A stretch of DNA of 64,000 nt from Zootoca vivipara (lineage: Eukaryota): positions 113,212,001 through 113,276,000 of the forward strand of contig NC_083277.1 in the NCBI RefSeq assembly GCF_963506605.1. Reading direction: 5' to 3'. Made by a program: the position numbers and the translations under genes. The notes beneath the pieces are model-generated. The model was not told where the DNA came from and did not search any database. It saw nothing but the letters and a program-made list of their open reading frames with translations. Positions 1 to 64,000 of this stretch are shown here, in pieces. Positions within the stretch are counted from its first letter, which is position 1. Each line of letters starts with the position of its first letter.

Positions 1-1242
1 CAGCTGGGATTTGGGGTTTGACAATGATAATAAAAAAAATCTGGAAATATATATGGGCAGGAACCCCTCCTGAGTTTGGGAGATCTAAAGATATCGCTCT
101 GTTCAAGTCAAGTCCCATTAAGATAGAATACCATGACTCTCCTCATATGGAATTCAGTCTCGTCTGGCCCAGTTTAGTCAGTTATGACCCCTGGGCATGG
201 ACAAAGAGTTCTTATAGCAGGGTCCCGCTATGGGGTAATAGGAAGGGTATCTGAATTGCTGCTTACTGGAGTTCCATTACCTCTCCCTCTTTCCACAAGC
301 CCACGACTCCATCTTTTAAATGCATTGATCAAAAAGTTCCATTTTATTCCAATTGAAAATTGTTCTCTTTAGGATGGAATATGCCAGTTCACGGGATTTA
401 ACTATGCTGTGTTTAGCTAGAGTAGATCGTGCCCCTGCCCCCCCCCTTTTTAACAGGCAAGACCAATTGATTTTCAAATAGTATGCTTTTGGACCCCCTT
501 AACCTAAGCAACTGAATCTACTATTGATATAACCCAAAAGCAATTGATTGCAGACCCAACCTAAACGTGGTGACTTAAGAGCAAGCCAATAAGCCTAAAT
601 ATACTTCCATGGGATGAAGTTGCGATGTGGTCAGTGCAAGGCGCTCAGGCGGTACAGCAGTTGATTTCGCAACCCCTTTAAGCCTAGATATTGAGATAGC
701 GACGCCATTTTGTCTTCAGTTTCCACTAATAAAAAACAATTTTTTAGCTTAGCTGGCCTGTACATCGGACTGTGTATCTGCTTAAATCCAACGATTCCAG
801 TTTAACTAAGTTGTGCATATAAGAACTGCTCGTTACTTTCAAGTTACAGACTTGATTGCTTCTTATTGTGAGTTGGTTATTGTTTTCGGCTTGTTCCCTC
901 TTCTTATGTCTGAAAGAAAGCGCTTTATGTCTAAAAACAATGTCAACAGCCAAATAAAGAATTTAAATTGGGAAAGAGAGCAAAATGTATCATTTAAACA
1001 TTTCCCCTCCCCGCAAAATACGAAACTTTTGTAGTTTCTCTGAGCTCCTGATGAAATTTAGTTTTTGATTACTTTATTACATACAGATTATATACCGCTA
1101 GATTGTAGGAAAATACCTCGAAGCGGTTTACAAACGTATTAGATGGCTCTTCTATCCGCCATCCCCTCCAAGTTAATAGGAGGACGTGAGGCAACAGCAC
1201 TAAATGTTGCCCATCAAATCCTGCCCGAGTTCTTGAAGCTGA

Positions 1243-1323
1243 TTTATCCATGTCTACTCAGAAGTAAGACGCACTGAGTTCACTCGGACTCACTCCTAGG
1301 TAAGCGTGTCTATCATTGCAGAC
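1243..1323. repeat. Copy of short (~90 bp) palindromic interspersed repeat family (CTACTCAGAAGTAAG...CCCATTGA core)
   Basis: CATGTCTACTCAGAAGTAAGACGCACTGAGTTCACTCGGACTCACTCCTAGGTAAGCGTGTCTATCATTGCAG is visibly similar to the copies at 12141, 17000, 17230 and 60500. Confidence 0.6.
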
Positions 1324-1462
1324 TCGGGTTTTCTTGTTAAAACTGGTTTCCACTTCATTCTGCAAATTACTTAAAGGGAAGTTAGCCCCCTAAACCCTTT
1401 CAAAATAAATGATCTTTTGAATGATGAACTGGGAGTTCAGACCCATTGACTGAAGGAATAAG

Positions 1463-1551
1463 CAACCCAATTCTATGTGTGCTTACTCGGAAGCAAATCC
1501 CTAGTGATTTCCATGTGGCTCACTCCGAACCATGCACAGGATCGCAGCCTT
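1463..1551. repeat. Diverged copy of the same palindromic interspersed repeat
   Basis: CAATTCTATGTGTGCTTACTCGGAAGCAAATCCC...CATGCACAGGATCGCAGCCT. Confidence 0.5.
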
Positions 1552-4500
1552 AGGCTTTGCATGCTGTGGTGGGTTTCGATTCACGTATCTCCCTTTAATG
1601 TTAACTTCGAGGATACATTTAAAGGCACCCTTACTTCCACCTAAGTATGTTGAAGATCGGGGTGCGACTCCTACCAACTTCACACACTGGCCGGTTGGCA
1701 GATCCAGTCGCTCCTCTTCAGATCTTGTTGAGCACTTTGCTTTGGGTTAAGTTGAGAAGGACACAGGGCGGCATCCCTGGGTCCAGCCCCGTGCAATTGG
1801 AGGGGTGGCAACTCTCTCCATCCTGCTTCACTCAAACCCGAATCGCTATCAGTTCGATCCAGGCTAATTGGAAAGGGGCTTCATTGATCTTTCGGAGTTC
1901 ATAATAACTCGAGATGTTACAGCCAAAAGAGGGCTCTTGGCATCTTCCAGACCATTCAATTGCATCTCCTAGATGGGAATAGGATCTTCTGTGGACCACT
2001 ATATCGCTCTCTCCCCATATTTACTGAATTTAAACACCCACACCCAATAATTTTAAATGTACAGTACATCTGTGATCTGCATAGAAATGTGTTGTGTCTT
2101 GGACTAGCGTCGAGTTTTCTTAGCTTTGGGAGGCCCACTTCATAAAACTCGCTCGGCACCTCTGTATATCCATGTTTATTACCTATACAACAACTTAGGT
2201 GACCCCTTGAGAGTATCTCCCGAAGTGGAGTCTACAAAGGGCTTCAGCAACAGTGTCTTTTAAGGCGCTGCAGAATTGTGTTGCTTTGAATTGTACCAGA
2301 ACTCACCTCACTTCCTGCCGCATCCTAAGTGTCGCAATCCGGAGAAGAGTTGTATGAAAGTGATCAATGGGTGAAACCAGAAACAACTTCATTCTGAGGG
2401 CGTTGAAGTGCGTCCCAGAATCACCAACACCAGGCACACTGGCTGCTGACTTCAAGGGAATATGGGCGTCTAAAGAGTCAATGTACACAAATGGAGAAAC
2501 TTTATAAAAATATTAAAAGTGCTTGGAATAAAGCGTTTGCTCAGGCGAACACACGCACTCTCCTATAGGTATATATGTTTGTCTGTCTCTGTCTCCATCC
2601 ATCTATCCACCCTTCTATCCTTCCACTAATAAAAGAGATACCTTAAGGATCAGGGTTCGAGGAAATCAAAAGATTTCTGCATCATGTTATGGTACCCGCT
2701 TAGGTCCGTTTCCGCCATTACTTTTCTCACGGCTGTATAAAGTTTACTTCCTCTTGTTCTCCTTCCTTCTCTAAACTTTAACAGGCACCTGTGATCGTAA
2801 AGAAGCACTCGTGTCTCTACAACCTTCACCATCTTTGGGGAGACAGAATTGGTGAGGAAGAAGAGGAAGGAGAAAAGATATTGTAAAAAAGTGAAGCCTA
2901 GTCTACGACAAACCTGCCAGTAACATTGACTGCCAGTGCTGTGGGCCTGGAACCTGTTTGTAATCTAATTAATGTACTTGCACCCCAGAATTCTCAACCT
3001 TTTGGGGGTGGGGAGTTAGGAGGCGGGGTTGTCAGTGGATTTCACAGACATGGAAGATGGTCTTGTTTTCCCTCTCCTTCCCATTTTCCCCACCGTTCAC
3101 CTTGTGCTGAGTAAGTTTGTTGGTCGCTGGTGTTGGATGGGAACCCTATAACGTCACTGCTGGGCTAGCCTTGACCGTGACTATGCGGCCTATTTGACCT
3201 TGACATCACGAGGTTCGCGCATAATACTCAACAAGGCTAGAGCCTTGATCTTCCTGCAACAACTCAGGACTTGATCTTCTAGCAGCAACTCGGGGGCTGA
3301 TCTTCTCCAAAGTGTCCCTTGCTTACAGATAAACAAGGTGTCATTTCAAGTCTAGACAGACGGCCTAATGACCAACAATAAAGGCATGAAAAGGAAGCTT
3401 CCCAGGTTTAGCCTTTTCTTTCCTTTGTATTAAGTGCTTTGAGTAGCTTCTTAACTATGGCCTTTTATAGTAAAAATGGCCTCTTTCCGCCATTTTCCCA
3501 TTTCCTACTCATGTATCACTTGCACTTGAAGTTGTTGTTTTTTAAAGTTTTTAAAGTTGCTGTTTTGTACGGAGGGAGGGGAAGCTTGCTCTCACACCAT
3601 GCTATAAGCTGAGGTAAGTTGCTAAGTCGCTGTGCTCTTCATCATATTCCTTCTTTCGTACCCTCAGTCCAGGAAATTACATTTAGAATTATTTTATTAA
3701 TAAAAGAGGATGAGATAGGCACACCATACCAGTGAAGTAAAACGATGTGTTCCATAAATCCATAGATCTATGAGAGAGAGAGAGAGAGAATAAGAGAGAG
3801 GGAGAGAGAGAGTTGCCTTAGATTGCTTTATTTTGTCATCCTTTAACAAAAGTTTGAGAAAACGTTTGGAGATCCAAAGTTTTCTGCTTGGAAGTGAGCC
3901 CAGTTGAGAGCAGTGAGATTTATTTCAATGTATTTGGAATTAAATTGATTTCTCTGCTCCATAAAAGCACATTGCACAACAAGGCAGGACGATATACAGA
4001 TATAGATCAACATCCCTCCAAACAAAGGAAACCCTTATAAGTATTTTTTCTTCGCCTTCCATGGGATATACTTTTGCTTCACTGACGATGCAGGCAGTTG
4101 TTTACATAAATCCAGCAGGAGAATGATAGCCTCTGCTGGCAGTGTTGGGGAAAATGTAGCTGCATCATAAGCATTTAACTCCTCAATGCACAGAGAGACT
4201 CTATAGACGGAACTTCTAATTTGATTTCAAAGTCCATGCAAAACGCTTTTAAATCTAATTTCATGTATGCTTTCCAAAGGATTTACTCTCTCTGCATTTC
4301 TTTTGCTGTAACTATTTCATTCTGTTATTCCCTTCCATCTTTTCTCCCCGTCTGCATTTCATCAGAACTATCCAATTTGATCTATTCAAGCTTTCACACT
4401 CAGATAGCTAAAATAGAATAATTTCCATAAACATTGGTGGTCCTTATCAACTTTTAGAGACCACTTGTAAAGTCCACTCTTAATTAATATATACTGTTAG

Positions 4501-4964
4501 TCTCAAAAAGGACATTTTCAAGGATGGAATGAAATGCATGCGATGTCAGTAGATGGTCTGAGTTGTTGTTTATTTTTTTATTTAAAAAATAATTTTAGTG
4601 ATGAAGCCATTCAATTAAATTAGGACTGCAGGCGGAGTGTGGATTTTTCCTGGTAACATACAAAAGAGAAGTTAAGACTATGTCAATTGGGTGTTAAAAA
4701 GGAAGCGGGGGAAGTAGAAGGCGGTATACTTTTTATGTTAGTGAAAGGAATTTTCCACTAGAAGGTTAAGTTCAATTGTATTTTCTTGCAGCAACTGTCA
4801 GGTCTTCCCAAATCCATTTTCAATGTAATTTTAAACAACATTTTGGGGAATCAGGTATGGGATGGTACTATATGAACTTGCGGGGGTTTTAATAGGGAGA
4901 AGCTTAGGCGGTGGTAAAGAGCTGCTGGAAGCAGAAATCTAAAAATAAGGAAAGGGAGAAGTTG

Positions 4965-5109
4965 NNNNNNNNNNNNNNNNNNNNNNNNNNNNNNNNNNNN
5001 NNNNNNNNNNNNNNNNNNNNNNNNNNNNNNNNNNNNNNNNNNNNNNNNNNNNNNNNNNNNNNNNNNNNNNNNNNNNNNNNNNNNNNNNNNNNNNNNNNNN
5101 NNNNNNNNN
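4965..5109. other. Assembly gap (N run)
   Basis: Run of n. Confidence 1.
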
Positions 5110-8100
5110 CTTAGAATGCTGAAGATAACATTGGAACAAAGCTTTGGAAAGAGTCGATGGGGAAGAGCGAGCTGTCCCCCCGCACCAGTGAGGGTCTTTT
5201 TTCTCTCTGTCTCCCTTTCTCACTCTCTGGCAAGAGCTGGTGTTCTTTCAAGACAGTCATTTGCATAAGATGTAGAGCCCATTTAATACACTAGACAGTG
5301 ACCTTGAACTGGCTCGAGCTCTATCTCGGCTCGGATTCGACTTTCTGTAAGCACCCCATTTTCAAAGGATCGTTAAAGGAGCCTTCCGCCGGTTCTGCAG
5401 AAATACCCAAAATGCCTTTAGATCAAAGACAGGCGCTTCCAAAAACGATGGGGGGAAATTTCGAAACATTTCTCTCCTACCTAACGTTATGCCTTCATGG
5501 TAGATTTCAGGCCTGTTAGTATTAAAAAAAAAAATCTCGATAGCTACTGCTGTTGTTGAATGTCTGTATGTCGGGGGGGTTGGGGGGAGGTCTAGGGTAT
5601 TTGATGTGATAGTATTTTTTTAAAAAAAAATGCGTCGTGCACATAGAAATGCATGAAGCTGGGTCCCTGAATCCCTCAAGAAAGAGTCTGATATGTATAT
5701 TCCCTCCAAAAGAATATATTCCTCCCTTCCTCTTCTAAATTAGTAATATAAATTATTCATGAAGAAGCCTTAGTCGAGTCTTTAGAATGTTTTATTTTAA
5801 GGACCGCAGTAAAGTAATTACATTCTCTTGCTGCAAGTAAACGGGGTGGATTAAAAAAGAAAAGAAAAGACAACAATAACCGTCAGATTATTATTATCGT
5901 CATTATTTTCCCACCGAAATGGGCATCCTTACTGGCAATAAATAGATTATCACAGAAACCTGGAGACTTTAAACACCGTCACCGAGACTCTCTCCCCCTC
6001 CTCCCATTGCCTCTTTTGGACCTCCGACATCATTTATTCCAGTGTGAACCGCTGCAAAGGGTGCAATGAGGAGGGGCGGTGTTTTCAAATAAAATAATAC
6101 TAATAAACCTTTATCATTGTTAAACCGGCCAGAAATATATCAACGTGTCACGCTGTGTACCTGTGAACCTGCTTTCCTGATGTTATGGGCTGCAGACTTG
6201 ACACAGTCAACCGGCTTCTAGTCCACTGAATTCAACCAGAGTTGAAAAGGTCTAGCGGTGGACACGGTTGCAGCCCGCAAATGGAGCCAAACCGAGAGAT
6301 ACCACCAGGTTTTTATTCTTGGGTTTTAAGATGGTTCGAGACTTGCTGCCAACGAGAATAATCTGGGTTTCTCTCACTCTCTCTCTTTATTCTTGTTAGG
6401 GTGGGGCGTTATCTCATAATATATAAACCATACGGTGATATTGGATGGAAAACCTCGGTGCCTCTTCAACTATTGTTATCTCTTCCCCTCGCTGTTAGAG
6501 CGAGTGAAAGAAGGATTAAAATGTCTCCGCGAGGCAAAAGTTAATGTTCCGGTAGCGATAAGAGAACAAAGCCACGAAGACTGCTAGAGAATGTAAGGTA
6601 GAAGATTAAAACAAAGAACGATTATTATTTTTCCCCGCAAAAGAGGTCCAAATTTATACTCGATGCGCTTGCTGGCTGTAAAACGTCAAGAGATATGCAC
6701 TATCTCCTTTTAAAATCAAAGAAGTGCAAAGAACGGCACCTGAATTTTTTAAAATAATAATAATAATAATGTACTAACCTTAAATAATGACGGGTTAACA
6801 GTGTTTAGCCGGATACAAAGCTCTCACATTAAGGTACGTATCTGCCAGAAAAGGATGCCCACTTACACATAGGTGTATGAGGAGCATGTTGGAAGGGAAA
6901 TTTGGGGTATTAGGGAGCTGGCCCTTTAATAGAACTAGGAAAGAAAAGTGTTTATTTGATTAACACGTGATTTCCCCCCTTCCTACATCGCTGGCAGAGC
7001 TAAAGTACGGAGCGTGTCGGGAGAAGGGGGAGTAGCCATTAATGTAAAGGAAGTCCCGGGTAATGTATTCCGAGGGATTTCAATAACACCGGGTTTTTGC
7101 GCATCAATATAGGGGGTAGGTTGCTATTGTTTAAATAAAAATAAAGATAAAGGTATGTAGCCGTCCATTCCTCATGCTGATTTGCTTATATGGGGTAGGG
7201 TGTCGAGGGTTTGGTGCCTTCGACAAGACCTCCGACAAATCAGTTTTTACGTATACATGAGTATTTACGGTAATTTGTCGTCGAATTCTGTAGTCTTGGA
7301 AGTTGGTAGCAGAGAAAATTCCTCCGATCTTCTTTTTTGGGGGGGCGGCATGGGATGCAGGCCCCATAAATATATAACACACACACACCCCTTTCCCGTA
7401 AGATAACCCCTCTTCCCTTTGTTCTCCAAGAAGCTTAGTTCTGATCATTCCTAAATCGGGATTGCCTTTTAAGGTTCCTTTCTCAAAGCGAGATCTCTCC
7501 GACACAGTAGATCGGATTTCTGAAGAGTACGCCCCCAGCAGTCTCTCTTCTAGACATAACCAGTTCTTATTTTCGGGGTCCCCTCCCTCCCGCCTCTAGC
7601 TCAGAGCTTTAGAAAGGACCGATTCGTGCCACTTTGAGTGGGTACTAACTGAAGGTCCGCTAACGCGTCCTCCTCACGGTTATTTCAGGTGAGCGGAGCG
7701 GATAACACGACGCCCACCCCCCGCCAGTTCCCTTTGTTTTAATGTATCTAATTTTCATAAGGGTGATCATTCCTTTTTAAAGCCCTCAGAAATTGACCGT
7801 GGGGATGTTTGCACGCACACACACAGAGAGAGGGGGGGGGACCCACAAATTCACCCTAATTAGGCTGTTGGGTTGCTTTTAAAAAATAAATAAATAAACA
7901 GAATTTGGGGAGGGGGGAGGTGGTGCAGAGGCAGAAGTAACCCGCACTCCGCCCTGTTAAAGGTGGAAATGTTGAAGAGATTTAAAAACTCTTTCGCCCT
8001 ATCATCTGTAAATATGAGCCTGTTGCGGTTAGACTCATTCGTCTCCTTAAAGAGCCTGTAAACTTTATATGACACAATATCTAGTAGTAATTTATTGAGA

Positions 8101-8424
8101 GATATTGTAAATTTCAACTGTTTTAGTTAATAAAGGAACTAATTAATGAGAAAATTGCTTAATTTTGCCAGCTGTTGAAGGGACCCTAAACGCAGCTGGG
8201 GGAGAAGGGTGTCATTTATTTAAAGTAGGGAGGGGGGGAACAATATATATATATATTTTACAGGGCTTTGGGTTTCTCAGGCCAGTGCTTAAAGCCCGTT
8301 GTTTTATTTTATAAAATGTTTTATGATTTTTTAAAAAAGCATATAAAAAACCGAAAGGCAGAACTTAGTGTTTTGTTTTGTCTCAAATTGCTAAAGGTGG
8401 GTGGCACCCTTTCTCCAACGCAAG

Positions 8425-8530
8425 TTGGCGCCCACGTGACCCCTGCGGACCAATAGGGTGGACCTTTAGGTTTAACTATGTTTAATGTCAGATAGCAATA
8501 AACTAGAAGCTCTTGGTCAGGCCCGCGGAA
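8425..8530 (+). promoter_or_regulatory. HOXC12 proximal promoter / 5' leader
   Basis: E-box CACGTG (8433-8438) and CCAAT (8450-8454) lie within ~100 bp of the ATG. Confidence 0.6.
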
Positions 8531-9095
8531 ATGGGCGAACATAATCTCCTTAATCCTGGGTTTGTGGGACCGTTGGTGAACATCCATACGGGAGACACCT
8601 TCTATTTCCCCAATTTCCGAGCCTCCGGAGGACAGCTGCCCGGCTTGCCGTCTCTCTCCTACCCAAGAAGGGACAATGTCTGTTCTTTGCCCTGGGCATC
8701 CTCAGAACCCTGCAACGGATACCCCCAGCCCTATCTCAGCAGCCCCGTGTCCATTAACCCTTCCTTCAGCCGAGCCTGCGACCTAGCTAGAGTGGAAGAG
8801 AGCAAGTGCTACTATAGGGAGGCGTGCTCCGAGAACGCTCCCCTCAAAAGGGAAGAGAGGGTTAGGGACAATGCCTTGATGCCTCTCGAATCGGGGATCC
8901 CCAATGGAATGAGCGGCAGTTTCGGCAAATTTGACTATCCGGCTCCCGAGGCGGTGCCCCACGATCCCCCCTCTTGTCAGTCTTTGGAGTCAGACTCCAG
9001 CTCCTCCTTACTCAATGAAGGCAATAAGGGCGCCACCAGCGAGCCGTCCACAATGGTTTCCCCTATCAACCAAGGAAGCAATCTTTCCGCTGGGG
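8531..9095 (+). CDS. HOXC12: Homeobox C12, coding exon 1 (phase-1 intron follows, donor G|GTAAG at 9096)
   Basis: ATG at 8531 begins [33 protein letters not shown], the characteristic HOXC12 N-terminus. It also contains [21 protein letters not shown]. The exon is 565 nt (phase 1) and splices in frame to exon 2. Confidence 0.97.
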
Positions 9096-9187
9096 GTAAG
9101 AACGTGCGACCAGGAAAAATATATATATATACGTATAAGAAAAGCGAATTTATGCAATGCCTCTTCTTTATTTTATTCTTATTTTGT

Positions 9188-9220
<33 letters not shown>

Positions 9221-10273
9221 TTCTCTCTCTTACGCGCGCGCGCTCTCTCTCTTGCTTGAAAAAGTCTGCTCGCGACTCTTGCTGTTATAAATTCCATGAA
9301 ATTAGCAGCTGGGACTGAAGCATGTCTATTTGTGCCGAGGCCACTAGGGGTAGCACTCAAATGCCTCGTGCTTTATTAGGTGCTGCTTCTTTTAAAAGAA
9401 AAGCCTATAAACATGTAAATATCCCATAAAAGAGATCGCGATGGCCCAGATAGACAGATTTTCATGCCTCTCTTTCTTTCTCTCTCTCTCCCCACCCTCC
9501 TCCCGAATCTGAACAGGCACGCTACATGCAGGACAATTTGCCACTGGGTGCGTGAAGCTTTTGCAACAGAAATGAAATGTAGAGGGGTGTGTGATTGTAT
9601 TTGGAAGATTTCGTAGAAGTCTGACTGCTGGGCTCCGAGGGCTAAACTTCCACGGGTTTTCTGTCCCCGGTGAGATTAGCCACCCTGGGTAAAAACCCAT
9701 TCTAAGGAAGGTATCAAGCTCTGCATTTAAAAAAAAGAAATACCCTGGTTTTCAAAACCCAATTCTTGCCTTCCCGCCATCCCAGCCCATTCCCATACAA
9801 AAGCGGGAAGGTTCTATAAAGAAAAGTATATATCTCCACGCAATGCCAAAAGAATAATAATAATAAAACCAGCCCAAACAAACTCTCTCTCATAAAGCTT
9901 CCCGTTATGTGCCTGATCCTTTGGTGAGCAAACACTTCCAGGAACAAGAACCGGTTGGTCCTCGTCTCCTGTGAAGTGTCCCTGGCTGCTGGAGACGTTT
10001 CATTCCCTTTGCAGAATCTGGCTTTGGGGCTCTGAAGACAGAGACTTCCTCGTCCTTAAACTTCAGATCTGACATCTCCCAAACCGGATACCTAAGGCAT
10101 GCCAGCCCATCTGGTGCCTTGAGGTCTTACACGGTAACCACAGAGACACTCTAGCATTCATTCTAGCTGATACTTTTGGGCTGTTCGGGATCTGTAAGAG
10201 CCAGCTTAGATTGCTTATTTTTCTGTAAGATAAATAAGCAAAAGTTGCCACCGGTTATAAAAGTCCAGCGGTC

Positions 10274-10276
<3 letters not shown>

Positions 10277-10349
<73 letters not shown>
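10277..10349 (+). repeat. (GA)n microsatellite in the HOXC12 intron
   Basis: Uninterrupted GA run. Confidence 0.95.
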
Positions 10350-10352
<3 letters not shown>

Positions 10353-10724
10353 CCTAACTAGCTTTTATCTCCGGTCTTTCCCTAAATCCTAATAGTTCCG
10401 AAAACCTGCAATGTATGACTTATGTGGTATGCGTGGTGACACAGGAGCCCAGGAGCCTGGAATCTAAAACGCAGATGTAAAGGTCTTCTTCCCACCCATC
10501 CTCCTTTCTCTCGAAGTTAAAGCATCTTTCCTGGATTGGGCATTAGAAACCTGTGTCTCCTATTATTAAAGAACAAGCCATTATATGTGGGTCAAAAAGG
10601 GAGGGGGGAAAGCATTCCCTTTTTTAAAGTGTTACCCGCTCCCCTATTTCTTTTCGTTTCTTTCTTTCTCTTTCTCTCTTCCCCTCCATGTGTTTAAATC
10701 TCCTTTCCATCACGCTGTTCTTAG

Positions 10725-10963
10725 GTGCTCCCTGGTACCCGATGCACACAAGGTCCCGGAAAAAGCGAAAACCCTATTCTAAACTACAGCTAGCGGAGCT
10801 GGAAGGGGAGTTTATGGTCAATGAATTCATTACTCGCCAAAGAAGGAGGGAGCTTTCAGATCGGTTAAACCTGAGTGACCAGCAGGTGAAGATCTGGTTC
10901 CAGAACCGGCGTATGAAAAAGAAAAGACTCCTCCTGAGAGAGCAAGCCCTTTCCTTCTTTTAA
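10725..10963 (+). CDS. HOXC12: Homeobox C12, coding exon 2 (homeodomain)
   Basis: Pyrimidine tract then TTAG| acceptor at 10724. Encodes [79 protein letters not shown]. Joined CDS is 804 nt = 267 aa. Confidence 0.97.
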
Positions 10964-12140
10964 AGTTCAGACAAGTCCGCTATCGGGTAAAAAAAACAGA
11001 GACTCTCCGGCCTCCTTCATCACAACTGGTGGTACCGGGACTCTTACCTGATCTGGTTTGAATAGCCAGTTTAGATTGTTATTATTTTTTCCTTTAAGAC
11101 AAAACAAACCAACAAAAGTCAGTATCCTTAAAAAAGAAAAAGAAAGCCATCAAACAACTGGCGTGTCTACGTTATAAGTGTGTGATTGAGAAAGTATGAG
11201 GGGATGGAATGCTTCTCTTCCACTTCTGGACCTGTTGGGGAAGAACCAAATGTGAATGCGCAGAAAGGAACCCCCCATTCATCAATCAGCGTGGCTTTTC
11301 TAATGTATGGTTCACAAAGATTTGTCAGTCAGTGTTGTTGAGTATGTTCTGAATGTGAGTCTTGAGCCCGACACTCTCGCTCTTATTATCCGTGTGCGAG
11401 CATTCACAGGTAGGGTTTCCCCCTCTAAGCAACAGGGTTCCCTGTTTTGTGTGGGGCAGAGTGAGGGAGGGTCTCGATTGCCTTGGCTTTGGCTTTGTTC
11501 GGTCGGTAACCCGGTCCTCAGCAAGAGAGCATTCCAGGGAGCAAAGATACTGTCCTATATATATCTCGGTTTAGTGTGTTGGGATTTTTCATTCTCTGGA
11601 GTAAAAGCTTAAGTGGATGTGGCATTCACCTTAAATCAACCGTAACCATTCTGATGGAGAATGGCGAGCCAGTGTTTTATGTTTGCCAGGGTTTATTTTC
11701 AGGGCACATTGGGCGGAAAAAAGTTTAGTACCTAGATAGAGGCTTGTAGCGTATCTATCTCGATAATAATAGGGGTGTCCAATATTTGGAACTTCGAGGT
11801 TCAGCTGGCTGCCCCCGTGCTTGGGGGGGGGAAAATATATGGGTGCTTTACTCGGATGCTCTTCTGGGGGAAAGTCGAGCTGAGGATGGAATTTTGTAGA
11901 CATCTACTCCCAAGGCTTTTCCAATGGCAGGCTGTGCCCACACACACGCTTCTGAGGATGCCCACTGTACCTAGACCTAGTGTACCTAGTGGGAATACTT
12001 TCAAGTAAACAACGCCTATGATTGGGCTGCAAAACACCAAAAAAGGGGGGGACCCACCTCGAGTTAATGCAATACCCCATAAAGTGAGAAATGATTTTTC
12101 ATGTTAGGGTATTATAAAAATGCAACCTTTTCAGAGGCTA

Positions 12141-12220
12141 CAGCTGCAATCCTATACTCCTTGGCATGCTGGAGTTTAGCAGAGGGGCTTACTTCAGAGT
12201 AGACCTGTGTAGAATTGCGC
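12141..12220. repeat. Copy of the palindromic interspersed repeat (opposite orientation)
   Basis: GCTGCAATCCTATAC...GGGGCTTACTTCAGAGTAGACCTGTGTAGAATTGC, with a GCAATCCTA/TAGAATTGC terminal inverted repeat. Confidence 0.6.
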
Positions 12221-15200
12221 GTCCCTCTCGCGTCCCTAGTCCAGTCAAGCCGCCTGCATGAGTCTCCCCTGTCCACCACCCCATAAGCGGAACAGAACGC
12301 TTAACAATAATTTCAAATTGTGTTTTGATAATAGCTCCACTGAAGGAGACTTTGTCCCGCTTATTATGCTACTGTGTTTATTGATGATCAAGATGGTGGC
12401 GAGGGGCGGTGGGGGGGGGATGCCCCCTTTTATACATTAACTATAGTGGCAGCCCCTTGGAGCTAATTAAGCTATTAATAGCTTCCCTCCTTCTAAGATA
12501 GAGAGATCTCTCCTGGCATTAAAAACGTTTTCTTTAATGGTGGCTATTTTCGAAATGAATGAGATGTTTCTCCTCTACCTCCACCAACCCCTCCCCTCTT
12601 TTAATCTTCCTCATATTTAGTTAATTTTTATTTTTAATCACGGCAGTTCTCCCTTAAGAATCAATAATTCTCTCTCTCTCTCTCACACACACACACACTC
12701 ACTCACTCACACACACACACTTATTTTCATTCCTGATTTTTCATAGGCAGCAGTTGATGACTCTGAACATTTATGGGGTGTGTCGCCTTATTCCCCCCCC
12801 CACTACAGCCACAAAAACACACGCATTCTGCTTTGGGGGATATACGGTAATTTCTGCCCAACGCATCTATTCATCCGTCTAACTCCCACCCCCACCGCCG
12901 GTTCCCCTTTGTACTTTCCGCGGTACAGAACAGCCCCAGAGCAGGCAAGGGGAAACGCAGAGCGGGTTGCCTTGTCGGTCAGCTCCTGCCTCAGACAACC
13001 ATTAGATTTCCTAATAGCTCTGCCAGGCTTGGGCATTGCTTAAACTCCCATTCCTTAAATTCCCACTCAATGCGGGGAGGAAGGCGCGCGGGGAGGCGGG
13101 AGACAAGGCTTGCTGCAACCGTCAAAGTAAGCCGACAGGAATCTCTCTCCCTCTCAGCCCGTTAAATGATTGACTTGGGAGTAAGTTCCCTTGATATTCC
13201 TGGTACTTATTCCATCGGGGTCCAGGAACCTATTCTCGTTCTGTTCTGCTGGTTTCCTAATTGCATACTTTTTTTAAAAAAATGTCGCGGGGGTGAGGTG
13301 GGGGGTGAGAGAGAGCGGCCGCGAACTGGACGAAGAGACAAATGAGCCACAACAGCAAAGTAGGGTGAGGGGGGGGGGTCAAGACGGTCTAAGCGGCGAG
13401 TTTTGCTACGACAGGCTTTGCTTCATTCGTTTTTATATCGGAGGGGATTAATTTTATGACAAAGGCAACGTTTTCCTGGGCCAGACTCAATTGTCACCAC
13501 GTGGCTTCCCCGTCCCGGCGTTCATGGTCATGGCCGGTGGCAGGAATGCTTTGCCTTTACGAGCTGCAAAGGATGCCGTCTAGTCCTTAAAATGCCTCTG
13601 TGTGTCCCCCGCCCCGCTCATTCTCCGCCCTTGGCAGCCTTTTCTTTAGCTCTGCTTCCTATGGCTGTGCCATCGTTTCTTGTCTTTATTCCGCTTTCCC
13701 CCTGCCCCCCCCAATATCCAGAGTTTTGAGAGGTCCCCCATCCCAGTATCACCCTTTTGGTATACCACCCCTCCCCTTTACAAACTCTAACCTTTGTAAA
13801 ATAAGAGGCAGCCTCTGCCTGTGAGTGGCTTTTAAACTAATAGGTACCCAGTCACAATTATGTGCAATAGATTTGGGGGGGGGGGGTCGTGTGAGAGAGA
13901 CATCCATATATATTTTTTTCTTAAGCCGATAGCGCTGTCATCATCCTTTTTGTCCCAGTTTTCCCAATAATAATAAGAAAGCAGCAGCATTTTACGTCAA
14001 AATAACGACTTTCACCCAACTGAAATGTAATGAGGTGTATTGCATAAATATAGAAGGAAAGCCTTGTATCTGTGCGGTAAAGGAGGAACATGTTCGAGGC
14101 ATCAGACTTATCAGTATTGTACTTGGTTTGCTACCATCGCTTCCTCTTGAAGAGCTGTGACGTGTTACACGCTGGCTGTGTTGGCAAAAGATTGTGTTTT
14201 GGAAGGGGTTGGTGACTGGCTTAGCAGGGTTTTGAGCGTTTACGGGGCAATGTTATAACGCAGCTTTCGCTTTAAATTGTGGCAGGCGACAGACAGAGAG
14301 AAAGAGACGGAGAGACTGTCTTGTTGTTAATATTTTACGTGCTGAGAGCGATTTCTATCTACAGCGAAGAAGTTTTAGGCTCGGAAATACAATACACAAC
14401 CCACCAGCAAGAATCTTGAGTCCTGCGAATAGTCTCCTTGGTGTGTAACTGCACATAACAGGCGATTGTCAGTTGCCACTTCAAGGGGTTTTTTTAAAGG
14501 AAGGGGGGTGATAATTTAAAATTCGAAAATGAAGAAGTTGAAATATATGCAATATTCTCGTTCAGATTGCATTGAAGTACAGTATTATTATTCCGTGTGA
14601 ATTCTGTTCGTCTTGTGTTAGTTCCCGGTGTCTGTGGCTCGGTCCTTCGCTTGTTATTCTCTAGTCTAGTTTCCTGCTGTTGTTAAATATGCATCGTTGG
14701 CAATATAGTCCATATGTAATGTTTCTTACCTCAAGCTATTATATGTAGGGCCTATGCAAATGTCTGTCCATAGCACGTTTCCCCGGCTTTATATAGTCAT
14801 GTAAAAAGTTGTTTCACAATAATAATAATGATGATGATGATGATAATGATAATAATAATAATTTCAATGTATTATTATGTGATTTCTGATAATAAATAAA
14901 ATGTTTCAAACCTCTGGTTGGTGATTTACTATTGACTGTTGGAGGAGCGAGCAACCTTAGTAAAAGAGTAACGCGCGCACAAAAATAAGCCAATGAAACA
15001 TTTGGAGGTACCGGTATATAGATCATGTTTCCCTTAAAAAAATAATTAAGTGGATATATAAAATAGGTTGTAAAGTAAGGGATGCCTCGGAGCACAATGA
15101 TACCTATAATTTAAAAAATAATAATAATCCAAGAAGATAGAGTAAATGAATCTGGGATGTTAACGTTTAATGCGAATATAAGGGGTTTTTTTGGAGGAGG

Positions 15201-16998
15201 GGGTCTCTTGATGGCATCGCTTATAAACAGAATCATTATTGATATTTTGTTGTCTGGGAAAGAGAAGTGTCTATTTCTTTTTGTCCCTTTTCAGGAGCAG
15301 CTGAGGCCAAGACAAAGTTCCCCTGGATTAAAGGAGAAATATATTTATTTATTTTAAATGACATAGATGTTTTTTTAATTAAGATACACTTTAATTTAAA
15401 TCTGCAACTCTTGTAATTTGAACAAAAACCAAACAAATATCCCACCTCCAAAACAAAACACAAAAAACCCACGAGCCTTGCACTCCATCCTCTTCAATAA
15501 GCCCATATTTAATTCCTCCCGTTGGCTTGGTGTTTTATTCTCTCTTCTGAATATCCAGCCAGGTGCCTTTATAGCAGCGATTCCACAGAGTCAATTTAAA
15601 TTTCATGAATTGTGTAGATTGTATGAGTGGTAGGGGATGGGGGTGTATGTATGTATGGGGGGGGGAAGAGAGAGAGACACGGAATCTTCCTCTGGAAAGG
15701 AAGATTTACATGTAATGACTTTATCTACCTTTCAGGTCTTCGGTTCAACCATAAAGTTTAGTGGCGGCTGGAGCAATGCATTAATACACACACCGGCAGG
15801 CGCACGCACGCCAAAAAGCTTTTAAAAGATCAATAAGTGGATTGTGAAGGGGAGGAGGGAAAGACCATCTCCAAAAAGCGGATCAAGAACTGCTCATCCC
15901 CCTGTAGAATCCTTCGCGCCTTCGACTCTTAGTAAGTGGGAATAGGATAGGTGTGAGCGTATGCTAGTCCTTTCTCTACGCTTTCTTCAGTCCTGTTATT
16001 AGAAGAAGACACTTCATTGCAAAGAGGTCCTGTGTTCTTATGGTTTAGCTGCAATAAGGAAAGAAAGCGATTGCGCGAAGGCAATTGTTAGAGATTGGTG
16101 ATGTAGTTTGCTAACTCCTCTCTCCTCCCCCCAACCCGCGACGCCCCCTTCTGAACATACATAATATTGACGCGCCAGAGAGGCTGCTTGGCTTGTGGTG
16201 TGCAGGAGCTGCAATTGACCAAACTACACTCACATACGTATCGGTAGCAGAGACAGATAATGGGGGATGCATTTATTTGTATATTGTGTGTGCATAATAT
16301 TATTTAAAAGGTGAACGTACCAGGTTTGGTCAGCCTCCTCTTATTTGTCGGCAACAGCATCCGATTGAATTCAGCTCTGACCCCATCGCACGCATTTAAA
16401 ATACTGGGTGGAGCCCCGGGTGTGTGTGTGTTTGCGCGCGAGCGCGCGCGAAATTAATAGGAAATCCTTCATAAAGTCCAGGAAGAAATTATAATAGCGG
16501 GCTATGAGCTAAAATTTAATGACACGAATGATATAAAACGTTGCTTCTTTGTTCATAGGGTATAGTGCCTTTGTAGGTCAACATCCTACATTTGGAACTC
16601 GATACAGTTCAGTACATGGGGTGGATATGAGCCCAGAACCTTTTAGGATATAATATCCATTTCAAGGGAAACTATTTCTATGATACATCAAGAGTAATTG
16701 AGATCTATGGGAAGTTGCAAGACAATGGGGCCCTGATCCTTTTAACATTCACTGACTCCTCTAATATTCACACTGTTCCCCTATTCCCCTTAAGAATCCG
16801 GCACAAATCCATTTAAATGCTAATAATGGCGGCTATGGATGTCTCGAGGTATAGATAGGTAACTTGATTCCCCTAGCACAGAAAACTCTACGGTATGTGC
16901 GTTCTTTTCCTTGCAATAGTTCGAGCCTAAGGTACTTACCTGGAAGCAAGTTTCGCTGAGGGCTAGTCCCTGGTACAAATCTCGCTGCGGCCCTTAAG

Positions 16999-17093
16999 AG
17001 CTCAATTCTCTACGTGCCCACTCAGAAGTAAGCCCCATTAAGTTCAATGGAATTACGGTAACTCGTAGGTAAATTTGTCTATCATTACAGCCT
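16999..17093. repeat. Copy of the palindromic interspersed repeat
   Basis: CAATTCTCTACGTGCCCACTCAGAAGTAAGCCCCATTAAGTTCAATGGAATTAC...GTAGGTAAATTTGTCTATCATTACAGCCT. Confidence 0.6.
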
Positions 17094-17229
17094 AGCAGGC
17101 GCTAAGCAAGCTACTAACATGGCAACCTCACCCTGCTCCCTTTCAATAACACTGACCTACCGTACAAGGTTGTTATAGGGATTGAAGAACAATCAAAAGA
17201 GCTAGCAGCAGCAGTAGTAGTAATACCGT

Positions 17230-17305
17230 CTCTATGCACCCTTTACTAGGGAGTAAGCTGCATTCAACTAAGTGGGGCATACTTCTGTGTAAGGACGCAA
17301 AGGAC
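17230..17305. repeat. Copy of the palindromic interspersed repeat (opposite orientation)
   Basis: CTATGCACCCTTTACTAGGGAGTAAGCTGCATTCAACTAAGTGGGGCATACTTCTGTGTAAG. Confidence 0.55.
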
Positions 17306-19983
17306 CTTGGTGAAGCTCCTTAGGACTTTCTTTCAAGTGCATCTGTTTAGGGGTGCCCATCTCACTGAATCACTCCCCACCGTGCTTTCAAGAGCTGTCA
17401 TTCACCACCATTAAAATCAATTGGAGACTTGCCCTTGGCTTCAAAAGGATATAGATTTCACTCACAGGGTTTCTCTTTTCTTTTTTTCACTCTCATTTCT
17501 TCGAAAGAAGTACCCACACAAATATCATCTCTGCCTCTTTTACTGGAGGTGTGCACGGAACGTTGGTTGTCATAAGAGGACTGTTAAGGGCTCCACAGAA
17601 GTGAGTAGGGTTCTGGATCATCTCCAACAAGCCTGGATTGTATATAGAGGCATAAATTGTGTAGAAAATTGTGGATCGGTTCACCTTGAAGAGGGAATGC
17701 TTGGTTCCAAAGACGCTTAAACACTCACCCAAATAGATAAAACTTATTTATTACCAGTGAGTGGCTAGGACAAATTGTTGCTCGCAGTAAAAGTGCGTAT
17801 TGTTCCTCAGCTTGCTTGCTGCTTCTGCTGCTGCTTTTTTTATATAGGGGTGTATTTCATAGCTATGGCTCTAAAATGAATTCATTAAGAAGCGGAAAGT
17901 ATATCCCCATCTCCTGAATTGCAAGGAACAATTCTGCCTTCAAGAGAATTGGGGGGGGGGAACCCAACAACAGACACACACCCAGTTAAGTTGTATTTTC
18001 AGCAGTGTAAATTATTCCAAAATTATGGGAAATATGCAAAAGCGCATTGGCTTGAACCAAAAACAAGTAATACTTTATCCTTATCATTATTATTATTATC
18101 TTACTATAGGTGTTCTCTATACCGAAAGGGTTGTGAGCAAATGTTTTGTGTGTTATTGGGGGAAATAGAGAATTTACCCTCTAGGGTTGAACATATGCAC
18201 ATAACTGTCATTGTTCGGTACAGAAAGATGGTGCAAAGAGTAATTATATATTATAGATCTGAAGCGATCTACACCCCAGTGATGTGTATTGCGTTCTCGC
18301 CAATATCAAGTAAGCTCCACCACAACTACCATCCAATATTCAGGATTAGTTTAACAGGATGTCCTTTTCCTTCTTATTACACCACCAAAAGCATATCACA
18401 TTATGTATAGTTATTCCAATGGAACTTGCTCCCAAGTAGGAAGGCAGCTTTTATGATCCGGGTAACAATGCTAACAAGTATTTGACACATTTCCTTCAAG
18501 TTACCAAGTAGGGAAATGTTAGCATGGATTTAAAAAATAAATAAATGTGCAAGCCAGTGATTAAAGAAATATTTTATTTTAAATTATTAAAACGCCATTG
18601 TCTCGTGCTAATGTGCTAATGTGGAATACTGATTGGCCTGCCTCCGGTTTCTGTCTGTCCATCTTATCCATCTGTCTGTGTCTCTCTCTAATCCCTATAT
18701 CTATCTTATATTTCGGTAAACTTAGCCTCTACAGGGACTGCCACATATCTTCTTCCTGAGAATTCATAATCGGAGCTATTTTGAAGCATATATAAGACAA
18801 TTGCAATACTGTTTCTCGCAGTTTCCCGGACGCATGGGATGTCTTCCCTCTTGACAAATGGTCCCTTGCTTGGGGGTCAGCAAGCCTTGGTCTTGGGCTT
18901 CACGGAGGATCTGTGGCAAAGCTATCTGTCTGTATCTTCCCTTGCCTTGGCTTTCATCCCGTCAACGGCTGCAGCCAAAAATGTTTAGCAAACATTCCCA
19001 TGCTCTTCTGGTATTTTGGAAAGACCCCGCAGACTGAAGAGAAAGCAAAAAGATAACATAACAAATCTCGCCGTGAAGGGCATTAAAAAAAATGAAATCC
19101 AATTATTTAGGGTCATTCGCTCAAGTGTATGACACTAGGCGCCATTTGCCACGTACAAACTGTGTCTATTTTCGAAAAAGGATAGGCTTTGTTATGAATG
19201 CATCTTCTTTTGGGACACCAAATAGCAAAGGGCGATCAGAAGCCTGGGGCCAGGCATCGATAACGAAACGTGTTTCGGGGAAAATAATATCGCCATCATT
19301 ATTAATCTCTCCAACCATTTTAAAAGGGAAGCTTAAAAATGAATATTTACATAATATTATGTAAATATTAATATAACACCCTATATTAATAGCACCCTAG
19401 GTACACTATCATATAGGTGCAATGTGGGAGTAGCAGAGTTCTAAATCAACCCCACAGTTAGTTATACAAACGGGCACGATCTACTCAAAATTAAATGCTC
19501 TTTGAGTTAATCAGGTGTTTAACTCTGATTATCCTACTGTAATCAACAGGACTTTAAAGTGGTTACCTTTTCTTGGATTCTTTATCATGATAATTATAGA
19601 TCCTATCCAGTCAGAGTTAAGCACACTTTGAGCCCCATTGTTTTCCATTTGAGAGGGCTAAAACATCAAAAGAGCTGAAAACCACATCAGAGAGGACTCT
19701 ACTTAGATGTTGTTTAATGAAAGCAACATCTACTTTCCCCTCATTTCTAATTTTATTTCTATACTAGTCCTCAGCCCACACCAGAAGAGATATCCCTGGA
19801 GGGGGTAAATAAATACCTTAACAGCACTGATGTGGGCAAATGCAAACACAGAGGATCAAATCCTTGCCATTGGTATTAAGGAAGTGTATCAGCCCAGGAG
19901 GTGTAACCATCAACTAGCTCCCCTGGCAAGTGGTCTGCCCTGCCCACTTGTTTGGAAATGAGATTGCAATTGAAGCTATGTGC

Positions 19984-20303
19984 CAGGGGTCAGCAACCTT
20001 TTTCAGCCGTAGGCCGGTCCACTGTGCCTCAGACCATGTGGTGGACTATATTCTGGAGAGAGAGAGAAAAGAACGAATTCCTATGCCCCACAAATAACCC
20101 AGAGATGCATTTTAAATAAAAGCACACATTCTACTCATGTAAAAACACCAGGTAGGCTCCACAAATAACCTAGAGATGCATTTTAAATAAAAGGACACAT
20201 TCTACTCATGTAAAAACACGCTGATTCCCGGACCATCCACGGGCCAGATTGCGAAGGCGATTGGGCTGCATCCAGCCCCTGGGGCTTAGGTTGCATACAA
20301 CTG
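19984..20303. mobile_element. Non-autonomous hAT-type DNA transposon (MITE) with an internal 71-bp-period tandem duplication
   Basis: Begins CAGGGGTCAGCAACCT and ends AGGTTGCATACAACTG (degenerate hAT-like TIRs). CCACAAATAACCYAGAGATGCATTTTAAATAAAAGSACACATTCTACTCATGTAAAAACAC occurs twice (~20088-20148 and ~20159-20219). No clean 8-bp TSD is visible. Confidence 0.8.
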
Positions 20304-20496
20304 GATTAGGCAGACAGAGGTCCCTAGAATTCCCTAGAAGCCATGGCCCCAAAACAGTCCTTTCTGAATACACCTGGAGCACTGTAGACATTGTGCAGGG
20401 TTAGCCCTATGCTTGGGCCTTCTTTTGTCATCCCAGTGTGCGATTCTGGTCCTCATTCTCTTCTTCCTCACCCTGAGACTGCAGTCCTATATACAC

Positions 20497-20630
20497 CATG
20501 AATAGTCAACTGTGGTGTCCCGCAGATGTTGGACTCCAACTCCCATCATCCCTGACAATTGGACATGCTGCCTTGGGCTGATAGGCTTTGGCAGTCCACC
20601 ATACCTGGTGGGCACCACGTTGCCTAACCT
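20497..20630. mobile_element. Short palindromic MITE (hAT-like, ~135 bp), apparently nested in an older palindromic repeat
   Basis: The left end TAGTCAACTGTGGTGTCC...CAGATGTTGGACT is the inverted complement of the right end AGTCCA...CTGGTGGGCACCACGTTGCCTA. The core GGACTCCAACTCCCATCATCCCTGAC resembles a common squamate MITE. Confidence 0.7.
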
Positions 20631-22886
20631 CAATGAGGCTCACTTCTGAGTAGGTGTGTATTGGAATGCGCTGTGAGCGAGTCCAATATTTTATTCTCAA
20701 AGTGGAAATCTGCTCAACAAAACCTCGGCTGATACATTATCATCTTACACTGTCCCTAGCGACATTGCACTCTTTTAAGTAACATGTGCCATTATCATCA
20801 ATATGCCAGCGCACCTTTTACTGAGTATTTTCTCCCCCTTTTATATGGGTGGGTTCATAAATACACAATCAAGACAGAGTGGGAATAATTAGCAATGTTT
20901 ACCAACATATGCCACCCACGCCACCTTTGAATCCATCTTACACTCCGGGATTGGGAAATGAAATAGAATACGAGTAATTAGTTTTAAAGCAAATCATTTC
21001 AAATGGAAACTTATAGGTAAAGCCTAATGAACTGCAGAGGGGGTAAAAAAACTAAACCCTGATTTTTATATGACTTGGTTGGTAGCAAGGAGACACAGCA
21101 ATATTTTACTGTTGAGAGAATAAATTAATTAATATGTCTGTAGCAACCAACTGCAGTGGCTTCATGGTTGACTGCATTTAAACGAGATATATGTATCAAG
21201 CCTCGCTGGTGTTGTTAACAAGAGTGATAATAAAGATGAAAAGGATAGGAAAGATACAAAGATGGATACATTTGTATTCCTTGCAGGAGCCATAAGAGTT
21301 TTCTTAGAATTTCTTACAGCCAGGTTTTGTTTCTGTGATATTATGTTAACCAGCAGAGTTGATTAATCAATTAAAGAAAACCACTCACATACCAACAAAC
21401 AAACAACAACATGAGGTTATGTCTACGTGTATCTATTATGACTCCCAATAACCTCAATTTGAAAGGAAATGTGCACACAGTCTAGCTCGAGTTAAGGGCT
21501 ATGGAGTTCTATAGATTTCAGAGAGATGCGCTCCCTCATCCTACCCCTATTTACTTATTCCCACGTAAATGTGTCCGCCTATAACTGCAACCTCAAAGCA
21601 GGTGTTTAAATCTCTCCCACTTGAAAGCGATAAATTTTGCAGCCGGATCCTATCCAGTTTTACTCAGAAGCAAGTTGATGCTTAACTTGGACTGAATCGT
21701 TTTCCTATATTTGGAAACGCTAGGCCTTTCCCATAATTAGGAGTGAAGGTGGCTTAAAAATCTCTCCTTTTATGGCATGCCCCAAAAGTTAGAAATCTCA
21801 TTTGCCTTTCTAGAACCCAAATGAAACCACATTTGCATTTAAGAATCTTTGTTTATGGTTGGCTGGGTCTGAAACAGACAGGCTAAAAATACTTTCCCCC
21901 TTTAATAAAGCAATGTGATGAAGGCCTTGTGGTAGTTGATTGTTGTTATGCAAGCATCCTGGGCTATATCTGAAGATCTTTTAAGAATCACAGCCAACCT
22001 TAATCTTCCCAAGGGGGGAGGGAACCATCTTTGTAGTTGTATCCAAGACTCCCCTGTACCTTCTCCAAAACCAGTGTTCACTGGAGACGAGATGATAATT
22101 AAAGGGCATGTGAAAATTCATCTCATTGTGATGAAAAACTATTAATATATTATGAGGCTGTGTGAAAGAAAGAATCATTAATATCTTTTGTATTATTATA
22201 TGAAATAGGGTGGGGCAGGAGGGAGAATCCTAATAACAAACAGCGAGCGCCTTCCAGGCTCACCATCAAAATCTGTGAGAGCTCTGCCATTTACTTCAGT
22301 TGAGGAGTGAGTTCCACCGAATTGTCCTTTAAAGGTCGCACAATCAGCAAAGTCCTGCTAACCGGCACCCCTTGTGTCCCTCGAGAATTCCTGACTGAGT
22401 GGGGGCAAAATATTTGCGCATTCTGCATGCATTTGCGTGGTAGTGCAACTTTCGGGGCAGCGAGGGGGCCATACAAAGCAGCCATAGGAATAAAGGAATC
22501 AATATTCAAAGGAACAAATCCAGAGCTCTGGATGTAAAATTACAAAGGAGAATGCATGTACTCCGTCTTAGAGGTACAGGCTTTAACACCCACAAACACA
22601 CCTTCCAGTAGCTGCTGCTACTAAAATCAAAGGGAGCGGGCAGCTTTGAAATGAAGGCGACGATTAGCCCGCCAAGACCGGGCAATAAGTGGTTGTGTTG
22701 CCGACAGAGACTCGAACACGTTCACCCTTTTTCATGCTTATGATGAGTCTGATTAGAACGTTGTGTATATCCACGCACGCGCGCACACACAAATAAACAT
22801 ACAAACAAACAAACACTCGCTATGCCAGTTATCTGCGTCAGAATGTAGGGATACAATATCAGCCTATCAATACCTATAGTATTCCT

Positions 22887-23020
22887 AGTTACAGGTAGGT
22901 AGCCGTGTTGGTCTGAGTCGAAGCAAAATAAAAAAATTCCTTCAGTAGCACCTTAAAGACCAACTAAGTTTATATTTTGGTATGAGCTTTCGTGTGCATG
23001 CACACTTCTTCAGATACCAG
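22887..23020 (-). mobile_element. Solo Penelope-like element (PLE) pseudo-LTR fragment with 11-bp target-site duplication
   Basis: Flanked by the direct repeat ATAGTATTCCT (22876-22886 and 23021-23031). The internal sequence GTAGCACCTTAAAGACCAACTAAGTT...TATGAGCTTTCGTGTGCATGCACACTTCTTCAGATAC resembles reptile PLE termini (recognised from memory) and contains a hammerhead motif. Confidence 0.82.
22978..23019 (-). ncRNA. Minimal type I hammerhead ribozyme motif inside the PLE fragment
   Basis: Minus strand reads UGGUAU-CUGAAGA-A-GUGUG(CAUG)CACAC-GAA-AGCU-C-AUACCA. This gives a 6-bp stem I, the CUGANGA and GAAA core boxes, a 5-bp stem II, a palindromic AGCU minimal stem III and a CUC cleavage triplet. 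Confidence 0.8.
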
Positions 23021-23039
23021 ATAGTATTCCTGAAAGGGC

Positions 23040-23105
23040 AGGATCCAGTCAAAGTGAAGCGCTTGTAAGTCCCCTTGTTGTCGATTAAGCACGTGCTTAA
23101 TTTTT
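23040..23105. repeat. Fragment of a second related ancient palindromic repeat family; similar pieces at ~19480-19580, ~19600-19665 and ~21595-21650
   Basis: GGATCCAGTCAAAGTGAAGCGCTTGTAAGTCCCCTTG...TTAAGCACGTGCTTAA resembles ATCCAGTCAGAGTTAAGCACACTTTGAGCCCCATTG at ~19605. Confidence 0.4.
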
Positions 23106-24015
23106 CCTCACTGAAATTAATTGGTTTTTGGTCGTGCCCTTCCTAGATACTCATCTATATAAACGACTGGCGGTATGCAGCGCTGATTTTAAAAGTTCTG
23201 AGTTTGTGAAAGATGCAGTAACTTGGTAGCCATTATTACTCGGTTGGTTTAAAGGGGAGTAAAATTACTTAAATGGAGACATTCGCTTAATACGTGCAGT
23301 GGATCGGGATCCATGACCCGTCTATCGATAGCGCTCCATTACGTCGAGGTAACTGACACGCAAAAATTTATGTTAAATAAATTATATTATATGATCAGGT
23401 ACAGTCTCGATACCGCCCCCGCCCCCGCCCCCCCACAAAACAGCCGCCGCCACCATACAAGGCTGAACTCCCCTCACTGACAATCGAGCGTTTTCCTGGG
23501 CCCAAACACTACATTTCGAAAAGCAAAACTAAACCTATTTTCTGCACTCTGATAAACTTTTTGCCATTGTTGTGATTTGGCTGCTGCGGAAATGGCGAGT
23601 CAGAAGACTCTCGTTGCCTTCCTTAAAAAGGAAAGAAGGAGAAGGGTACACGCGCTTTCTTTTAACACTTTCGATTTCAGATTGCCGTAAACAAAACATT
23701 CTATAGATTTAAATAAAAGCAGAGGCGATTTTCTGAATGACCTCCTGCATTAAAATTAGAGTGAATTCGTAAATCGTCCGTCCTCGTCATCATAATAAAA
23801 AAATGCTGTTTTTTAAAAGAATCTGGACAGAAAAAATCATTAGGAGAAGCGCCAGCCACCCCCCACCCAGTCACCCTCGCTCTACCTCAAGGCCACATTC
23901 AACAACAACAGCTCCGAACGCTGTAATCTATACGAAGCCCAGCGTTGGAGGATCCCCTCTTAACAACCCTTTAATACACCAAACTAAACATCTGGGGAGA
24001 CCTTTGTTGATCTCC

Positions 24016-24186
24016 NNNNNNNNNNNNNNNNNNNNNNNNNNNNNNNNNNNNNNNNNNNNNNNNNNNNNNNNNNNNNNNNNNNNNNNNNNNNNNNNNNNNN
24101 NNNNNNNNNNNNNNNNNNNNNNNNNNNNNNNNNNNNNNNNNNNNNNNNNNNNNNNNNNNNNNNNNNNNNNNNNNNNNNNNNNNNNN
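24016..24186. other. Assembly gap (N run)
   Basis: Run of n. Confidence 1.
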
Positions 24187-27100
24187 CTCCCACTCCGTCC
24201 CCTACTGTAGTTCAGAGAATATTGTACCTCGTTTGCCGCAGCTTAAAAACCAGCAAATGTGTTAGCAATTCTGTGAGACCTTGCCTGCCCGGTGCTAATC
24301 TCTCTTTTTTTTTGGTCGGATGACTTCTGTTTACAACAGTCTGTCTGGGTGGGCGGGGGCCGCCATTACAAAGTGAAGGTCAAGTTAGCATCCTACCTTA
24401 TATGGTATACGGCGGTCCTCCATTTTCATGGATTTGTCACAACAGAGCTAAATGGCCATCGCATTTCTTACCCAAGTAAACATATGGGTCTCTGTCTCTC
24501 TTTTTAAACACCCCCCCCGGCCCATTTCCCCCTCTCTTTTACATCACCATTCTTTTGGGGGGGGGCTTGCTATCTGAATGCAACGATCAAGAAGAAGGCT
24601 GTGGGGGGTGCATTGAGGGTGAGACTTTGTGGGAATGAGACCAGAAGTCCGCATGACGACCGCTGCTTGGAAAGTTTTTTTCCCTCCCTCTCCACCCCCC
24701 CTCCGGGATTGCAGACTTCAAACAACTCCTCTTTCAGCAAGATGCAAACACGTCTGCGGTGGAGGAAATTAAACGTCATAAAGAAAAGCCCAATTAGGGT
24801 TTAATGTCTCAACATTACTGTTTCCTCCAGAAAACAATGAAGTTCGCTCGGTAAGGAGAGGGGGAGAATGGGGGCAGGGAGGGGATAAGGGAAAGGAGGG
24901 TTTAGATTTTCTTGTTTTAATCGTATAATCTTTAAATAAAGGAGGAGGTGGGAGGGATGGGGGTGGATAGATCAGAGCGCCTGAAATTAATAAGAGCGGA
25001 AATGAGGGGAGATCCTGCAAAGTCTTGAGCAGCCTGCCTACTGTGGAAGGCTGGATTATAGACATTGTTATATCACAGGTTGTCCGTCCGAGGTCCCAGA
25101 ACGGGCCTAATTGCGCAGAGGAGATCTGCCAGTGATTCGGAGGTTAAAGAGGGGAGTGGGTGGGTGGTCTTTTACATAGATTGAACCGATAAGGTGATAT
25201 CGCGACTGGGATAAGGGCTGGAGGGTGGTGGAGCAGAGGGAAAGGGAAAGGGAAGAAATAAAAAAGAGAGAGAGGCGAAAGTGGGTGGCTAGTGGGTGAA
25301 TAAAGAGGCTTTATTTATTTATTTATTTATTTATTTATTTCCTCCTTCCTTCCTTCGCTTCCCACCCACCCCCCAAAAGAAAGCGCCCCCTCCCTCTCAA
25401 TGGCAAAGCTGTTCTCATTATGGTGAAAGATAAGGAAACATATGAAAAATGGCTGGAGTCCTTGTTTTGGCTGAGACGGAGGAGAAGAGCAGGTTCGCTT
25501 CCTTACTACCGCAAGATGGTGGAGGGGAGCATGAGAATTAAATCTCGATCGAGGTCAACCCATAATTTTGGGTTATCCAGGTAGCTTCTCTTCCCCCCCC
25601 TTTCCCATTTTCTCCTCGTATTGGCAGCGACGTGGGAGTGCGGTGGGGACAGTGGGGGTGAGGGCGGGAAAGCAGCAAACCAAACAAAAAGCCCACGCCC
25701 TTGCAAGAGAGTAGATTTCCAAGGGAATCAATGGGACTTTGTTCCCAAGTAATATTATAGCAAAATCATAACCGCAACGCCGGGGCCGCTATAAATTTCG
25801 CCTGGGTCTATGGCCCTCCTCTATAGTGGTAGCGGATACTACCGCTATGTTTTGAGCTGCGGCGGCAGTGCCGCAACGCTTCCGAACAAAAAAAACCCCC
25901 CAATATCATTTATATTGTCTTGACACCCGGCGTTCGTGCGTGCTGCTTAGCAAGGATATTGTTGTGGGGTGGGCGAGGAATATAACAACAATCCTGCTCC
26001 TAGTCAATTAGAGAAAATGAACAGATTTCCCAGTGACAGTTTCCAAAGCCGCTTGATATATACAGCGCGCGCGCGCGCTTGTGTGGCTCTTCCCAGACTA
26101 ATGCCAGATGTGCATTTGCAGCGCTATCTGCAGTTCTTCCCCGTTATGAACTTCCAGTCCCGTTTGTTTATTTGTTTGTTTTGGTATTTCTGCGTGGCGC
26201 AGAAGGCACAGGAGAGCTTTTTTTCATTCGTTTGCCCTGCATGGCAGAGGAAATTGGTAAGCAGGACTCCACCTAAAAAAAGACGACCTCTGTTTGTACT
26301 TTTTTTAAAATAAAAATCAACACGAAATATACTTGTCCTTTCCATCCCACATTATCAATTAGCGTTGCTTTATTTTTGTTTTGAACAGCAGCCTACTTGC
26401 AATGTTCCCTACGAAACGAGTCACTATGAGGAGACATCATTATGTGCACATCCTTGAAGTCAACGGGAACTCCGAGTTTAAAATATTTAGTATCGCGCTA
26501 CTAGCATTTAAAGGTATTTTAAGAACAAAGCCAAACAAATCTGCATCCTTTTCCAGCGTGGAGTGGACGCACAATTTTGGATTTGGTCTCCCTACAGCCA
26601 TCCCTCTCGCTTACTGAAATGGACAATGAGACCATGTGAGTTCCTAAACTCCTTACTGTAAAAAAATATCCTGTTATATGCAGACACAGAATAGCAGTTT
26701 TGAAGAAGTCCCAAAGGGAGTATGTCTGATAAAGAAAGCAGAATGGTGGAATGTGCGAGTGAGGGAGAGAATAGAAGCATCAAACAGCACTTTGTTTGGT
26801 TCTGAATCCTAGTAGGAGGAAGTCAATAACTAAAGCAATATAAAGTTACTAAGAAACCAGATATTTAAAATTTCTGTTTAGTAAGTCACTCTATATGTAT
26901 GTATGTATATATGTATATATGTATAAAGAGAGAGGGAGGGGGAGAGATGAGAGAGAGAGATTATAGACGTCTGGTATTTAATAAAAAGAGGGCATAAAAA
27001 TGGGGAGGGCGACAGCTGTAATACAAGTAAATAGTCAAAGGCACGATCCAGCCAAAGACGGTCACTTTTAAATTAAGTTCAGTGTGTGTGTGTGAATAAA

Positions 27101-27605
27101 GTATGTCCCTCAGTGACATTGGTGGGATTTTACTGCGACCGGATCGTGACCACAATAATTCGACTTCATAAGTGGAACGGCATGCAGAGAAATACAGTAT
27201 CTGAGTTTTGTTCCGAGTAATTTTTAAAAACTAAGTACCTCATTTTAGAAATAGAATTTGAGATTTCAAGAAGGCTTTCCAAGGGAATGCACACGATTGA
27301 AAGTTAAATGCATTACTGCACTCACCCCCTTGCAACTTTATTGTTAAAGGACAGAATCTGGATCTTTACTGGATAATTTAGATCTTGTACCCCACTGAAA
27401 GTAACTCATCTACCGCTAATTTCTAGAAACCATGAGACATAATAATTCACGAGATTTGAAAACAAAACAAAAAGCACAGATAGAGACATGCGTTTGTAGT
27501 TGCATTTCATGCGAATTTCCAACAATTGATGTCTGGAGATGCACTTGTGGGCTATCAAGTTACTTTCAACTGTTTGCATATGCATATATTGAGGGACACT
27601 TACAT

Positions 27606-27610
<5 letters not shown>

Positions 27611-27670
<60 letters not shown>
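27611..27670 (+). repeat. (GA)n microsatellite
   Basis: Uninterrupted GA run. Confidence 0.95.
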
Positions 27671-27673
<3 letters not shown>

Positions 27674-30600
27674 CCTTGCGCACGCGCACATGTCCCCATG
27701 CAAACAAAGAGGCTGATATTTCATAGCATTGCCAAAAGGCGCTCTGAAGTAATGAGCATTCCTTATAGCTGGTTTCTATGTTTGCAGAATGTCACCACAT
27801 AACTATCCCAGGCATTCTGTTTCATTTTATTCTGATAAATGTGGATACTGGGGTTGATTCCAGCACTACTGACTTACAACGGGGAGCGGGTAAGCTATTG
27901 AAGTTTCTTTCCGCCCCTCCCCTGCAAAAACGTTGAGATTTCACTTTGATCACGGTGTGTCTGATGGGAACAAGGCTGCCTGCTGGCTGAAATGAAAGAA
28001 ATGTAGGTATCAAGGTACACTAAAAAACATCCAGCTCATGCACACAACCAAAAGCAGAATATTTCATATAGTTAAAACCCTTTTCGCAAAATCTCACTCA
28101 CAGTGGCTGCTATGGCTTCCTTCACACAATCTAATAAGAAGTTATCCCGTTACAATAAAGCTTATATCGTGCGTACGGATATATTTGCTAATAAAACTGG
28201 ACTTTCAAGCGAAGCAAAATTTCCTTAGATGGGACTTGATGATCCACATCCCGAGAACCTCATCCAGACAATAAAGCATTTTTTAAATATATGCAAGTCT
28301 ATTCACTCTCTGCGTGTTGTAGAATTTTTTATTATTTAAAACGTTGGGTGCTTTTAAAATGTTTGTGTATTATGTTGGTCAATGGCCCACTTTCTTTGTT
28401 ATTTTCTTTTGAACACAATTCAGTGCAGCTATTCTTTTTGAAAGGAACCTGAAACACACCGAAAATTGGCTTCTTGGGTGAATTACTAGGTCCCCTTTCA
28501 TTTGGAAAGCGGAATAAGCCATTGGCAAACTCCAATGAACTTGGCTTTGTAGCATATATATGTAGCATAGTGTGTCTGGGCTGGAGGGGTCGGCCAAATA
28601 TGTTGGTGCAAGAGTTCCTTTTATTCGCTTCTAGCTTGCTAACTAGTGGAACTGACCTAACGATCCTTACATGTATATTGATATGGCGCAACCCAAAGCA
28701 CGTTTTTATTGGGAGCAAAGCCAAGCAACCCTATGTAGACAATGGGCCTCAATTGAACTTGCTTGTGTGCATAGGATCAGACCCCACTGAGCAGTCACTG
28801 CACTTTATTATTCATTGCAATATGCCAAGTATCATTTGCAATCCTCCCAATTATGATGGTTTATATTACCCCAATAATGCGCAGAGGAGAATTCTGCGTG
28901 GGGCATCTAGTCAGGGCATCCCTCAGCGCAGCTATACTGCTCACTGTTGACTTTGCGTGTGGCTGGGAAGCATACCGCTTATCAGCTTTTATCTTTATTG
29001 GGTCCACATGATTTTGAACTTGCAACCCTGGCCTGTGGAAGATCTGAAACATTCTCCTCCTCCCCGCTTCCCCGCTTTGAATCGTTAGCAGCTTATGAAG
29101 TCGTCTTTAGTAGGCTGGCTTATATCCAATTAAATTTATCTTTGCCATTGGGGGACAATAATATTTTCCAAGAGCTTCCTACTTGTAGCTATTGTCTCTG
29201 GCCCCGGATTTCCTGAACACACAAGCAGTCGAGGATAATCTGCTTGCTGGCAAAGGTTTGTAGTACCCTTTGGCTTGGTTTAAATACATCGGGGTATTTT
29301 ATTTTTCCTTGGGAAGTAATTGCATTGCTGTTGCACGAAAAAAAAAATCATTCCTAGGCTGTTATCCCAAACAAATTCACTTGTAAGTCACTTGCATAGG
29401 ATTCAGTGGGGCTCAGTTGCTTCCAGTGAGCTGCATCGCTGAAGACTTACAGGTCACAATCCTAAAGCGTCAGAAGTTTGGGGTTCTTTGGCCCAAAGAA
29501 GGCATGCGAAAACGGCTGCTTGAAATGTTCGGGTGGCTTCCCATCCCCAAACCTCACAAAAGTAATCCTTCAGCCCCTGTATAGAGAACCTATCTTATTC
29601 TAGGCCGTAGAAATACCTTAGGGGCGTCCGCTTCATTCTGAAATTCGGGGGAAATACGCCAAGAAAAGGCCAAAAGGCAAGATGTAAACAACATTTTCGT
29701 GACCCCATTTATCCCTAGGAAAATCTTTAGGGTTGGGTAGTACATGTGCCTCTGATTGAGATGCTGGGAGATAGAAAAATAGAGATTTGGATTAGAATAT
29801 CTACATTTATGCATGTTCTAGAAGGTAGTCTATGTGCATTTATATATCTAGTCTGCACATTTCTAAAAGAGAGACCCGTATGACGATCTCTGAATGAAAG
29901 CATTAATCGAAATTTGCACTGATTTACATATATTAATTTATCTCCCAAGCTGATAAGAGGGTGATGAAACTAGTTTATATGAGATCCAAGGCGAGTTTGG
30001 AGGCCACCTACAAATCTTTGCCGTCCATAGACTAGTTGGCAAATGTTTGTTAGTTATGCCCAAACCCGCCTTGGCCATCATGTACCGTTCAGTCTTGATT
30101 CGCTTAATGTACACAAACAAACCCAGAGACCGGAGTCCTGACCACGATGGGAACATTTCTTTGGCCAAACCCGCCACAACTATAATCGGAGCTGGGTTCT
30201 TTCAAAGTTCATTTTACCCACACAAAAGTACGTTTCCTAGAAAGTCTTGTCCACGTGGATACAAATTTCTGCCTAAATAATAATAACAAAAACAAAAATA
30301 CTGGGATGTGTTTATAGTGTGATCTTGGTTCTGTCGGGCAAATGACCCTGCAACAGAAGAAGGGAATGTATTGCCTGATTAACACAGCAATGCCATGTTG
30401 AAGTACACTTGGCGAGCCACAAACAACCAGCCGGGTGAATATATACATATGTCTAATTACACCTAGGAAGCTCTGGCTGGCAATTGACATAACCCTGTTC
30501 TCTCTGCCTGATCTGCTCTTTCTTATGCATCTTCATAGTGATTCACACAACTTGGGGAGACACTGTCGCAACGCACCTACTTTGAAAGGTTTTTCCTTTT

Positions 30601-31734
30601 ATTCCTTCTTCTTCCTTCCCATATATATTAAAGAGGGTTTTTAGACAACTAATTTTTAAAAAAAGTTTTTAAAAAAGTATTTCTTGTCTGTGAAGATGAA
30701 ATCTACCAACGACTAAAGCACTCAAATAACTCTAAGGTTTATTTGCCTTTATGCTCAATGGGCTGTTGGGGTTTTTGTGTTGTTTCATTTTTTTTTAAAG
30801 TGGAGACCAAAAGGAATGTGAGACTTCCAGCCTTCATTCTTCTGTTTTATGGTAGTCAGGGAATTGACTTTGGTGGTTCAAATTCAAGTGCTGTGGCTCC
30901 ACAGCTGTCTTTTCTGTGCTTCTTCGCAGGAAGCCGACAAATCCTATACTTTAAACCGGGCTTTAAAAAACACAACGGCACTGGGGCTCGCTTGAGCTTA
31001 TATCTACCTATTAAGAGCAATAAATTATTCGCACACCTAGAGGAGATATCCTGTGTGTTATACCCCACATGCTTTCAACAGCCACCCGCTTTAGACCCCT
31101 TCTGCTCGCCACCAATGCAGCCGGATGAGACACAGGAGAAATTTCTGCACCACCAGGAAAAGGGGGAAGAAGGAATAAAGAAGAAGAGGTGGGGGGAATG
31201 GGCGGGCGCAACTCACTTTGCAAGAGATGTTGCAGAACCGTTCCGAAACAGCACCCAGCACTGAAAATTTCTTCAGTTCCCCAGGTTCAAAAAATAGTGT
31301 TTGGTAAGAAGAAGTGGAGAAAAATAATGATCCCCGTAAACAATATTTTTATTAGTTTGTAGTTAGCATGAATATTGCTGCGTAAAAAGGGGTAGTTAAA
31401 GGCTCCCTGACACTTTAATTAAAAGTTTGTGTCTAAAGCAGAATCCAACTCATAAACGGCAGAGCGAAGGAGAGAGCCAAAACAGACCATCCCTGCAGAA
31501 GCCTTGCACTATTCCTGCCCCCCACCCCCCCCACACACAACACACACCCATCTCTTCTTCCCCATGCGCAGAGGTGTATGGTGAGGAGGCTCAGAGTGAT
31601 TTGGAACCTGGAGGCGCGCTTATCTGAACCCTCTGCGGGGGAGGCACCCTACGTCCAAAGACGCAGAACAATCGAAAGCGAAGAACATCGCCCGTAGGCT
31701 TATAAAATTAAAAGGACAGGTTGATCAGAGGGTT

Positions 31735-31740
<6 letters not shown>

Positions 31741-31809
<69 letters not shown>
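31741..31809 (+). repeat. (GA)n microsatellite
   Basis: Uninterrupted GA run. Confidence 0.95.
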
Positions 31810-31811
<2 letters not shown>

Positions 31812-32558
31812 GCCATGTTTTGTTTAGGTTTTGTCTGTAGGATCACTTAGGAAGGCTCTGGATTCGAAACAAACCCACCCTATTAAAGTCCCATTGTGGT
31901 TTTTAAGGCTATGCTTCAGTCCCGAGTCACACACGACCTTTAAAGATTTTGATCTCCTGTCCGATATAGTCAGTTTCCTCCCCGTGACCAAAAAGCATTT
32001 TTTTTGTTTCAGTCATTCTGTTCATTAACCTCATCCTCCCTTTTTGGTTTCAGCAGATGGCCCTTCCTTTCCTGGGGCGTCTTCGTCGCTGCAGACTGCT
32101 TAGGTATCTGTTCTACCTGCTGACTAAACTCGACCTGGTGGTTTTAAAAGTAAAAAGAGCCTCCCAAATTAAAATGAATTATGGGGCAAATGAGGTCATC
32201 GCAGAGCGTCTCATTTTGTATCACAAGTTCTTAGATTTTTCTTCTTCTTAAGGATTTGTTCAAAGCTTACCCAAAGGAAAAGTTCACAACCACAAAAATC
32301 ATAGCGTTAAAAAACAACAACCTCTCAGTTCCCACATATTCTTATTTACCAGCCCGCCATGTTCCTGGACTTTGTTATTTGTTCCTGAGAGTTTAATTTA
32401 CTGCAACACGAATTGACAGGATATCACTAGTAAAGTCATTTTGCCCTCCTGATGCTGTGTGAATTTTGTTATGAGGCTTTTAAACTGTCCAAAACTGGAG
32501 CCAGCGATGGAGATTAAGGCGGGAGGATTCTATGTAAACAAAGCAAAGTTGTTGGGTC

Positions 32559-32560
<2 letters not shown>

Positions 32561-32596
<36 letters not shown>
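32561..32596 (+). repeat. (AC)n microsatellite
   Basis: Direct observation. Confidence 0.9.
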
Positions 32597-32599
<3 letters not shown>

Positions 32600-33971
32600 G
32601 GCAGGCACACACACTTATTTGAAGAGAGCAAAGTGAATTAAAAACAGAAATAAAGGCAGAGGTGAGAGCAAAAAGACAACAAAATATTGGAGATATTTTG
32701 CATCAGGTGGAAACTAAACATTTTTATTTATTTCTTTGCAGATCAATTGCAGGACCTTTTAAAAAAAAATAATGAAAAAGTTGTCAATTCAGGCACAAAA
32801 TCTGTTTGATGAGCCTGTGTGATGTGTGCTCCAGATCATCTGAAAGGCAGAAGAGTTTTAAGCACGCATCCTTTTGTTTAGGGGGACTTTACTGGATATG
32901 CCAGCAGCCTCTATCAACTGTCAATATTCTCTGAACGCCTTTATAGCATGGCTTTCTGTATCATGACTGAAAGAAGACACTTTAGGTTAGCAATTGTCTG
33001 AAAGTCAGGAGGAATGTTCTACAAGACACCTTTTACAAATATTCCTTCTTTCAGCTTTAAAAATCTGAAGGGAATTACAGGGTGGGCGGTGAGAGACTCC
33101 AAGAGCACACAATACAAGGACAAATGACTTTAATAAGAATCCTATTTATTTATTTTTTCACTGCACCCCTCTGCCTTTTCTTTCGCTGGCAGAATAAAGG
33201 TCGCAAGGCACCGTGAACATACATTGATTGACAATAAACAGCTGCATTAAATATTCAATGTACCACTCTTACATAATAAATATTTAACCAAACGTTAAAG
33301 GGGGCTTTCGAATATTTATTAGTCCTATGTCCTGATGTATCCTCCCTAATTCCAATACTCTGAAGTCATTAAGCCCCCATGCTTCAGAGGGTTCAGGTTC
33401 GGGCTTAAACCCCTAGAAAAGTTGCGAAGTTTATTCTGCTCCTCGCATATTTGGGATATGCTGCAGGAGGTGTGCTTTCTCTTTGACAGATTAGGTGTCC
33501 CTATGCCTACCTGAGATCCATACATAGGCATCTAAGTAAATAATAAACCTGAGAAACTTGCCAGCTGCTCCCCTATATACCTATCTGTTCCAAAGTTCCC
33601 ACCCACACCCACTACATGGAGATGTGTCCCGGACTGGACTCCTGGAGCAAGATTTTGAGAAATGTTTGAAAACTTACTGAAGAATCTTTATCCAGTCCCC
33701 TGGGCTTCTAACAGTTGAATCCACATTTTTTAAAAAAGAAAAGAAAAAAGACAGAGAAGAGAAGAAGAAAAAGGGAAATAAAAGAATATGTCTGATCATG
33801 CCTAAAATGTGACTTGCATGGAAAGAACCCCTAAAAAAAAAGTAAGAGAGGAAAAATTACAGTTAACACATCCTTTAGACCCTCCCTCGCCTCCTCCACC
33901 CCTGAGCTACCCCCACCCAACCCCATATCTGAATCCTCCTGAACAACTGAAAGCAAAATCCAAATAGGAGA

Positions 33972-33973
<2 letters not shown>

Positions 33974-34034
<61 letters not shown>
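33974..34034 (+). repeat. (GA)n microsatellite just upstream of the HOXC11 promoter
   Basis: Uninterrupted GA run ~330 bp before the ATG. Confidence 0.95.
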
Positions 34035-34037
<3 letters not shown>

Positions 34038-34109
34038 TTCACCAGCCATCCCCCCGCTATCTGCTTTGAATGCTTACAAGGGGTGTGCCTGGAAGAAAAT
34101 GAATACAAA

Positions 34110-34361
34110 TCTGCGATTGATTTTCATAATGTTTCTGCGGTGTTTGAAAACCAATCGTTTGAACCTCTGAGATCTTACCTAAGTGAACCACTCCTACGCT
34201 TCTAAGTGCTCCAAACTGATATATGACAATATCTACTTTGGATCACGTGTCCTGGAGAGAGCGACTAAGACGGATAGCGCGTCATCTCGCCTTCCCAAAT
34301 TTTTCCCCCTCTGCACATCGGATCCAAAACATCTATCTATAGGAGCAAGAAAAGGAGAAAG
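34110..34361 (+). promoter_or_regulatory. HOXC11 proximal promoter / 5' leader
   Basis: CCAAT (34151-34155) and E-box CACGTG (34244-34249) in TCTACTTTGGATCACGTG. This is non-repetitive sequence immediately 5' of the ATG. Confidence 0.6.
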
Positions 34362-35040
34362 ATGTTTAACTCAGTGAACCTAGGAAACTTCTGCTCCCAG
34401 TCGCGCAAAGAGCGGAGTGCTGACTTTGGAGAGAGAGCAGGTTGCGCTTCCAATCTCTACCTCCCCAGCTGCACCTATTACGTCCCAGAATTTTCAACTG
34501 TGTCATCTTTCTTGCCACAGGGCCCCTCTCGCCAAATCTCCTACCCTTATTCCACTAACCTCTCTCAAGTGCAGCCAGTGCGAGAGGTTTCCTACGGGCT
34601 AGACCCCTCGAATAAATGGCACCATAGAAGCAATTACGCCTCGTGTTATTCCGCGGAAGATCTGATGCACAGGGATTGCCTCCCGCCTTCCACCATGACC
34701 GAAATGCTAATGAAAAACGAAAGCGTGTACAGCCACCACCACCACCCCAGCTCCAACCACCCGGCTTCCACGGGCTTCTACTCCAGCATGAACAAAAACA
34801 GTGTCCTCCCGCAAGGCTTCGACCGGTTCTTCGAAAACGCCTACTGCTCCACCGAGAACCCGCCCGAGACCTGTTTGCAGAAGACCGAGAGCAAGCTGGA
34901 GACCGACTCCCAGCCCACCGCGCTGTCATCCCGCGGCGACCAAGGCGTAGACCCGGAAGACGAGGAAGAAAACACCAACCCGGGCTCTTCAGCTTCATCC
35001 TCCTCTGTCAACAAGGAAGGGAGCAAAACCAGCAACTCGA
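34362..35040 (+). CDS. HOXC11: Homeobox C11, coding exon 1 (donor A|GTAGGT at 35041)
   Basis: [18 protein letters not shown]...[23 protein letters not shown]...[14 protein letters not shown] is the HOXC11 N-terminal region. Only the GT at 35041 gives the phase-1 junction that keeps the homeodomain in frame. Confidence 0.96.
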
Positions 35041-35094
35041 GTAGGTAGAGAAAGCAGTAAATGGAAAGGTTAAGGGACTAGCCCGCTGTTTTGT

Positions 35095-35190
35095 CGGTCA
35101 AATTTTATGTGGAGTTTTATAAGCATTCAAAGGATTTTATTATAACCTACAAAGCTCTTTCTTGCAACGAGAAGAATTTTTACGATGGGA
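35095..35190. promoter_or_regulatory. Cluster of Cdx/posterior-Hox type sites at the 5' end of the HOXC11 intron
   Basis: TTTTATG, TTTTATA, TTTTATT and TTTTACGA within ~90 bp. Confidence 0.4.
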
Positions 35191-36508
35191 AAGGCTCTTT
35201 GAGAAAAATGGAGATGTTAGGCGCAGACACAGTATCTCAGAGTCTGTGAAATTTTAAAAGCACACCATGGTGACAAATATTAACTTTGATCATGAACTTA
35301 CATGAGCATTTTAAAAGGATTTGGTCCCGGGCTTCTGAGGGTAAAAGGCAATTGGGCAGAACACTGCTCTTGCTTCCTGTCCTCGCGAGGAGGCACTGAG
35401 AGATGCACGCGAGCGAGAGGGGGGGCGGGTAGTGTTATTTTTCCCCTATTGAAAATGCATGCAGAAATTCAAATATACATCTATATTGCTATGAATGTGG
35501 GGAAAGGGAATGCAACGATTTACACGTCCTCAGTGCATCCCGTGTTGTTGTTTTTGCTCTTGTTGTTGCTTTTCTTCCTGCAAATTGCATTGCTTAGGCG
35601 TAGTTCCTTGGGTGATTTCTTTTCAAATAGACAATGTTTATTTTGCTATTAAATGTGTTTATCACACACACACTCACACACACTATCTCTCTCTCACACA
35701 CACACACACACTTTAAGTATATTTTAATATAGCCTACTCAGATACTATTAGATTTTCATATATATGTGGGTTTATTTTCATTTTTAAAGCAACAACAACA
35801 ACCCTAAATCGAAGCAACTGATCAAGCAAATGCACCATGGATGTTTATTTATTTTTCATTCATAGATTAAAGGAACGCTAAGTCCTGCATGAACTTACAC
35901 ACAGACACACACCCAGGCGCGCGCCCACGTTGTATTTGCAATTCTGTTTGCTGCCTTGGGGAACACATTGCTTCCCTTTTTTGACTGCTCAGATATGTTG
36001 CTTTGATTCTCTCTCTGTGTATGTGTGTGCTGAATGTATTTGGAGGGTGGCGTTCCCTAATAATCAAAAACTTATGCAGAGCAGAATTCTTAGCCCTCAT
36101 AGTTCTAACGTCGCTCCTGCTGACTCTTCTTAAGAAAGGCGGCAGATTTGCAATTTGAACGTGTGTGCTTCCCAGCTGCTTCCCCGGCTTCCTTCCCCCA
36201 GCAGTTATTGTTGATTATTGCACTCAGGAATCCCTTTGGAAAAGCCCCCCAAAACAGGGGGGAAATGATCATGGGCTCGAAACAGGAAAGGCTGTCTTCA
36301 TGGCTGTGTTGTGGTACACATGTCTGTTAGGATGTTACACATGGCCGTAGGATGTGCTTCCAGATGGGTGTGCGTGTGAGAGAGGAGCTATGCATTTGAG
36401 CTTTTGGTGACGGCGGCGGGGGGGGGGGGTTTATTGGGGTTATTGTCATTTGCTTAGTTGTTTTCACTCCCTCCTGGTTATATTTTTCTCCCTCCCTCCC
36501 CCCTAAAG

Positions 36509-36741
36509 GTGCCCCCCGCACAAGAAAGAAGCGATGTCCCTATTCGAAATTCCAAATCAGAGAGCTAGAGAGAGAATTTTTCTTCAATGTCTACATAAAC
36601 AAAGAAAAAAGGCTGCAGCTCTCCAGAATGTTGAATCTCACTGATCGACAAGTTAAAATTTGGTTTCAGAACAGAAGGATGAAAGAAAAAAAACTAAGCA
36701 GAGACCGCCTGCAGTATTTCTCTGGAAATCCCTTATTGTGA
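36509..36741 (+). CDS. HOXC11: Homeobox C11, coding exon 2 (homeodomain); absent from the ORF track
   Basis: Pyrimidine tract then AAAG| acceptor at 36508. Hand translation gives (S)[76 protein letters not shown], with TGA at 36739-36741. Joined CDS is 912 nt = 303 aa. Confidence 0.97.
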
Positions 36742-37068
36742 ACCTCTTTTGTATATTATATATACATATATATATATAAGAATAAAAAATAAAAAATAAA
36801 TGCTCGTTGAAGTATTCTGTGTATGAAGAAGGGACGTCGCAAGCACGGTTTGACTGTGGAGTCTTCAAGCAACCCTCAGAGTTTCCAACCTTCTCAGTCC
36901 TTTCTTATATTTGTATGTTTGGGACCTGGTTCAGGGTTTATACACTTTCCCCGATTACCTAAACGTTGAAAGGACTTGAATACTGTATGAACTTTTAATT
37001 TAACGTTTAGTCTTGAAGAAATGGAATTATTTTCATCATCGGTGTTTTGTTTTGTTTTGTTCTGTTCA

Positions 37069-37070
<2 letters not shown>

Positions 37071-37104
<34 letters not shown>
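37071..37104 (+). repeat. (CAT)n trinucleotide repeat in the putative HOXC11 3' UTR
   Basis: About 11 CAT units. Confidence 0.9.
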
Positions 37105-37105
<1 letters not shown>

Positions 37106-37704
37106 GTCACTTAAGTCATCTATGTTCGTTGGAGGAAACTACAGTGCTGTGTTCACGACAGTATGCACCCACTTCTCCTTATTTTGATATGCAAGTTGAT
37201 GATGCATCTACGCAAAAGCGCCTCCCAAAGTCTTCGGTTGGGAGGAGGGCTTTGTCTGAGTGTCCGTGCAGATGTGGTGTGTGTGTGTGTATCTACCCAC
37301 ACGTGTTCATCCGTGCACACGCACTCCACTCCATCAGGGTTCCACTGCTGTACATGCCAAGGACTGTTGTTCATTGAGATCTAATTTAAATAACCTGTCC
37401 AAGAATTGGTATCACTATAAGGATGTTATTTACACTGATTCCCTCATGTATCTTTTATATATTCATATTCTATGCAGTCCCAGGTTTGATTTCCCCCCCT
37501 TTCTTTCTTTCCCTCTTTGCATCTGGAGAGAGGGTAGGGGTGGGGGTGGGTGGGCGGGGGGGGGGAATGGGGAATGGACTACAATAAATTCGCAATAACT
37601 GTCTCTTAAATGGTATGTAAATGCTTTTTTCCCTTTCTTTCCTGGACGTGGGAGACCAAACTGCAGCAGCAAGAACAAGAACAACAGTAACAACCACAAT
37701 TATA

Positions 37705-37770
37705 AATAAATCTTTGTGTATGTAAAGAAGTGAATCCCGGGAAACTCTGTGAAATTCTGTGGCAAATAAA
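37705..37770 (+). terminator. Candidate HOXC11 polyadenylation signals
   Basis: AATAAA at 37705-37710 and 37765-37770, ~1 kb after the stop codon and followed by T-rich sequence. Confidence 0.45.
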
Positions 37771-40513
37771 GACATTTCAAGCTGTTCTACATTATGATTT
37801 TATTTGACCATTTTATTAGTATTTCCCTCTTAAAAGACTCATTGCGGTCAACGTGGTATGGACTTTCCTATGGCCAAATGGTTAAATTGTGTGTGTGTGT
37901 GTGCCTACGCATGCATGCATACATACATATATGCGCACACATACATATGCGATATGATATAGCCAAATTAATATGAACCTTCTGCGTTTAACTAGACATT
38001 TGTTGTGGAGTTCATTGTTTTCATCATTGCATTCAAATTTATAAGAATTTCTTGGCCCAATAATACAGCTCTGTGCTTGGCTCCAGATGTCTTTGTCTGT
38101 TTTCCCAATGTAGTTAATCTTTTTATTTCTTTTCCCTTCCCCCCCCCACCCCACCCTGGAAGAGAAATATATTGCAATATGCTGAAATTGGTGGTTAATG
38201 AGCAATATTGCAACGTGCTTTTTTTCTTTTTTCTTTTTAGAAAGCACAACTAATGTGATGGCTGCTAATGAGCGCATCTCTGATTGCAAACACAAAAGAA
38301 GCGGAAATTTTCGTAATGTCAAGGATAAAGTACCTCCCCCTCCCCTTTTGCCTCTTGCAATGCACAAATGCAAAGTCAAGTACTTAATTCCTTCTCTTAA
38401 ACAAAAACAAGTTCAACTCACAGACATAGGGACAGAAGCGCAATTTTACGTTTACGACTCCTCCCTTCGTTAAATAAATGTAATTTTCTTCACAGTGATA
38501 AGGAAATGCGCTGGAATATGCTTTCACTAGTTGAATGCATTTTTTAAAAATTGTGTGCTGCTGAAGACTATAACAATTCTGAGTGGTCAGTCTGTCTCCT
38601 ACTCTAAATCTACCAATTCATTCTTGACGAATCCTCGTGTTACTCACATTTGGTGTCTGAAGGTGTCTCTAGCTTAAAGGGCAAGCAGTAACAAAATTAT
38701 ATTCTCCTTCACAGGCAATGAGAGTTCCTCGAGGGTTGCTTCTAAATGCAACCATTTGCAATGCAAATACTTTGATGTTGCCTTTTCGGTTTGATTTGTC
38801 AGCGATGGGGGAAACCCACAAAAATGTGCTTCGTTTGCAAGAAAAGAGGCAGAGAGAAAAGAAACTTTAGCTTCCTTGATAGATCCATCTTCCAGTTCAC
38901 CATGATGCTATCTGAAAGGGTTATGTTAACAGGAATGTTTCTCATTAGAAGAGATGAGGGGGAAAGATTGTGTATAATAATAGGGGTATGTGCGTGTTTG
39001 TGTATAAACAGGCATACAGGCACATACATACACGGGATGGAAACTGCTTTATTTTTGCATTTACTTGTTTTTCTCCCTTCTTCCTCCTGGTGCGTGAGTG
39101 TGGTGGTGCGGTTGTTTCCTGAAGAGTCTGGCGAATAGGGATGTAGGGCCTATAACCTCCCTCTTCCTTGGATTAGACACTCAAGGTCTACTGTAAATAT
39201 GTCCTTGTCATGGGCGATTCTTTGGTTTGTGGTGCCCAGAGCACACAAGGGTGTTGGAAGTGCCATGGAACCCAAGGTGGATCAGAGAAGGTCCGAAACA
39301 GCCCTTAGGAGAAAAGTGGAGCCAACCGCCCCACTCACAGCCAACGGTCAGAGGAAACAAAATGGCGCATCCTTCTGATGGGGGAGAAAGGCGCCCGTCT
39401 CTCTTTAATAGGCGACTTCTAAACTTTTCCAAGGTTAGGGGGGAACTTAAAACGTAGGTGCAATAAGGTGCATATCGCCAGGTCAGAAAGTCCAGTCAAT
39501 ACCCCGTGACTGCGGCCGTTGTCTGGACAAAGGGGGCGACTAGTCTAGACATTGTAATAAAGACTGCAGCACTAAACAGCTTAATTTTTCCTTAATTACC
39601 ACCGTCTGGCCATAGAAAAAGACTTCCGCAGTAAATAGTAAACAAATAAGGGTGTCTTTGCTTAGCTTTCTTCCATTTTCTCCCCACCCCACCCCTTGCA
39701 CACACACACACACACACACACGCTCCGACTCCTAACATTCCCCCTCTCCTCTCCGCACCCCCATCCCACCTCCTTTTCCACGTCTTTGGCTGGGGCTGCG
39801 ACACAATGAAACTGGAGGCCTAGTTCAAAGTTTTCTCGAGCTAAAATGGAATGCCAGTTGTAAAATCCAAGTTTATAGACCATGTGGGACTTTACAAGGG
39901 TATTAAGCAGCAGTGCGAGGTAGGGATAACCCGTTAATGTTCTTCGGAGTTTTTCCTTTTTCTTTTGGAAGGGGACTATTTAGCTAGGGGAGTGAGGGGG
40001 TACCATTTAGGAGCAGGGGTGTAATTTTTTTAGCCTTGAGATGCACTTCTGCCTCCCTTCCCTCCCCGAAGTCGAGGCATCTAGCGGCAATATAGCCTAA
40101 TAGCCGAGTGTACTTTATACGCTAGCGTTATGTTGGTCACATTGTGTTTAAAGGGGGGAAGAGACGAAGGAGACCACAAGAACAACAACAAAAAATGTGA
40201 ATATATGATGTCTTTGAACTTCAATGGAGTCAAGTCCATCACCTTTAACCCTTTTGTAATAAACCGGAATCAGAAAGGCCCTCAGATTCTTTTTTCGGTT
40301 TTTTTTTTAATGTTCCCGCCTACTGAGTTAAGAGTCCAGCAGCAGGCGGCGATACGTGGGTGTGGGTTTGTGGGTGTGGGATATACACATACACACACAC
40401 ACGCATGACACCCATTTGAATATATATGGACTCACGCATTACAAATACCGATTTCGAACCAAGCCTGGTGTTTATGGTACTTAATATTTACTTCAGTTGC
40501 TCAGCGATTTAAT

Positions 40514-40643
40514 NNNNNNNNNNNNNNNNNNNNNNNNNNNNNNNNNNNNNNNNNNNNNNNNNNNNNNNNNNNNNNNNNNNNNNNNNNNNNNNNNNNNNNN
40601 NNNNNNNNNNNNNNNNNNNNNNNNNNNNNNNNNNNNNNNNNNN
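40514..40643. other. Assembly gap (N run)
   Basis: Run of n. Confidence 1.
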
Positions 40644-43600
40644 TTTATTATTGTTATAAACCTTTTGATATCTTAACGCATGGAAAGTTTTTATAACTTT
40701 GTTTGGCATAAAAGTTTTACAAGTGCCCCCCCTTCTCTCTCCTTCTCCCTCGCCCCCCTCCTTCTTTGCCTCCTCCCTCTAAATTCCTAGCACGCATTTG
40801 GGGCTTTGCATAAGACAACTTTATTTCTCGCTCGGAAGGTCCATCAGGATAAGGTCCTCTCCCTCATAGGCTGGGGATCTCGGTGTAAAGCCACGTTAAT
40901 GGCACACAGGCTAATTGCGAAGGACCTCTCGGTGTGACGTGCAAACACACAGCTAAGCGAACCTGTTTCCTGTCCCCCTGCCTGGAACCCCTCCTTAACG
41001 TGTTGGAAGCTGCTAGGAGGTGACATTGTTGGGAGATATAGCTCAGAGTGAGGAAGGTGAGGGGCGAGTTTTTTAATTGGATTCTGGGCAGGACTTCTGT
41101 TTTTAAATGTTAATTGGAGTGCAAGAAATAAGTTCTCCCGTTTTGTTATTGCTGCTGTTTGTGCAAGCTGGTCCCCCCACCACAACCATCAATGGGCACT
41201 AGAGCTGGGGGAGATGGAGATGTGTGCGCGTCCGGGTGTATTTCTGCGTGTGCCTGGTGTAGTTTGTGCAGGCCACAGCTTGTATGTTGAACATGGCTGT
41301 TCACGGGCATGCAGACCCACGCACCTCTCGGCAAGTGGTCTCAGCAGCCCAGAGAACACTCCTCCTCTGAGTTCTGGAGTTGAGAAACATAAACTTGACT
41401 GTGCAGCCTGCTCGCCGGTGGCATCATGTAAATAAAGCAACCCTGTTAAGCAGCCCAGCAAAGAGCCGCCAGACCAATCGCCCTGGGCAAAGCTTTCCAC
41501 CACCACTGGAGGTCCGCAAAGAGTTTGGACTTTGGGGCTCGGCAGCTTGGCCTCGATGGACCCTGAAGAAGCCTGTCGAGGAGAGAAAAGGGGCAGTGGC
41601 TTTGGCAAGTGGACTTGAAGCTCCTATCGCCTTGAGCCGGTCTTCTTCGCCTGGTTATGGGTTCGGGGAGGGGAGGGGAGGGGGTGATTTTCGTCGCTCT
41701 GCTTGCAAGTAACTTCTGCGGGAGGCACCTCCGAGCCCCCGAATAAGAAAACCAGCCATGCCTGCGTGCCTGTAAATAAAATGCCCCCGCGATTCCCCAT
41801 TTTGCTAGGGCGAGAGACTCTTGTGGGTAGTTAAGAGCACCCTCCCTCCCCTCCCCTCCAAAAGCATAATTGAATGTACGATTAATTTTGTCTCCTGCCT
41901 TTCTTTGCACATCTGATGGGCACAAAATTGGATAAAGGGGAGGTGGACTATGATAAGGCCTATTTTCGCTCTCTTTTTAATATGAATTTGTGTGTGAATT
42001 CATTGGGGAATGGCATTGATAGGAAGACAGCAAAAAAAACAAAAAACAAAACAAAAAACCCCACGCCCTTCCATACTTTCATTTATCCTTATATGAATCT
42101 GAAGTTTACTTTGAGAGCAAAATTGATCAGGCTTTCACATGACTATCATGCACAATCATTCTTCTTATATATATTTTCACAAAAGCCACTCTTAAAATGG
42201 CGTCTCATTAAGGCCTCGTTTATACTCTTTTAATAAAGTTGCGAACTGTACGGATGTTCAACATATGTTAGACCTAAGCGGGTCTCTCTGCTTTTGATAA
42301 CCACCGAATTACAACATGAAACCACAAGAATGTGGTTTGCAGCCTCGGAAGACTTTCGAATCTCTGCTGCAGCGAATGAAAACTGATCACGCTGTTGATA
42401 GGAGCCGTACCAAAAGAAATGTATATGTATGTTTATTCTGGCGAAAAATAAAATAATAAAATGAACAATCAATGTTGTTTATGGACTGAAAGCAGAACAA
42501 AAAAAGATGCTTCTCTACGTGGTTAAAATTAAGTCGACAACATTTTAAAAGAGCCGATCTAAGCAATACATGTACAGACCCATCTGTAGCCATTCTTTTC
42601 AAACGTTTTTAATGTAAACCTTATGTCTCGGTTCAAACGATTGCTAAAATAATTGGATACCCTTGTGCCGATCGAGTTTTTTTCCACAGAAATTGCACCT
42701 TAAAAAATGAGCAGCGGCTGCGGCTGATATCAACATTACAACTAAGGATATGGTAGTGTGGGCGCTTGCAAATATAACTAAACTCCCTGAAGCACTTATC
42801 GCTTCCTATTGAAAACACCTATGCTGAATTGTTAACTAATTGAATGAAATAGCATCCACACGTCGTGCCACAGATCTTTGGAACATAGCGACGCAGGATA
42901 CATACTTTAGGTGGACTTATAGCCGAGGTTTTATTTGAACCGACGGCTTCTCGCTTTGCAGAAAGGATTCCAACCAACACCTGTATCACTATTAATAAAT
43001 GTTAACAGCCGAGTGCAAAACTAGGGAAAGAATACATATTTTGAAATAATCGGGAAATGTGTTATTGCACATCTTATGCGATAGCCTGCCCGGTTATATG
43101 CTGCCATTGGAGGAAAGGCAGTTTCTGAGGTCGTTAGTTTGTTTTTGGGTTGTTTTAAAAACAGGTAATTAACTAATTCTGTGTATCCTAAATTTTTCTT
43201 TCCGTGCGTTTCTCTTTCTTCTTTCCCCCCTAAGAGTATGACATTGCTCTCTTCCCTGGGAAAAATACTATTTCTTTTATTTGTATTTCAAAAAATTTCT
43301 TAGAAAAAGAGGTAGCAACGCTGTAAATGAGCACTTATTTTTTGAAAACCCCTGAACCACACTTTAACCCAATAAGAAAACTAAGTCAGAAAATCCTTCA
43401 AAAATACCAGGCATAAGACGATGGTTTCTCTCCTAATAAACGCAGCTTTGAATGATACTATCCCCCCCTTCAGCCTTCTCTGCTTCTTTGTCAACTTATC
43501 AAGCAATAATAAAGTGTTCATAAGTCAGATCGGCATAAAGATAGATATACCTCATCTACCAGGACCAGAGCCCCACACCCCAAATTCAAAGTTTTTTTTC

Positions 43601-45675
43601 ACATCACCCTTCAAGCCGAAATTGGAGCGGTATCAGGAAAAATCAGATGCTAACAAACAGTAGGCAATATATTCACATTATTGCTTCTCTCCTCAGTGTG
43701 TGATTTTAGTTAAGAAGAGCCTGTCGGTTAAGGCCAGTGGCCCAGCGACGTTGATGTTCCCAATGCAACCTTTAACATTGCTTAAACTCCCTTTTTTTTT
43801 GCATTCTGTGTGCGTTGCGGGTATGTGTAACTGTATACACACACGTAGAAAGAGAGAGGGAGAGAGAGAGGAGCAGCAGCTTGAATACTGACACTGGTGT
43901 ATGTGAACACCACGAAGTAACTCTGGACAACTTTGGTCTCCGCCATCCAAAACAAAGAAAGGTGACCAACCTCAGGCCGGTCCTTTGGTGACTAAAGATT
44001 CTATGTTGGAGGTAGAAATAACTTGAGCACTTTTCAATACCACCTCAAGGAACATAATATCATTCCATAATTCTTTGACTTAAGTTACTCCGAAAGAAGG
44101 AAGCAGTATAAGAGGGATTGTAAAGTTTGATAGATTTCTTGTGGTGATAGTTTACAGTTTCTAAGCCAACATCTAAAGGCGTGGGTTTTATTTTTGCATC
44201 ACTGTTATTGTACTCTAGTGTACTTTGCCATAAATCAGAATTATTTCCTCCACAACACGGGGCATAATACCAGGCAGGGGGAAAAAAAATACAAATTTAA
44301 GGTAATCATTAAAGTGTTGCCACCAAATACTTCCTAGAAGCGAAAATGAATGCTCGCTATAAAAATGTTAAGGGGGAGAAGTTGGTTAAAAAATACAATG
44401 GACGTAAGAGACACTTTCCACGCATAACTCACGGTTAAATAATTAGAAGGAAAAGGGAACAGGTAAAATATTATGTGCAAGTTTGAGATGTGCTTTTAGG
44501 TGAGTTATTGGACACGTGCATCTTTTTTCTTCCTTGCTTGCTTTTTTGGTGGGGGAAATTCTTCAGAATTTTATGGGAAATGTGGTGCTTTGGCAGCGCG
44601 CCTGTGTGCGCGCGTGTTTGTGTTTCCCACCCACCCCATAACCCCTCGCAGCCGCGTGCCCTCCGTCTCCAGCCCAGACCAAAGCTCTAGGAAAGCAAAG
44701 GGAGACGGGTTTCAAGGCTCCTCTTCCCCTCTTTTGGGTCAACTGAACTGTCTGCCTTTGGCATTCACAGAAAGAGCAATCAGACACCAAAGACAATAGC
44801 AGGACCGTCTGCAGTTTGCCTCATATGTCCAGACACTGGGAAGAAAGGAAGGAAGAAAACCCCTAATTTATTTATTTTTACTCCTCTTTGACTTCTAAAA
44901 AAAAAATCCCTTCCTGGCTTTTACTCCCGCGAAATCATACCGAAGTAGCCACAAAGCAAGAGAATAAGGCACTACCGAACATGTGAGCCAACTTAAAGTC
45001 CACATATGTATAATTTTCCCCACCCACCCCAATCTTTCTTATCCTCCCCCCCATTCAATTTTTTTTAATAAGGGGCATTGCAAGTTTCATTTCCACCCTG
45101 ATTTCCAAAGGAGTGTAAAAACCCAGAGCAGGCTGTTATAGGCCTTTATTCCACACACAGGCTTTCTCCTTTTTAAGTTTTAATAGCATTTGTTGGTATT
45201 TATTTTCTGCAATTAGACTAAAGCATTTTTCCCAACGGGGGTTCTACTTAGGCTGATGGATTTTATTTCTCTTCCCATTAATGACCCATGTTTATCATAC
45301 TTCTAATTATTTTTAACTTTAAACAATATTCGGTCTCCTGGAGACATTCCCCAGCATTCCTTCAGCGCCAGATCCGCCAGATATCAAAAGACCTAGAATG
45401 ATGCCAGGAAATATGCATTTCGCTGTTTGTGATGAAGCGGGTTCTCCTCCTCCGCGTCCCTCCATCTACTATGACCATCTCTCGCTCCTTCTCTCTGGCT
45501 GTTGTTTTATTTTGGGTAAGACTTTGACCGTCAAAGCCCACAAAAGAAGCCTGGAATTAAATAATTCTATGGCTTTACATTTTAAAAAAATGACTTCCGA
45601 GACACTTACGCTCCTTAAAATACATATGTATGAATATGTCAATAATCCTCAGTGAAAACAATGACAGTCAAAACC

Positions 45676-45825
45676 NNNNNNNNNNNNNNNNNNNNNNNNN
45701 NNNNNNNNNNNNNNNNNNNNNNNNNNNNNNNNNNNNNNNNNNNNNNNNNNNNNNNNNNNNNNNNNNNNNNNNNNNNNNNNNNNNNNNNNNNNNNNNNNNN
45801 NNNNNNNNNNNNNNNNNNNNNNNNN
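45676..45825. other. Assembly gap (N run)
   Basis: Run of n. Confidence 1.
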
Positions 45826-48529
45826 TCATCTTCACACATTTAAAACGCCCTCTATCTTGTCTTCAGAGATATGGGTACAACATCTCATCCGCTGAAAATT
45901 CCTTGGCGGTATGTGAATCTGTGAAGAGGATAAAAATCAAATTATTTGACAGGTTTCACCACAGTGCGGTTTGTAAATTCCTCTTCCTGCTTCCTAGTGT
46001 GCGTGTGTGTGAGAGAGAAAGAGAGAATATAACACACAGCAAGAATGCACCAGCAGTAAACAAGGATATAAAAGACTTGGAAACATATTTTCATTTTCAC
46101 TCGCAGGGAAGGAAACGGGGGTCAAATGTTGGTTTCTTCCCCCCCCCCGCCACAAAATGCACATATGAAGACGTGTAGGGCTTCAGAGCCTAAACATATT
46201 GAGTCAAGCCACATGATCTGCAAAAAAATAAAGAAGCAAAGGGTGGGGGAAGGGTTGGTGGGGGTGGAGAGAGAGAACGGGAAAAAAGCCATATAATGCC
46301 AAACTGCATTGGTCTTTAATTTCATCACCTATAAATGAGGAAGTATTGGTTCCCATGCTAAAGTTTTATTCTTTGCTTATAAATATTATGTGGAATTTTC
46401 GTTGGATATCATAAAACTGAACGATTTCTATCAAACTGTTTTAAAAAGACCTATGCAGATAACACAAATAGAGGCTATAAAGTCTCAAATAGCTTTCCAG
46501 AGGAAGCAAACGGCGTTTAAAGTGCAGGAAAAAGCTCTTAGCGTGGCTGTATTTCGGGGTGGAGGTGGATTGTGGGGCGGTCGGGTGGGGGTGGGGGTGG
46601 TTGAGACAAATAGAATGATGTGGTTTAAGACTTCCTTGGCCTAAGATATTAAAACTTCTCACCCTTGAAGATGTGGAGGGGGCTGGTTTTGAAGGTGGGG
46701 GCCAGCAGGCTGCAAGTCCTTCCGAAGCAACAGTCGAGTGGAATTGTAAAACAGTTGTTGTAGAAAACATAGTCGTCAAGGTCTGATGGCTTTAGGCAGC
46801 CAGCACTGCATTTAAAACAAAAACACCAAATTTTACATTACTGAAATTGGTCAAGTTCCTTACTTTTCTCGCCACATACCCCACACCCTACCAAACTTTC
46901 TGGCTCAATTTTCTCCACCGTTTTCCTCTTCTATTTGAAAAGGCTTCCCTCCCACTCCTTGAGAATGACTATGAACTCTTTAAAAGGTTTCAGATCCGTC
47001 GTAATGATCTTGAGATTCCCGCCGTTTAGCTAATTCTGTTCCAGCTGCCATTATAAGTATTGATAGTATTAATATTCTCGTTTTCTAGTACTATTCCTCT
47101 CTTTTTCATGGATTTAGCCACAAAGTGTCAGATTCCTTTTTTAAAAAACCCCACCCAAAACTATAGACATCATTGTCAAAGCGGGATTCTAACAGTGTAG
47201 TCAATTTGATATACACTAAATAATAATTTGGCTTAATTGCTACCCTGTTTAGAAAACGTCTAATAAAGGAAACAGCACAATGAAAGCACCTCGTTCAACA
47301 TATCTTTATATCTGTAATACCAGTTATTATTCTGAGATCGTTAAGTTAAAAGAGAGAGAGAGGAAGCGAGAAGGAGAGGGGAGCCAGGATCATAAAGACT
47401 GGACGAGACTGGAGTAGGGGAATTAATTAAGAAGAAATAAACACACATAGATATTTGCTTGGAGTGTAATCAATGAAAATAAGGTCAAATAAAAAACCGT
47501 GTTTGATCGGACAACCTTTCTGCTGAATAAAGCACCCCTAAAATATCCAACAATCTAAAATTTCATTCTATTTAATTGTCGTAATTTCCTGAAGAGGGGT
47601 GGGGGATGTCAATATTTGTACCCTAAGAGTATAGGATACTTCTGTGCTCTCTCCCATTGATATATTTATTCTGATGCAATTTTGGGAAGTTTATTAACAA
47701 ACCTGTGCAGAGCTTCTGTGTCAATGAAAGCAGGAATGATGAATGTTTGCGGGTTTGGGGGTTGTTAGAAAGGAGAAGAACGTTTCATTCAGTATTTGCA
47801 GGGGAAATATTTTTACAAAAGTACTCCAGAGAGAAACCAACCAAAAGAACAATTTTATAATAGACTAGAATGAACGATTCGTATGAAACAAAATCTAAAA
47901 TATCACCATTTCAATTATTAAGCAGGTTCCTCGCGCGAGAAACACCTGAACTTAATATAAAGTGACCCTAAAGACACTGCTCCAGATTTCTCAAGGTGCT
48001 TCGACCTACGTCTTTAGGGAATTGCATTCAATATCGCGAGGTTTGTTTGCTTGTTTTCCAAATTAAAATGAATCTACCAAAGTAGTTCTGAAACAAGAAA
48101 AAAATATCTCTGAAAGGAACCGTTTTCATGCATTTCAAGTTTAGTTATTGGGGTGGGGAGGGGGAAGAAAGAGGGAGAGAACGATAAAGAAAGAGAAATT
48201 CGATATCAGGAGAAAGGATGGCGGGGGAGTTCTTTTGGGGTTTGGGGTTGATTAATTATTTGCCCACAAGAAATTAGACTTATCTTAAGGGGTTAGGCGA
48301 GAAAAAGAAAAGGTAAGAATGAAAGAAATGAGTGGGAGATGAAGTTGGATTTTTTTGCTGACCTTTTAATTTGAATTTGACTTTGCTTCTATTTACGCGT
48401 TCGCTTCCTTTATTTCCCCCCCACTCTGCTGTAGACACGCGTTCGTTCATTGGTAAACAAACTGGAGGAAAAGGGGGTCTCTCTCCTTTGTTCAACGTGA
48501 AGGTCCTGGGTTCTCTACCCTTCAGAAAC

Positions 48530-48754
48530 TGATAGATGTCGCTGTTGCTCCACGCTGGTTTTCTCCTCTCTCAACAACTTGACCCCGGTGACGTCACCGG
48601 CGTCTGAATCATCAAGGCCATTTTCAATCCTCATTGGCCTGACAGTCACGTGGTTGGGACCAATGCGTGGATAATTATGGTGCTGATATTTTTCCCTAAA
48701 AAAAAGATGTCAGCCCCTGGCTGTAGTATTCCTCTTTAAAATCCCTCTCTGAAA
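48530..48754 (+). promoter_or_regulatory. HOXC10 proximal promoter / 5' leader
   Basis: Perfect CRE TGACGTCA (48589-48596) within a 16-bp palindrome, YY1-like GCCATTTT (48617-48624), ATTGG (48633-48637), CACGTG (48647-48652) and CCAAT (48660-48664). Confidence 0.7.
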
Positions 48755-49604
48755 ATGTCATGTCCCAACAATGTGACTTCTAACTCGTTTTTGATGGACT
48801 CGTTAGCCGGTACCTGCAGAGGGGAGAATTATTCCTCTAACCAAGGAATGTATATGCAATCTGGGAACGACTTCAACTGTGGAATGATGAGGAACTGTGG
48901 AATTATCCCGTCTCTTTCCAAAAGAGACGATGTGAATAACGCCAGCCTGTCTCTCAACTCCTATCCATCTTACCTTTCTCAGCTAGACACCTGGTGTGAC
49001 CCCAAAAATACTTACCGAATCGAACAACCTGTTGCGAGACAACTCCCCTCCTGCTCTTTCCCAACCAATGTCAAGGAAGAAAATGCTTGCTGTATGTACA
49101 ATGCTGACAAAAGAGCCAAAAACGCCACTGAGGCGACCCTCTACCCCAATCAGATGCCTGAACCTTGCCTAAATGACCATGAAGTCCCCGTGCCCAGCTA
49201 CTACCGAGCCAGCCAAGGTTATTCCTCCATGGAAAAGGCGTCAAACTGCAGCAACCCAAGCGAGTTTGAGGCAAGTTTTGAACCCAGGGCGAGCCTCAGC
49301 CAAAGGAGTGAGCATCTTGAGCAACCACCACAACCACCACAACCACCTCCTCCTCCTCCACCTCCTCCACCACCAGCTCAGCAACCACAGCAGCAGCAAC
49401 CGCCACCGCCACCACTGTCCCAACCAGGAGCTAAAGTCAGCTTCCCTGACAACACGAAGTCTGATAACCCTCAGAACACGTCCGCCAACGAAATTAAAAC
49501 AGAAAAAAGTCTCCCCGCTGCCAAAATCAGTTCGTCGGAAACGGAGAAGGACGTGAATAAATGCACAGACACCAGTACTGACAATTCTGACAACGAAGCA
49601 AAAG
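48755..49604 (+). CDS. HOXC10: Homeobox C10, coding exon 1 (donor AAG|GTAAGG at 49605)
   Basis: MSCPNNVTSNSFLMDSL...YMQSGNDFNCGMMR...EVPVPSYYRAS...STDNSDNEAK matches HOXC10. The exon is 850 nt (phase 1). Confidence 0.97.
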
Positions 49605-61128: not shown

Positions 61129-63307
61129 TGTTGAAGCCTTGGGTGCCTTAGGCCAGGAGTCGGTCCATGGAAAGGGAAGCGTGGAGTTATGAAGAATACG
61201 CCAAGGCAGCTAGTGCTTCTGTTGGGGGGAGCCAAGCTGGTGGGAAACTTAACGATTTAAACAGGGCTATATAGGGGTTTTAGGCGTGCAGCCATCCTTT
61301 GATGGCTGGATTCTCATTACGGAGGCCTTAAGAGGGAGATGGGAGTCGTACTGAGTTCCAGTAATCCAGTTATGTGCAGATAAAAACTGGAGAGGGGGAG
61401 AGACTCGTGGATAGAAGGAGGGGGTGTTAGGTGATAGTTCTTCAAGTTTCCCTACATACACTACCAAAATGGCGGAAGTAGCCTAGAATATAATGATTTT
61501 TTAGTGCCAGGTCTATACTGAGGATCAATAAAACACCAGCCGGGGTCACTCCCCCCCCTCCCTCGTCATTCACATCACAAATGACGACCTGGGATTTTTA
61601 TATCTACTAAATAAATATATACGCATGCTGCATATATAAATAAAACTTTTAGAATGTATTTTCTTCTTCTTCATCATCATCATCATTCAGCAAGCCCCTT
61701 TCCATAGTTAGCTTCTTTCATCATAAAGGAGACTGAAGAAGCAGACGTGGACCACATTACTGCAGGACTGATTGTCTTCCATCAAAGGGACACGATTTTG
61801 ATAGAGAGACACTCACTCGTCTGTCGCTGAGACTGAGACGCTGGGCAGAACGCGTAGAAACGTAGCCATTTAATCTTCTAGGTAAAACTATACCTTTGAT
61901 GCCAATATGATCAACCTCTCCGGCTGGGATTCCATCTCCGAAAGGAGAAATGTTTCAGAACAATAATTTCTTCGCCACAAAGGTCAGCCTAAGTTTTCCC
62001 GTGTAGACAGATCCATGGGGTAGAAGTATACAAACAGCAGTCTATTTCAGACGGTCTCTGGTTATGTCCTGCGGTTACGCATGCGGTTAAAAACTGATCT
62101 GTTCCTTCAGTATTAAGGACATGTCTTCATTTTATCTGTAGACAAACTGCTCCCTTCCCTCGACTTCTAGTTCGACTCCCAGGCACTGGACTCCTTGAAC
62201 GAGGAAGGCATTGCACTACAAGTCCTAGAGGATCATTGGCTATGAACAACCTGCAACACTGGGGAAAGTTGTTTTTAAATGCGGGGGTGGTGGTGGTGGT
62301 TTGAAGTCCTCCTTATAAATAAAGACATCCTTGGCTGTTAGGCTTCATTTTGTGTAAACATTAAAATGCTCCATCCAAGAATATTTCAGTGACCTTCCTT
62401 GTATTAAGGTTAACTACCGTGTTTACTTTTCCACGCCCTTTTCTTTTATAATCCACGATTCTTGATGTGTTAATTACATGTTAGATCTTCTGTCGTTTTG
62501 CGGGGGGGAGCGCCATTGCACTTTCTATTATTATTTTTCCTCTGAGCAGAAAGTGTATATTTGTGTGTGAGAGAGAGAGAGAGAGGAAGAGAGTACGTCT
62601 AAGCAAATTACCATTCCTCTGCAATATTTATTTTTGTAAATAAAATTATATTTTCAGTGCAACCCAAGTGAACATTTCATCTTCTCGGAGCATTTCCCTG
62701 CATATTCTCCCCTCCCCTCTTCTTAATTTCTGCATAGAGGACGCCTCGAGAAAGGATTAGAAGATGGCTCGGGTATTAGCTTTCCTTCGAACGTTCAGAA
62801 TAAGGAGAAATGAAGTCACTGGAGACTTGTGATTGACAGATAAAATGAACTCAGGAAAGGCCAAAGGACATATTATGCTCCTATAGGAATATTTCCCTTC
62901 AAGAAAGTGCTAGGCTGAAAACGGTATGAGCATAGTGGGCAGGAGGAGATGGCTGGTTCAGGTTTCACAGCAAGACTGTTTTCAAATTTGGATTTGTTGG
63001 ATACACACACACACACACAGAGGGAGGGAGAGAGAGAGAGAGGAGTACATTTCTATTTAAAGTGTGCTCCTTATGAAATAAAAAACACTATTTTCTCTAC
63101 ATCAACTATGGCAGACTGGTGTACAAATAATCAAGAACTCTTGAATTAAGACGCAGTCTGGAATATTTAATCAGCTCCTTCAAGGAACTTCTCCAGAGTC
63201 CTTTTTTTTCAACGGGAGAGATTTCTGCAAGGATTTGACTGTGTCTCCTTCCTTCTCCCTACTCTTCAGATTTTCCAAGCAAGGTGCCTAAAATAAACCC
63301 ACTCCTG

Positions 63308-63310
<3 letters not shown>

Positions 63311-63352
<42 letters not shown>
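63311..63352 (+). repeat. (GT)n microsatellite
   Basis: Direct observation. Confidence 0.9.
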
Positions 63353-63354
<2 letters not shown>

Positions 63355-64000
63355 GGGGACCTGCACACTCTGTGTCGAGTGTAATGTCACTGATGGATAC
63401 TGCATCCCTCAGGGGCACATGCCCCCTCATCTCTCCTTCTCTGCCCTCTGCCTTTCTCTCTCTCTGTCTCTCCCTGGAACCTCCATAACCTTCCCTGCAT
63501 ACACTTTCTTGTGCCTTCCCCCCACCTTTTGTTGCAAATTTACCGCACCTCCAAGCCGCCTCTGCTGCTATTACATGGGAAATCTTGAGTCCTCTTCGTC
63601 AATGTAAAAATAATAATCCATCTCTTCTTGTTGTTATTATTGTTGTTGTTGCTGCTGCTGTTATTGATGATGTTGCTATTCTTGTTGCAGTTTTTTTTTC
63701 GGGGTGTGTGTGTAATCCTTTTGCAGATTTCTTCTCCCAAAACAAGCGACCAGCGCCATCCTTCCAGACCTCTAAGGGCACAAGCTCTTTTACCTACTAC
63801 TCACTCTCCCAAGCAAAGGTTATTATTAAAGCACAACGCACATATCACACACATCTTCCAGTGAAGTTCTGCAGACGGTTTGGTAAACAAAAAAGTTCCA
63901 ATGACATTGTTTAAATAATAATAATAATAAGCACAGCAATAAAACCAAGAAATCAGACCATACTTGAAAAAAAGAGAAAGAAACACCCTACACCCTGGCT

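What the first reader, a model, noticed from the sequence alone, without database searches (positions are those of the whole stretch)
22876..23031. Intact hammerhead ribozyme inserted in the HoxC cluster on the HOTAIR-syntenic antisense strand
Seen: a 134-bp insert (22887-23020) bounded by a perfect 11-bp direct repeat ATAGTATTCCT. Its minus strand (23019->22978) reads UGGUAU CUGAAGA A GUGUG-CAUG-CACAC GAA AGCU C^AUACCA. That gives a perfect 6-bp stem I, both catalytic boxes, a 5-bp stem II, one extra A after A9, a palindromic minimal stem III (AGCU) and a CUC cleavage triplet. The predicted cut is between + coordinates 22984 and 22983. A second stem (GTTGGTCT 22907-22914 / AGACCAAC 22957-22964) lies 3' of it on the minus strand. 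Established: minimal type I hammerheads with palindromic helix III occur in Penelope-like element pseudo-LTRs and usually cleave as dimers, and mammalian HOTAIR is transcribed antisense from the HOXC12-HOXC11 interval. Inference: this is a young insertion that would place a self-cleaving RNA motif in the sense orientation of any HOTAIR-like antisense transcript. It could truncate or destabilise that RNA, possibly in trans through dimerisation with transcripts of other genomic copies. It may also simply be a neutral insertion.
Basis: partly seen in the sequence, partly recalled or inferred. Interest (0 to 1): 0.8.

Follow-up and report, generated by a model that had tools for sequence, protein, structure and literature searches.

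The report
Penelope-type hammerhead retroposon copy in HoxC
This is one ordinary copy of a very abundant lizard mobile element that carries a minimal hammerhead ribozyme motif; it happens to sit between HOXC12 and HOXC11, and I found no sign that it is transcribed there or cuts any RNA.

Summary
A 134-bp insert (22887-23020) lies between perfect 11-bp direct repeats. Its minus strand reads as a minimal type I hammerhead. It shows three of the four hallmarks listed for Penelope-like-element (PLE) hammerheads: an extra base after A9, a G10.1-C11.1 pair and a palindromic AGCU in place of helix III. The site lies between HOXC12 and HOXC11, antisense to the Hox genes.

It is not special. Public reads show that the insert belongs to a huge, young family: summed contig depth is about 1,000,000 against about 4 for the flanks. 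Other copies stop matching at the insert's own edges. An RNA run gave thousands of family reads on the insert and none on the unique flanks, and no pile-up of read ends at the predicted cut. Rfam models do not detect it, because helix III is missing.

Published work reports such motifs inactive as monomers, weak as dimers and, in an Anolis PLE, protein-dependent. HOTAIR transcripts are not documented outside mammals in the paper I read.

Verdict: a neutral, dead-on-arrival PLE-derived insertion of a known kind. This scan has already noted the family many times elsewhere in this genome.

The parts
22876..22886 (.). Left copy of the target-site duplication, ATAGTATTCCT
   Evidence: family D1, 100% identity. 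It contains an ATT, and the local sequence is 66% A+T.
22887..23020 (-). 134-bp retroposed insert. The element's sense strand is the window's minus strand.
   Evidence: Summed contig depth on exactly this bin is about 1.06 million against 4.4 on single-copy flanks in organism A, 272,000 against 10.9 in B and 444,000 against 10.6 in D. Loose ends of other copies fall at 22885-22888 and at 23011-23017. No reading frame is open across it.
22978..23019 (-). Minimal type I hammerhead motif: stem I, CUGAAGA, extra A, 5-bp stem II with a CAUG loop, GAA, palindromic AGCU, C17, and the stem I return strand
   Evidence: The features match the PLE min-HHR hallmarks in PMC4209133 and the architecture of the Anolis Poseidon_Ac hammerhead.
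22983..22984 (-). Predicted cleavage site, after C17 (22984) and before A1.1 (22983)
   Evidence: Position follows from the motif. No pile-up of read starts or ends was reported anywhere on the stretch in the RNA run (table 6).
22907..22964 (-). 8-bp stem (arms 22907-22914 and 22957-22964) closing a 42-nt loop, lying 3' of the hammerhead in the element's sense
   Evidence: By analogy only, it may correspond to the structured region before the reverse-transcription start described for the Anolis PLE.
22887..22916 (-). A+C-rich 3' terminus of the element (20 of 30 bases are A or C), the presumed reverse-transcription start
   Evidence: for composition. Other copies end here. The analogy is with the AC-rich internal RT start of PAc.
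23018..23020 (.). Three junction letters (CAG on +) that most other copies do not share. They supply base pairs 5 and 6 of stem I in this copy.
   Evidence: Loose ends 'behind 23017' in all four runs. ATACC occurs at 22871-22875 and 23014-23018, giving a 5' junction microhomology.
23021..23031 (.). Right copy of the target-site duplication, ATAGTATTCCT

Best explanation
The 134-bp insert is a dead-on-arrival copy of a very abundant, recently active family of short retroposons. The family derives from the hammerhead-bearing end region of a Penelope-like element (PLE), either the pLTR-to-RT-start piece or, equivalently, a solo monomer of a non-LTR retrozyme. The inferred mechanism runs as follows. 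A PLE endonuclease/reverse transcriptase nicked the + strand after ...TATTCCT in an AT-rich site. It began cDNA synthesis at the family's fixed A+C-rich 3' end (22887). It copied through the 8-bp stem region and the hammerhead, and stopped just 5' of stem I (23017). The 5' end was joined at an ATACC microhomology with two or three extra letters, and the staggered second nick gave the 11-bp duplication. The hammerhead is a passenger of the element's own life cycle. As a single copy without helix III it should not cleave by itself, and at this locus it appears untranscribed. Its position between HOXC12 and HOXC11 is incidental. Shown here: the motif, the TSD, family abundance, family boundaries, absence of flank RNA, and absence of a read-end pile-up. 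Inferred: the PLE machinery, the order of insertion steps, and inactivity.
For: The motif and TSD were read directly, and a chance match is unlikely (0.01 expected). Three of the four published hallmarks of PLE minimal hammerheads are present in this copy: a base between positions 9 and 10.1, G10.1-C11.1, and palindromic 15.2-16.2 (PMC4209133). The fourth, covariation within a family, needs other copies. The Anolis Poseidon_Ac hammerhead, read from the paper's File S1, has the same layout: CUGAGGA-U-stem II-GAA-ACGU-C. Its reverse transcription starts 85-119 nt into the ORF in an AC-rich stem-loop, which is about 55-89 nt beyond its cut, against 97 nt here. Summed contig depth on the insert bin is 10^4-10^5 times that of the flanks in three species. 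Other copies diverge at 22885-22888 and 23011-23017, which are the insert's own ends. Across the whole 4-kb stretch, repeats included, 6,623 of 18,672 laid contigs in organism A are at least 99% alike, which fits a young family. A contig from another individual crosses the left junction with no differences (record 21). RNA depth was 863 and 2,718 on the insert and 0 on the unique flanks, with no begin/end pile-ups. No ORF spans the insert, no tRNA-like structure was found, and there is no second copy or tandem partner in the window. TE invasion of Anolis Hox clusters is documented (PMC6791295), and the same intergenic region holds at least two other high-copy repeats.
Against: There was no direct homology test against a PLE that carries an RT/GIY-YIG ORF, because no Repbase or Dfam library was available. 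The only PLE consensus in hand (Poseidon_Ac) shares architecture but not sequence. Rfam gives no hammerhead hit even at E<=10. The segment is non-coding here, whereas in Poseidon_Ac the same segment overlaps the ORF start. The parent may therefore be a non-autonomous lineage rather than an autonomous PLE. Only one RNA run, of unknown tissue and sampled at about 6%, was laid, so absence of locus transcription is weak evidence. Summed depth is not a copy number.
Confidence: 0.85

Rival explanations
1. One reading: the insertion places an active self-cleaving motif in a HOTAIR-like antisense HoxC transcript. It truncates or destabilises that RNA, possibly by pairing in trans with abundant transcripts of other copies.
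For: The orientation and interval are right. The core is intact. Family RNA is abundant in the one run laid, so a trans partner could exist. Dimeric cleavage of such motifs has been shown in vitro at low rates.
Against: No RNA read fell on the unique flanks on either strand. No read-end pile-up occurred at the cut site among thousands of family reads, matching what was reported for the Anolis PLE. The AGCU/AGCU helix III is worth only about -3.9 kcal/mol, while the favoured dimer swaps the 14-nt palindromic helix II and lacks helix III. The Anolis PLE hammerhead needs its own protein. HOTAIR was not detected in chicken.
Confidence: 0.03
2. The unit is a full-length copy of a discrete non-autonomous element, a retrozyme monomer or SINE-like parasite of PLEs with its own defined 5' end at the hammerhead. 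On this reading it is not a random 5' truncation of an autonomous PLE. This is a sub-variant of the best explanation rather than an opposite to it.
For: Many other copies stop at the same place, 23017. The segment is non-coding. Reptile non-LTR retrozyme consensus lengths average 176 bp, and solo monomers are dispersed (bioRxiv 10.64898/2026.07.22.740005). Unchecked earlier scan notes describe about 130-bp copies and tandem 138-nt units in this genome.
Against: The letters beyond 23017 in other copies show a partly shared continuation (ACTGAAACAG..., agreement 0.4-0.55) in all four runs. At least part of the family is therefore longer. There is no tandem partner at this locus. I could not align other copies.
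Confidence: 0.4
3. The hammerhead-like motif is a chance resemblance inside an unrelated repeat, for example a tRNA-derived SINE read on the + strand.
For: There is no Rfam hit. The folding z-scores are modest: -2.0 for the 48-nt motif and -1.3 for the whole insert. A weak A-box-like string, TAGCCGTGTTGG, lies near the left end (my reading).
Against: The descriptor match is expected 0.01 times per window. Three PLE-specific hallmarks co-occur. No tRNA-like fold was found. There is no A-tail at either end. The B-box-like string lies only about 4 nt after the A-box-like one.
Confidence: 0.02

Closest known systems
Minimal hammerhead ribozymes of Penelope-like elements (Cervera & de la Pena 2014, PMC4209133)
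   Same: Type I topology. Conserved core. An extra base between A9 and G10.1. A G10.1-C11.1 pair. No helix III hairpin, with a palindromic 15.1-16.1 tetranucleotide (AGCU) that can only pair between two molecules. Mostly found as dispersed single motifs.
   Different: The exact sequence family was not matched to any published one here. In this copy two of the six stem I pairs come from junction letters.
Poseidon_Ac (PAc) of Anolis carolinensis (Frangieh et al. 2024, PMC11167929)
   Same: The same hammerhead layout. An A+C-rich 3' end of the inserted unit at a distance from the hammerhead of the same order. An AT-rich target containing ATT. No read ends at the cleavage site in RNA-seq.
   Different: There is no sequence similarity by eye. 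In PAc the hammerhead-to-RT-start segment overlaps the ORF start (the AUG at stem II opens a 2.5-kb ORF). Here the AUG in loop II meets a stop after 9 codons and no frame is open.
Non-LTR retrozymes of animals (Cervera & de la Pena 2020, PMC7229834; Li et al. 2026 preprint)
   Same: Short, non-coding, hammerhead-bearing units related to PLE pLTRs. Solo monomers are scattered, mainly in intergenic DNA. TSDs are longer than 4 bp.
   Different: Retrozymes are defined by tandem units that give circular RNA, and this locus has a single unit. Classical retrozyme hammerheads are canonical type I with loop-loop contacts, not the minimal form.
Mammalian HOTAIR
   Same: The HOXC12-HOXC11 interval and the antisense strand.
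   Different: No transcript was seen here. No homology was tested or claimed. In the paper read, HOTAIR transcripts are reported in mammals only.

Membership tests
Hammerhead ribozyme, minimal PLE variant | Conserved core: C3 U4 G5 A6 N7 G8 A9, G12 A13 A14, A15.1/U16.1, H17 | tested here: met
   CUGAAGA, GAA, A..U of AGCU, and C17 were read on the minus strand. The descriptor matched once against 0.01 expected.
Hammerhead ribozyme, minimal PLE variant | Stems I and II base-paired around the core | tested here: met
   The MFE fold forms a 6-bp stem I and a 5-bp stem II. Only 4 bp of stem I lie in the part most other copies share.
Hammerhead ribozyme, minimal PLE variant | PLE hallmarks: a base between 9 and 10.1, G10.1-C11.1, palindromic 15.2-16.2 | tested here: met
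   An extra A, a G...C closing pair and AGCU are present. The hallmarks are as listed in PMC4209133.
Hammerhead ribozyme, minimal PLE variant | Covariation in the stems across family copies | not tested
   There is only one copy in the window.
Hammerhead ribozyme (Rfam families) | Covariance-model match | tested here: not met
   No hammerhead family was reported at gathering score or at E<=10. This is expected for a motif with no helix III hairpin.
Hammerhead ribozyme, minimal PLE variant | Self-cleavage at H17 | tested here: inconclusive
   No begin/end pile-up among about 3,500x of family RNA reads. Standard RNA-seq is a weak assay for this, and no bench test was possible.
Penelope-like element derived insertion | Dispersed high-copy family whose copies share ends | tested here: met
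   Depth ratio of 10^4-10^5 in three species. Loose ends at 22885-22888 and 23011-23017.
Penelope-like element derived insertion | Target-site duplication at an AT-rich site, with no poly(A) tail | tested here: met
   An 11-bp TSD containing ATT, 66% A+T upstream, and no A-tail. PAc prefers ATT in AT-rich DNA.
Penelope-like element derived insertion | Sequence homology to the pLTR or ORF start of an element encoding RT plus GIY-YIG endonuclease | not testable with these tools
   No Repbase or Dfam library was available. Poseidon_Ac shares architecture only, and no PLE ORF lies next to the insert.
Non-LTR retrozyme | Tandem units, each with a hammerhead | tested here: not met
   This is a single unit with no second copy in 64 kb.
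HOTAIR-like antisense lncRNA | A minus-strand transcript across the HOXC12-HOXC11 interval | tested here: inconclusive
   Zero depth on unique flanks 20609-22752 and 23155-23958 in one RNA run of unknown tissue, of which about 6% was read.

The most novel reading that the evidence does not exclude
In posterior embryonic tissue the lizard HOXC12-HOXC11 interval is transcribed antisense. This sense-oriented minimal hammerhead then pairs through its AGCU palindrome with abundant RNAs from other copies, perhaps helped by PLE protein, and cuts the lncRNA. That would make it a transposon-delivered, trans-activated ribozyme switch in a Hox cluster.
Probability: 0.02. Interest if true: 0.6.

Novelty: already known. 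Interest (0 to 1): 0.1.

Why it matters
It matters little by itself. It is one of roughly 10^4-10^5 copy-equivalents of a known kind of element, in a gene cluster already known to be invaded by transposons in lizards. Three points are useful. It is a clean worked example of a PLE-type insertion footprint: TSD, fixed 3' end, and a microhomology 5' junction. It shows that Rfam models miss this hammerhead class. And the RNA data reproduce, for a second lizard family, the published finding that no read ends accumulate at the cleavage site.

Tried and rejected
- **Rfam:** scans at gathering score and at E<=10 on the 301-bp region gave no hammerhead hit. I do not count this against the motif, because it has no helix III hairpin.
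- **Other copies in the window:** blastn with word size 7 and a descriptor search found none, so no family alignment or covariation test was possible.
- **Metagenome scans:** two exact-pattern scans, one on the hammerhead core and one on the stem arms, found nothing.
- **Literature search for element strings:** no hits.
- **Papers not held:** Lunse et al. 2017 and the supplements of PMC4209133.
- **Empty site in relatives:** contigs of organisms B and D do not cover 22217-22752 or 23155-23288 at 90% likeness or more. Presence or absence of the insert in relatives is therefore undetermined.
- **tRNA-derived SINE reading:** rejected. ARAGORN found no gene, there is no A-tail, and the box spacing is wrong.
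- **Coding reading:** rejected, with stops in all frames.
- **Recalled turtle/crocodilian repeat:** I recall from memory a similar repeat with a compensatory change in the 8-bp stem. It could not be checked and is not used as evidence.
- **Operators' rules:** N runs were left untouched. The Poseidon_Ac consensus was read by eye only and sent to no tool.

Full report
**What is there**

- ATAGTATTCCT stands at 22876-22886 and again at 23021-23031, bracketing 134 bp (22887-23020).
- On the minus strand, 23019->22978 reads UGGUAU CUGAAGA A GUGUG CAUG CACAC GAA AGCU C AUACCA.
- The minimum-energy fold of this stretch forms stem I (6 bp) and stem II (5 bp).
- A loose descriptor (CUGANGA ... CGAAAGCU) matches once in the window, against 0.01 expected from shuffles.
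- The 8-bp stem 22907-22914 / 22957-22964 is real.
- An 11-bp direct repeat at this spacing is not rare by itself: shuffles give 5-6 per window. It gains meaning only from what follows.

**Gene context**

- Three homeoboxes lie on the + strand at about 10.9, 36.6 and 53.1 kb. I recognise their sequences as HOXC12, HOXC11 and HOXC10.
- HOXC12 exon 1 starts at 8513 and HOXC11 exon 1 at 34362.
- mir-196 is at 55652-55725 on the + strand, scoring 87.4 bits.
- The insert therefore lies about 12 kb after HOXC12 and about 11 kb before HOXC11, with its hammerhead strand antisense to the Hox genes.

**What kind of hammerhead it is**

- Rfam gives no hammerhead match at gathering score or at E<=10. I expected this, because the motif has no helix III hairpin: AGCU runs straight from A15.1 to U16.1.
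- Cervera and de la Pena (PMC4209133) had to use their own relaxed descriptor for such motifs.
- They list four recurrent hallmarks of Penelope-like-element (PLE) minimal hammerheads: covariation within families, a base between positions 9 and 10.1, the G10.1-C11.1 pair, and palindromic 15.2-16.2.
- The last three can be read off a single copy, and all three are present here. The 'extra A after A9' is thus typical, not odd.
- The Anolis Poseidon_Ac hammerhead, read from File S1 of Frangieh et al. (PMC11167929), has the same layout: CUGAGGA, U, stem II, GAA, ACGU, C, then the cut.

**It is one copy of a huge family**

I laid contigs of three DNA runs and raw reads of one RNA run on 19939-23958, binned so that the insert fills exactly one bin.

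| Run | Organism | Summed contig depth on the insert | Depth on unique flanks |
|---|---|---|---|
| X6 | A | about 1,055,000 | 4.4 |
| X12 | B | about 272,000 | 10.9 |
| X17 | D | about 444,000 | 10.6 |

- This is not a copy number, but it means 10^4-10^5 copy-equivalents.
- Across the whole 4-kb stretch, other repeats included, 6,623 of the 18,672 contigs laid in organism A are at least 99% alike. That fits recent activity.
- Other copies stop matching at 22885-22888 on the left and at 23017 on the right (fewer at 23011 and 23013). These are the insert's own edges. This coincidence, not the 11-mer alone, makes the direct repeat a target-site duplication.
- A contig from a different study crosses the left junction without a difference (record 21, 22817-22909). 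The insertion is therefore not private to the assembly.
- Contigs of organisms B and D do not cover the immediate flanks, so I could not look for an empty site.

**Details of the footprint**

- Likeness to other copies ends at 23017, three letters before the right repeat.
- ATACC stands both at 22871-22875, just before the left repeat, and at 23014-23018, at the end of the insert. I read this as a microhomology-mediated 5' junction with two or three extra letters. This is an inference.
- One consequence is that pairs 5 and 6 of stem I (23018, 23019) are locus-specific, and the part most other copies share gives 4 bp.
- Letters beyond 23017 in other copies share a weak consensus (ACTGAAACAG..., agreement 0.4-0.55) in all four runs. 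Some copies therefore extend further 5'.
- In the element's sense, the 3' end is A+C-rich, with 20 of the last 30 bases A or C.
- That end lies 97 nt beyond the predicted cut. In Poseidon_Ac, reverse transcription starts internally in an AC-rich stem-loop 85-119 nt into the ORF, about 55-89 nt beyond its cut.
- Unlike Poseidon_Ac, no frame is open across this segment. The AUG in loop II meets a stop after nine codons.
- The parent may therefore be a non-autonomous lineage, that is, a retrozyme-like monomer. Reptile retrozyme consensus lengths average 176 bp and solo monomers are dispersed.
- I cannot decide between 'discrete short element' and 'extreme 5' truncation'.

**Does it act here?**

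- The RNA run gave mean depths of 863 and 2,718 on the insert (the two read directions).
- Depth was zero on the unique flanks 20609-22752 and 23155-23958, and 0.02 and 0.26 (the two read directions) in the bin just to the right of the insert. The reads therefore come from other copies, not from this locus.
- No place on the stretch showed an excess of read starts or ends, including 22983/22984 (table 6). Frangieh et al. report the same for the Anolis PLE.
- The tissue is unknown and only about 6% of the run was read, so this is weak evidence against transcription.
- Thermodynamically, the AGCU/AGCU helix is worth about -3.9 kcal/mol.
- The favoured dimer instead swaps the perfect 14-nt palindrome of stem II (-42.4 against 2 x -12.7 kcal/mol) and still lacks helix III.
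- Published minimal hammerheads show no monomer activity and low dimer activity. The Anolis one cleaves only with its protein.
- In the paper I read (PMC7139118), HOTAIR transcripts were detected in ferret and dog, but in chicken only the HOXD11 non-coding transcript was found.

**Why the location is not remarkable**

- TE invasion of Hox clusters is a documented feature of Anolis and other squamates (PMC6791295).
- The same intergenic region holds at least two other high-copy repeats, at 19939-20340 and 20475-20608.
- The scan's own index lists 173 notes with 'hammerhead' and 'Penelope'. Among those shown, follow-ups on other pieces of this genome reached the same kind of conclusion. I treated them as leads. 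My reads analysis independently agrees on abundance and on the shared ends.

**Verdict**

The identification as a PLE-type minimal hammerhead in a TSD-flanked insertion is supported. The regulatory reading is unsupported. This is an ordinary, probably neutral, copy of a known kind of element.

The N runs, including 24016-24186 about 1 kb away, were left untouched. No sequence from a paper was sent to a tool.

Noticed in passing
window 19939-20340: Another very high-copy repeat, with summed contig depth of 0.6-1.2 million against about 4-11 for single-copy DNA. It has an internal 71-bp direct duplication (20088-20138 / 20159-20209).
   Followed up: partly
window 20475-20608: A third repeated piece, containing GTTGGACTCCAACTCCCATCATCCC. 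From memory it looks like an iguanian SINE. Depth is 10,000-57,000 and a few RNA reads fall on it.
   Followed up: no
window 22887-23020 (RNA run X21): Family RNA reads are strand-biased about 3:1 (first mate on the minus strand 2,718, on the plus strand 863). The library orientation is unknown, so I could not tell whether the hammerhead strand or its complement dominates.
   Followed up: no
window 22929-23002 (RNA run X21): About 100 RNA reads each show 'opposite strands' joints at 22929/22950 and at 22936/23002, so fold-back (inverted) copies of the family are expressed somewhere. A loose end at 22929 with 0.92 agreement (372 reads) points to one particular abundant transcript carrying a copy that ends at the A-run.
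   Followed up: no
window 22992-23005: Stem II plus its loop is a perfect 14-nt palindrome (GTGTGCATGCACAC). Cofolding prefers a stem-II-swapped dimer over the helix III dimer needed for catalysis.
   Followed up: partly
window 55652-55725 (+): mir-196 precursor, 87.4 bits and E 1.9e-19, downstream of HOXC10 as expected for mir-196a-2.
   Followed up: no
window 23172 and 23412: The contig of another individual of organism A carries a 16-nt and a 6-nt insertion relative to the window. These are ordinary indel polymorphisms near the insert.
   Followed up: no
window 4965-5109, 24016-24186, 40514-40643, 45676-45825: Four N runs of 130-171 letters. One lies 1 kb from the insert.
   Followed up: no
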